64,000 nt of DNA from Lama glama (lineage: Eukaryota), in assembly GCA_028534125.1 (NCBI GenBank), contig CM052849.1, positions 18,786,001 to 18,850,000 on the forward strand, in the 5' to 3' direction. Under the pieces are notes generated by a model that worked only from the letters and a program-made list of their open reading frames with translations, searched no databases and was not told where the DNA came from. The translations under genes were made by a program, and so were the position numbers. Below, in pieces: positions 1 to 64,000 of this stretch (position 1 is its first letter; each line of letters opens with the position of its first letter).

Positions 1-649
1 AGTTTAATAAAATCATTACTTTTTATAAACCCAGTAAAATCATGGAAACTATTGGAGTTAGCACAGCTTCAGCTCAACTTTATTTTTTTTTTTAGGAAGA
101 ATAAATATATCTGAACTGGAAAATAAATTTCATATTTTCAGTCTGCTAAGAGAGTTTGGGGATTTTTACTGGGTCACTTATCAAGCTGACAAAAAGCAAT
201 GTATTTTCTTATTTTTCTTAGATGATATTCCCAAAGACTGTAGCATTGGAAAGTTGTGCTTTTTTTGCTGAAATAAAAAGAAATAAGCCAGACTCCCTGA
301 CCCCCATAAGTCAATTCCACATCCCTATGGCTTTGACTGCATTTAGCAATCTTTCTTTATTGAAACTCACACATCCAGGTCAGAGCTCTGAAATGTGGAA
401 CAGAGCGATGATGGGGCGGGTCTGTGTACTTGGCTGAATGTGTGTCATGAAATAAGTCAACACGAACATATGCATGAAAAGGTGTTTGAAATTTGCACTG
501 GCAAAGAGAGGGCAGTTGTGTTAAGGTTAATTTCATGCTGAAGCAATAAGAAATGTTTTGCATTTTTTTAGAACCTCTAGGAAAACTGCATGGGGGCCCA
601 GAATATATTCCTAAACTATGTATTACAGTTTTCAGAATTTCACCATTAG

Positions 650-960
650 AAACTCAGTTTCTTTGGGAAGCCTCCAACCAACTTGTTTCCATGCCCACTA
701 GCAAATACTCAGGTAGCTGGATTTATAAAATAGGGATTCATTATTTCATACAATACAGTTCTAAAGCTGAATGGCCACATGGTTGGTTCAAAAACTTATA
801 AATATCTTCAAACGTCCAGAATTTTTCCATCTTTCTGCTCCAGTTTCTTCAGTTTGTTAGCTTGGTCCTTATGTTTGTTGCTTCATGCCCCAAAATAGCT
901 GCCAGTGCTCCTAGCATCACATCCTCATCCAATCACAGTTAAAAGCAGGACAAAGTCAGG
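650..960 (-). mobile_element. Old MaLR LTR fragment (MLT1J/K/L-like)
   Basis: Contains cttcatgccccaaaatagctgccagtgctcctagcatcacatcc, resembling the remembered MLT1J/K/L core; boundaries approximate. Confidence 0.5.
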
Positions 961-1019
961 TGTCTCTTTAATGAAAAATGCCTATTTTTCTCCCAAACCT
1001 TCTCTTCTCCTGCTCTCTA

Positions 1020-1390
1020 AACAGCATTTTCCAATTTCAGATTTTTGCCAAACATGCTCACAATTTTTCCCATAATTACAACAATATTTGTACTATTATT
1101 TCTGTGATATTTACTTTAAAAGTCTTATTTTACTTAAAGAAAAGTATTTGAGAAGAAAACTTTTAAAACAGGAAACTGCCTACATACTATAAATGGAAAA
1201 AACCATTATTCTGTGTCAAAAATAGGTAATTATGGAAATAAATAAAATAAATACAGGGCATCACGACCTTGATGCTGCTACTTGCCTTAGGCTTTGAGCC
1301 TGAGTTCCACACCCTTTATGTCAGAAAGGAAGCTTCCAGAGCATCAGAAAGGATTCAGGGATATAAATGCATCAAATGGACAGCAACCTT
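1020..1390. mobile_element. Degraded hAT-Charlie-type DNA transposon fossil
   Basis: AT-rich stretch with aaatggaaaaaacc...aataggtaattatggaaataaata...ggctttgagcctgag similar to a remembered Charlie/MER consensus; subfamily uncertain. Confidence 0.4.
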
Positions 1391-1539
1391 TGTGCAACCA
1401 GAAGAGCCTGAAGACTTCTGGACAGTTGTGACTGTCAAGTTAGTCACCGTGAGATGAAATGCAGTTCAGCTCTGCCTGTCTATACTGCAGAATCATGCCT
1501 GACCCCTTGGAGAGGAGATCCCACCTTGTGGCTGACCAG

Positions 1540-1740
1540 GTTGGGAGCCCACAGTGGCTGGCAACATTAGCCCCGCCCCCATCCCGGGGGTGACTCAAGA
1601 TTGGTCTAATCCAATCCAGGTAATCCCACTGCCCTGGCCGTGATTGGGCCAGACATGGGGCATGTGATGCTGTTACGGCCAATCAGACATTAGGAGATGT
1701 CTTCTAGGACCTTCTGGAAAATACCTTCCTCCTTGATAAT
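1540..1740 (+). mobile_element. MaLR LTR fragment (MLT1K-like)
   Basis: ggtctaatccaatccaggtaatcccactgccctggccgtgattgggccagacatggggcatgtga...ggccaatcagac matches the remembered MLT1K/L motif series. Confidence 0.6.
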
Positions 1741-2566
1741 AATTATAGTCCAAGAACGCTCCTGTGAGCCCCTGTTCTTATTGGCTGAGTCCTCTGTGCC
1801 CTGTACCTGCTCACATTTAGGGTGTATGCATGTGTCTCTTGGGTGTGACTTATGCCACGGTTATTTACAGTGTCTGACCTTGTGTGTCCTGTGCTCTGCG
1901 CCAGCATAATCCTCCTCTCATTAACCTACACAGATCCCAAGCGTCTTTTTACCTTCAAAAAGCAGGTGCAAGGAAGACTTCTATGAGTTAATATATTTGG
2001 GGAGGAGATGCTAACGAGACAAAAATATTACACAGCAAATGCAAAAATTAAAATACAGAAAAATTCTTCTGCAAAAAAGGCAAAAAGACTGGGGAGTGTG
2101 TCTGTAGCAAGTATTGGAGGTTTAATAGGTTTAATGTTGGAGTTAGAGTATGGCTGGACCTGGGAGAGGGAAGGTCTGGAGGCTGCAGCTGGACAGCCAG
2201 AGGAAAAGTCACTGGCGACTTCAGCCCGAAGCAACGGCGCTCAGTCTGATAAGCTGCTCTGAGCTTGTCCAGAAGCCGCCACATCCATCTGCCATGGCCT
2301 CACGGTGATAATGGCTTTTGCTTCCTTTTTGCCTTCCAGATCTCATTTGATTTCCTCACATTAGAAGAGATTTCTGGGAAGTAGTCCCCAGACTCGGAAG
2401 GGAGTAGTGATGGGGTTAAATTGGCAAAAAAAAAGAAAAGAAAACCAAGTACAGATCTGTATGTATCAAAGGAAGATGAAAGACAAATTTGGAAACTTCC
2501 TTCTTTCACAAAATATTGGATAATCGTCGACTAGACACTGGTCCTGGCCTATCCTGGGGGCAACCA

Positions 2567-2915
2567 TTGCTGGGGAGTGAATGTCTTATCCTCTCAGAAT
2601 TCAGATGCTGAAGTTCATGTCCCCAGATATGATGGTATTGAGAGATGGTACCTTTGGAAAGTAGCTGGGTTCAGATGAGCTCCTGGGGTTAGCGCCCTTA
2701 CAAGAGCAGGTTCCCGGGAGCTGGCGCCCTCTCCCTCCCGCTGCTGTGTGAGGACTCAGTAAGGCGTCACCAGGCAGCAGGAGAACGCTCCCCAGACCTG
2801 AGCTGGCTGCAGCCTTGAGCTTGGACCGCTCGCCTCCAGAGCTGTGAGAAGTATATTTCTGCGGCTTATGCCACCCAGCCTACGGCATGTTTTCTTTAAC
2901 GGCAGCCTGAGCTGA
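2567..2915 (+). mobile_element. MaLR solo LTR (MLT1A-like)
   Basis: Typical order: tgaatgtcttatcctctcagaattcagatgctgaagt...gatggtattgagagatggtacctttgg...gcctccagagctgtgagaagtatatttctg...gcagcctgagctgag. Confidence 0.8.
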
Positions 2916-5142
2916 GGAAGGTGACGGCGAACAAAGGAGATGTAATCCTTGTCCATGATTTTTCCTACAACTAGATGATGACTCTGTCCCATTACAGTCC
3001 TTGCACCTGGTAGAGGCTTACAGGCTCCTTTTATGTCCCTGGGGAGTAAATGATATGACCCTTTTATAGGGGCCCACTGTTCAGAAAGCCTATGTTGGAC
3101 CATTTAAATGCAAAACTGTGTGACCCCAAACTAGGTGGGGGTTTGGAATGGTTGAGATGATTGAAAAAAAAAAACTAACTAAAATAAAAGAAACAAAACA
3201 ACTTATATCCCTTTTTATTTTTCCCTTCTTATTTTTTTCCTCTAGAAATTAGATTTTTGTGGCATCTGCTTCTCCCTAAATTCTGGGAATCCTCGTCCAG
3301 ACGGTAAGAGACACACTTTAATCTTTTCTGATTAAAGGGATGGACTTTGGAGATACCACGTAATTTGAATTTTTCTCCTTGACGGATGGTTTTCCATTCC
3401 TGTTGAGGTAACTCAGGATCCAGGCTTGGATGGTTATGAGACGAGAGGAAATGCATAGTCCTTTCAGGAAGAAAGGCCGTCACCAGACGCAGGCGTTCCT
3501 TCTAGCCTTGCAGGAGAAGGGAACCAAACGCAGCTCCCAGGCAGGTCCCCGAGGTTGCTCTGACAAATTCCCATGTTCCCATGAGTGAGTCTGGCAGCAG
3601 CTACCACTGTGTTTGGGTTCAGATGACGTCCTCAGAGGAGAAAGGAGAACAGCTTGCCGTTCCTGTGCTGGAACGAAGGACGTTCATGAATTTCAGGCTC
3701 TTTAAGGTTTTTTTTTTACCTTAGTGGATCCATGACACCAATAATTGGGGAAGAAGCATATTAGAGGAGAAACACATCCCATGAGAGTTGCTGAGGATAG
3801 GAGCCTCCTGTCCTTTGTTGGATTGGTTATAAAACCTGACACAAGCCTGTACTATTTGTTTTGCCGCTGCGGTGCCGCTGGTGAGATGAAGAGCTACGTC
3901 GGGGGAGTGCTCACAGAGACCCCTCCCACCGTTTGTATAAGGCTGGGGGCACCCTGCCCCCCGGAGTCAGAAATTAATATCACCCTCACACAACAGGGCG
4001 AAAGGAAGGAAGATATGGGGTGGAGACGTTTTGGCCTCAGAACAATAACTCCATCGACTGAGTTAAATGTGTTCGACTCAGGCAGAGGGACACCCACCTG
4101 TGTGAAGTCGTCCTGGCTCCCGGCAGCAGCGCGGAGCCTGTGGAGCAGCTCAGCTGGAGGGGAGGAGGCTGGTAACCCAGCTGTCCCGAGCTCCCGCCTC
4201 TGTGTGTTTCGAATGGCCTGGAATTATCCGTGGGGACTGACAGATTGAGATTCATAGATGTCTCAAGCGCAGAGCTGTCGTGGGAGATTTCCAAATTCCC
4301 CAGGTTCATTTATAACTGAATCTAGGATTTCAGTCGCTTCCTCTGTATGGTTGGAAAGCCAGCTTAGCGGGTCCATATGTGCTCCTGGGGGTGCATTTTG
4401 AGGACATTTGCTGAGAACTATAAATGCATCCGATAGTGTTTCTCTCGGCATCTAGAACAGAGCTAAGAGGAGGCATCTGGGAATCGAACCATCTCACACC
4501 TGTCGCACAACACTCGCACAAACCCGGTGGGCCCCCGGCCTTCAGACAAGGTCCTGTAACTCTGGGTTGTATGGCTCTGGCTCTGGCTCTGGGTTGCCTC
4601 TCACCCGCAGGTTGTAGACCCGTCCTCTGCGTTCGTGGATTCTGGGCTTGTCTCCTCCAGCCCTGAGGGGACCAGCCGTTTGCTGCCGTCCTCGATCTCT
4701 AGTTTCCTGTGACCTGAGCTCCTAGGACGCCTCTGTACCTAGTTCTCATATAATATTACCTCCTTTGACCCATGGAGCACAGATTCTGCTCGGCTGAGGG
4801 GACCCCACTCAACGTTTCCACGGACGGGGATGCGAAGTTCGCTCTGAACAGCAGCAGCCGCTATGAAAACAAACGCTGAATGGCTCATCCCACTTCCCAC
4901 CCAGCGCACACTTTTTGATCCTTCACGTTATGTCAGCCCAGGGAGACAGAGATGGGTAAGACTCTGTCGCAGGCCTGCAGACGCTTGCAGCCGATGGCAG
5001 ATGCCACCGTGGACGTGATAAATGAGTAAAGTGCATCGATGTCTAACACTCAATGATACGAGCAAAGGATAAGAGGGGACAGAGGGAATGACCATTCATC
5101 TGCAAGGGGGAGGGTGAGAGGAGAAAGTTAAAAAGAAAGCTT

Positions 5143-5360
5143 TGGAGTTCGAGATTTGCAGATACTAATATATATAATAGATAAACAACAAGTTCACACT
5201 GTACAGATATATTCAATATCTTATAGTAACTTACAGTGAAAAGAATGTGAAAATGAGTATCTGTATGTTCCTATGTGACTGAAGCATTGTGCTGTGCACC
5301 GGAAACTGGTGCAACATTGTAAACAGACTACACTTCAATAAAAATTTAAAAAAAAAAAAA
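5143..5360 (+). mobile_element. 5'-truncated young L1 (3' UTR + poly-A) with 13-bp TSD
   Basis: L1 3' end ...ttgtaaacagactacacttcaataaaaa + A tail; aaaaagaaagctt at 5130-5142 and 5356-5368; tt/aaaa endonuclease site at the left end. Confidence 0.9.
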
Positions 5361-6039
5361 GAAAGCTTAATTGGGGAGGTGATATGTGAGCCTTGAGCCC
5401 ATGGTCATCAATCTGCTTCGAGGTGAAGGCTTCTGGGCTCCAGGAGACGGGGCTTGAGTTTTGGATTCACTGCCGATGACCTGTGTGCACCTGAGACGCT
5501 GCTTACATTTTTTTCTCTTCTGATGTTCAGCATTGCTATAGTGTGAGCCAATATTCACAAATAAAAATTCAAAGCACTACCAGGGCTCCAGAAAACTGTC
5601 TCCTGTCCCCTTCCAGTCCCTAGTTTCCCCCAAGAGTACCCACCCTTATAACACTCTAAACTCAATAGAGCAAAATGAGCCTCTGGCTTGGACAGGCACC
5701 TCCCCAGAGAGGCCAGGGGGCCAAGAGGCTCCGGAAAGGGCCTCGGCCTTCCCCGGGGAAACGCGGCGCCGTTCCGCTGCGCAGCCAGCAGGATGGCTCA
5801 AGTGAAGGCGCAGTTTGCGAAGTGTGGGCAAGAACGTGGGGTGGCCAGAGCTCTGATGTTCTGCTGAAGGAGAGTCAATTGGTACCAGTCCTTTGATAAA
5901 TTCTTTGGAAACACCTATCAGGGCCGTACAGGCATGACAGCCGCGTGGCTCCCGACTTTCTCTCCACCAAGGATGGCTTTGGTACTTTCCCTCCATCTTA
6001 CGTGGGACTTAGGAGGTCCTGATGATAATGGTGCTCTCA

Positions 6040-6280
6040 AGAGGAGTAGCACTCTTTCGTGAGCACCTACCCTGTGCCCAGAACTCTGCGTAGGGCTTCA
6101 CATTTATTAACTCATTGAAACCTCACAACCCTGGAAGCGGGTCCTGTCATTATCATCTGTGTGCTGATGAGGAGGAAGAGGAAGGAAGGGAATTCCCACG
6201 TCACCGGGCCAGCAGGCAGCAGAGGCGGCCTCTAAGGTCCTGTTTATGGGGCTGCAGACTCACAGCCTTACCCACTCTCC
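6040..6280 (-). mobile_element. MIR SINE
   Basis: tgagcacctaccctgtgccc...aactcattgaaacctcacaaccct...gatgaggag MIR core in reverse orientation. Confidence 0.7.
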
Positions 6281-6317
6281 TCTGTATTACAGGGAAGATG
6301 GAGGGACACTGCATCGG

Positions 6318-7130
6318 AGCTTGGACGCTGGGGTCAGACTGGCTGGGTCAGTGCCTGACTTTTAGCTTCTTGCCCCGTGTGATCCAGGTAAGTTTTTTTT
6401 AAATTAATTTTTAATAGTCGATTTACAATTTTGTGTTAGTTTCTTGTGAACAGCAAATGATCTAGTCTCTTTTCCAGATTCTTTTCCATTATAGGTCACT
6501 GCAAGATAGTGAATAGAGCTCCCTGTGCTCTGCAGCAGGACCTTGTTGTTTCTCTGTTTTATATACAGTAGTGTGTATCTGCTAATCCCAGACTCCTCAT
6601 TTATGCCTCCCCACTCCTTTCCCCTTTGGTAACCATAAGCTTGTTTTCTATGTCTGTGCATCTGTTTCTCTTTGTGGTTTTTTTTTTCTGTAGGTGTATA
6701 TTTTTATTGAAGTATAGTCAGTTTACAATGTTGTCAATTTCTGGTTCACAGTATAATGATACTTCTGTTTTGTAAATAAGCTCATTTGTATCATTTTTTT
6801 TAGTTTCCACATATAAGTAACTTACTTCGGTTAATATGATCATCTCTAGGTCCATTCCATCCACATTGCTGTAANNNNNNNNNNNNNNNNNNNNNNNNNN
6901 NNNNNNNNNNNNNNNNNNNNNNNNNNNNNNNNNNNNNNNNNNNNNNNNNNNNNNNNNNNNNNNNNNNNNNNNNNNNNNNNNNNNNNNNNNNNNNNNNNNN
7001 NNNNNNATAAACAGTGCGGGCAAGCTTTTTAACTCTTATTCCTCAGTTACCTTACCTGTAAAACGAGGAACCAAGTGAGGTCATCTGGGCGCACAGTACT
7101 GGTGCCCAGTGAGGGCTTTGTAACTGTCGT
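6318..7130 (+). mobile_element. MIR SINE split by an L1 insertion (halves ~6318-6392 and ~7017-7130)
   Basis: 5' half ctggggtcagactggctgggt...tgtgatccaggtaagtt resumes after the L1 and gap as gggcaagctttttaactc...cctcagttaccttacctgtaaaacgagg. Confidence 0.6.
6393..6874 (-). mobile_element. L1 3' end (cetartiodactyl type) with a nested second L1 3' tip (~6676-6760)
   Basis: T tail + tagtcgatttacaa...ccctttggtaaccataagcttgttttctatgtctgtg...atcatctctaggtccat; interrupted by ttttattgaagtatagtcagtttacaatgttgtc; runs into the N gap. Confidence 0.9.
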
Positions 7131-7189
7131 TCATCCTCACTGTCATTCTGTTACTCTGCCGTTCCGTCGCTACACTGAGTTGTTCCAAT

Positions 7190-7450
7190 GGGATCACTTT
7201 CTCAGTGAGGAATTTCCAGCCACTCTCCTAAAATGGTACCCCGCCCACCAATCCCACTCTCTCCACCTCCTCCCAGCCGCACTCCTAGTGGCCTCCGAGG
7301 CACTGAACCTTTCACTAAGACACCTGCTTAGTGTCTGCCTTCCCCACTGGAACATAAGTCCCCTGAGAGAGGGGCTTTTCATCTGCCTTTTTTCCATGTT
7401 TTACACCCAGACCCCAGGCAGTACTGGACACACAGCAGCTGCTCTGTGAC
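7190..7450 (+). mobile_element. L2 LINE 3' fragment
   Basis: tcactttctcagtgagg...tgtctgccttccccactggaacataagtcccctgagag...actggacacacagcagctgctc. Confidence 0.7.
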
Positions 7451-8159
7451 GCGCTATCGTCTTCTTAATTAAGATCATTGTCAAGTTCAAGCCAAACAGT
7501 CTTGCAGCGCTAAGAGGGGAGGTGGGTTTTGACGGAGCCTCGCTCCTCCTGAGAAGCCCATCCTCACTCCTAGACAAAGCCCCCTGCTCAGCCGTTGCAC
7601 GTCCTTTGTTACATCCAGCCACCTGCACAATGACCACTTTATTACCCCCGATTCATCGTGTTGTCTGCATTTTGAGGCAGCTGGTCATAAGTTTCACCCA
7701 CATGCTCACCCACTGCAGGGTCTGTCTGCGTCCGGTAACTCCAGGGGGAGGGCCAGTGCAACCGGCAGCTTGTGAAATGCGTGCCTGGGGTGACGTTCCT
7801 CCAGTTTCCGGACGGCCGCTTGGTGACCCGAGTATCCTGGGGGGAGAACCTGTGTGTCCGCTGAAGACTCGAGGGCGGAGGCTCCCCGGACGTGGCGAGC
7901 ATGACTGCCCTGTCATGGCTGACACATCACACGTGCCTGACGGCCAGCTGCGGAGTGGGGACGTCTGCCCGGCAGTCACCTGATGGTGGTGGGGTCGGGG
8001 GAGGCATGGGACTCCTAACAGAGTGGGAACCCATCATCCCACCGGGACCACCTGTGGGCGTCCCAGTGTACCTGCTCCTACTCCACACTTCATCCTCCTG
8101 CAGATCGGCTCTCAAACCCTGTCCCTGGAGCTGAATGCAACCTTTCTGCTCCATTTTCA

Positions 8160-8285
8160 GAGAGTCTCAGTTTCCTCACTTGTAAAGTAGGGGTAATGAG
8201 AGCTTCTGTTATTATCAGCATCGCAGTTAAATGTCCCGATTCCTCGTGCTTAGATCAGGGCTTGGCTCACGGCTAAGTGTCTTCA
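8160..8285 (+). mobile_element. MIR fragment
   Basis: tctcagtttcctcacttgtaaagtaggggtaatga MIR core, followed by gtgcttag...cttggctcacggctaagtg. Confidence 0.7.
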
Positions 8286-8854
8286 GTCTAGGCTGTGAGT
8301 TACTTCTGGCCTCCCCCTCTGTGGGCCTTTTTCCTCCACCTGCTCTGGTTTCTGTCCTTGCGGTGGCTTTGAGGTCTCACGCAGGATCTCAGACCCCCGT
8401 CCACCTGATTTTGGACCTCAGCTCCCTACAGCGGGCCCACCTGGGGATTCCCAAGGGGAAGAAATCTGCATGTCCAGCCTGAGGTCCCACTTGAGACAGA
8501 AGTGAGATTCATCCGAGTAGTCAGCTGTGTCCGTTTTGGATAAAAAGCCGGCCCAGCAGTTGCAACACCGCCCGTCTGCAGTAACGCAGCCTCCTCAGCA
8601 CCAGGAAGCTCGGGCAGACAGGCTGGCTTTGCGTGTGGAATGGACGGTCACTCGTGGCTCCAGAGACCGGGTGTGGAGCTGGCCTTGGCACACCCGTAGC
8701 GCCCTTGGTGACTGAATTCCCAGTCCCGTGCGTCGCCGTGGAGCCCCGGCTAGCGGCCTGACTGCCCACCAGCGTGCGCGCTCTCCCTGGCACAGGGCTG
8801 GTGAAGACCGCAGCCCTGCGAATATCTGTCCAATGAATGAAGGGATCTGGGAAC

Positions 8855-9075
8855 AATCAAGAAAGCAAAGTGCGGGTTTAGTAAGAGATGGGACGCCTTC
8901 AAGGGGAGAGCGGGCAGACTCAGGCGCGCAGCTGCCCTGAGTTTCGTTGGCAAGTTGGTTACATAGGGTGTGAAAATGAATGGGCGGAATATTCGCTGGG
9001 GAGGGAGGAGTGCGGGGTCGCATTCCCTGATTTCCATCCCGGCTCCACCTTCCTGAGAGGAGGAGGGTTTTTGTC
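8855..9075 (-). mobile_element. ERV1-type LTR fragment (same family as 61297-61540)
   Basis: Reverse complement (ggagccgggatggaaatcagggaatgcgacccc...ctatgtaaccaacttgcc...cctgagtctgcccgc) aligns directly with 61297-61480. Confidence 0.8.
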
Positions 9076-10394
9076 CTTATGTAGTCTGGATCAGAAGTGT
9101 CCTGGCGTCGGTGCACGATGGGTGCTTCTAATCTGCAAGGCTGGTTTTACTGTGATGAGGGCACAGTGAGCAACAGGCTACATTCAGATGCTGGAGCTGC
9201 CTGCCTCTCCCCGTCTTTCTTTGTCGGCCCCCAGGACACTTGTCACCCCAAAATGTGTGGTTTCTTATCAATCCAGAGGTTCCTGCTTTTCATTTTCTGC
9301 CCAAGGACCCCTGTTGTTCACAGATGTGTGTTTCCTGCCACTTGGCTGGTGCCCCCTTTCTCTGCTCATGTCTAGCTGCCTGCCTGCGCTGACAAGGCCA
9401 ATTCTGTCCAGGGCGGGACTCGTCTAGGGGGCAGCCTCTGCTCCGGGCCTCCCCACTGTGTTGGCTCAACTTGAGCAGATCCGTTTCTCGAATCCTCTGT
9501 GCACGATCATGCTTTCCCCTCTTTCGTCTTCCACAAGCATCACCCCGCAAACTGTGTGTGCTCCCAACTCTGTCAGCATCTGTATTCCAGAGATTCAAAT
9601 GAATAGGATGGTCTTGCCCATTGATATGTCAGGGACTCCAGACTATTCAAGAAGTTTTGAAAAATTGAAACGTATGACCACAGATAAAAATTGGAAACTA
9701 AAAAAACTGCGGCTTCCTGGGAGCCAGCAGTGTGCTCGGCCATGTGCTCTGGCCACATGCCCACCGCTGCCTGCAGCCCCCAGAGTGCAGCCCCCATGCC
9801 CTGCTGGCTCTGGTGATGCATGAAATAAAGCTGGGAACAGGTCGGAGTTTTGCTTAATTTGCGCCTTCAGTGACGAGGAGATGCACAGGATCTGGAGAAG
9901 ACGCCCACAGCGAGCGCTGGGTCCAGCCTGGCTTCTAAGACCAGCTTCATGATTCTTGACTTCAAGATGGGGGCCTCCCTGGGCTGGGGAACCCGGATAC
10001 CTTTGCCACAGACCTCATCCAGAGAGCGCCCCAGAGTGTGGTCGGAGCACCCCAGGGACACTCCTGGAGAACCTGGTTAAGACTCCCAGCGGAAACCTCT
10101 TCGCTTTGGACACCGATCCGTATCGTAAGCGAAGAAGGCTGGCAGTTAGATTCCAAATACCCCATCCCACTTCTGAACACTGTTCCCAAACCAGGCGGCA
10201 CAAAATGGCAAAAAGTCTACGCGCTCCTCTTGCACATGGTGGCTCCTCCGTCGACCGCGTCGCTCGTCCGGGACGAGGGCGGCCTCTCCACGGTGACTCC
10301 TGTCGGGAAAAGGGACTGATGATTTCAAAACCAGAGCCAGAGGAAGCGAGTTCCCCATCGGGGAATTTCATGATGATGAAAAAGAAATTTGAAA

Positions 10395-10678
10395 AGAGAG
10401 GGAGGAGGGAGGTGGGAATCAGAGAAGACGTGTTGAGGGAAGCAGAGGTCCCAAGACCCGACAGGACGAGGACCAGGGGATGCTGGGCTCTCGCAGCTGG
10501 AAAAGGCACAGAAAGGGGGTCTCCAGCAGAGCCTGCACGAGGAACCTGCCCCTGCCGGTGCGTGACTTTAGGACTTGGAATCTCCAGAAATACGAGATAA
10601 TAGATTGTGTGGGTTTTTTTTTTTTTAAGCTGCTGAGTGTATGGTGGGTCCTTACAGCAGCAAGAGGAAACAAACACA
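10395..10678 (+). mobile_element. MaLR LTR 3' part (MLT1C/D-like)
   Basis: gctggaaaaggcacagaa...cagagcctgca...ctccagaaatacgagataatagattg...acagcagcaagaggaaacaaacaca terminus. Confidence 0.8.
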
Positions 10679-10884
10679 GTGCCCAAGTCGCTCGCTCCCT
10701 GATGCTACAGAGCGGAACTCAGCGTTAACAGAGCTCACTGGCAGGACCAGAAGTGAAACCGGGAACGGCACGTTTGTGTCACAAGATGATGACAACATTA
10801 AAGCTGGTCTTCAGCCGGTGAAGGGAGGCACAGCCAGACTGCTTTTGCTTTTGCGGCCCATTGAGTCCCGACAGCAGATGTGAC

Positions 10885-11035
10885 ACAGGCATTCTCATCA
10901 TCCCCACCTCACAGATGGACAAATGGAGGCCCAGAGACGCCAAGCACGTGACTCAGAGTCACACAGCCGGAGGGCAGGGAGGCCGAGCTGACTCGGGCTG
11001 TGAGGCTCCAGACCCCATGGCCTTAACCACTGCTC
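10885..11035 (-). mobile_element. MIR SINE
   Basis: atccccacctcacagatggacaaatggaggcccagaga...gtcacacagc...ctccagaccccatggccttaaccactgc. Confidence 0.8.
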
Positions 11036-13732
11036 TGAATTGCCTCTTCTAGGAGGCTGGGTTTGGAATATAAAACTTAGAGTAAGAGAATCAAAAAGCC
11101 CATTCGAATGAATCAAAAGTCTGAATGGTAGGGATCTGTGCATGTTAGATGTGTGTTCTGAACGTGCGTGAAGATTTAACAGTGACGTCCAAGGAGGGGA
11201 CTTGCTGATGCCTTTTTGGGAGAAAGATCAGCAGGACAGCTGGCTTTTGTCGTCATTATTATTACTGTTACTGTCACTTATATGCAAATATCATGCCATT
11301 TTAAAAAGCACTTCCATCTTAATTTAAGTAGCCACATTCCTCTTTACTTCCCGGCTCACCAAACCCTTTCATCTTCTTCGAAAGGTTATGCTGATCCCAG
11401 GTTCAGTTAATTGCGTCCCAGACTCTGCATTAAATAATGGAATCCGGGTTAACGGAGCTTTGTTGACGTTGAAGACTAATTACTGACAATGGTGGGCCTG
11501 ACGTTTGGCGTGTAGACCCACAGACGGTTTGCACCGCCTGCAAGGGACTTTGTAAATATTTTTTAAACATTTGGCTGCTCTGGGCTGTAAATAGCCCTTT
11601 TGCTATTATGTTAAAATCTATTTAAATTAATGTTTAATTACACTGGAACTGCCTGCACGATTTAATGTAAAATTAAGCTTGTAATATGTGAGTAAATCTC
11701 TCTAAGATCCTAGCCTTAATCTTACCTCCTCTCTGCTAAGAATTTCAGCACCTAATTCAGAGGGAGGTGGAGGGTGGTCCAGGGGTGTGCTCATCCCTTA
11801 CCTTCACTGGGCATTTTTCTTCACACAGACGAAACTGTGTGCTGTCTGCTGGTCTCCGTAATAGATCAGCATGCCTTTTGTGTGTTGCCTTCTGCCCGAC
11901 TCAGACATTTAGTCAAGAATGGAATCAACATTCTCATCAAAGGCTTTTTATCCTCCATCATCAGTTACCTCTCCCAGCTCTGCTCTTTTTTTTGAGAACC
12001 TGGTGTCAGGTTGTGACTACCTTACCCACCCCCCTTCTTTATCCCAGGATGGGGAGAAGGGGATCTCTGGAAGGTAAGGGAGGGTGAGGCTTCTGCAAAG
12101 CTCCTTCCAGCCACTCAGCTTCTGCCTGGAGGCCCCCCCACCCCCGTCTCCTTAATCACTTACTCATCTGCCTCCTCTTTTGATGGGAATGTGGTCCCCC
12201 CAAGTCTGAGCGACACCCTGGATTAAATTTCCAGAGTTTAAGTGCAATCCCCTCCCATTGCTCAGAAGGTCGCCGTTTGGCTCAAACGGTTGAAATGGGC
12301 CTTTCAGGGAATTTCACCCACTAATTCACGTGGTGCCGAGTGTCACCTCTGAATTTATCTTCAGTAAAAGCTTGTCTGGGTTCAAGGGACAGAGGGAACT
12401 TCCCGGGCTCTGGGGTGGCCTGAGGAGGGAGGGTAAACGCCACCTTCCCTGGTCACCTCGCCGTGTGTCTAACAAATCACTAAGCAGATTTGCTGGAAGC
12501 CCTTCTTTGAGTTTTACAAGGAAGGTAACGTCCTATCTGACAGATCTTCGTCTGTGCTTCAAAAACGACGAAGAACAATCCTTTCCCATTCATGCTCCCC
12601 GCATTCTGGACAGGTGTGAAGTCTGGGAACTTCGGTTTTTCAGGCCCTCTGTGCGCTGGGTACCACTCACCCTCCCATCCCTCCTTCTCATCAAAGCATC
12701 TGGTCCAGATAAGTGTGCGCCATCCAGCTGGGAATTGGAGATGGTTTCTTTCCACTCAGGATTTGGGGATATTAGCCTCTTTTATTTTTCCTGCAGTTTA
12801 ACTATATTCTGGTTTTCTCAGTTGAATTCAAATCATTACGTAAAAATGACTCATTCGCACCGGCCCCATGCCTGGCTCTGCGTCTGGTGTCAGGGACGCG
12901 GGGAGGAGACCCCAGCCCCACCATCCAGGCGAAGAGACGGCCAGGTGGAGAGGGAAGTCCCTCAGACTTGCGGAACCCACCCTGTGTGGGGTTGCCGCTG
13001 GCTTCCCACTTCACTGGCATGGATTTCCCCGAAGCTGTTCTGCATTTCTACTAATTTCTCTTTGGAGGCTCCTCGAGGAAGACTGAATGTTTAATAAATT
13101 ATCCAGCCTTAATGAGACAAGGTGTCCTCAAATCACGGCCGACTGTCAACCACTAGGACTGTTGCCACTGGCTTTTCTTGACCGTTTGTCATGGTTTATA
13201 ATTAATTACAGCTCTTAAAACCCAGGCATCCATTATAGAGATAACACAGAACAGAGCCTTTTGTATTGGATTCTCTGTCTTACTGTGACTTCCCTTCCAC
13301 CAGAAAGCCCCTGCAGTGGGTCTTTGTGTGCAAATCCTATTTATCCTTCTTAGGGCTTGCAAGCCACCTTTCCCTTCAGCATTGGGGGGGAAAAGTTTAT
13401 TTCTTGATGATTGCCTATTGTTTCAACACAAAAGGAGACAATCAAGTGAACATTAACCTTGGCTTGGGCAGAACATTAATTATTATTGGGATAAAGGCCA
13501 CAGTGCCTTCAGGTACCATCAGAGAAACAAATGTTTGATTTTCAAGTGCAAAGTTAGGCATGAAAAGTGAGGGGAAGGAAGAAGGTCCCCACCGCTCAGT
13601 CGTGGCGCTGGAGTAGGGCCAGTTCTGGGCGATGTCTTCCTTCAGGTGTTCTGCTGTGGACAGAGTAAGAGCCTGGCGCTCCTTTGTTATGAACTGTAGT
13701 TTCTGTTTTATTTGTTTGTGTTTTGGTCTTGT

Positions 13733-13860
13733 TGTTGTTGGGGCAAAGAATAGTGACTTTCGTCGGAAAGCCGATAGACCAGGAAGAGGGTGGACCAGTG
13801 TCCCAAAGACCCATCTCCCCCGAGTTGGAATTCAGCCCTCTTCTAGACTGAAAGGGAGCT
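13733..13860 (-). mobile_element. ERV1 LTR fragment (same family as 47953-48358)
   Basis: Reverse complement ctgaattccaactcgggggagatgggtctttgg...ggctttccgacgaaagtcactattctttgccccaaca aligns with 48225-48325. Confidence 0.8.
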
Positions 13861-14041
13861 GAACTGTAGTTCTGAAACACTGGCGAACTTTCAGGAAGGT
13901 GTTTGCTCTGGAAAAGTCACTGTTTTTGATCCTCAAAGGGAATCACCAAGACTCCTAAGTTGAAAAGCAAGCAAACAAACAAAAAAACCAGAATTGACTT
14001 GAGTAAATGTAGTTCTCACTGCCACAAAGATGAAAATCTGT

Positions 14042-14148
14042 GGGAACGGGGTAGCTCAGTGGTAGAGCATGTGCTTAGCATGCACGAGGTCCTGGGTTCG
14101 ATCCTCAGTGCAGCCTTAAAAAAATTAAATAAATCTAATTACCTCCCC
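14042..14148 (+). mobile_element. tRNA-derived SINE (Vic-1-like, long-tail form)
   Basis: A-box tagctcagtggtagagc, B-box gggttcgatcc, then A-rich linker and aaatctaattacctcccc; truncated by a gap. Confidence 0.9.
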
Positions 14149-14648
14149 NNNNNNNNNNNNNNNNNNNNNNNNNNNNNNNNNNNNNNNNNNNNNNNNNNNN
14201 NNNNNNNNNNNNNNNNNNNNNNNNNNNNNNNNNNNNNNNNNNNNNNNNNNNNNNNNNNNNNNNNNNNNNNNNNNNNNNNNNNNNNNNNNNNNNNNNNNNN
14301 NNNNNNNNNNNNNNNNNNNNNNNNNNNNNNNNNNNNNNNNNNNNNNNNNNNNNNNNNNNNNNNNNNNNNNNNNNNNNNNNNNNNNNNNNNNNNNNNNNNN
14401 NNNNNNNNNNNNNNNNNNNNNNNNNNNNNNNNNNNNNNNNNNNNNNNNNNNNNNNNNNNNNNNNNNNNNNNNNNNNNNNNNNNNNNNNNNNNNNNNNNNN
14501 NNNNNNNNNNNNNNNNNNNNNNNNNNNNNNNNNNNNNNNNNNNNNNNNNNNNNNNNNNNNNNNNNNNNNNNNNNNNNNNNNNNNNNNNNNNNNNNNNNNN
14601 NNNNNNNNNNNNNNNNNNNNNNNNNNNNNNNNNNNNNNNNNNNNNNNN
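14149..14648. other. Assembly gap (500 N); other gaps at 6875-7006, 34075-34574, 40197-40368, 50814-51313, 56544-56643, 57731-57914
   Basis: Runs of N read directly. Confidence 0.99.
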
Positions 14649-15529
14649 TACTGACTGGTGAAAGCTCTCAACTGCTAGCAGCACATTTGGTTTCAGACAT
14701 CACCATGTGGACTGAAGCCAGAGGGAAGACAAAACAAACAAAACAAAACGAATCGGTCAGCCCTCTCCAGAACCGCCAGCCTCAGAGACCTCTGATTCAA
14801 ATAATGCTTCACCTGCACCGTCACTTAGTCACTCAACAAACGGACATGGGTTAAGTGCAGAAGGTGTGGCAGGTGGACGTGGGCCACAGGAGGAGAGAAG
14901 GGGAGTTCATCTGTGTTATGTGCATCTGCTGGGGAATGTTCTGGGACGGAGAGGGCAATGCAGGGGGCTGACATCACCAAAAATGGAGACAGGCATGGGA
15001 GTGAGGAGGTCGGGGTGCTGACAACCCAATCTCACTTTGCGGGGTCAGGGAGGGTCTGTCAGACAGCGTTTTGCTTGTTTTTCAGCGGAGGGTGGGGCGA
15101 TGCAGAAGGAGGAGGCGATTTACACGGAAGCCCCTGAATATGAAGTGGGGAGCGTCTCTGTCGCTGGGGAGCCACACAAGACACAGTGGGGCGAGGGCAG
15201 GAAGATCAGCCTGGAGAGCGGCCCCCGCCCCTTCTCCCTTCACCCCCACGCAGCCCAGAACGGGGGTTCGAACACCTGCTCTGTTCAGTTCTCTCTCTCA
15301 GTTAAAATCGCCCAGTTACACGTTACTCATACGACTCTGAGAAAGCACCCCCGGCTCGGGAAAGAGTCTAAACAGAATCCCAGAGCGGGTGCCCCCTGCT
15401 GGGAGCGGGTGCCGCTGTCCAAGGAACTCCATCCGGCCGAGCCGAGGCCCCCTTGGCCAGCTGACATCTGTGAGTGACCCTTCCCTCTTTCAAAATCCAG
15501 GCGAAGAGCCAAGGCTCTGGTCTTGCCCT

Positions 15530-16009
15530 CTTGTTTTGTTTGTTTGTTTAATTGGAGTACAGTTGATTTATTGCCTTTTTTTTAATTGAAGTCTAGTCAG
15601 TTTACAATGTTGCGTCAGTCTCTGGTGCACAGCGTAGCAGTTCAGTCATACGTGCACGTGCATATATTTGTCTTCCTATTCTTTTTCATTATAGGTTATT
15701 ACCAGATATTGAATAGAGTTCCCTGTGCTGCACAGTAGAACCTTGTTTTACACATATTTTATATGTAGCGGCTAGTATCTGCAAATCCTGAACTTCCAGT
15801 TCATCCCTTCCCACCTCACCCACCATGTAACCGTAAGTTTGCTTTTAAGGTCTGTGAGTCTGTCTCTGTTTTGTAAATGAGTTCATTTGTGTCTTTTTTT
15901 TTTTTTTTTGGATTCCACACATAAGTGATCTCATATGGTATTTTTCTTTCTCTTTCCGGCTTGCTTCACTTAGAATGAAGATCTCCAGGTCCATCCATGT
16001 TGCTGCAAA
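15530..16009 (-). mobile_element. L1 3' end preceded by a second short L1 3' tip
   Basis: tttaattggagtacagttgattta (15547-15570), then tttaattgaagtctagtcagtttacaatg...ccatccatgttgctgcaaa. Confidence 0.9.
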
Positions 16010-16069
16010 TTGTTCCCTTCTTTCTTTTTTGGCGGGGAGGACTTGGCTTTCATATTTATTAGGTTTCTT

Positions 16070-16164
16070 TCGTTTTTTTTTTTTTAGTGGAGGCACTGGG
16101 GATTGAACCCAGGTCCTTGTGCATCCTAAGTAGGTGCTTTATCTCTGAGCTACAACCTCCCCCC
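16070..16164 (-). mobile_element. tRNA-derived SINE (Vic-1-like, short form)
   Basis: T tail + tggaggcactggggattgaacccaggtcc...ctgagctacaacctcccccc. Confidence 0.9.
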
Positions 16165-16999
16165 GTTGCCTTCTCTCTAACCCACAGTCATTACATGCAT
16201 TTTCCCCCCACGCTCATCCTCCCTTACAGATTAGTTGCTCAAGAAGAAAAGTGAGCTCATTTGCCACAAAAGGAGTCGGGCTGGAAGCTGCCCTCCCCTC
16301 CCCTCCCCTCTTGGGCGGCCCCGCCGGCCCTGGGTGGGGGCACTGAGCGCGCGGTACCCCGTAGCCCCCGTGACAGTGACCGTCTGGGGGTCTTGGCTGC
16401 GGGGGGTTCTGAGAGGCGATTAGGAAAGAGTCCCCGTTCCCGGCTGCCACATTCAGATGTTTCATCTCAGTTACACGGAGCTCAGGAAAATAAAAGGTCG
16501 TTTCCGTCCAGTTCTCTGGTCTCCCCGCGCTTTGGCGAGTTCCCGCCAGGACAGGGTCACGACCCAGGTCAGTGCACAACGTCCAGGGACGCGGAGGTGG
16601 CTCAAGTTCTTTCTCTGCAGATCTGCCCCCACCCCACCTCAACCGTGGCTCAGAGGCTCACCTTCCTCAGTAGAATTTTTATATCCAAGCCAAGAAAAGA
16701 AATTAAGCTGTTTCGTAGATATTTGATTGTATTTTTCTCTCTCTAAAACAAAACAAGAACAAATGAAGCATTTTGGACGCATGTGTTCCACTCCCTGCAA
16801 GAGCGCCTCATCCCGGGACAGCCCTGTCTCTCCATCACCTTCTAGAAACATGCCCGGGGCTTCCCGCCCGTGGCTCCTTCTCTTTCTTCCTGTCTCAGCA
16901 CGGATGTGATGTCTTTAGGGAGGACCCTTCTCTGCGCCCCCTGGCACCATTGTTCCCTAACACACACTCTGTGTCTGTCCTGCCCAGGGCCCATCCTCG

Positions 17000-17150
17000 C
17001 TGTAAATCTTTGCAACCACCATCTGTTTTATCCACCCTCCTCCTGGGAGACCCGGTGTTCTTTACCTCTGTAGCCCCAAGGTTGAATAAGCATCAGGCAC
17101 CAAAGAGCCTTCACAAGTATCAGCTGAACTCGTGAATGAATAAATAAACT
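17000..17150 (+). mobile_element. L2 3' end
   Basis: ctcctgggagaccc...ctctgtagcccca...aagtatcagctgaactcgtgaatgaataaat terminal (tgaa)n pattern. Confidence 0.55.
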
Positions 17151-17499
17151 CAAAGTTAGATATTAAACATACCTACCAATTTCCACGACCCCTCCCCCAA
17201 GAGATGTATCATCGGCCACCGCTTCCACCAGCTGCCTCACCCCTCTCTATTTCCCGGTAACTTATTGTTCTACTCTTTCTCACTACTGTTCCCAGTTCCC
17301 AAATCCTTGGCTTCTCTGTGTGCAGAACAGTTTATTTTCTTGTTTGCTTCTCTCTTTTTACTGCACACCTTTAGGTCTTCCACCTAAAATGATAAATTAA
17401 GAAGTTTCAACATTTTTTCCCCTAATAGTTGTTCAGTTAGAAAAAAAGTCTCACTATGATCAGAAGAAGGAAAAAAATCCCAGATCAAAAAGAACAATG

Positions 17500-17835
17500 G
17501 GGTGCCTCCACTGTCTTCTGTCTTTCTGGTACACTGACAAAGTCAAGTTTACCTCATGACCTCAAATGGCTGCTAGTGCTCCATTCATCACATCCACATT
17601 CTAGACAGCAAGAAAAGGTGGGAGGCAGGAGAACCATATGGGTTTCACCTCTCACTTGCATCAGCTCCGTTTAGGGAGCATTTTCGGAACTCTCACACAT
17701 AACATTTCTATTATTCAGCACTTAATATTGGGGCACATTTAATTACAAGAGAGGTCGGGCATAGTGTAACCTTGCGTATGACTGAATTTTTGATTCTAAA
17801 GGAGAACGAGAGAATGGATATCTGGTAGGCAGCAT
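17500..17835 (-). mobile_element. MaLR LTR (MLT1J-like)
   Basis: cctcatgacctcaaatggctgctagtgctccattcatcacatccacattctagacagcaag...gagaatggatatctggtaggcagc. Confidence 0.7.
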
Positions 17836-17839
17836 TCTC

Positions 17840-18165
17840 CACCTTCTCCTCTCTGTTTCCTGCACATCAAAGGGCTTTCTTGCCCTGGGATCTCGGCTGG
17901 TATCTGACAATGACACGCACCGCACCGGCAGGGGGTCAGAGGGAGGGAGAAGGGCAAAGGCAAAGTACAATTTCCCCAGCAAGGGCTGCTTCCTTTCCTG
18001 GAGTCCCGGGTCCTGCCCGGTGGCCTCTCAGCACAGCCCTGCCCATCACTCTGCTCCCGTCCCTCCCCTCTGCGTGCCAGAGGTGGCCCTGTCCCACTGT
18101 TACTAATCCCCCGCGTTTCCCTGCACGACACTGTTCAGGCGAGTCTATTAAGTTCTCCCAGCTCA
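17840..18165 (+). mobile_element. ERVL LTR fragment (LTR33-like)
   Basis: ctccaccttctcc...tcttgccctggga...accggcagggggtcagagggagggagaag...ctgttactaatcccc...tctattaagttctc resembles remembered LTR33. Confidence 0.5.
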
Positions 18166-19224
18166 TCCCACGCTATGCATGTCACCTACGTCCCCTCAGA
18201 CCCTGAACGACACAGCAACAGCTTTTAGCCCTGATGTTCTGAGGGGGCTGCCCTCCGCACACAGCCGCGTGTGAGGCACTGCACCTTCTGCGCAGAAATG
18301 AGCCGACGCCAGCACTGTTAGTGACACAGAAATCGCAGGTCAGCCACTGAATGCAGCTGACAAAGCAGGGGCCCCAGCAGTGCCACGAACAACGTGCCTG
18401 CAGCAGGCGGGAATCTCGGACCACGCAGTCCAGTGCTCAGAACACATGTTTATATTGTATAGGTGACTATGTGACTGTTTCACAGCCCTGTTGTGCTGAG
18501 CGGAGCGTGGGGACCCTGATCTCATGTGATGCAAGGTGGGACAGCTCCGTCCGTTCAGCTCTGCCCCGTCTTCACTACCACACCTTGTCTTTGGAAGGCT
18601 GTTGCTGCGTAAGAGGTGGAGACTCCGCCTCCTTGAGGGTGTAGTGTCGGCAAAGATGGCCTGGAATCTTTTGCTCGGGAGATTTGTCTCTTCTTCGATT
18701 GATACACTTATTTATTATGAATATCTGGAGTTCAGGATGATGGTTTGCCTGGAACCCCAGTGCTCTGGTGGATCTAAGAAAAGTCACCGACTTCCAGTTT
18801 CTCCCAGGTGTGCCTTGTTCTAAGTACAAGACTGACCACCAAGTGCTTGACGTGCTGGAGCTGAAGCTAGAAATCCCCTCCCAGTATTTTTTGAAAGAAG
18901 ATCTTAAAATCCGAATTTGTTTTAACCTGAGGTTGATTCTAAGGAGCTGCTACCGTCCCCTGGAAGGAACCCCAGGCCCTTATGCGCAGAGCATGGGTCA
19001 GAGATATCACCTTCAGAAAAGCATCAGGAGTGACCGGTGGTGGCAGGACGCCCCCTTCCACAGTCACCAGGGAGCTCCGCTCCCGCCGAGTGGGGCCAGA
19101 TGAAGCCGCCAGAATCACACCTTTCCGGGGGTGGCTTCCCCGGCGCTCCTGGGGTTACGGTCGGAACTGTGAAGTAGGTCGGATCTGTTCTGTCATCTAA
19201 AAGCTCCTCGCTAGAACGGTTGGC

Positions 19225-19650
19225 CTGCTCCCAGCCATAGGCAATTGGAAACCCTGACTCAGACTCACTTAAACAGGAAGGAAATTGCTTCCTCTCACAT
19301 GAGAGATCGAGATCTGGGGAAGGTTACTGCGAGCTTTGATCCAGCAGCTAAACAAGGTCATGACTGACCAAGGTTCTTCCTGCCCCCCTGCTCTGCTTCT
19401 GTAACCACCCTAATTCCTCTGGTCCTTGCAAGAGGGCTTCTAACGGCAGAACCATACGTTTTGTTTTTTTTTTTCTCTATCACACCTGTGTGTACAGATA
19501 CATAGATGTGCCCAGAAACTCGCCCAGCCACACTCGGTGAATCTTGGCTCCATTCTGTGTGAGTCAACTTAGGCGATGTCACCTGGCCAGTAAGAGCTGC
19601 TAAGGGAATGACAAGCCTTAGGCAAGGAGGGAGCTGAGTCTTGAGCGGGG
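19225..19650 (-). mobile_element. MaLR LTR (MLT1K/L-like)
   Basis: gaaaccctgactcagactcacttaaacaggaaggaaatt...tgatccagcagctaaacaaggtca...aaggttcttcctgccccc. Confidence 0.6.
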
Positions 19651-21933
19651 GCTGGAGTCAGCTCGTAAGCTGTGCTGTGTGGGAGAGGGGAAGGCATGTT
19701 AATGGCATCAGAGCCATGCGAACAGGGGCTCAGAGCTGGAGGGCAGCGTCCACTCCAGATGCAATGCCCTGTCCGCAGAAGGTGCGCAGTGAATGAAGGA
19801 TGCAGGATTGGCCCGGCCTCTCCTCTCACTCTGCAGCATCCCCTCCCCTTCCACGTGCATCCTCCTGCCCTGGGCTGCAGGCTCGGCCGTCCATCATTCA
19901 GGACCGACAGCCAACTCACATTCCCCCGAGGGTTGTCACTGAAGTGATCTCACCGCCCCATCAAGCTGGAGGAAGGCACATTTCAGTGCAGGAGGGGAGG
20001 TGGGACGTGGACGGGTCCCCGGCAGTGCTGCAAACACACCCAGGGCACGACCCTCCGCTCAAACCCCCGTGCCTCGTTGTCTGGGATAAAGGAATTAACG
20101 TGCTTCTGGGATGATGATGATGATGGTCTGTCCTGACTCTGAGACACATTCCAGCCGCACATACCGACCTGACTGTATTTTAGAAGCGTCTGAGTTCTGA
20201 TGATCGCATAAGCACAGCTTTCTGGGACCCGCGGGCCACCCGCAGCAGTGGGGACAGCGCACAGCCTAGTTCATCAGCCCCCAGGACGATGACAAACCAG
20301 CAACAAGCCAGAAACCGACGAGCAAAGCTGACATCCTTCCCCAGTAACGCGCTCTCACGCTGATCGTGCGTATGTGTGTGCGCGCGCGTCTGTGTGCGCA
20401 AGAAGACACGGGCTTTGATCGTCTATTGAGAACTGTCACAGTTTACCCCCTTGTACGCGCTTTGGACACAAGTTCAGTCTGTAGCAACCATACCTTTTAA
20501 ATACCAGTGTTCATGCAAGAGCTCACACTCATGGTCCAGTGGCCAACTATTATTAACACATTACTGAAGCCAGTAGAAAAATCACTTTATGTTATGTGTC
20601 TTCATCATTTGAAAGCAGTATTTCCTCCCCCCCCACCCCTTTTGAACACGGGGAAAAATGGCTCAGAGGTGTTCCTTTTACAATGTGTCACTGTTGTGCG
20701 CCATTTATTTGAAATATCTGTTCCCATCACTAGAGCTTTCTTGGAGTGCTTCTGCGTCCACCTCAAATATTTGCGGCGTTCGGGCTTGAGATGACTGACG
20801 TCCGTTCGCTTTTAATTTCCTCGGGTAATGTTTCAGATGGCACCGTGCATCGTTATGAAGGGTTTAGAGTTAAATTACATAGAGGTACCATGTTGCTTCT
20901 GATTGCCTGCATTTGATGAGGTTATGAAAACGGCAGAAATATGAATTACCATAGCAACAAAAGCATGCATTTCACGGCTTGTTTCATAACCTCGTGCCCG
21001 AAGAAGAGCGTACAGCTCTTGGCGGCTCAGGCAGGCTGCAACGTGACCGCTTAGCTGCTGAGCCGCGCGGGGTCCAGGAACCCGCCAAAGCTGACGGGTG
21101 TCGGGCCCCTGGAACCGTCGGGCTGACTCGCCTGGCCGTTTCTTTTTAACTTTCCATTCATCGGAACGCCCGAGAGCGTGCGCGAGGAAACACGCCTGCC
21201 TGCACACCCACGTGCCTCCCCAGAACGGGCGCTTCCTGAGAGCGGATGCTCTGGTCCGGAAAAGGCACCACCTTAAAAAAGCGTGTCTTGTTCCATTTGT
21301 GAATGTCTCCTTCTCTCCGCACGAAGCAACGGCATCTCTGCCTCCAGAGTAACACGCGTGTATCAAGGGGAGGGGGAGGAAAACTTGAGAAAAGGAAAAA
21401 AACAGTGGATAGAAATATTACCAGCCCCGTAAGTGAAACATATACCTGGATCTAGTCAAGCCACCAGTGCGTCATGGGTCATCTAGCCTTTGATCGTCTG
21501 AGCATGTCATTGGCTTGCTGCTGCCTCTGATGGTACCCCAGAGATAAAAATTACAGGGAGGCACCAGGGTCCTCGTGTGGCATTTCATAAGCCACGTGGC
21601 GTGACGGCTGTCAAGAAAGGAAGTGTGTCTTCGGTGTCCTGTGAGGCGGCAGAGAAGCTTGGGGACGGACAGGTTTGATTCTGATTCTTTTCTTCTGGCT
21701 CTGGAGAGCGTTCCTAGAGTCACCTCTGACTTTGTTCTCTCCACTGGTGACCCTGGATGAGAGTCATGTTACAAAACAGCAGGTGAAGAGGGAATACGTC
21801 TGCCCCAGAAACTATATTGTATCAGCATTTAAACTAAATGAATCTCATATTCTGGTACCTGAGAACCGGACAGGTGAATACTCACAATGTTAGAGGCTCA
21901 GGGCCCCAAAATAGGTAAGCTGTCTTAAATCTT

Positions 21934-22060
21934 GGGGGGTAGGGGGTGGGTAATTAGGTTAATTTATTTATTTACTTACTTAATGGAGGTGCTGGGGATG
22001 GAACCCAGGACCCCGTGCACGCTAAGCAGACAGTCTGTCGCTGAGCTGTACCCTCCCCTC
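21934..22060 (-). mobile_element. tRNA-derived SINE (Vic-1-like, long-tail form) with 17-bp TSD
   Basis: gggtaattaggtt...tggaggtgctggggatggaacccaggacc...ctgagctgtaccctcccct; TSD aagctgtcttaaatctt (21917-21933) / aagctgtcttcagtctt (22061-22077). Confidence 0.92.
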
Positions 22061-22502
22061 AAGCTGTCTTCAGTCTTAATGGCAGGATTTTTAAAAACTC
22101 AAGAAAGATAACCACAGTCTTCATAATCTTTAGAAGAAAAATTATAAAATTACATACTTACACAAAGGTGAGATAGAGCCGGAGCCAGGCAAGCGACCCC
22201 ACGCAGCGACTCTGTACCCCTAACAGGGGAGAGGTTTGTTTTGCTTTTTTTTTTTTTTTCGGCTTTAAAAGATCTCTCTCTCTCTTTTTTTTCCCCAACC
22301 CTTGTGAATCTACCAAGACCCTGCGGCAAGAACTCGGTTGTCTTCTTGGCAGGAAAGGTTTTCCACTTGGCCTTTGAAGTTTCATCTCTCAGAGTTACTT
22401 TTTTTCTCTCCTTTAATATCTACTTGCATGAATTGCATCACAGTCAAGCAGAATCAGAAATCAGGATTGACCAGCAACAGGCGCTCACTGTGAGGCCGAG
22501 GA

Positions 22503-22678
22503 AGGTGGGGTAGCGGTTAAGAACACAGACGCCGGCGTGAGACACGGGCTTAATTCCCTCATCGGTAAATTTGAGACGACTGTAATAGTCATGGTCATAA
22601 TTAAGCTGAGTGGCCAGTGCGAAGCGGTTGGCGCCGTTCCTGGAACTTAATCAGCACTCCGTAAACGGTAGCTATTTT
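22503..22678 (+). mobile_element. MIR SINE (internally deleted)
   Basis: gtagcggttaagaacacagac...ccctcatcggtaaat...cctggaacttaatcagcactccgtaaacggtagctatt. Confidence 0.65.
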
Positions 22679-24189
22679 GTCTTCACCATCCCCGTCACCC
22701 AGAAAGGACGCTATTACAGACAACAGAACCAGCCACGCTGGCAGTGCCAAGCTTCTAGCTCAGCGGGGCGCTCTTAGGGGCCCAAGTACAATGAGCATCT
22801 CAAAGGAGATCCTTACAGGTGAACTCGGCTTCCGGAGCCAGTGGCCCTCTGTGCCAGCCTGATGCGTCGTTCTGCCCAGCTACCAGCCCGACGCCAGCCC
22901 GAGTTCCCTGCGGTCTCTTTAACGCACCTGCTCGTGGTGTGCAGGAGGCTGTCTCAGCGTCAGGCTTTTTCTCCTGTTCACGGCGTGGCTCACGCTCGCC
23001 GCTGTGCCATCGGGGCTCCTATTTTATTTGAACTGCGCCCTCGATGCCCTTCTCCCTGCTGTTGCCCCGGGATGCTTGGACAAGACACTGAGCAGAGTTC
23101 TGCAAGGAAAAGGAAGGCGCCTGCATCCAGAGGGAACCTGATTTGACAAGCCAAGGGTTAGCCAGGTCCAGAAGGTGGGACAGCAGGTGCTGTTTTTGTT
23201 AGATCAGCGCCCATGCCCCACCCCACCCCCAGCAAGGGGCACTGACTTCCCAGGAAGCCGCCTCTTCTCTACTTTGAGTCTTTGTTGGGTGTTAGAAAGG
23301 GTCCCGGACCTCGTGGCCGTGAGGCCAAAGTTCTGCCAATCAGCGCATCCTCTGGCCCTGCCCAGAACGAGTGGTCCTGGGGTAGCCATGTGGCCCAAGG
23401 CGGACCAACGAGACTCAACCCGGGGTTTCACCTGAGTGGCCGTGGGGGGAGGACTCATGGGTACGTCGGATGCCGGCATCTCTCTTAAGTTACGCCCAGC
23501 AGTCTCTCTAATGCACCTGCTCCCAGTATATGTGACACTGCCTTAGTTTTAATTGTCTGGGACCAAGGGCACTTCCAGACCCTGCTCGAAATCGCTCAGG
23601 TCCCGATCATTTTTATGGGTGCTCGGCATACTCATTGCTCCTACTGAGCAATGTTTTCGCCCAACACTTCGCATTATTCATCAGGGCCAAAGAAAAAACG
23701 CTGTTTTCATTAAGTGACTGTTCTTCTAGGTGCTGCTTGGCACGCATTAACACGTGGGTGGGTTTTAGCTTTGAAACTCGTAGGTGCTAACAAGGGATGA
23801 CCTAGTTAGGCGAGCCATTTCCCTCCACGGATGGAAAGCTGCTCCGGAACAATACACACAGAGCAGCACACAAGCTGCCAGAAGTGAGATCATTCTTAGG
23901 AGAGATGCTGGGATGTGAAGATGTCCAAACCCTTTGTGGTAAGGAAGAGGGTTTTTTTTTCCAGGGTATTTGAATACTAGCCAGTGAAAGCAGTCAGCTT
24001 TCAGATAAAACGCATGGTGGAATGTGTCCTGCTTCCACAATGACCTCCAGAATCAAGCTGTCACGGGGTTGTTCAATGAGGAGGGGGCCATTCAGAGCCC
24101 CATGTCCACACTAACGAAAGTGCGAGAGACTGCAGAGCACAGGAGGCTCAGCGCGCTCGGGGTAGATGGCTTCGCGCGTGGAGCCGTCT

Positions 24190-24385
24190 CCGGTGGGACT
24201 GAATCTTGGCTTTCCATCTGGTTTTTTTTACTGTGACCTTCGGTGAAGCACTTTGCCATTCTGGCCTTAGTTCCTCATCTGTAAAATGGGGCCATAATGA
24301 AACCTACCTCAAGGGGCTCTTGTGAGGATTCGGTGAGCTGCTCCTATGAAGTGCTTGGAGCAGTGGGCAGGTACGTAGGTGCTGA
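24190..24385 (+). mobile_element. MIR SINE
   Basis: ctgtgaccttcggtgaag...ccttagttcctcatctgtaaaatgggg...acctacctca...ttgtgaggatt. Confidence 0.85.
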
Positions 24386-24747
24386 CCTCGCCCTGCGCTG
24401 AGTAGCTGCTGACTTGCCTGTATTCCCCGCCAGCGGAAGCCTCTCAGCTCAGCAGGTGTCTCGGGTTTACAGCTGCGTCCATGGCACCCGGGATGCCGTG
24501 GCCCAGAACTGATCCTCAACAAATGTCGGTTAAATTCGTGAATTTTAGCACCTTGAGGAAGATAAGCCTTGCAGTTGGATTGGACAGTTTGTCTCAGAAA
24601 GACGATGAGCTGTACTTAGAAGATTCCTGAACCTCCCACGTGATCTTGGCCGAGTTACGTCCCTCCCAGGACGTATTTTCTCATCTGTGTCGGATTCTCT
24701 CGAAGATTCTTGCAGATAAATTAATAGGCAGGTCTCGCACGCTATCG

Positions 24748-25295
24748 TCTGGTGGTTCTCAGTGCTGCTGCGCATTAGAATTACCTGGCAACCTTCTGAA
24801 CCATGCCGATTCCAACCGCAGCTGCCCACTGCGTGGTCCCAGCTGAACAATGTTTAGGAAAAGGCAAAGCCACAGAGAGCGTAAACAGGTCAGTGGTTTC
24901 CAGGGGACTCACGGGAGGGCGGGGGGACCAAGCGATGCTGCAGCGGTGGGTGTGGGATGTGCCGTGTGTGCGCAGACCCGCAGAGCTTGACAGCACAAGC
25001 AGCGAGCTCTAATGGAAGCCGCGGACTTCAGGTAGCAGCAATGTCTCAGCGTCAGCTCGCGCAGGACGTCAGCAGCAGGGGGCTGCGTAGCGCTGGGCGT
25101 GCTGTATGAGAACTCTCTGCCTTTTTTGCAGTTCCTCTGGAAGCGCAAAACTGCTCTCAAGTTCATCTATTGATTAAAAAAAAAATACTGGTTTCTCTTC
25201 TCCACCACCGGAGACGGGTTTGGGGAGGAGCCCGGACGACTGTGTTTCAAAGATTCTCACCTCACTCCAATGTGCAGTGATTCTGACAACTGCTC
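24748..25295. mobile_element. MER5-like hAT-Charlie MITE split by an L1MC insertion
   Basis: gtggttctcagtgctgctgcgcattagaattacctgg (24752-24788); resumes after the L1 tail as gggtttggggaggagcccgg...tccaatgtgcag...gacaactgct. Confidence 0.6.
24820..25185 (+). mobile_element. Old L1 3' UTR (L1MC-like), strongly GC-shifted
   Basis: ggaaaaggcaaagcc...tcagtggtttccagggg...aaaactgctctc...ctattgatt + A10; homologous to the reverse complements of 29170-29635 and 45065-45530. Confidence 0.8.
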
Positions 25296-27151
25296 ACCTG
25301 GAATGAAAGGTCTGCGGGGACTGATGGATGTAGCAAGAGGGTATCTGAGTGTAGGGTGACCGTCCCAGACAGTCTAAGTCTGAGCTGTGACGTGTCCTTA
25401 CCTGCCGGTTGCTCTGTCTGGCGGGCGGGGTGTTATTCACGGTTGGAGGCCTCCTAACCTCCGACCCATCATTTCCCCAATTAGACTGTGAGTGTCTGCA
25501 GGGCAGCGCGCCGCCGCATCTGTTTGTCGTGGTCCCTCAGTGTCCGGTGCGTGCTCAGAGGGAACAGGTCCCAGCGCTCACCAGCTGATGGGTTTGGCAG
25601 AGTTGACTCAAGACTCAAGACTCCCTTCCAGCACGTCTCCGGGGGGAGTGACCAGTGGCCCCACAGGCAACAGGGTTTCCTCACGAGCTCTCCGCCCTCC
25701 TCCCCATCCAAGCTCCAAGACGTGGCTGTAATTCTCTTTAAGATTCACAAACCCCACTGAGTTCTTGTCTTTCAAATACCATTCCTTTCACATCTCCGGC
25801 GCGGCAAAGGGGAGCAACTCAGCCCCAGAGCTGCGCGATTTCCCCTTATCTGATATTTCCAGAAAAGCAAACCCCTGCCTCATTTGCAGGAGGAAATTAA
25901 AAACGCATCTTCCTCAACTCAAGGGATAATCTTCGGAAGTTTGTGGGAACCTTTAATTAGAGAGGTAGGATCAGATTAAGGGATTCAGAAGACAAAATAC
26001 CCACCCCCGCTTGAATGGCATCTCGCCGTGTGAAGATTGGCAGTCGCCGGGACCCGCTGGCGAAGGAGTTATCTGACCACCGTGATGTTTCTGAAACTGA
26101 ACTTGGAGTGAGAGGAAGGTGACATTCCAGAGGGTCCACCGTGGTTTCTTGCCCACTGAGACAAGTCACTATCTCCTGGCAAGTGCAGGGTCCGATGCTA
26201 ATTTACAAACAAGCGAAAAGGCCTGGCACTCGAGAGACCTGCAGGCCTTTGAGAGACTCACATATCCCCCTAGAACCAGGAAGGTGCCCTCGCTCCCAAA
26301 TGCAAATCTGTTTTCAGTTGGACCCAGACAAATACATGGGGCTCATATTTCAGCTCCAGGAATCAGGCTTGGCTTCCTCTTTGGATGGGATGAGCTAGAA
26401 ACACACCCACATGGCTGAGATGTCTTCAGCCCAGCCACAGGCAGGGCCTGGAGAGGGTAGACATCCCCGGATTCCTGGTGAGGGGAGACGTGATCTGTTC
26501 AGCGTCAGCCCCACCCCGGCAGGGGGAGCAGAAATATAAAATAAGGCATTTAAGGACACAGAGCTTGGATGCCTGCACCATTTGCAGAAATGAAAATCCA
26601 ACTGTATCTGTGCTGCTCTCTGGCAGAGTGCACCCTTGGTAAAAAGAGGTTACATAAGTGGATAAATTGACGCGTACATCATAATTGTGTCAGAAGTGGA
26701 ATGTTTATTTGTTACGGGTGAAGCATGGTGTTTAACTGCCGGTCTATCAACCTGAAATTCAAACAAGGAAATCTGCGTCTAGACTTATCATTGGTTCATA
26801 CGTGATGAATCTGCATTCATCCTCCTTCTGATCCACATTTGACAGAAAGGCAAGTCTGCATTTACAGACCATGTCCTGGGTCATTAAAATGTCTCTCAGA
26901 TCTAGGGGCAATGGCAGGAGCCCAAAAAGAGGCAAAGAAAAGTCTTAGAAAAATGGAGGGTGTTTTTTTCTTCCCCAGACTCGCTTGCCTGCACAGTAGG
27001 CTGATTAGGGCGTTCCCAAGCACCCGAGAAGGGGTAAAATGATGATAAAGTGTGTGAGCTTTAAGAATTAGGTGACGGCTCCTGGAGGCACTTGTTTTGT
27101 CCTCTGAACTGGCTTGCACCCAGTCCTTCTAACCACGGTTGATTTAGAGGT

Positions 27152-27156
<5 letters not shown>

Positions 27157-27193
<37 letters not shown>
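27157..27193 (+). repeat. (CA)n microsatellite
   Basis: Direct reading, with one aa interruption. Confidence 0.95.
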
Positions 27194-27194
<1 letters not shown>

Positions 27195-27288
27195 TCACCG
27201 TAGATGTGTGTGTTGTTTACAGATGCAAAATAATAAGTGCACGGTATAGAAAATTCGGAAAACTTGAAGATAAAAAGGAAATTGTGAT

Positions 27289-27419
27289 GGGGAAGGGCAG
27301 AGCTCAGTGGGAGAGCGTGGTTTAGCACGCACGAGGTCCTGGGTTCCACCCCCAGTGCCTCCTCCAAGAATAAATAAATAAATAAACATACTTACCCCAC
27401 CTCCCCCCCCCAAAAAAAA
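27289..27419 (+). mobile_element. tRNA-derived SINE (Vic-1-like, long-tail form) with 15-bp TSD
   Basis: agctcagtgggagagcg...gaggtcctgggttccacccc, then (taaa)n and a C-rich tail; TSD aaaaaggaaattgtg (27272-27286) / aaaaaggaaactgtg (27415-27429). Confidence 0.92.
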
Positions 27420-28005
27420 GGAAACTGTGCTGCCCTGTGACCTTCTCAGTCGTAAACAGGGACGTCCCGAGGGTAGGGTAGCACCCTTCCTCGGAACCCA
27501 CGGCCTGGATCTGAATTCCACGTCTCCATGTCCTCATCGGGTGGTTTGAAAATTAAATGATAAATTGCCCCTGGCACCTAATAAATGCTCAGTAAGTGGT
27601 GTCTAAGGAAACACGCACCAGACGCTTGCTCGTTGGGGATCAGAGAGATATTTTAGAAACAATCAAATATCCACCAATTAAGTCATTAATCTTAGCGGCT
27701 CTGTAGTGATCCTCCCAGAAATTCCAAACAGCGAAGCCGGTGTCCATACACTCACGCCATCGGTATTAAGTGATGAAGACGCGCATGGTCAGTGAACCCA
27801 CAGACTGATATCACCTATGATATTAAAAAGCACAGACCGAAACCATGTAACTTGGCATAAGTGCTTGTGTATCACATGGGCACACATGTTCTTATATACG
27901 CTTTACGCAGACAGTTTTACACATACATAAATTTTGGAAGGTTCCATGCCAGACTGATAACAGATATTCACTAAGGATAATTGTGAAGACAGTGTGAGGC
28001 CAAGG

Positions 28006-28008
<3 letters not shown>

Positions 28009-28038
<30 letters not shown>
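28009..28038 (+). repeat. (GT)n microsatellite
   Basis: Direct reading. Confidence 0.95.
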
Positions 28039-28039
<1 letters not shown>

Positions 28040-28289
28040 AGGGCGGGTAACTCGGATGTTACAACGATAAGTGCCAAGGAAACGTGCCCCGCAGAGCAGA
28101 GGGAGATTACAGCGGTGATGCCGCTGGCTGGATGCTCTGAGACGCTGACTCCTGAAAACGAGATGCAAAGGAAGCCGAGACTCGAGCCTGGGCTTCTGAG
28201 GGGGGGCGTTCCAGACAGAGACCAGCCGATGCCAAGTCGTCAGCGTGACTGAGGACTTTGCACCTGAACACGCCTTGTGCAGTTGGCCT

Positions 28290-28910
28290 TGGCAGGGGCA
28301 CCAGGAGCCAAAAGCCGGGCGGGCGAGGCTGTCCGTGCCCAGGGCCCAGGTCCTCTCCCGCCGGGCAGCCCCGCGGCCCCGGGCCGGACGGCAGGGCTGG
28401 AGGCTGGCTCCAGGCTCAGGGGTCCCCCAGGACCCTGCCGAGCCCCCCCCCCCCGCCCCCGGCGCAGCGCTCCCAGGTTACCACCGGCTCCCCTGACAGG
28501 TGTCACCCAAAGGCTTCTTTCCGGCCCCATGTGACCAGCTTGGCACCTCCTGCTCCTCACGCTGAATTTTCCACCACGGGGGCAGAGGGCGAGGTGGGGA
28601 GCGGCCCCACCCATGCGTTCCTTCCAGCTGTTTCTAATCCAGCTCTGGGCCACGAAGCAGCCTCCATGTCACCTGCGGGGGGGACGTGCCCCTGCCCTGG
28701 CGTCCGGAGGGAAGACGGCGCCAAGACGAAGGCCGGGAGCGTCTCTCATCCCCGCGCGCTCGCTTCTGAATCCGCGTCCAGGCCCCGCCACCGGGGGTGA
28801 TGAGCTGCCCCGCGCGTCCCGGCTCCGCGGAGCGCGTCCCCGGTGCGCGGCAGCTGCCACCTGCTCCCTGCCCGCGACCCACGTGCGTCTTCCCGAAGCG
28901 GCCAGACACA
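28290..28910. other. CpG-island-like GC-rich segment
   Basis: Dense CG dinucleotides (ccgccggg, ccgcggcc, cgcgcg, ccgcggagcgcg); no recognisable gene start. Confidence 0.7.
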
Positions 28911-29167
28911 GGCTCTCTCCACAAATGTCACCATCTTCTCCAAGTCTGTCAGCAGCGCCAGTCAAGTCTGTGTGCTCAGTTGGGAGCTTAAAGGCTTCTG
29001 GAAACCAGACCCCTTTCCTGGAAGCCGAATTCTGCTTTGAATCCGTAGGATAAATTAAGTCCAGTGACTGTGCCCGGGGAGGGAGGGGATGGGGGCACCC
29101 CAGATGAAGGAGGGCAGGTGAGCTGGGGCCGGGTCACGCAGGACCTCACTAACCACTCTTGGGACTC

Positions 29168-30290
29168 TTTTTCAAGACTTAATTTTTAAGAGAAGCTTTA
29201 AGTTCACAGGAAAATTTCAAGGAAAATATGAAGATTTCCCACATACGCACAGCCTCCCCGCTTACACCTCCCCCACCAGGCGGTACATTTGTTACAAGTG
29301 AGGACCAACACTGACACATCAGGACCATCCAGCGTCCCTGGTTCATGTTAGGGTTCACTTTTTTTTTAATTGACGTCTAGTCAGTCTACAACGTGTCAAT
29401 TTCTAGTGTGCAGTGTAACAGTTCAGTCACCCGTGTACATACGTACATTCCTTTCCATAGTCTTTTCCATTATAGGTGACTGCAAGACAGTGAATATAGT
29501 TCCCTGTGCTCTGCAGTAGAAACTCATTGTTTATCTATTTTATATTTAGTAGTTTAGTATCTGCAAGCCTCGAACACACAGTTTATCCCTAGGGTTCCCT
29601 CTTAATGTTGTTCATTCTGTGGGTTTGGACAGAATAAAGCTGCTGTCAACAGCTGTGTGCAGGTTTTTGTGCGGATGTCAAGCTTTCAGTCCCTTTGGGT
29701 AAGCAGGAAGGAGGACAGGTGGCCGGCTGCACGGCTACAGGACGTTTCGTTTTGCAGGAAACTGCCACGCAGTCTTGCACGGCGGCTGGACCCTTCTGCC
29801 TTCCCACCGTCGGTGACTGAGCGTCCCTGTTGCTCCACAGCCTCCCGGCGTCTGGCGTCAGTACTCCAGAATCTGGCCATTCGAATTCTGTGTAGAAGTA
29901 TCTCGCTGTTGTTTTAATTTGCGTTTCTCTGACGACGTACAACGTGGAGCATCTTTTCATGGGCTTATTTTCCATCTGTGTATTATCTTTGCAAAGATGC
30001 CTGTTAATTTCCTTGTTCCCCTTTTAAATTGGGTGGTCTGTTTTCTTGCTGTCGAGTTTTAAGTATGGTCTGTGTATTAAAGATAACCGTCCTTCATCAG
30101 ATGCGTCTTTTGCAAATATTTTCTCCAAGTCTGCGGCTTGTCTTTTCGTCCTCTTGAGAGTGTTTTCTGCAGGATGGAAATCTTTAATTTTAATGAAGTG
30201 CATCTTACTAATTCTTTCTCTCAGGGATACTTCCTTTGGGGTTGTATCTATAAAGTTGTCACAGACTGAGGGTCACCTACATCTCCTTCT
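29168..30290 (-). mobile_element. Old L1 (L1MC1-like) 3' region with internal deletion and a nested younger L1
   Basis: agacttaatttttaagagaagctttaagttcacag...ttctgtgggtttggaca, then end-of-ORF2-like gttttaatttgcgtttctctgacgac...tttgcaaatattttctccaagtctg. Confidence 0.85.
29360..29589 (-). mobile_element. Young L1 3' end nested in L1MC, with 11-bp TSD
   Basis: T tail + aattgacgtctagtcagtctacaa...gtttatccc; TSD tagggttcact (29349-29359) / tagggttccct (29590-29600). Confidence 0.9.
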
Positions 30291-30334
30291 AGAAGGGGAT
30301 GGCCCTGCGCTTCCATCTCAGTGAATCACAGCTC

Positions 30335-31010
30335 CCTGCTTCTGTCATCACGTCTACCTTCAGAACATATCCTGACTCTGGAATGGTCTCACCATCTTCA
30401 CCGCTGCCACCCAGGTACAGCAGCACCTTCTGTCAAGGTCCTTGCCACGCTCCCGTCCCGGGACCTCCGGGATTTCACTTTTCATCTTCTAGTGCCTCTT
30501 CTCAAACGGGAGAGCTCAAGCAATGTTTCAAATCCATTTTATTTTTTTTTTCATTGAAGGGACAGTTGATTTACAATATTCCATTAATTTCAGGTGCGCA
30601 GCATAGTGATTCAGTATTTTTACAGATTACACTCCATTAAAAGTTATTTCAAGAAAATGGCTGTAATTCCTTGTGCCCCGCAATATATCCTTGTTGTGTA
30701 TCTATTTTATACGTACTAGTTTGTGTCTCTTAATCCCAGACACGAGGGGAGAGGGATGGGGGATGGGGGATGTGGCTAGAGCCGTTTTTTAAAATATAAA
30801 TCAGGTGATGCTGCTTTTCTGTTCAGTATCTCGCAAATGGCTTCTCATCACCCTGAGTACCAGATCCAACATCCTTTGGGTAACCTACAGGACCCTAGGT
30901 GATGTGGTCCCATCTGCCTCCTTGGACCCATTTCCCATGGCTCGTCCTCCACCCTCTGGACTCCAGCCACACCAGACACCACGCTCCTCCATTACACCTT
31001 GTTCCTGCAT
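30335..31010 (+). mobile_element. L2 LINE fragments interrupted by L1
   Basis: tctaccttcagaacatatcc...tctcaccatcttcaccgctgccacc and ttttaaaatataaatcagg...aatggcttctcatcac...cctacaggaccct...ctccagccacaccag. Confidence 0.7.
30537..30742 (-). mobile_element. L1 3' end (older cetartiodactyl subfamily)
   Basis: T tail + cattgaagggacagttgatttacaatatt...cagcatagtgattcagtattttt...tgtgtctcttaatccc. Confidence 0.85.
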
Positions 31011-31584
31011 CCCATCCCATCCCCACCTCCACCTCTGCACCTGCCGTCTCTCTCCCTGGCACCTTCTTCCCCTGGCCCTCCCCCCAGCCCTCCTCTCTCT
31101 CTCTTTCTTAGGTCCTCCCTCCCTTCCTCTCCCCTGAGGATGCACATATTCCTTGAAGAAATGGCCGCATTGTTCTCGCTCAGAAATAAACAAAGAAACA
31201 AGAACTGCCAGCTTCCCTTCTTTCTCAGCCCCAAGGACATTATTTGGCTGAACTCCCAGACGGTAATGAAGACAGGGAGGCGTTTAAGCTTTGTAATCAC
31301 TTCTCTGAGGCTGAAAGAATTGGAACATAGAGCTGGAAGTTGGCTAAATGCTCCACTGTGTTAAATAAAAATTAATAAGGAGTCTTACTGAACCCTTAGG
31401 GGGAATATGGCAAGTGGAATATTTCTGATGGTTTTAACTGGGGTTGATACAAGAGACACTAACAAGACAGGCCCAGGTCAGGCAGAATATACACGCCCTA
31501 CTGTCGAGAAGCAGAGAACACACCTGAATTTAAAACCTATTCTCTATTCCCTTTTCAGTGCATGGGCTCTGAGCCCACTGCTTC

Positions 31585-31745
31585 TTTTGGCTGAGCCTCA
31601 GTTTCCTCATCTGTACAATGGGGCGACAATAGCGCACTCCTCGTAAGGTTGTTGCAATGGCTGAATGAGACGATGATTGCAAATGTCTTAGCACCTTGTC
31701 TGGTACATGGTAGACCTTAGGTACATAATAATAATCATTATTAGC
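31585..31745 (+). mobile_element. MIR SINE
   Basis: ctgagcctcagtttcctcatctgtacaatgggg...gtaaggttgttg...cttagcaccttgtctggtacatggtag. Confidence 0.85.
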
Positions 31746-32089
31746 AGTAGTAATACTATTTCTATTACTACTACAACTATTATTGTTATTGACAAAGATC
31801 ACATGGTAAGTAGCTACCATTTGATATTTCCTTATTCTCAGCCTATGATTTTTTTCTGCTCTATGGCTAAAACTCAAACAAACAAACGGAAATCAGCATT
31901 CTTTGAGTCTCCAATCACGCATTTATAAACCGTCTTGTTTCACTAAGGGCAAGAATCAAGAGATAAACACAGCGAGCAGATAATAAGAAAGCAAAACCGC
32001 TCCCAAGTTCTGCCCTCTGTCTGGCCGCAACCTGGATTCTCACATGCGAGGGGGCAGCGTCATTTCAGACCTGCCGATGCAGGGTCTCT

Positions 32090-32880
32090 AGGAAGCCCGA
32101 CCCCCTCTGGGGTGTCCGCGCTGCTGTACACAAGCGGGCCAGTCCTCTGGGTTAAGGGGTGCCTCTCCTGGGTGCGTCTCTCCGGGGAGCCCCCAGTAAC
32201 CGTCTGGACCCGTGCGGACAGGCCCACGGGTGCGGCGCTGACAGACACGTCTGGGGGAAATGGCTCCAGCGGACAAAAGCTACGCTGGGGCAGGGGGAGA
32301 GCGAACACCGCACCGCCGGGCACCGATGCCTGGGAAGTGCCCAGTGGAGCGTGTGTGCCTCGGCCCGACGGGGCGGACGGCTGCGCCCGCAGCGCGGCGC
32401 TTCCAGGAAACGCGCTGCAAAAGGGAAGGCAGCTCTCGCAACAACGGGACAAGGAGGACGGCGCGCTAAGCCCGTGTGCGACTCACCCGCAGGCGGCTTC
32501 CCCCCGCGCTCGCCTCGCCGCAGCTCGAAACCTGCAGGTGGAAGACGAGCCCCGAGCCAGGGCCCGGCCCAGCAGGGCTCCTCACGGCCCCCCTCGGAGG
32601 CGCGCCCCGTCGTCGGCGTGGTTCTTCCCACGGACGTGCGTAAGGGAGCGTGTGCGCCCGGGCGGTGGTGACTTTCCCAAAGAGGTGCGCGCTTGTTCTC
32701 AGACCTGAAAACACACCCACCCCCGGGAACGCATTACCTGTGGCTTGGGTCTCCTTCCCTTCTCTCTCTCTCAGCAAAACGACACAGCAGAGGAAGCGGC
32801 AGAAAACCTCGATCATCCTGTTTAACAGGGTTACACGCGGGGGACGCGGAGGGGCTTCACCCGCCACCGCCCCTCGGTGC
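32090..32880. other. CpG-island-like GC-rich segment
   Basis: Very frequent CG dinucleotides over about 0.8 kb; overlapping ORFs in many frames reflect stop-codon scarcity. Confidence 0.7.
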
Positions 32881-34574
32881 CTGGAAAAGATGGGACGTAA
32901 TGCTCCACCAAGAGCCCACCCTGAAGCTGTCAGCAAACTAAATGCCACCCGGACTTTGATGCTGGGCGTCTCCCTGGCTCCTCCAGGAATTCTCAGATCG
33001 GACTCCCGCTTCAGGTTCCTGGAAGACTCTTCAAGAAGTGAACGCCCGTCTTCTGAACGCAGCCAGCACAGTAGCACTTACGGAACGTCTTTCCCCCAGT
33101 TAATGTGCCCACTGGCTGGCGGCTCCCGGGGAAGGGAAGACCTTTGGAGAGGAACTGGGACCCTGCACGGGTTGGTCTGGGTGCGGAGGGCAACAGAGAG
33201 GAAGCTCCGGAGAGTCTCAGCCAAGTTCTTTGGAAGGTGTTGGGATCCTGCCTTGCTGGTGAGCTTTTGTTTTGGCTACAGCGAAAGTGGGTGATGTTTC
33301 TAACCAGCACGTTGGAGCGGAAGGGGAGGGGGTGGGTCCTTGAAGGGCGGGACCCTGTAACTTCTAACCCACGGCCGACTCTGAGAACGGCTCCATTTGT
33401 GATGAAAGAACATTCCTCATGTGTGTCTGCGTTTAACCAGGTCCAGCCCCACGGCAGCAAAGGGTCCCCGTCCAGCAGATCCACAGCCTAAAATCGCTCA
33501 GAGATGACTGACAGTTCAACCTCCCAAGGGTGAGCTGAGGGAGCCTGTGGGTGCGCAGGTCTTGGTACTCGGAAAAGGGAAAGAAAACCCCTTTCATTCT
33601 GATGATGGATTTGGTCACTTACCTTTACGCCTGGAGCCATATTTGAAAAGAACAAGACGTCTTCCGTGAAACAGCAGCTGGGAAAGACTTTGCAGCCCTT
33701 TCTAGGATAAATAATTCGCTGTTACCTGATTCCAGGGTCACTCCTGAAACTGGCATGCCCGGTGGCAGGAAGGAACGATGCTCCGCGGGGAAGTGGTAAT
33801 GGCGTGGACATTCATTCCCCTTCACCCTCGCGGGTTACAGGAAGAGGTGACCCTCGCGCCTTTCAGTTCATCCAGGAATCAGTCCTACACGGATATTTAA
33901 AGGAGCAACGCCCTCTATTTTCCAGATGAGGCAGACACCACAGTGTTAGCTTAACAGTGACTTATTTCTTCTATATTCTGCTTTCACTGGAAGCTGACAT
34001 CTGCTTGCTCAAAACGTCTCACCCTGACAGGTGACACAGCCGCCAGCATGTCCCCGGGGCTCTCTGGGAGCCAANNNNNNNNNNNNNNNNNNNNNNNNNN
34101 NNNNNNNNNNNNNNNNNNNNNNNNNNNNNNNNNNNNNNNNNNNNNNNNNNNNNNNNNNNNNNNNNNNNNNNNNNNNNNNNNNNNNNNNNNNNNNNNNNNN
34201 NNNNNNNNNNNNNNNNNNNNNNNNNNNNNNNNNNNNNNNNNNNNNNNNNNNNNNNNNNNNNNNNNNNNNNNNNNNNNNNNNNNNNNNNNNNNNNNNNNNN
34301 NNNNNNNNNNNNNNNNNNNNNNNNNNNNNNNNNNNNNNNNNNNNNNNNNNNNNNNNNNNNNNNNNNNNNNNNNNNNNNNNNNNNNNNNNNNNNNNNNNNN
34401 NNNNNNNNNNNNNNNNNNNNNNNNNNNNNNNNNNNNNNNNNNNNNNNNNNNNNNNNNNNNNNNNNNNNNNNNNNNNNNNNNNNNNNNNNNNNNNNNNNNN
34501 NNNNNNNNNNNNNNNNNNNNNNNNNNNNNNNNNNNNNNNNNNNNNNNNNNNNNNNNNNNNNNNNNNNNNNNNNN

Positions 34575-34701
34575 AGCGCCTTCAGAGGGAGCCCGGCCCT
34601 GCACACGCCTTGATTCTGTCCTTCTAGCCTCCAAAACCTTGAGAGAATAAATTTCTATTGTTCTAAGCCACCACTGTTAGAGCAGCTTTGGAAAGCAACA
34701 C
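34575..34701 (+). mobile_element. MaLR LTR 3' end (MLT1B/C-like), cut by a gap
   Basis: gccttcagagggagcccggccctgc...ttctagcctccaaaacc...gagagaataaatttctattgttctaagccacc. Confidence 0.85.
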
Positions 34702-35299
34702 AGTACCTCTCTCCTTAATTGGTGTTTTGGTTTCTGTTTTGGCTTCCCGTGGGAGACTTTGATTTGGCCCCTGGCTCTCTCACCTCCTGATTTGGCAGTC
34801 TTCCCACCCCGTCCACTTGGTCCATCCACACCTCGAGCCATCATCTCACCGAGGCCTCCCCACATCCAGGGAGAACGGCTGTGGCTGTTTCCAGCCTCTG
34901 AGGCTCCCGCTGGGAGAGCGAGGGCCACCCCTCCCAGGAAGCATCACGCTGCATGGCTCCGAGCTTTCCTGGATGGGAGGATGGTCAGGGGCAACGCAGA
35001 GGGAAGCCCAGCTTTGCAGAGCCCCGCTCCCACCCCCCCCCCCCGTCTGTCTTCTACACACGTGAGGGCAGAGTCAGGAGATAGAGGGTTTAAGAAGGAC
35101 CTGTGCTGAAAACACACATGCCGCCCTGGATAGTGTTTTCCCTGCGCAGAAGGAGGGCAATTTCCCCCGGATCCTTAGTGAAGAAAGAACTTATCTCCCC
35201 CCAAGTGTCCTTAACCTTTGGCTACCGCCTGACCTGACACCTGACGGCCCCACGTAAGATGTTCTAGCCTGGCCTCGACTCCTCCAGAAACATCTGTGG

Positions 35300-35742
35300 T
35301 CTGATGACACGCGCTCCGCAGGCTGCTGTGACACATCACCTCCGTCGGGGCGGCTTCCGACAGCATCAATTTATTTCTTCTGGTGCTGGGGGCTGGATGT
35401 TTGCAATCAAGACATTGGGAGGCCATGCTCCCTCAGAAGGTTCTAGAAAAGAATCCTTCCTGTTTCTTCCAGCTTCTGGTGGCCCTGGTGTTCCTTGGTT
35501 TGTGGCCATATCCGACTTCAGTATCTGCCTCCATCGTCACATGATCCCCCGTCCCCAGGTCCGTATCTCTGTGTGTCTTCTCTTCCTATAAGGACACCGG
35601 TTACTGTCTCGGTGACCCACCTGGATCCAGCATGACCTCGTGTTTACTCATCGCACCTGCAAAGACCCTATTTCCAAACAAGGTCGCATTCTGACGTTAC
35701 CGGTGACACGAATCTTTTGGCGGACACTGTTCAATTCAGGAC
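35300..35742 (-). mobile_element. MaLR solo LTR (MLT1C-like)
   Basis: ggccatgctccctcagaaggttctag...cttccagcttctggtggc...ctataaggacacc...ctgcaaagaccctatttccaaacaaggtcgcattctg. Confidence 0.9.
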
Positions 35743-37313
35743 ACTGACTACGTAATGCAGAGTCACAGGACGCAGCCCCAGAGGAAGGCTGCGGTAGGAT
35801 TTCCAGCGCGACATCCTTCAGACAAAAGGCATTCCAGAAGCTTTTGTGAAATACCTTTAAAGGATTCATTGAAAGTAATTTAAACGTATTTATCTAAACT
35901 CTGCCTGAGTCTATTTCTAATTTTAGCGACACCGATTAAAGACAACGAGCTCCATGTAATCACTACGCCCAGGGGAAAGCCATTCTTCCCCTTTATCTTC
36001 GTTCCCTGGGAAAGGCAATAAAATACTTCCTTAATATTCCCATAGAATTTTCTTCCCTCCTCCCTCCCTCCCTCCTTTCTTCCTCTGTGCTTTTCTACTT
36101 TCTTCTTTGCTTTGTTTAAGCAACCAAACAACAGGTAACATTTCCCCACCAGATGGAACTTCGGTCTTCACAGCTTCCTCACCCCTGTTCTTTGTTCCCC
36201 TTGGGTTGTGCAAACAAACGATTTCTTTCAAGTTGATATTTTGCCTATTTGGAAGTAAAGCGTGGGACATATTTTTTCTACGTGTCAAAAATATCACTTT
36301 AAACATCTAGGGGGCTGAGAGGAAATATCCCTTGGTGTGAATAACTAATCACGTCTTAAAAGAACCTCATCTAATTTGTGGAATCAGTTCTGAATCCTAA
36401 ACGTGGCACGCCCTTGTGTGTGAAAACACATTTTTTTGTTTTTTTGTAAATGTAAAGTTGTTTTCTCTTTTTCCTTGTAGCTTTTTTGACCTCATCACAT
36501 GATGTGCTGAAGGGCTAGCTGTTTATGGGAGATTTTATCCAAGAACACAATTTTCCATCCTGGTGCTCTGTATCCAGTTGATGCTGCTACTCTTTTGAGG
36601 TTTCTTAAGGGGGACATTTTGATTTGCATGGGTTCCTCTGAGACCCCGGTCACCCCTCTTCATAACAGACATGGATTTACGGGACGTGTGTTCGATGCCG
36701 CAGCAGATGGGGGCTCAGAGATGAGCAGGATCCAGCCTGGTCCTCACCCCATAGTTAGGGTGTGCGGGAGACTGTGCTGGGAGAAGCAGGCCCACAAAGG
36801 CCTCCCGACAGCGCAGAGTGCAGGCTGGAGGCGCAGGTTAGTACAAGGGAAGGGGAGGGAGGCTGGGGTGGGCGGGAACTCCAGGGAGCGGGGTAGGATG
36901 GGCAGTAAGGAGCACCCTCAGTGCTGAGGGCGGGAGCCTGTGCTGCTAGGACACAGTGTGACACAGAAGCGGATCTAAGGAGGTCTGTGTGCCACTCCCA
37001 CCTCAACGTCCAGGTCTGCCATTGTCTCGACGCCAAATGAAGCCACAGGGTGACGGGCGCGTGTCCCTTCTCTATATTTCCTGTAAAATCTTCAATCATT
37101 TCAGAATTCAAAATTAAACAGTAGAAATGAAATGACTGAAATCTCAAGACCCTGGTTGACCTTAGGGACTCGCTTATAACCAGTAGTCTTAAGCCCTTAC
37201 GATTTAGTACTTGAGACTCCAACTCATTCTTAAACTTCCGCTCAGTGGAATGAGTTCATTTCATCATTATTTCCAATCTTGACTTTGAGAATATAGGTGT
37301 ACGGGGTGGGGCA

Positions 37314-37407
37314 GGGGGAGGGTGGAGCTCAGTGGTAGAGCTCACGCTTAGCGTGCACGCGGTCCTGGGTCCCAACCCCAGTATCTCCGTTAAAAAAATA
37401 AAAAAAA
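37314..37407 (+). mobile_element. tRNA-derived SINE (Vic-1-like, short form) with TSD
   Basis: agctcagtggtagagc...ggtcctgggtcccaaccccagtatctcc + A tail; TSD gaatataggtgtac (37289-37302) / gaatatagctgtgc (37409-37422). Confidence 0.9.
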
Positions 37408-38419
37408 GGAATATAGCTGTGCAGTTAGTAGCAGAAATGAAATGTCTGCATACAATCACCCACTACTTATTAAAACAAGTAAGACATTATACACATTCTC
37501 CCTTTTGTGTCAACTTTTCTCTGCTGAATAGCAGTTCAAAAAACCACAAGTGCTGTCATTGCCATTTTTATTTTGTTTCGGCTAAAGGTGATCACAACTG
37601 GGTCAGTGGAAGCTGTGGAGATGTTTTAAAAAGCTCCGCGAATCTTCGGACACCCCTCCCACCACGAGGTGGTGCCGCCACGGAGGAATAACAAGTGAGG
37701 GTTTGAAAGGAGGACCCTGGAGGTCTTCGTGAGAGCGTGGGGAGGTGGGGGTGGGCGGACGAAGCCCCAGACGCACCTGCCTTTGGGAACACGCCCGGCA
37801 TGCAAGCAGCCGGTAAGCTAAGCGTGGGAGAAACGGCAAGTCCGCGTGGAGGTCATGCCAGTATCGGAAGGCACACTGGCCTTGCCGAGGCAGGAGGAAC
37901 ATGGCAAGAGTTCAGAACAGAAGAAACAAGTCAACAGATCGGCTGAATCCGGTCAGGGGTGAAGAAACCTGGAAGGCAGGGTTCAGACTCAAGTTGGAAT
38001 TCGCTAACAGATGAACGGGGTTGTCCGGATGGGAAGAACCGCCACCTGGCTGTTTGGAGGCTCCAGATCAGCTGTTCTGGTCAAAAAAATTTTTTGTCCA
38101 CAAGCAATATCGGCCCACTGAGAAGAACATACTAATTATTAGGAGATAAAACTCAATTTGTTTAGGTCCGTAACCTCAATTTGCTGGAAAGGGTAAAATT
38201 ATTTCCTTAGTGAGTCTAAAATCCAGAAAAGTTAATAATGAAAAAAGGGATGCTGAAGTAATTCAGGCCTGTTTATTAATATTTTTGTGTTAAGCTTAAA
38301 TATTGTTGGAGAATATTTTGTATGTAAAGTGCTTATAATATTAAAGATAATTTGTCACATTAGTTAAGAGATTAGACTTGTGATTCCAGCTAATACAGAG
38401 AATTTACCAATTAATTTTT

Positions 38420-38530
38420 AAAAAGTTTTTCTGTTTTCTGTGTTTTAATAGAGGCACTGGGGACTGAACCCAGGACCTCTTGCATGCTAAACATGCGCTC
38501 TGCCACTGAGCTACACTCACCACCTCCCCA
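38420..38530 (-). mobile_element. tRNA-derived SINE (Vic-1-like, short form) with TSD
   Basis: gaggcactggggactgaacccaggacc...ccactgagctaca; caattaatttt on both flanks (38408-38418, 38532-38542). Confidence 0.9.
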
Positions 38531-39000
38531 GCAATTAATTTTAGTTTGCAATTTAAAGTTGACAAGTGTACAACAATTTACCTAAGTATAAAGAAGATTG
38601 GAATGTTTGAGAGAACTTGAAAGTCCTCTGTACGTTTATTTATTAGAGTTGCTGGGGCTGTTAAAGTATTTAAGAGAGCCTTCCATGCTAATGAGGCATA
38701 TACATTGCTTAAAAAGAAGCCAGATATGTTAAATTTATTAATGTATTTCGAAACATTTAAAGGAATTTAATTTACTAACGTATTAAAACTTTCTCCTAAA
38801 AGGTTATAAAATAACAGTTTTATAAATAGAATCTTAAAAATGTTCAGTTGAACTTCAAGGCTTTCGTAAAATCATTTTGGCAATTGTTTAGCAAATAGAA
38901 TATTGAAAAGAACAAAAACAAAACAAGTAGCTGCGAATAGCATTTTCTCTGCTTGGAAACAGCTTTAAGGCATCAAGAACCCAGAGGACTGAGCAGTCAT

Positions 39001-39087
39001 GGGGCGGGGGTGTGGACGGCGTGTGGGCGGGGATGGGGGTGGGTAGTGGGGTGTGAGTTGGGTGTGGGTGTGGGTGGGGTGGGCAGG
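39001..39087 (+). repeat. G-run-rich low-complexity tract (potential G-quadruplex)
   Basis: More than ten GGG+ runs with short loops, e.g. gggtgtgggtgtgggtggggtggg. Confidence 0.75.
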
Positions 39088-40181
39088 ACTGTTTAGGTAG
39101 GGGCAGGATTGATGAGTCAGACTCCATCAGTTGGAACCGGCACGAAAAAGTAAATTAAAGTTGCCGAGAGCAGCCTAGGGAGCTTTTTAGAACACGGTTC
39201 TGAGGGTAAAGACTGTAGAACACAGTATGACCTGGAGTGAATGACGTTTGGGTGACGTGCATCCACACACTGTCACTGTGTTCTTGGCAAAGTTAAGAGA
39301 GGAGGGCATGTCTGAAATGCATCCGAAAGGGGGCTCTGGTGGGCCAGGCGTCAGGATGACGGAATTCTGAGAAGGGAAACCATAGCAGGACTGGGGCCTC
39401 AGGCGGTCCTACCATGATGATGGGAAGCAAGGTGTGTGGCCGCCTGAACCCCCGTCATTCCTGATCAAAGAACGAAACAGAAAGGCTCAGGAAACGAACA
39501 GACACGTCCCAGGACGAGCGATTTTACTCTGAGCCTACGAACCCAGGACCTTAGATGCAGCTCTCCCATCGCAAGTGGCAGGCTGGTCGGTGTGAAGCTT
39601 CTCAGAATCGTCCAGTCCGAAAGAGGCTGATGAAATTCCCGGGTGATGGCGACTCTCAACGTGACTCTTCTTTTTCTTTTTCTGCTAGTCCTGCTGTCTG
39701 ATAAACACTGAGCCACCGTGAGAATTACAAGAAGGAGGTTTTATTTCCAGATCTGCAGCGGTGGGTTAGATTTTCTCTTTTAAAAACGTTACTGCTTTTT
39801 CCCCAGTAAGGTCTAGCTCCGCCCTCGTTAACTTAAGCAATGAATTATTTGATCCTTGGTTCCCCTGTTTGTTCAAACCATTAAGGAATGTTAGGGCCTG
39901 ATGAGACTGAGGTCCTACAGGAGTGCCTTTCATTTTGAAATTCTGACAGTTCTACCTTCTCCCCAGGGCGCGCTGCAAGGCAGCAGATAGGGGAAACTTC
40001 CCGGGCCTCCAAAGTGCGACGTGGCCACACTTGGCTTTCTGGCCGTGTGGTGGTCCAGCCCTGATGGAAGACACTCGGTCGGCGGAAGGGGAGCCTAATA
40101 ACTACGGGCTGGGAGGGAAGAAATCACGAGCTCAAGACCTTCAGTTTGGGGATGTGAAAGGGACAGTATTTTCATCAAACT

Positions 40182-40454
40182 CCCTTCACTTTCCCANNNN
40201 NNNNNNNNNNNNNNNNNNNNNNNNNNNNNNNNNNNNNNNNNNNNNNNNNNNNNNNNNNNNNNNNNNNNNNNNNNNNNNNNNNNNNNNNNNNNNNNNNNNN
40301 NNNNNNNNNNNNNNNNNNNNNNNNNNNNNNNNNNNNNNNNNNNNNNNNNNNNNNNNNNNNNNNNNNNNTTCCCAGCCTCCCTTGAGGTTAGACTACATTT
40401 CCCAGCCTCCCTTGGGGCTAGACCACATTCCCCAGGCTCCTTTGCGGTGAGGCC
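40182..40454 (+). repeat. 30-bp minisatellite spanning an assembly gap (derived from an MLT1H/I-like LTR segment)
   Basis: Units such as gactacatttcccagcctcccttggggcta at period 30 (40369-40450); matching ttccca immediately left of the gap. Confidence 0.8.
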
Positions 40455-40762
40455 CTATTTCAATGTTCCAGGGATTCTCAATGTTCTGCATTAAGTCATA
40501 AACCCCCCAGGCACAGCAGCTCAGGGGGCCTCCTCCTTCTGTGGATGCCAGAGTCCCAGGACTGTAAATTGCTCCTGGAGCCACTTTCCATCATTCCTGA
40601 CGCAAACAGAAACCTGAGCCGTGGACTAGGGACAGCTGTTTGGCACCAAGCCTCATGGAACAGGGATTCCGTGGGTGTTTTCCGCTTTTTCACCTGAAGC
40701 CCATTCTCCTGGTGGAAGCACGGGGTGGGAGCCGCTCACACGGGGCGGGAGGGACTGACATC

Positions 40763-41240
40763 TGTGATCGAAAAATACTGCAAGCCGTATCAGTACACAA
40801 AGAGTGCTGAAGCCGTCAAGTCCTCAGCGGCTGCCGCCACCCCCCAGCGAGGACAGGCCTGCAGCCCGGCCTCTGCAGCCACTCCCAGTGGCGCCCTCTG
40901 AGGGGGCTCAGAACAAGACAGGGCAGGACACTGGCCCTCGATAGCTGGGTGCTTGTCAAAGGAATGACTTCAATGAGCCCAAATGCTTGCTCCCTCCCAT
41001 ACACAGAAAAGCGGTGAATTCTTTAACTCGAGGTGCCTGGTTTTCTTTAGATAACAAGCCATTTTTCATTGTTCCAACTACCTGGTCTTTGTTGCAAAGC
41101 TCCCATATATCCTAGCTCCTCCCCCACCTCTTTGGAGCAGTCCCTCAGAGAGATTTGAGAGGCTGTCATCCCGCTCGACTCCTCCCATCAAATAAAACAT
41201 AACTGTCACCTTTCAGGCTGTGCACTCATTTCAGTCGGCA
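40763..41240 (+). mobile_element. Complete ERV1 solo LTR (MER41-like) with 4-bp TSD
   Basis: TG...CA termini (tgtgatcg...tcagtcggca), aataaa near 41190, TSD catc at 40759-40762 and 41241-41244. Confidence 0.9.
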
Positions 41241-42124
41241 CATCTCACCATGCAGGCTGCCACCCGCTTCTCAGCACTGTTGCCGGAACAGGCTTCCGCG
41301 AGGACCAGGGCCCCCAAGCAGGGCCGTGTGGGGTTTGGAACGCCCTGTCCCCCGGGCCCCGCGCCCCATCCCCGACTCCTCCGCAAACCTGCAGACAGTG
41401 ACGAACAGCCTGGGAAAGGGTGTGAGAGGCCCATCTGTCCTGGGGAACTTGAACTGTGCCCAAGTTAATGGCCTAGAAGTGATGCCCTCAACTGGGAAAA
41501 TGCACGGCCGTTCGGAGCGCCCTTTCCCAGGGAGCAAAACATTTCCAGTTAAAATATTTCAACCTCAACTGCTGTAGTTCAGACTCCTAAGTCAGTTCTT
41601 TAAAAAAAGAGCAACTTCTTCATAAAATAAATCAATTTCGAGCAGATTTTTCATGCTGTGTAGGTGCGCCCACGCATACATGTGTGTTTGCTTTTAAAGT
41701 GTATATATTGAAAGAGTCATTTTTATTGGGAATACAATTTTAGAACCAAACCCCCACATCATGGCTTTGGTTTCAGTGATTTTGCGGTGAGGAGTCCAGA
41801 ACGAGGCTGGTCCCCTAACCTCCAAACATTTCAGTCATCTTCCACATCCGTGTCTTCAAGTGGAGACTGGCCGTCCTTGCCCCCTTCAGGCTGCCCGGCC
41901 GGTCACCTGCCCTCTGCATCCATCCTGGAACACTCTTGCCAGCCAACGTCCCCTTGTGAGGCAGGCACGTGGGTGAGCGTCACCACCGAAGTTGAATATC
42001 TTGAGCTTAAGAAAGGTGCTGCTCCTGGCGGGTTCTCCCTCCACGTGCACCTGGGGGAGATGTGGGTCTTTCCTAGCAGAGATTCAGCACTATGCCTGTG
42101 CCTGGCGTGGAGGGCGCCCTGTGC

Positions 42125-42370
42125 ATACATGTGTATAAACACAGAATAATATTGCCACCATATTATATACTGGTACTAAATATACATCGCTATATATTAT
42201 ATATATGTATGTATATACACAAAATAATATTGCTGCTATATTATACATCAGTGTTATATATCGCTATATATAATATACATACATATGTAATGCATATACC
42301 TATATACACACCTATATGTATATGTATATACACATATATACACACAATGAGTATATATATAGAGAGAGCG
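42125..42370 (+). repeat. (TA/CA)-rich low-complexity region containing a ~78-bp imperfect duplication
   Basis: acacagaataatattgccaccatattata (42139) and acacaaaataatattgctgctatattata (42217), each followed by atcgctatata. Confidence 0.8.
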
Positions 42371-43259
42371 AGCAATCATTATAATTCCTGTAATGCTGCT
42401 TCATTTCTTCACTTGGTGGGTAAAATGACTATTACAAAGTAAATGGAATGCAATTCTTTAATAACAGAATAAATAATGAGCAGCTCTATGATTACATTTT
42501 CAGAGCAAAAGTTTCTGTAGTGAGTAAAATACATTTTTCTGTTTGAAATAAGAAATGTTTTCTCCAATCAAATTTGGGAACCAGCAACCGATTTGTTAAC
42601 AGGGTCTAAGCCAGGTGACACCCTTGGCAGCCAACGACGACCCTTGGCTAGTGTTTATTCAAGTCACTGAAGAAATGTGAAATTAAGTGGGTCTTACTGA
42701 ATGCGCATTGTGATTAAAACCAAAGCCTGCCTTTTAGTCCTGTATGATTTACTGACACCCAGGCACCACTGGATTGTTGTAAATTAAAGATTAGTGTGTA
42801 TGTTTTTGGTTTGGCTCAAAGTCCACGGTGACAGTGAATGGATGTATTTGACAGAGGCACGGGGAAGCGGTGGGGAAATCGTATCAGCCTAACCCAAGTG
42901 GAACAGAGGAAGGCGGTTGTTAAACGGATACGATTCTAGCAGAAGTGTTGATCTGGGTGCGGAGGGCTACCGAGGACACGCACGGAAGACTCTCATGACA
43001 CCACACATCCACGGGGAGTGGCTCATCGCCCCACCGACACACCAGAACTGGAGCCTCAGGACACAGGGGCCCGTTTGGCAGGACTGAGGGTTACCTGACC
43101 TCCGGGAGCCCAAGGGAGCAGAGGCAGCATAGCCCACTTCCCGCCTGCCCTTGGGCCAGTGGGGGACCTGCTGCAGAACAGCTAAGCTGCAGGGCACGGT
43201 GCCCGCCGGCTGGGGAGGGGGCGCTGTCAGTCCCAGGAAGGGCTGTCGGGTGGGGCAGG

Positions 43260-43385
43260 TGGCCCCAGTGCGGTCAGTTTCTTCAATTTCAAGAGGATGC
43301 TGAAATTTGGATTTTTAGATGAAAATTTCCAATTTTTAGATTTCGGCAGGCAATCTAAGACATTTAAAAAATAACAGTAAGTGCA
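43260..43385. mobile_element. hAT-family DNA transposon fragment
   Basis: tttcaagaggatgctgaaatttggatttttagatgaaaatttccaatttttag resembles a remembered Charlie/MER internal motif. Confidence 0.55.
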
Positions 43386-43673
43386 GTGAGCTAAGAGAAC
43401 AAGGCAAAAGTTCTGTTTTTTTTTTCCTTAAGGTTTGACATCTGTGCTTGCAGACTGAGGAGGCTGGGGACAGAGGATGGCACGTTTATCCTTGTTCTAG
43501 AAAGTTCTATGCTTTGATAGCAATTGTAATTGGAGGATCTGTGTTTGCCTCAGATAAACTGTGGGTTCTCTTTTATGAACAGGTTTTTGTATCCGAGCTT
43601 GACCCTGAGGCTGTCTTTTCTTCTGTGCCAGTAAATTAAGTGGGTGCCAAACATCAGTGATGTAGGTAGTAGG

Positions 43674-44085
43674 TGTGTCAGTCAGGGTCTCCACCAGGAC
43701 ACACCAGTGAGGAAGACAGGAGGGAGGTACAGTTCCAGAGGGACTAATGCCAACCGTCCGGGCACAGGGAGATGCTTGGGACAAGGCAGGGATTTGCAGC
43801 GAACACCAGCATCACTGAGACCATCTATGGCCCCAGAGGGTGAAGGACAGGAGAGTCACCATAAACTGGAAAAGAGTCGTATGAAGCAGGCTGCCGTCAG
43901 AGGAGCAGCTGTCACTGCCATGACAGAGCCAGCCTGAGATGACCTCACTGGTCGTGCTCCCCCTTCTTCCCGGTCTCTTGCTGGGGCTTGCGACCAAACC
44001 CAGCTGATACTGAGGGACCACGCAGGTCAGATCTCCCCGGGCAGAGTGCAGAGAGATGGAGGCTGGAGCTGGGGGCCCAACAGCT
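43674..44085 (-). mobile_element. ERVL LTR (LTR33-like)
   Basis: tgtgtcagtcagggtctcc start...cttcccggtctcttgctggggctt...aaacccagctg...aggtcagatctccccgggcagagtgcag. Confidence 0.65.
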
Positions 44086-45064
44086 CTGAGGATAACCTTG
44101 ATGAAAATCAAGCTTCCAAAAGCCAACTGCTGTTCATCTCTAGCTGGATGAAGGCTCGAGGCTGGAAGTTGCTGTCATCTCGTGAACAGGGAGATTCATG
44201 GGTTTAAAGTGCGACACATGAGCCCTTCACTGATCTCAGTATGATCCGAGAGACTCGAATGAAACAGCAGCAGCATGCTCACCGTGTGCTCCGGGTCGTA
44301 TGTGAGCATCCTGGGAAGATCCGCGTCTTCCTGCCACCCCCTGGGAGGGGGAAAGGCCGGACTCAAGGATGCCAAGTCCCCATCAGACTCCGGGGCACCC
44401 ACGCTGCCTGGGGCATTGGCTTGACCACAGCTCTGCATGGGTGGGCTAATAACTCTACGCTAAACTGTTTCTCGTTTCACAAGCGGTCTGTTCCATTTCA
44501 GAAGAATGAGATATTTTACCTGAAAGCCATTCTGCCCTCGAGTCATGAACGAACCAGATGTGTGTTATGTTTTTCAGAGAACACTATTTCAGACAAATAT
44601 GCGTTATTCTCCAGTATATTTATGGGCCTTTTGGTCTGCATAGCTCTTCAGGTTAAAACCATTACCATTGATAACCAGTTTTAGGCATTTTACTTCGTCT
44701 TAGGGACAGCCCATGTACCACGGCTGCAGGAGGAGGAGCAGCTAACTAGGTTACGGCTGATCAAATCTATGATGAACTGACTTTTATTTTACTTATAAAT
44801 TCATCCCACAAATATTTATTGGATACATATTTAATATATGCTATTGCTCTACCAAGATTTATTTTTTAAAGAACCCATTCATGCATGTATTATAATTAAT
44901 TAAGTATCCAAGATAATACCTTCACAGTGACGTACAGATTATTTAATAATGATGAGCTCTCTGAAGTTTATTGGACATTATATTGATAAGGGCCACATAG
45001 CACGTGATTTACAAATGATAAAATGTATCATATCCTTTATTAGATACTCCCCATTGCCAATTGA

Positions 45065-45530
45065 TTTTTTGTTTGTTTGTTTATTAAGACTTTATTTTTT
45101 TTTGAGCAGTTTTGGGTCCACAACAAAGCTGGCGGGAAGGGACAGAGATTGCCACACGCCCCCGCCCCCCCCCGTGCACAGCCTCCCGCACTGCCGACAC
45201 CCCCCAGGGGGCGCGTTTGTTACAACCGACATCAGCACCAGCCAAAGGGCGCCGTCTACGTGAGGGTTCTCGCCGGGGGCCGCGCGTTCTGTGGGTTTGG
45301 ACAAATGTCTGATGCCATGTAGCCGCCACCATGGCCTCATGGAGACGACTTCACTGCCCTGAAACTCCTCCGCGCGCCACTGGTTCATGCCTCCCCTCCC
45401 CCAGCCCCTGGCCACCACTCGCCTTTCTCTCCGCGGGCATCGCTGTGCCTTTTCCAGAATGTCATGCAGTGGGAATCAAACAATATGTGGCCTTTCCAGA
45501 GAGGCTTCTTTCATTTTGTGATACGGATGC
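45065..45530 (-). mobile_element. Old L1 3' UTR (L1MC1-like), strongly GC-shifted
   Basis: agactttatttttttttgagcagttttgggtccaca...ttctgtgggtttggacaaatgt...gccttttccagaatgtcat; colinear with the 29168 copy. Confidence 0.88.
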
Positions 45531-45874
45531 AAGTTCAGGCAGCTGCGTAAGGCGCAAGAGCGCCGCCCCGCCTGCCCTTCCAGGGGCTCGACGCGCGATC
45601 CCCTAACCTTGCGAGCACACATCTGGTGTTGCGTGTCAGGGGCCGGGAGAGCGGAGCGTTCCCAGTGCGAGGATCTGGTGTCATGAGGGCTGGTGCAGTC
45701 CCAGATCCACCACGTACAAGGTAGTCACTTAGAGGCCTTGGGCCTCAGTGTCACACGCACTTCACACACCCCGCACAGATTATTTTTGTGCAGAGATCAC
45801 GCCCGCCTTGCGCTTAGCACCAGGCCTGGCCGCGGGCAGCGCTGGAGGCTCGAGAAACGTCGGCAGTGATGACT

Positions 45875-46230
45875 CCTGCAGGTCGGGCTCCGGGGAAAGT
45901 CTCTCAGGTGACGTTTAGCGTGGAGCTGCTTATTAAACGGTGCCCTTGGGACCATCTCCCGTGGGAGGGTAGAAAGAATGAAGGACGGAGCAGGGGGAGA
46001 TGCTGGTCACCCGGCAGGCCCAGAGATAGCCTTCATGGACCCCTCCCATCACCTCTGGGGCGGGATGGTTCAGCAGAGCTGTCCCCAGTGCGAGGGAGAG
46101 GGCCAGGCTTGCAGACCCCTGTGTGGACCAGCCACAAGACGTGGGGAAGGAAGGGCCTGGCCTTAGGAAAAGCAACTCAACAGGCTGTCTTTGCAGGGGC
46201 TGCCGGCTGAAGACCCTTAGCTGGGGGCGC
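45875..46230 (-). mobile_element. ERVL LTR (LTR16-like)
   Basis: caggtcgggctcc...cttattaaacggtgcccttggga...cagagctgtcccc...gggccaggcttgcagacccc resembles remembered LTR16. Confidence 0.55.
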
Positions 46231-46821
46231 TCCTAGCAGGGGATCAGGGCAGGACACAGACGCCCTGAGCACAGTGTGGGCGATGATGGCGATAAACGGT
46301 CTGAAAGAGAAGGACGCGAAACTGCCCCTTTAGGAGTTCGGGTGATGGGTCAGAAGGAAACCGCTTTCCTCCAGGCTCTGGAGCCGCTCTGCCTGTCATG
46401 TTCCCCTTCTGCACCCCCTCCCTCACCTGCTGGCTGTAGATTTGGCTCCGGTCTATTTTAGGATGTGTTTCCAACCAGTGAGACCAGTTTCAGCTTCTGC
46501 ACAATTTCTTTAAGTGCCACCTGCCCCCGGCTGTGTAATGGGCTCAGGTAATTACAGCTGACACTGCCGTCGGCTTTGAGTCTGAAACACGTGGGGGATG
46601 AGGCTTCCAAAGAGCCTGGTTGATGTTTATCTTCTAGTTTATCTCATCAGGGGCTTCTTATCCTCCACCACCACTTCTTGCAAGCGAGCTGTGAGCCGCG
46701 CTTCCTAACTAAGAGGAAAGCCGGCTGGGCAGCGATAGCAACGTTGCTTCCCGTCCCCAGAAAGAGGCCTATGAAAAGCTCGAGTCTGGGTGGTGATGGG
46801 CGAGATCAAGAGCCCGGTGCC

Positions 46822-47258
46822 TGTACTGGGTGAACGGTGCCCCTCCTCCCCCAGACGCGTGTCCACCTGGAACCTTCGAACGTGACCCACTTGGAACTCG
46901 GGTCTTTCTGCTGAACTTAGTCTACCCGAGGTCCTACTGGATGGAGGTGGGCTGCACATCCAGCGAGCGGTGCCCTTCTAAGAAGATGAGAAGACACACG
47001 AGAAGATGGCCCTGTGGGACTGGCAGAAATTTACCAGCGGTGGAAAGGGGTAAGGGACACCGAGGCTCGTGGGCAAGCCCAAAAGCCGGAGAGAGGCCTG
47101 GAGCAGAAGTTCTCCCCCAGAGCCCTCAGAAGGAGCCAGTCCTGCCAACACCTTGAATTTGGACCTCTGACCCCCAGAGCTGTGGAGAGAATCGACCTCT
47201 GTCTTTCTCAGTCCCTCGCTCTGTGGCACTTTGTTGCAGGGACCCTAGGAAATGAACA
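46822..47258 (+). mobile_element. MaLR solo LTR (MLT1B/C-like)
   Basis: tgtactgggtgaacggtgcccc...ggaaccttcgaacgtgacc...cagagccctcagaaggagccagtcctgccaacaccttga...gaccctaggaaatgaaca. Confidence 0.9.
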
Positions 47259-47330
47259 TGGTGCCCAAAGAAAACCAACTAGCCAACTACTAAATAAATA
47301 CCCTCCTGAGGGCGACAGACTGCACGCACC

Positions 47331-47462
47331 TTTTGTTAATTTATTTTTAATCGAAGTGCAGTTTACCATGTTGTGTTAGTTTCTGGTGTAGAGCCTTGTG
47401 GTTCAGTTACATGTGTATATATTCCTTTTCATTATTACAAGGTATTGAATATAGCCCCCTGT
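47331..47462 (-). mobile_element. Short L1 3' end
   Basis: ttttaatcgaagtgcagtttaccatgttgtgttagtttctggtgta...acaaggtattgaatatag. Confidence 0.8.
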
Positions 47463-47952
47463 TACTCATGTCTTTTGAAAAGTAGTCGCCGAAGGCTGTC
47501 CAGCTGTTGGTAAACGGTGTCAGGGGTCTGCGAGACGTTACGCGTGGATCAGTTAAGGCCAGAACCACAGGGGAAAAGCATTTCCCTGACACTGCAAACC
47601 TACATCCATGTGACAGAGGCTACGGTGGTTTTAAAGCTTTAGAAAAAAAATGGATCCAATAGGAAAACAGTAATATTAACCGTGACTAGTGTTTCCTGAG
47701 TGACTCTGATCACTGACATGGGAGCTCTCACTTAGCTCCCTCAACTCTGAGAGAGGTACCTGATTCTCATCCAGGGCAAAAAAAAGTGCGGAAGCTGCAG
47801 TAGCTTAAGACCCCTCCAGCCGGTAAGAATCAAAGGCTGGGTTTGAACTGGGATCACCTATCACCACCACACGCCAATTCTTAAGACAGTCGAACCTCCC
47901 CGAGCTTCTGTAAACCCACATCAACGTGTCTTCAACTGTCCTCGGGTGGGAT

Positions 47953-48358
47953 TGTAAGGGGGCGAAACTTGCACTGTTACAAGTTAATCACCACGGAGAT
48001 GTTGCCTATAAACTTAAATTATACATGCTGGCCCGTCTCTGGGAACCTGCCTCCCAGGGAATGAGCGTTAAGCTAAAACACCTTGGTTGAGCTCACAGGG
48101 AGCATCCTGACCAGGCCCCCCTGGGAACGACTGCAGGAAGGGGGAAATTAACACACCCCTCTGGAGGGTGACTGGAAACGGCAAGTGTTTGACTTTACTC
48201 CCTCCCCTTTTGGTATAAAAGAAGCCTGAATTCTAACTCAGGGAAGATGGTTCTTTGGAACAAGAGCCCACCATCTTCTCGGTCTGCTGGCTTTCCAAAA
48301 AAGTCACTATTCCTTGTTCCAACACCTTGTCTCCAAGTTTATTGGCAACTCAGTAACA
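47953..48358 (+). mobile_element. Complete ERV1 solo LTR with 4-bp TSD
   Basis: tgtaaggg...cagtaaca termini, TATA-like tataaaa near 48214, TSD ggat at 47949-47952 and 48359-48362. Confidence 0.88.
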
Positions 48359-49555
48359 GGATCGGCCCCACAGCTTAATGGGTGAGGGAAGTGTGTGATG
48401 TTCAGACCCTCCCCCACCTGTACAGAATCTAGCACACCACCGCTGCCCAAGGTTCAGGTAACTTCTAAAAATGACACTGGTTCACTGTCAGGGTGGCATC
48501 TGTCTCTGGGTTCATTTATATCTCCAGGTGGCTCAGGCTTGGCCAAGACAGCCTGGGAGTGACCCTGCCATTTGACCCACAGAGAAATGTTTCTCCATTT
48601 CCCATGAATACTTTTCAACTCAAACTTGGAACAAATTCCATGTCGTCTTCTACAGACACATCATCACCATGGCCAGGATTGGAAGACTGGTAGAAGCAGT
48701 GCTGATAACTACTCGGACAAGACTCGAACCACAGCTTCATGAGAACACCCCAGGCTCTGGGCTGTGCTCAGAGCAGTTTAGAACACGGGGCATGTTCAGT
48801 TTGCAAACATTCAAGCCGAAACACAGTAACCGACTTGTGCGTGCGCGGTTTGTGCGCCGAAGCCTCGCCTTCCCTGCACGGACATTTTCTCGGCGTTGTC
48901 ACGCACCTGCAGTCATCCCTGTGAGCGCTCCCAGGAAGCCCGCCGGGGTTGACTCGTGTGGAATAATGAGCGTTCTCAGACGCGTGCTTGACAAAAGCGC
49001 TCCCACGGCCACATCCTGAACGACGAACCACCTCCAGTCCTAGGCTGACTCCAACCCCAGGAACTGCTCCAGGCACTGGGACGGGGGTGGGGGGTGGGGG
49101 GGGGAGGGAGGGCTTTGACCTGAACTGAATGATCACGCATACAAATGTGACCCTGCATGGGACAAGGACAGAGGAGGACAGGGGACCAAGGACCTGGACC
49201 CAGACAGGGAGAGAGGAGAAAGTCCTTCTGAGGCAGTGGGGCTTCCTTTGAGGTCTGAGAGCGGGAGGGCAGGTAACACAGCTGAGAGGAGAGGGACAAG
49301 CATTCGGATAAAGGGAACAGCACGTCCGAGGCCCCGTGTAGGGAGGAGCTTCGCTTTTTTCTGAGACTCAGGAAAAGGATCGGACGGGATGGAACACCAC
49401 GCATAGAGGAAGCGTCCGTGTGACACCGATGTGGCTCCTTCTCAGTTTCTATACTTAATTCTGTATTCAGCTTCTTGTATTCTTCTTTTAAACAGAGCTA
49501 CCAATACTGCGTTGCTTTTAGGTCCCACCAAGCCTGGCTCCACCTGTAAAAAGAA

Positions 49556-50101
49556 CGTATTAACTTCCGATTGCTGGTAACACAGTGACACGCACACCCC
49601 CGGCTCCTGACCTCACAGCTGAGCTCCCTGCCGAGGCTCTCACAAGGCCAGTGTCGCACATAGTAGGGCGGGCTCTTACCTGTAACTCCGGGGGGGATTC
49701 TGCTTCTGGGTTCACTCAGCATCCTGGCGGGGTCCAGTTTCTTGCAGCTGCAGAGCTTTCCTTGCTGGCTGCTGCCAGGGGCCGTTCTCAGCACCTGGAG
49801 GCCACCCATGTTCCTTGGCGCATGGTCCCCTCCACCACCAAGGCCAGAAACAACTCGTCAAACCTTTCCGCGCTTCATCCTCTCTGACTTCCTCCTCCTC
49901 TCCTGCTGGAGAGAACGCTCTGCTTTTAAGGGGCGCCTGCCCTCTGATTAGGCCCACCTGATAATCCCCCAGTTTAAGGTCAACTGAGGAGCATCCTCAG
50001 CTACGGCTGCAAAAGGCCCTCTGCCTTGTGATACAGAATAATCTTGAGAGTAACACCCGGGGGTGGGCATCCCGGGTCATCTGAAAATTCTGCCGGCCAC
50101 A
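49556..50101 (-). mobile_element. MaLR solo LTR (MLT1E-like)
   Basis: ccagtttcttgcagctgcag...ttccttgctggctg...ctggaggccaccc...gattaggcccacc...ttaaggtcaactga...aaaattctgccggccaca. Confidence 0.85.
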
Positions 50102-50309
50102 GGAGGTGTGTCTGTCCCGGACCCCGCAGGGCCTCTGACCAGAAACAGTCATCAGTACGCCACCGGAGGACACTTTGTCTGGACAAGAGTTTCTGCAACT
50201 CGTCAAGCACTGACTTTAGCATCGTCTCACACAACAACCAGCTCTTTGGTGGCTTGAGGTTTGCTGAATGACTATCTGATGGTATTTTATGTAATCATTT
50301 CTATTTTGT

Positions 50310-50440
50310 TTTCTTATTTTTTTTCCTGTCTCTTCATCAGACAGTAAGCTCCCTGAAAGCAACTGGAGCAAGTCTACACTTATCACCAGTAATTCCCAGT
50401 GCCTGGCCCAGCACAGAGTCATTCATTCCTTCACTCATGC
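50310..50440 (+). mobile_element. L2 3' fragment
   Basis: tgtctcttcatcagacagtaagctccctgaaagca...tcccagtgcctggcccag. Confidence 0.6.
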
Positions 50441-50443
50441 AGG

Positions 50444-50813
50444 CGTTGACTGAAACAAAACACACAACCTAAAAGTTGAGAATCATGTTTTATTCCGTGG
50501 ACCTCCTGAGGACTTCAACCCAGAACCCAGCTTCTGGGTTGAAGCTTCAGGTGCCTCTGAGGGACTACTCCCTCAGAAGAGGTAAGGGGGGAGCCAGAGT
50601 ACACAGGAGTTTTTGCAAAACAAACAAACAGATAAATAGGTAGGCAAACATTAGGAGATTACCACTAAAGAAAAACCAGGCGTCTCAAGTTAATGAATTG
50701 GGCGCTTTTCCATGCATGGGAGGATGCAAGGGTCTGGGCTGATTGAAATCACTCCTTTGAAAGGCACCTATCTTGGGCCAGTGTCCTGTCTTCTCCATCC
50801 AGAGTCCCCTGGC
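50444..50813 (-). mobile_element. ERV1 LTR (MER41-like, same family as 40763-41240), cut by a gap
   Basis: gttgactgaaa...tgttttatt...taaagaaaaaccaggcgtctcaagttaatgaatt...gggccagtgtcctg is the reverse complement of the 40763 copy. Confidence 0.88.
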
Positions 50814-51749
50814 NNNNNNNNNNNNNNNNNNNNNNNNNNNNNNNNNNNNNNNNNNNNNNNNNNNNNNNNNNNNNNNNNNNNNNNNNNNNNNNNNNNNNNN
50901 NNNNNNNNNNNNNNNNNNNNNNNNNNNNNNNNNNNNNNNNNNNNNNNNNNNNNNNNNNNNNNNNNNNNNNNNNNNNNNNNNNNNNNNNNNNNNNNNNNNN
51001 NNNNNNNNNNNNNNNNNNNNNNNNNNNNNNNNNNNNNNNNNNNNNNNNNNNNNNNNNNNNNNNNNNNNNNNNNNNNNNNNNNNNNNNNNNNNNNNNNNNN
51101 NNNNNNNNNNNNNNNNNNNNNNNNNNNNNNNNNNNNNNNNNNNNNNNNNNNNNNNNNNNNNNNNNNNNNNNNNNNNNNNNNNNNNNNNNNNNNNNNNNNN
51201 NNNNNNNNNNNNNNNNNNNNNNNNNNNNNNNNNNNNNNNNNNNNNNNNNNNNNNNNNNNNNNNNNNNNNNNNNNNNNNNNNNNNNNNNNNNNNNNNNNNN
51301 NNNNNNNNNNNNNTTTTTTAAAAAGCCTTTCCTTTAAATGAGATAATATATGTGAAAATTCTCTATAAATATTCCTGCAAGTTTTAAGTGTCCTTATTAC
51401 TTGGTTTCTGGAGAGGAACTTTAGCTCCAGATAGATACTAAATATTACTACACTGGAATAATGTAAATCTATAGTGAAAAAAAGGTAGAGGGTTATCCTT
51501 GACACTGGAGGACACTCTGGGTTTCCAGGTGGTAAAATTACATATAGACAAATAGATCTATAACTTACATGAAATGTGAAATCTTTGCTTTATGCACCAA
51601 CCAAGAAGAACACTCATTGCTGAGCACTGATGAAACTGAGATATATAGGCAGTGTGCACTCAACATGAAATAATCTTGTTTTAGTCACTTCATCTTTCAT
51701 AATGTTTTATATTTTCAAATCTTTATGTTTAGTAACCCCAAACATAAAA

Positions 51750-52735
51750 GGTAAACCTAAAACTATTTTTTTTACCTTGACTTTGGTAAAGATTTCATAA
51801 ATAGAGCACCAAAAGTATGATTCATAAGAGAAAGAAAATGGATAAATTCTGTCATGATAAAAACTTGAGTTCTAGGAATGATGCTGTTAAGGGGAAGAAA
51901 AAGACAAGCCGCAGGCTGGGAGAAGATAGTTGTAAAAACATATCTGAAAAAGGGTTTGTACCCAGAGTATATTAGGAACTCTCAAAATTCAGTAAGAGGA
52001 AAGCAAAAAGCTTAAAAAAATGAGCAAACCATTTGGACACCAACCCAGAAGATGCACAGGCAAAAAACCTTCATCATAATTAGTCACTAAACAAATGCAA
52101 ATTAAAATCACGAGATAATACTACACACCCATTAGAATGTTGCTTTTAGTAACAATACTGAGTGCTGGTGTGTATACAAAACATGGCAGCCACTCAGGAA
52201 ACGTCTGGCATTTTCCTATCCAGTTAAACATACACACATTCTCTGACCCCCAAATCATACCTCTGATATTTACCCAAGTGAAATAAAAACTGTGATGCCA
52301 CCAAAACCTGTAGGTGAATATTTGTAGTAGCGTTCCTCAGCATCACACAAGACTAGAAACCACCTGAATGTTATTCATTTGCTAAATGGATGAACTATGC
52401 TGTGTGCAGACAATGGAATACTACTCAGCCATAAAAAAGATATGTGTGAAAACACAGATCAAAGGTTTTTTGAGATTTGAAAAAAGCTAGACTCAAACAT
52501 CCCCATATTGTGTGATTCCATTTATCGGACTTTCTGGCTAAGGGACAACTCTCAGGACAGAAGCATCAGAGGCTGCCAGGGTTAGAGGTTGAGTTCCAAG
52601 TGATACAAAGGAATTTGGAGAGAGTCCTGTATTTTGGTAGTGGTTACAAAACTATAGACATTTGTCAAAACTCAGAATCGTGCACTGAAGCAGGTGACTC
52701 TTACTAAGTATAAATCAAGCTACAAAAGAACAAAT
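51750..52735 (+). mobile_element. Old L1 (L1MC/MD/ME-type) ORF2 end + 3' UTR, degraded
   Basis: aagacaagccgcaggctgggagaagata...aaatgcaaattaaaatcacgagata...caatggaatactactcagccataaaaaaga...tgattccattta. Confidence 0.85.
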
Positions 52736-52833
52736 TCAATGCCACCACCAAAAAAAGAAATAAGGAGATGGACTTAGGCAGGGGTGAAAAAGATTAAGAG
52801 GTAAGAGGAAAGAATGAACATAGTGTATTTATT

Positions 52834-52925
52834 GAAAGAGAGGGGGTGAGGGAGAGAGGAAAGGGGGGAGGGGGAGGGAGGAGAAAGGGAGAAAAGAGAG
52901 TGGAGAGTTAACAGAGAAAGAGTGA
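52834..52925 (+). repeat. Polypurine (GA-rich) tract
   Basis: About 90 nt almost devoid of pyrimidines. Confidence 0.85.
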
Positions 52926-55452
52926 AGTCAGCAACATTTTGTGGTTCTAGATGCAACGGCACGATTTACATCACCAGCCAACATCCTATATCCTGAGGTT
53001 ATGCTCAAAGTCGTTTTCCCTAAATCCAGATTCCTGAGCTACCCTGGCAAGGTTCTGCAGCCCCGCCAGGTCCCTGCCCAAGGACACAGTTCTGATTGCT
53101 TCTATTTTCCATCCTATTAATAATATGAAAATCTAATCATCATTTCAGATACTAAAACACTCTCCCGTACATTTCACAATGTGTCTCATTGATTTTCTGG
53201 CTTTTAACTGTTCTATCAAATTGGTAATATTAATAATATACCCCCCCACACTCAGATCTTGGCTCAGGTGAGCCCCCTTTGCTCATGAAGAACCCACCGG
53301 CTCCTGATGGGTGACAGTTGGAACGGGCTGTGGGCTTTGTCCACACCTGGCTATTCACCCCGAGCTTGGCTCTCTGCCTGGCCGCAGACCTGAGGATGCC
53401 ATGTCTTTGGGTAGATTTCTGTTACCAGCTCCTTCCCAACTAATTAAAACCAGTTGCAAGCCAGTCTGATTAGTACATCGGGTTCTAACCAGTCCACAAA
53501 CACCATTTTTCCTGTGCCTTCTTTATACCCAGATGCACATCAAGTCAAAGGGTAGAAGAGATGTTCCCTTCACTGAGGTCGGTCATAACCTTACTGGGAA
53601 AACAAGATTCACTCTGAGTAAATCAATGCATATGCCTGATTATTAAATGATGTCGTACAAACTGCAAGTAATAGAGGGGGTTCAGGGAAGAGAGGTGAGC
53701 TCGGGGTCAGAGTGCGCCTTGTGCGAAGCCTGGGCTGGGACTCGAGATGAGATGTGCAGGGAGAACGGGGAAGGGAATTCCAGGAAAGAGAATCTGATCC
53801 AAATTGATTCTGTAACTCTGTTAAATTTCCCTGCTGAGGACAGTCATGGTTGAGAAGCAGAGGCTTAAGAAAACATGGACCAGCTTCTCCCTTCCCCAAA
53901 ACACATCCATAGCCACCGTCTGCGCCATCACTCCCTTCTCAGCCAAAAGGCAAAATCGACAACTGATTTGTCCAAAGAAGCAGTCGCAGAGCGACAGGAG
54001 GAAACACTGTCCCGTGCGTCTCCCTCCCTGACCACAGCCCAGAGATGCTCGCCCGTGGCACACACCCTTACTCACTGGGTGGAAAAGCAAAGGGCGGTGT
54101 TGCCTTTTGAAGTTCATGCCCAGGGCATGGGCTTCTCCCTGCCCTTACAAATGTTCAGGTGGATATAATTCCTTTAGGAAAAAAAAAAGCCTTGGCTGCT
54201 AAAACCACCCTCTGTCCGTAGCCCAGTCCTGGGCGCCTTCTTGGTCTGGGACGTCACGGTCGTTTCATTGCCAGGCACACGCACCACGACAGCTGGCTTG
54301 TTTTCCAAAATGCGTCCGCCCTGCTCAAAGCACCAGCTACCTTGCCTGCCAGTACCACTTTCTCAGAGATCACCATCCCACGGGGGTGGAACTCAAGACA
54401 ATCAAAATCCTTAGGAGGGAAAAAAAACAATGAGAAGTCACTGCATACCATTTTGACTATTAAACCGAGGAGAATGAACATCTCCCAATTACTGGGATTT
54501 TTTTTTTCCGTTTCAGGATTCCCAGCAAAACCAAGGACTTAGAATTCACATTTAAGTCCTGCCTCGTACAAAGCTGGTTTAACGTAATTATTTTGGCAGG
54601 TAGCGATGATCTGCTGTAGACGTAGTGAACACGCTACCTTTTTTCTACAATGCTGGTGGGTTGTAATTTAGTTTGTAAGTCATGCCACCAAGCTGATTAC
54701 TTACATTCAGACATCACAAGGCAAAAATTACTGGATCTTCTAAACTCATTTACTAATGCTAACCTTCATGAATATTTCATGGAGAGCCCGGAGACTGAGA
54801 CTACGTGTGTGAGAGAGAGGGAAATTTATATGTGCGGAGAGTAAATTTCGCATTCTTTGACATTTAGAAGGAGAGTCGCAGTGTTTGTGTCCATAGTCTG
54901 CTTCGAATCCAAGTGCCCTTTGAGGGAAACTCAGAAGTGACATTTACTTACTTGTGCTTCTAGGTTTCGTAGCTTATGCGGATAATGCATAATTGATGCC
55001 AGACGTCATCCGGCTCAACAAAAACTAATTTCGTTTATCCCCTTCCAGCGCAACTTCAAACGCACATACGACAAGCCGTGTGGATTCGGGGCTGGGGTGG
55101 AGACGTGTGTCAGAGCACAGTAAAGCTAGATGAAATGTTTCCCTTTGGTCTTTTTAGGCGTCTTCAAATAGAATTTCTCTTGCTTTATGAGTGTCTTGAT
55201 TTATTTTCTTTGAAATCGATCTTTACTCATTAGCAGTAAGCAGAGTTAGATGTTCACGTATCAGAGAGAAGAGACAGTGAGCCAGGGTAGCTGTCCCATG
55301 CCCTGAAATGTCTATAACACTCATAGCATTAAAGTGTAATTACTGTCCTCTTTGTATAATGACAGTCCTTGTCATGGAACCCTAGGTGTGCCTGACCAGT
55401 TTAAACACTCAAATATTTAACAGATGACTTCAGCAAAATGGCAGGACAGGCG

Positions 55453-55636
55453 TTTTTTAAAAATTGAAGTACAGTCAGTTACAATGTGTCAGTTTCTGGC
55501 GTACAGCACAACGACCCAGTCACGCACACACTTACATATATTCGCTTTCACATTCTTTATCATTAAAGGTTATTACAAGATATTGAATATAGTTCCCTGT
55601 GCTGTACAGAAGAAACTTTTGTTTTTTTTTTAATCT
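55453..55636 (-). mobile_element. Young L1 3' end with 12-bp TSD
   Basis: aattgaagtacagtcagttacaatgtgtc...gttccctgtgctgtacagaagaaa; TSD ggacaggcgttt (55444-55455) / ggataggcattt (55639-55650). Confidence 0.88.
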
Positions 55637-55669
55637 GGGGATAGGCATTTCCTACTGTCCTCCCCCCAG

Positions 55670-56302
55670 CGACACCTCCATGTTTATTACAGCTTTATTC
55701 ACAGCAGCCAAGAGGTGGGCACAACCCAAGCGTTCACTGACTGATGAATGGATGAAGAAGATGTGGCATGTCCATACAATGGAATATTATTCACCCTTAA
55801 AAAGTGATAACATGCGCAATACCATGGATGAACTTCGAGGGCTTTGTACCAAATGAAATCAGCCAGATAGAAAAGACAAATACTATATGATCTCACTTTC
55901 ATGGAGAATCTAAACCAAAAAAAAGGTCAAACTCATAGAAGCAGAGAGTAGAATAGGGGTTACCAGGAGCCGGGGGTGGGGGAAATGGAGAGATGTTTGT
56001 CCAAGTGTCGAAACCTCCCGTTAGAAGACGGATACAATCTAAAGTTGTAAGGGACAGGATGGTGACTACAGTTAATTACACTGTGTGTACCTGACACTTG
56101 CTAAGAGAACAGATCTTAAGTGCTTGCACCACACAAATACACACACATACACACACACACAACGTACCTAAGCCTGTGATGGATATGTTAAGTAACCTGA
56201 GTGGTGATTGGTTCACAAAGTACACATAAGTCAAATCACTTTACACTTTAAGAAGGTACAATTTTATTTGTCAATCGTATCTCAGTGAAGCTGAAAAAAA
56301 AA
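55670..56302 (+). mobile_element. Old L1 3' end (L1MA8/9-like)
   Basis: catgtttattacagctttattcaca...gatgaatggatgaagaagatgtgg...aaactcatagaagcagagagtagaat...cttgctaagagaacagatcttaagtg...gaagctgaaaaaaaa. Confidence 0.9.
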
Positions 56303-57402
56303 CGTTTAGGAAGGGCAGTGAGTTGGGAAGACTTTCACCAACAACCTGAGACGTGTCAGGAAATCCCTGCGGGGCACTTCCAGGAGGTCAAGTCTGCGGA
56401 AACCCACCGGCTTCGGCAGCTGAATTTACGACACTGGGACAGACCCCCAGGTGTTGTGTTTCAGGCGTTTGTTTTTTTTTTTTTTTCAGGGGGAAGAAAT
56501 GGAATTGGCTTTTTGAGGGCTGTGGCATGTCATTGACTCCCTANNNNNNNNNNNNNNNNNNNNNNNNNNNNNNNNNNNNNNNNNNNNNNNNNNNNNNNNN
56601 NNNNNNNNNNNNNNNNNNNNNNNNNNNNNNNNNNNNNNNNNNNCTTCTTGCCAGCCGTTCATTTGTATAAAAGGATGTTGTAAAGAGATTTCTGTATTCT
56701 TTTTCTTTAAATTGCACGGCAAGCATTTTGTACACTGGGAAAATATCTTTGAAGTGTTGATTTGAGGAATCTGTTTTCAATGTCAGTAACTATGATAAAA
56801 TTATGAGTTTGAAAAAAAGCTGCCAAGAAATGAATATAAGACGTGTCCATCGTTTCATGACACGTGTCCAGTATCTTGTGACCACCCAAGCATCCTCCTC
56901 CCTGTACACACTTATTCCACAAGGCGATGTTTCTGGAATAGTGACTCACGTGACAGAGGAACAGAGGACTCACAGCCTAACCCAGGCGCCTCTAGCAAAA
57001 AGCCTGCTGCCACGTGTGACCCAAAGCGAAATGTCTTCTGGCTTCCAAGGGGGCCCTGCTACCTCCTCGGATGCTCAAAATCCTCTCTCCCTGCACTTCC
57101 CAGGCTGCAAAAACCCAGAAGCCTGGCTTAGGCTGCAGAGGTGAGGTTGGGAGTTTTACTCTCAAAATAGCAAAGTGGTTTTTTTTTTTTCAAGTTTCAA
57201 TGATCAAGCTGATTTTCAGAGCCATGGGCCTCTAACAGAAAACAAAATGGGTCTTTGATAATAACTCCATCACATCTAGTTTGAAAGAGACACAGACACA
57301 GCGTCTTCCCTGCCCACAGCCCTCTCAGCCTGGCATCCAGGTTCGCTGTTCTGCCATTTACAGTAATAAGCACATGACTGTTTCTAATGGAAGAGGAGCC
57401 GA

Positions 57403-57730
57403 TTCACACCATTGTGTGAGTTTCTGGTGGACAGCACAGTGATTCAGTTATACATATATATTTTTTTCTTTTCATATTCTTTTTCATTATAGGCCATTAC
57501 AAGGTGTTGAATATAGTTTCCTGTGCTTACAGTAGGACCTTGTTGTTTATCTAATTTATATATAAAAGTGTGTATCTGCAAATCCCAAACTCCCAATTTA
57601 TCCCTCTGCACCCCTTCTCCCCACTGGTAACCATAAGTTTGTTTTCTATGTCTGTTAGTCTATCTTTGTTTTGTAAAAAAGTTTATTTGTGTCCTTTTTT
57701 TTATTGATTCTACATATAAGTGATATCATA
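57403..57730 (-). mobile_element. L1 3' end, cut by a gap
   Basis: gtttctggtggacagcacagtgattcagttatac...ggtaaccataagtttgttttctatgtctg...gattctacatataagtgatatcata. Confidence 0.9.
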
Positions 57731-58355
57731 NNNNNNNNNNNNNNNNNNNNNNNNNNNNNNNNNNNNNNNNNNNNNNNNNNNNNNNNNNNNNNNNNNNNNN
57801 NNNNNNNNNNNNNNNNNNNNNNNNNNNNNNNNNNNNNNNNNNNNNNNNNNNNNNNNNNNNNNNNNNNNNNNNNNNNNNNNNNNNNNNNNNNNNNNNNNNN
57901 NNNNNNNNNNNNNNAAGACATGATTATTAAACCCTGAGAATCACTGGGCAAAATTTTACCCTCTTTGGAAGCCTCCAGGCTCCACCTGGTGATTCCCCTC
58001 TGCCCCCTGCCACACAGATCTCTGTCTTCCGCTTGGCTGGGAAGGGAGGGAGCGGGCTGTCTCTGAGTGGACCCTGTGGCCCTAGGATGGAGGGTGGAGA
58101 GTGCCCAGGAGTGGCAGCCGAGACCACCGAGCACCGGAGTTTCCTTAGCTCTGGTGGGGAGTTGAATGCCTGCGCCAGAGAACCCTGCAAGAATGAGGAG
58201 AGACTGCCCTGCCAAGAGACCAGACTTCCAGCGGGTCACTGCCTAGGAGCTGAGACAGAATGGATCGCGTTTAGAAAGAGAAGTAAGTGTGGCACAGGAC
58301 AGTGGGGGTGCCCATCAGAACCCGCGTTTAGTTATGTATTGCATTATTAGGGGAG

Positions 58356-58700
58356 TGTGATAGGCAGAATGCCCATGTAACTTCCCCACAAAATGTCCAT
58401 TTCCTGACCCCTAGAACCTACAAATAGGTATGTTATGAGGGGTTAAAAAAAAAAAAAAGACTTTACAGATGTAATTCAGTACCCAGACCTTGAGATGGGG
58501 AGAGGATACTCAATTAGCCGGATGCAGATTATCCAATCCCATAAGCCCTTTAAATCAGACGACTTCGTCCAGAAGGAGAAGAGACCAGCAGAAGCCAGAG
58601 ACTGGAAGCCGGAGAGGGAGCTGAGGGCAGCCCCACGAGGAGGCGGAGCGCCGGCTGGACTTCTGACCCAGAGAACCAAGACGGCCCAGGTGTGCTGTGT
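58356..58700 (+). mobile_element. MaLR LTR 5' part (MLT1D-like)
   Basis: tgtgataggcagaat...ccctagaacct...gactttacagatgtaatt...gaccttgagatggggagaggat...taagccctttaaatcaga. Confidence 0.8.
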
Positions 58701-60178
58701 AAGCGGCCACGTCTGCAGCTGAGACAGGAAACCAGTCTGGGGAGGGGAGAGGACCTAGCTTTACACCTGCTGCCCGGAGCAGGACCGGAGCCGGAGCGGG
58801 CGGAGCCCTCCCAACACAGCACGTGATACACCGGAAACCCTTCGTGGGCTTCAAGTTGTTTCACCCCCGAGAGAGCACAGACGCTGGGCCTGCAGAGAGC
58901 CTTCCAGAAAGCTCTGCGTTTTCCTGGAGGAAGCAGGGGTCCCTGCTGGATGAGCAGACTCTGAGAACGAGGAAGGAGGGAATCAGTGAGTTCAGTGCAG
59001 GGAAATCCTTATCTCATCAGTTTCCCTACGTCCTTCGAGGGTTTAATGCTGAGGCTTTTCACTGAGTTCAGCTGCCTCACGCAGCTATTTCTTTGGGGAA
59101 AAAAATACATTTTTCATTGTTTAAATAGGGAGTTAGAAAAATCAATCTACATAACAAGGCCATTTTTAAAGGCTAATTTGGTGGAAATCATAGGAAGAAT
59201 GTAGAAAATCAGTTTTTCCCTCCTAGTGTGGACCTGAGGTCTTTTCTATTTATATGCAAATATCAGACGCCTGAACCCGTTTTATGTTTTACAGTTTTGA
59301 AATACGGCCTATTTCATAAACGTTAGATTAATGAAGTCCCGATAAGATAGTGAGGGCTTTAAGAAAGCGGTTTAGGAGATGCATTCTTAGAAGTACATTC
59401 TCCAACAGATACTTCTTTGTATTAAACCACAAAGAGAATTTTAACTTTTAAATGTGATCTATTCTGGGTTTTTTTTTTCTTTTTTTGCGTTGCTCTAAGA
59501 ACACGTTGATCCTTGCTTAAAGAAAAATAATGAAATGTGACATTTAAAAAATAGACACCAGCCTTGTAGCAGCAAATCCAAGTAGCCGATACTCCAGCTT
59601 TGCTTGGAAATGTCTGCAAACTTCCTTTATGTAATGACCTTCTGTTCAGAGAGTCTTTTCTTAGTTCTGCAGTATTTCCCTGGGTTCTAGTTGATTGCCT
59701 GAGCTTTAGGCGTACTTAACTCCCCTCCTTGAAGAAAAATATGACGCAGATTAGCTGAAATATCTGTTTTTAATCTACTGCCACATCATAATAAGTTGCA
59801 AAGCGCTTTGGTTCAGGCAGAAAGATGATTTACCCTAGAGAGTGGCTATTTGGAGAAAAGTCGGCCTGATTTGTAACCACCTTGCTGCAGGAAGGCCGCG
59901 CAAGTGAATTCAGCCTTATTTCTATGGCTCCGGAATAGGGCCAGAACATAAGCCAAAGAGAAAACAAGAAAGGAGGCCTTAGACTGGTGTTCCGGGTAGA
60001 TTTCAAACCCAGAGGCGGGCTGGGGAGGGCGGGGCTGTTGCTGGAGGTTCTGCACGGACTTCAGACCCCGCCTGGCCGGCCACAGGCAGCATGCTTCCAC
60101 CCCCACTCCTGGCAGCCGGCCATGCCGAGTCTGAGTCCTGCGTGTGTTTGCTTGCATATTCAGGTTTAAAAAAAAATC

Positions 60179-60641
60179 TTTTTTTTAATTTAAGTATAGT
60201 TGAATTATAATGCTGTGTTAGTTTTTGGTGTACAGCATAGTGATTCAGTTATACATGTATATACATATTTTCCATACTTTTTATCACTATAGGTTATTAT
60301 AAGATATAGAATATAGTTCCCTGTGCTGTACAGTAGGACCTTCTTATCTATCTATTCTGTACATAGTAGTTTGTATCTGCTAATCCCAAACTCCCAATTT
60401 ATCCCTCCCCCACTTTCCCCTTTGGTCACCGTAAGTTTGTTTTCTATATCTGTGAGTTTATTTCTGGTTTGTAAAAAAGTTCATTTGTGTCATTTTTTTT
60501 AGATTCCACCTGGAAGTGGTATCATATGATATTTGCCTTTCTCTGGTTGGCTTACTTCACTTGGCATGATCATCTCTAGGTCCATCCATGTTGCTGCGAA
60601 TGGCATTATTTCATTCTTTTTAATGGCTGAGTAGTATTCCA

Positions 60642-60678
<37 letters not shown>

Positions 60679-60730
60679 TGTGTGTCTCACAACTTCTTTA
60701 TCCATTTACCTGTCAGTGGGCACTGAGGTC
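60179..60730 (-). mobile_element. L1 3' end containing a (TG)n(CG)n(TG)n microsatellite
   Basis: tttaagtatagttgaattataatg...ccatccatgttgctgcgaatggcattatttcattctttttaatggctgagtagtattcca; microsatellite at 60642-60685. Confidence 0.92.
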
Positions 60731-61296
60731 TGTATTCTAGCTGCAGAGGAGTCTAAGAAAGCAAGTCGCTGGCATTTTCAGTTTTTATGGCAACTGACAA
60801 TCTGCAACTCACATCAAGATTTTGCAGGTAAAGAATTACCCAAGCAGAAGAAAGGATTTCAAATGTTTCCCATGTTTGTGAAGGAGGTCATACCAATGGC
60901 TTCATCCCTGCTAATAAAACTCCAGTTTTACTCCCAAGGGCAGCCACATACCCATGGAAGTAGGTGACCCCCAAAGTCGCAAAGAGGAATCAGGGGTCTA
61001 GACCAGTCCTGGTGACCCTCTTTCTCTCTGCCTGTCCTCGGTCGTGGAGCAGGTAAATATGAAATCGGTTGGAGGCATCTGAGAAGACTGTGGATAGAAG
61101 CATTCTTCTCTGCTTGATCCACTCCAGCCTTCCTGGGATGCTTGGAGCTACACAGTTCTTTATCGCCCAGAGAAGAAAGTCAGGAGATCACGGTCTGGGG
61201 AGCCACTGCTGTGCTATTACAGAGCTTCTGAGCCCCCTCACCCTGCTCCCTCCACACCTCTGAGTTTAAGCCATTATTAGTTGGGTATTCTGAGAG

Positions 61297-61540
61297 GGAG
61301 CCGGGATGGAAATCAGGGAATATGACCCCAAACCCTTCCCTCCCCAGTGAACATCCCACTCATTCATTTGCATGCTCTATGTAACCAGCTTGCCGAAGAA
61401 GCTCAGCACAGCTGCTCACCTGAGTCTGCCCGCATGCCCCGGAGAGCATCACTCAACATATCCTCACTTTGTTTTCTTAACCTCTGTATCTCGTCTCGGA
61501 ATTCTTTCTGCAACAAGACAAGAACCTAATCTCTGGCAAC
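61297..61540 (+). mobile_element. ERV1-type LTR 3' part
   Basis: Paralogous to 8855-9075; ends with U5-like tcgtctcggaattctttctgcaacaagacaagaacc...ggcaac. Confidence 0.8.
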
Positions 61541-62329
61541 TCCAGCAGGCCTGGCCCCAGTTAGGTGGATCCATGGAGTATGGCTCTGCCCAAGGCACAG
61601 GAATCCAGAGTCACTGGACTCCTGCTGTCATTGCCCACCAGTCCCTGGTGACTCGCTCATTTGAACTGGCCCATCTTCCTCACTATGAGCATCCAGGAGA
61701 CAGCTCCACACTGGCTTCTTGGCTACACCGTCCAAGGCAAGTTTATGGGAGGCAGGTAGCCATTTGTCTGGACAATTTGAAGCTTTCAGGTCAAGAGCCC
61801 ATGGGGGCGGACTGGAGTCATCTGGTCGTGAAGAGTAATCAGTCAACCTAGGACCCCCCAGTGCAGACAGGGCACGCTTTGGAAGGGGACAAAGCAAAAC
61901 TCATATACAGGGCACCTACTCTACGCCAGGCACTGAATTTTCAGAGGGGAATTTGACTTTTCCCACTGTAGGGCGGAGAAAACAGAGGCGCATGGGTGTT
62001 ACACGCTGAGACACTGAATAGACACACAGAAAATGAGCAGACTGTGGATGACTCTAGAACTCCGAGCCCCGGTCTTTGCAGGAACCTGGACAGGGAGCCA
62101 AACCGCCACCTCCACCACAGCAACCAGCTGAGAACGTCTGGAGCTTTGGTCAACAGTGTCCCTGTTTTTGCACCTCCTTCCAACTCAGAACCAGAGGAAA
62201 GCTAAACGTCAGGGGATGTCGATTCCTGGGCGGCGCGGACATCAGCTTGGCAGTGAAATTTCAGCAGAGAATGCAAGCTGCCTTATTTCAGTAAGATAGC
62301 AACTAGCTTGTATAAACGTTTCTGGAAAT

Positions 62330-62455
62330 GCTCTCAGTTCATCCTCATGATAATCCTCAAAGGCAAGTTCCTCAATGATCCCCATTTCACAGGGAAGGAA
62401 ACAAAGGCTCAGAGGTGCCCACGTGTTCAAGACTGCAAAGCTTGGACCCCGATCC
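62330..62455 (-). mobile_element. MIR SINE
   Basis: atcctcatgataatcct...gatccccatttcacagggaaggaaacaaaggctcagagg. Confidence 0.75.
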
Positions 62456-63019
62456 AAGGCAGGCCAATGTCTCCTCCCTCGGACCCTTGTCACGCGGAGG
62501 CTGGAGGAGTTCAAGAGCAGCGAGCATCTCCTCTCAGCACCAGCAGAGGGCCCAGCCCTCCACGGGCTGGTGCCCGATGCTAAGCTCTCTGCCATCTTCT
62601 TGCCTTTCAGAAGGGGTCCGTTTTGCTTTAGACGAAGTCCTTCACAATGTGGGGACCATCTACAAAACCAGGAAGACTGATGGATGGGGAACGACCCAGT
62701 GGTGCTTCTGGTGTCTGAGCATCCCCACAGGACGTGCAGGAATAGAGAAACTGGTCATCGTGCGGCCAGAACAAACCACAGGCCACAAATTCAGGGGGTC
62801 AAGATGTAAAACTGTTCTTATGTAATTCCAGTTTCTGCTCTGAGCCTCCATTCTACCTTCATCCGTTTGGATGTCCTCAGGCAAGATCCTTGCTTCCTCA
62901 TCTGTGACCCTGGGCACTGCAGCAGGACCCACAGCATGGGTCAATTGGATTACATGAACCCATGTACACAAAGCATTTGCAAGACTGCAAAACACGGTCT
63001 TTATTGTTCTCCATCGCTA

Positions 63020-63222
63020 TTTTTGTTTTTGTTTTTGTTTTTGTTTTTTTGTTGTTGGGTTTTTTTTGCTCTTGTTTTGGGGGTTTTCTTATTTTTATTT
63101 CTTGTTTTTTGGGTGGGGAGGTAATTAGGTTTATTTATTTATTTTAATGGAGGTGCTGGGGACTGAACCCAGGACTTCGTGCATGTGAGGCATGCACTCT
63201 ACCACTGAGCTACACCCTCCCT
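63020..63222 (-). mobile_element. tRNA-derived SINE (Vic-1-like, long-tail form) with a ~90-nt degenerate A tail
   Basis: (ttttg)n-rich tail, ggggaggtaattaggtttattt, tggaggtgctggggactgaacccagg...ctaccactgagctacaccctccc. Confidence 0.92.
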
Positions 63223-63384
63223 CATCATCATCATTGACATGGGTCTCCCCTGCTTTTTCTAAGAGGTGTTTCAGAATTCAGGGAAGCGTGTATGGACTCT
63301 TGGTTATATGGTCCACGTCGTCATCTGGCCCACGTGGCTTCCCCTGAGATTCTCTCTTCCGCCCCTGCATCCCAGGTAACTGGG

Positions 63385-63572
63385 GCCCGCAGGTTGCTCT
63401 AACTAGCCACCTGGGGCTAGCTAAACTAAAATTCAATAATATTAAAACTTCAGTTCCCTGGTTACACTCGCCACCGTTCAAGTGCTCCGTTGCCATGTGG
63501 GGCTAGTGGCTGCCAAGTTGGATAATGTACATACAGACGTTGTCACGGATGGTTCTGTTGGACAGCCCTGGT
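63385..63572. mobile_element. MER3-like hAT-Charlie MITE
   Basis: actagccacctggggcta...ttcagttccctggttacactcgccac...tcaagtgctc...atgtggggctagtggctgcc...ttctgttggacagccctg. Confidence 0.85.
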
Positions 63573-64000
63573 CTACACTGTTCTTGTTTCCTGAAAGTCC
63601 CTTCTCTGCCCAGTAAGTCTCTGTCTCTTCGCTGGTGTTACTGGGCACACAGGGATCCATGCTGCCAACCCCATACCACTATCGGCAGCTGGAAACTCTA
63701 CTTTTGTGAATATTGTGGTATATGAGATTATGGAAGAAATTAAGAGAAAATTGGCTTCTGAAAAATGTAAAGATAACATTAGCAAGTATAATTATTTTTT
63801 GAAAAACAAGCTAGAGTCTCTTTTGTAAGAAAAAATGTACAGTTCAGTATTTAGGAAATATTTGTGCTGCGCTCTGTGTTCAGTGATACAGTCGCCATCT
63901 TCTCTGCCCATAGCACGTACTGGATAATAGTTCAAATGAAGATTAATTGAAAGATTTTACTTTGCCAAGAAAACAGAAGCCTGCGCTCATTAATCCTGGT

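Follow-up and report, generated by a model that had tools for sequence, protein, structure and literature searches.

Location and features of the site

The window, that is, the whole stretch of 64,000 bases of the Lama glama genome which was analysed, comprises positions 18,786,001-18,850,000 of a contig of 21,107,567 bases (C34), and the site described here lies 2.3 Mb from the end of this contig. The label chromosome end, as used below, relies on the nearby end of the contig and on presumed synteny; a telomeric repeat array was absent from the one 5-kb sample inspected near the contig end. Among 426 open frames, the 120 longest were compared with Pfam, by which a TMEM132 exon was located 106 kb downstream of the site and a DEAD-box exon at 20.5 Mb. 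The nearest start codon found belongs to a candidate first exon with a signal peptide (L119:1190-1274), 40 kb downstream. Judging from these open frames, the site is probably intergenic and upstream of a TMEM132 gene, which we take to be TMEM132C, the region presumably being the counterpart of distal human 12q. The TMEM132 exon 106 kb away, the second of the gene (L125:8345-9237), has a GC3 of 0.95 and a GC12 of 0.64 and is rich in Ala, Arg, Gly and Pro, and GC-biased gene conversion (gBGC) may have affected the protein. An Rfam search over the window returned only three tRNA-like matches, all of them in SINEs. The features of the site are as follows (positions without a label are those of the window).

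45080..45535, minus strand: old, 5'-truncated L1 3' end (3' UTR), from profile alignment (nhmmer match 45091-45535)
45060..45110, minus strand: decayed poly(A) tail and polyadenylation signal of this L1, with little GC shift
45100..46000, no strand: GC- and CpG-rich patch (GC 0.61, CpG observed/expected 0.73)
44761..45060, no strand: AT-rich flank, single copy (GC 0.28)
29168..29632, minus strand: paralogous L1 3' end, used for comparison in the initial annotation, with a SINE inside at about 29363-29590

Copies of the element in the own genome have one end in common, which carries a T-rich tail, and differ in where the opposite end lies, and long paralogues (such as L047, L062, L076, L077, L089, L095 and L105) continue into ORF2 homology when compared with ORF2 pieces of a young L1, young L1s having been located by an endonuclease search. 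The common tail end, the variable other end and the ORF2 continuity together identify the target copy as an L1 3' end on the minus strand. While its L1 identity rests on this analysis, the subfamily name L1MC is used here as our assumption. L1MC is given as a Eutheria-wide clade (PMC9252281). The initial annotation had placed the GC-shifted copy at 45100..45450; the shift is present there, but the copy itself spans 45080-45535 and the patch reaches to about 46000. A further extension of the L1 past 45535 to about 45640 was dropped, as 119 of 1000 shuffles scored equally well. Two of the copies collected, L022 and L023 on contig C89065, are of equal length class, GC and CpG in opposite orientation; they probably represent a duplicated or mirrored assembly segment and were counted once.

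Substitutions in the L1 copy

The 455 bp of the L1 at 45080-45535 are the only part of the tract for which an ancestral state can be deduced. This state was taken as the majority profile of 55 paralogues (665 columns, GC 0.39), in which low-majority columns and likely ancestral CpG columns were masked. Polarity is thus derived from the paralogue majority instead of from orthologues, and the 55 copies were chosen by similarity to two queries, both of them copies other than the target. These profile counts supersede an earlier pile-up survey of 264 kb which had no matched background.

Over columns 20-480 of the profile, 79 of 244 A/T positions have changed to G/C (W>S) in the target copy, as against 5 of 162 changes in the opposite direction (S>W), 6/244 A-T exchanges (W>W) and 11/162 G-C exchanges (S>S), the latter including C>G at 9 of 103 sites. 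The resulting equilibrium GC (GC*) is 0.91, and the copy contains 27 CpGs. Within 45100-45450 the same comparison gives W>S 68/187, S>W 2/134, W>W 3/187 and S>S 9/134. About one third of the A/T sites of an old L1 fragment have become G/C, with almost no G/C lost. Although 31 of the changed bases in columns 20-480 sit in CpGs of the target, the bias remains when all target CpGs are masked (W>S 52/217 versus S>W 5/138). The W>S changes are evenly distributed along the 450 bp.

The initial annotation had rested on a pairwise comparison with the paralogue at 29168, from which the target was said to differ mostly towards G/C. The strings quoted are present at the positions given, and the direction is borne out by the alignment, in which 42 columns are A/T in the paralogue and G/C in the target and 8 are the reverse, besides 142 identical, 10 S-S and 5 W-W columns. 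The two copies were also described as colinear, which holds for about the first 255 profile columns; beyond these it does not. The paralogue is split by the SINE. The paralogue is itself mildly GC-shifted (W>S 17/90, S>W 8/61) and serves as a regional control. As to the gain of CpGs that had been pointed out, there are 26 CpGs in 45100-45450, compared to a mean of 3.0 and a maximum of 13.3 per 440 bp in 111 other copies of the element.

The derived bases at the 79 W>S sites are private to the target, their mean frequency among the 55 profile copies being 0.047 with none above 0.2, and the GC-rich bases are hence missing from the family majority. This bears on the idea that the copy comes from an L1 subfamily with a higher GC content or that the pattern is an artefact of alignment or assembly, which we find hardly credible and which is already largely refuted. 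Other L1 subfamilies do occur among the matches in the region, 57 of 69 of which start past column 260, but the private bases led us to reject a GC-rich subfamily; moreover, the best own-genome matches to the target are just 68-78% identical and its W>W divergence is as in the same family. As for the assembly, 71-94% of the sampled words of 44400-46000 are present in 19 of 24 sequencing runs, from 7 studies, which argues against an assembly artefact, one of these 19 runs being possibly the source of the assembly.

The changes are also symmetrical between the strands, with A>G at 23/110 versus T>C at 29/134 sites (p=1.0) and A>C at 9/110 versus T>G at 18/134 sites (p=0.22). A-to-I editing of the L1 RNA would predict T>C only on the plus strand here, whereas A>G does not differ from T>C here and there is a rise in transversions as well. 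The strand symmetry thus excludes RNA editing before insertion as the source of the shift.

Comparison with other copies of the element

For comparison we used 111 copies, comprising the 55 profile copies, 26 copies found with the target as query, which are for this reason biased towards GC, and 30 copies picked by an 18-base motif along one chromosome. Their GC* has a mean of 0.38, a standard deviation of 0.12 and a maximum of 0.68, with median W>S and S>W of 8.3% and 13.8%, so that the W>S excess of the target (GC* 0.91) far exceeds that of the other L1 copies. Across 92 of the 111 copies, those with W>W above 4.5% or without a flank being left out, GC* tracks the GC of the flank (rho 0.54).

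Rates were fitted against a background of 18 of the 30 motif-picked copies, the other 12 being left out for W>W above 4.5%. In the target, W>S transitions and transversions are raised 3.1- and 4.0-fold and S>W transitions and transversions are lowered to 0.18 and 0.13 of the background, while W>W stands at 1.3 and S>S at 2.75 times the background. With one parameter each, a bias model (B=3.07) outperforms a model of altered mutation rate by 56 log-likelihood units (299.4 versus 355.2).

These rates speak to a local mutational bias, with more A/T>G/C and fewer G/C>A/T mutations, as the cause of the shift. Together with the editing of the L1 RNA discussed above, we judge this account very unlikely. 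The 2.75-fold rise in S>S, mostly C>G, does hint at an added mutational component; on the other hand, W>W is normal and a uniform rise of the rate fits 56 log-likelihood units worse than bias, which rules out uniform hypermutation. We know of no mutational process that lowers S>W five- to eightfold at non-CpG sites.

The regional background

In the 844 kb around the site there are 69 L1 matches scoring at least 40 bits. Only 12 of them include the family-specific tail region; the 57 which begin past column 260 lie outside the same-family set and contain other L1 subfamilies. The target differs from the 11 regional controls pooled with a Fisher p of 5e-10. After leaving out three controls with W>W above 4.5%, the remaining 8 same-family copies together give a GC* of 0.60, corresponding to a B of about 1 above the genome background. 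The W>S rate of the target is equalled by two of these 8 (54/184 and 53/166) and its low S>W by one, at L213:8207-8751 (W>S 54/238, S>W 6/160).

This last copy, located at C34:19,278,207-19,278,751, is likewise an L1 3' end of the same family, strongly shifted towards GC and containing 24 CpGs. Two further L1 pieces near CpG-rich patches, L209:1554-1855 and L206:9217-9720, show W>S of 32-34% and S>W of 12-18%; the latter piece may belong to another subfamily. In the regional L1 copies (C34:18.49-19.33 Mb) the C<>G rate is 0.050 versus 0.027 in the background, about double, and A<>T has hardly changed (0.032 versus 0.026).

SINEs of the region are shifted in the same direction. Non-CpG W>S is 10.2% in 126 regional copies of one type versus 5.0% in 24 copies elsewhere, and 11.2% in 64 copies of a second type versus 6.8% in 18 copies elsewhere; the divergence of the copies elsewhere is lowered, since the SINE profiles were largely built from them. 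W>S shows overdispersion among the 126 copies (chi2 334 on 125 df), with a weak increase where the nearest flank is denser in CpGs (rho 0.25, p=0.005), a relation which was not significant in the 64 copies of the other type. One SINE within a CpG-rich patch, at about L202:9442 (C34 about 19,169,440), has non-CpG W>S at 30 of 104 sites versus 10% regionally (p=1e-7) and is probably a younger record of the same bias.

The patch at the site is one of 60 CpG-rich patches in the 844 kb. Further such patches lie in the window at 28400-29200 and 31900-33100 (GC 0.63-0.64, CpG observed/expected 0.64-0.83), and the long open frames scanned in these two gave no Pfam match. The shift had been described as local: there is indeed a local peak, but it sits on a regional bias visible in L1s and SINEs of the 844 kb and is not unique. 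The site is a local peak on this regional bias, and it is special in that an old repeat inside the patch records the change.

Edges of the tract and the AT-rich flank

The GC- and CpG-rich patch extends to the right of the L1 to about 46000, about 900 bp in all, and 45100-46000 is likely the full extent of the biased tract. In own-genome searches that skipped very common words both flanks proved to be single copy, and the part to the right of the L1 cannot be polarised for this reason. At the other end, W>S is 3/23 in the first, tail-side columns versus 75/224 further in (p=0.058), and the tail region at 45060-45110 is probably the left edge of the tract.

The flank beyond it was noted at the outset to stay AT-rich, and 84 of the 300 bases at 44761-45060 are indeed G/C. 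Under the rates of the L1 copy, the probability of 84 or fewer G/C in 300 bases is 3e-7 from a starting GC of 0.15 and 3e-13 from 0.25. As the observed GC of 0.28 is very unlikely under these rates from any realistic start, 44761-45060 has escaped the bias, which points to an abrupt end of the tract or to constraint on the flank. AT-rich islands outside detected repeats and in a GC-rich setting are found in the window at 44761-45060, 38125-38975 and 42350-42575, and are candidate constrained non-coding elements.

A constrained flank would suit a different account of the site, in which the L1 took on a regulatory role upstream of the TMEM132 gene, with directional selection favouring G/C. The patch does lie 40 kb upstream of the candidate first exon and adjoins this single-copy, possibly constrained AT-rich sequence. 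Selection on such an element is nevertheless very unlikely indeed in our view: the W>S changes are spread evenly over the 450 bp, and unrelated repeats across the region carry the same signature. Nor are AT-rich islands enriched beside CpG patches, 4, 6, 9 and 14 of 56 lying within 300, 500, 1000 and 2000 bp where 3.1, 4.7, 8.2 and 13.9 are expected, and the homeobox word TAAT is not enriched in the flank (713 of 2000 shuffles reach the observed level).

GC-biased gene conversion as the probable source of the GC gain

We consider it highly probable, from the substitution pattern, that gBGC best explains the GC gain, acting on a patch of about 1 kb for much of the time since insertion of the L1. 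gBGC had been proposed as the cause in the initial annotation, and this proposal is well supported by W>S raised and S>W lowered, by strand symmetry, by the inclusion of non-CpG sites and by the private nature of the derived bases. We infer recombination at the site. Meiotic breaks at the patch would have been repaired often, with A/T-G/C mismatches in the heteroduplex resolved towards G/C. Compared with the genome background, fixation would thereby have been 3-4 times more frequent for new G/C alleles and 5-8 times rarer for new A/T alleles, under a population-scaled bias B of about 3, of which the regional share would be about 1. Such a bias would let new CpGs persist even when methylated. 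The breaks may have arisen at a single stable site that does not depend on PRDM9 or at PRDM9 hotspots that formed repeatedly in a recombination-rich chromosome end, and the L1 is likely a passive recorder of the process and not its cause.

Simulations (40 runs each) reproduce the composition of the copy. With B=3.5 and a tenfold decay of CpGs, W>S is 36%, S>W is 2.7% and the copy holds 27±5 CpGs, compared to the observed 32%, 3% and 27. With B=3 and no CpG decay the CpG count is matched equally well (28±4). As the count is fitted alike with and without CpG decay, the methylation state cannot be read from it.

The same simulations address the possibility that the patch is an orphan CpG island or enhancer, unmethylated in the germline, where escape from methylation kept the CpGs and GC rose without any fixation bias. 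This would agree with the GC of 0.61 and the CpG observed/expected of 0.73 over the roughly 900 bp of 45100-46000, with the 31 changed bases in target CpGs and with the good fit of B=3 in the absence of CpG decay. Without fixation bias and without CpG decay, though, only 7±2.5 CpGs are expected and S>W reaches 20%, and the observed excess remains at non-CpG sites (52/217 versus 5/138) and in transversions. An unmethylated island without fixation bias is thus very improbable: hypomethylation alone is ruled out by the simulations, and while it may coexist with gBGC it cannot replace it.

Two observations count against the gBGC reading. Plain gBGC does not predict an increase in S>S, which is raised 2.75-fold here, a rise that is partly common to the regional copies (rate 0.050 versus 0.027). 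The other is the abrupt left edge, with 300 bp of flank still at a GC of 0.28. On its testable features the site is a gBGC tract, and it is not assignable as a PRDM9-independent hotspot.

Duration of the bias and PRDM9

The near absence of S>W changes is informative on the duration of gBGC at the site, since G/C losses from before a late burst would still be visible. A bias lasting for most or all of the age of the element fits better than a burst in the last tenth of it by 8.4, 5.9, 4.3 or 2.7 log-likelihood units, depending on whether a genome or a regional background and a fixed or a free age were used; the support is lowest, 2.7 units, with the regional background and a free age. The fit of an early burst with subsequent decay is poorer even than that of the last-tenth burst. 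These fits lean, though not decisively, towards a long moderate bias with B of 3-5 over a brief burst. Of the long-lived or very intense hotspot envisaged in the initial annotation, the long-lived alternative with a moderate bias is favoured, and the very intense burst is disfavoured by the 2.7-8.4 units given above. Should the element be L1MC, part of a long-lasting bias would predate this lineage.

Hotspots turn over rapidly in many mammals (PMC12290510), and persistence would for this reason need a PRDM9-independent site or repeated PRDM9 hotspots; the latter would leave the same pattern as one stable site. In a scan of 35 of 175 frames, a PRDM9-type gene was found with open SSXRD, PR/SET and finger exons, and KRAB-like exons were identified by motif. 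Its last exon (L223:3047-3799, at the end of contig C35) encodes two intact tandem C2H2 fingers only and one degenerate finger, which is possibly a real short array or a minisatellite collapsed in the assembly. A supplement of PMC5519329 lists camelids as having KRAB, SSXRD and SET along with the three catalytic tyrosines.

Relation to known gBGC tracts and hotspots

The human and chimpanzee gBGC tracts described by Capra et al. 2013 (PMC3744432) average 1,018 bp at B=3, are clustered and lie near chromosome ends. The present site is similar in its clustered W>S excess, which is polarised over 455 bp and probably extends over about 1 kb, in its patch of about 900 bp and in its position near a contig end. 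Unlike those tracts, which were detected on a short branch with outgroups, it spans the whole age of the L1, involves one third of the A/T sites and is polarised by paralogues. Duret and Arndt 2008 (PMC2346554) report a higher GC* near telomeres and a 4Ns of 5.2 for the average human hotspot, and the B of 3-5 found here is of the same order. The spectrum also agrees with the one they describe, in that W>S is up, S>W is down, A:T>T:A is unaffected and C:G>G:C is up, the last only weakly in their data. The same study expects most hotspots to be too mobile to become substitution hotspots, whereas long or repeated action is needed to explain why S>W changes are almost absent at this site.

Joseph et al. 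2024 (PMC11161765) described PRDM9-independent hotspots at hypomethylated loci in many placentals whose PRDM9 is intact; no camelid is named in the text or in those supplements of that paper which were examined. The site shares with such hotspots a sharp GC* peak at a CpG-rich patch that includes non-CpG sites and PRDM9 domains which are apparently kept, and a long persistence would fit. Their loci are, however, hypomethylated in the germline and promoter-like, whereas the patch described here is CpG-island-like in composition and is separated by 40 kb from the closest start codon identified. W>S changes are also clustered in the W>S-biased accelerated exons and their flanks reported by Berglund et al. 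2009 (PMC2631073), which are located in regions of high male recombination; in contrast to these exons, the target is non-coding, repeat-derived and far older. Judged by title and abstract beginning, searches of the open literature, including camel and alpaca gBGC and camel PRDM9, gave no paper on this locus (subscription papers and bioRxiv supplements fell outside the search). The process is already known, and the site is a strong and extreme example of it, with no new mechanism shown.

A more specific proposal, which we put forward tentatively and regard as unlikely, is that the patch is a stable PRDM9-independent hotspot far from promoters, active for most of the time since the insertion of an L1 of eutherian age, and that many of the 60 CpG-rich patches are likewise products of such activity and not regulatory islands. 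If this were true, repeats inside such patches could date the lifetimes of hotspots in a lineage that seems to keep PRDM9.

At this site a neutral process that can look like selection has left a clean and extreme record, with CpG-island-like DNA built from an AT-rich dead repeat. For the CpG-rich patches at this chromosome end, composition alone gives no ground for promoter calls. The copy is also usable as a dating tool, as its near absence of G/C losses bears on the stability of hotspots in mammals that keep PRDM9.
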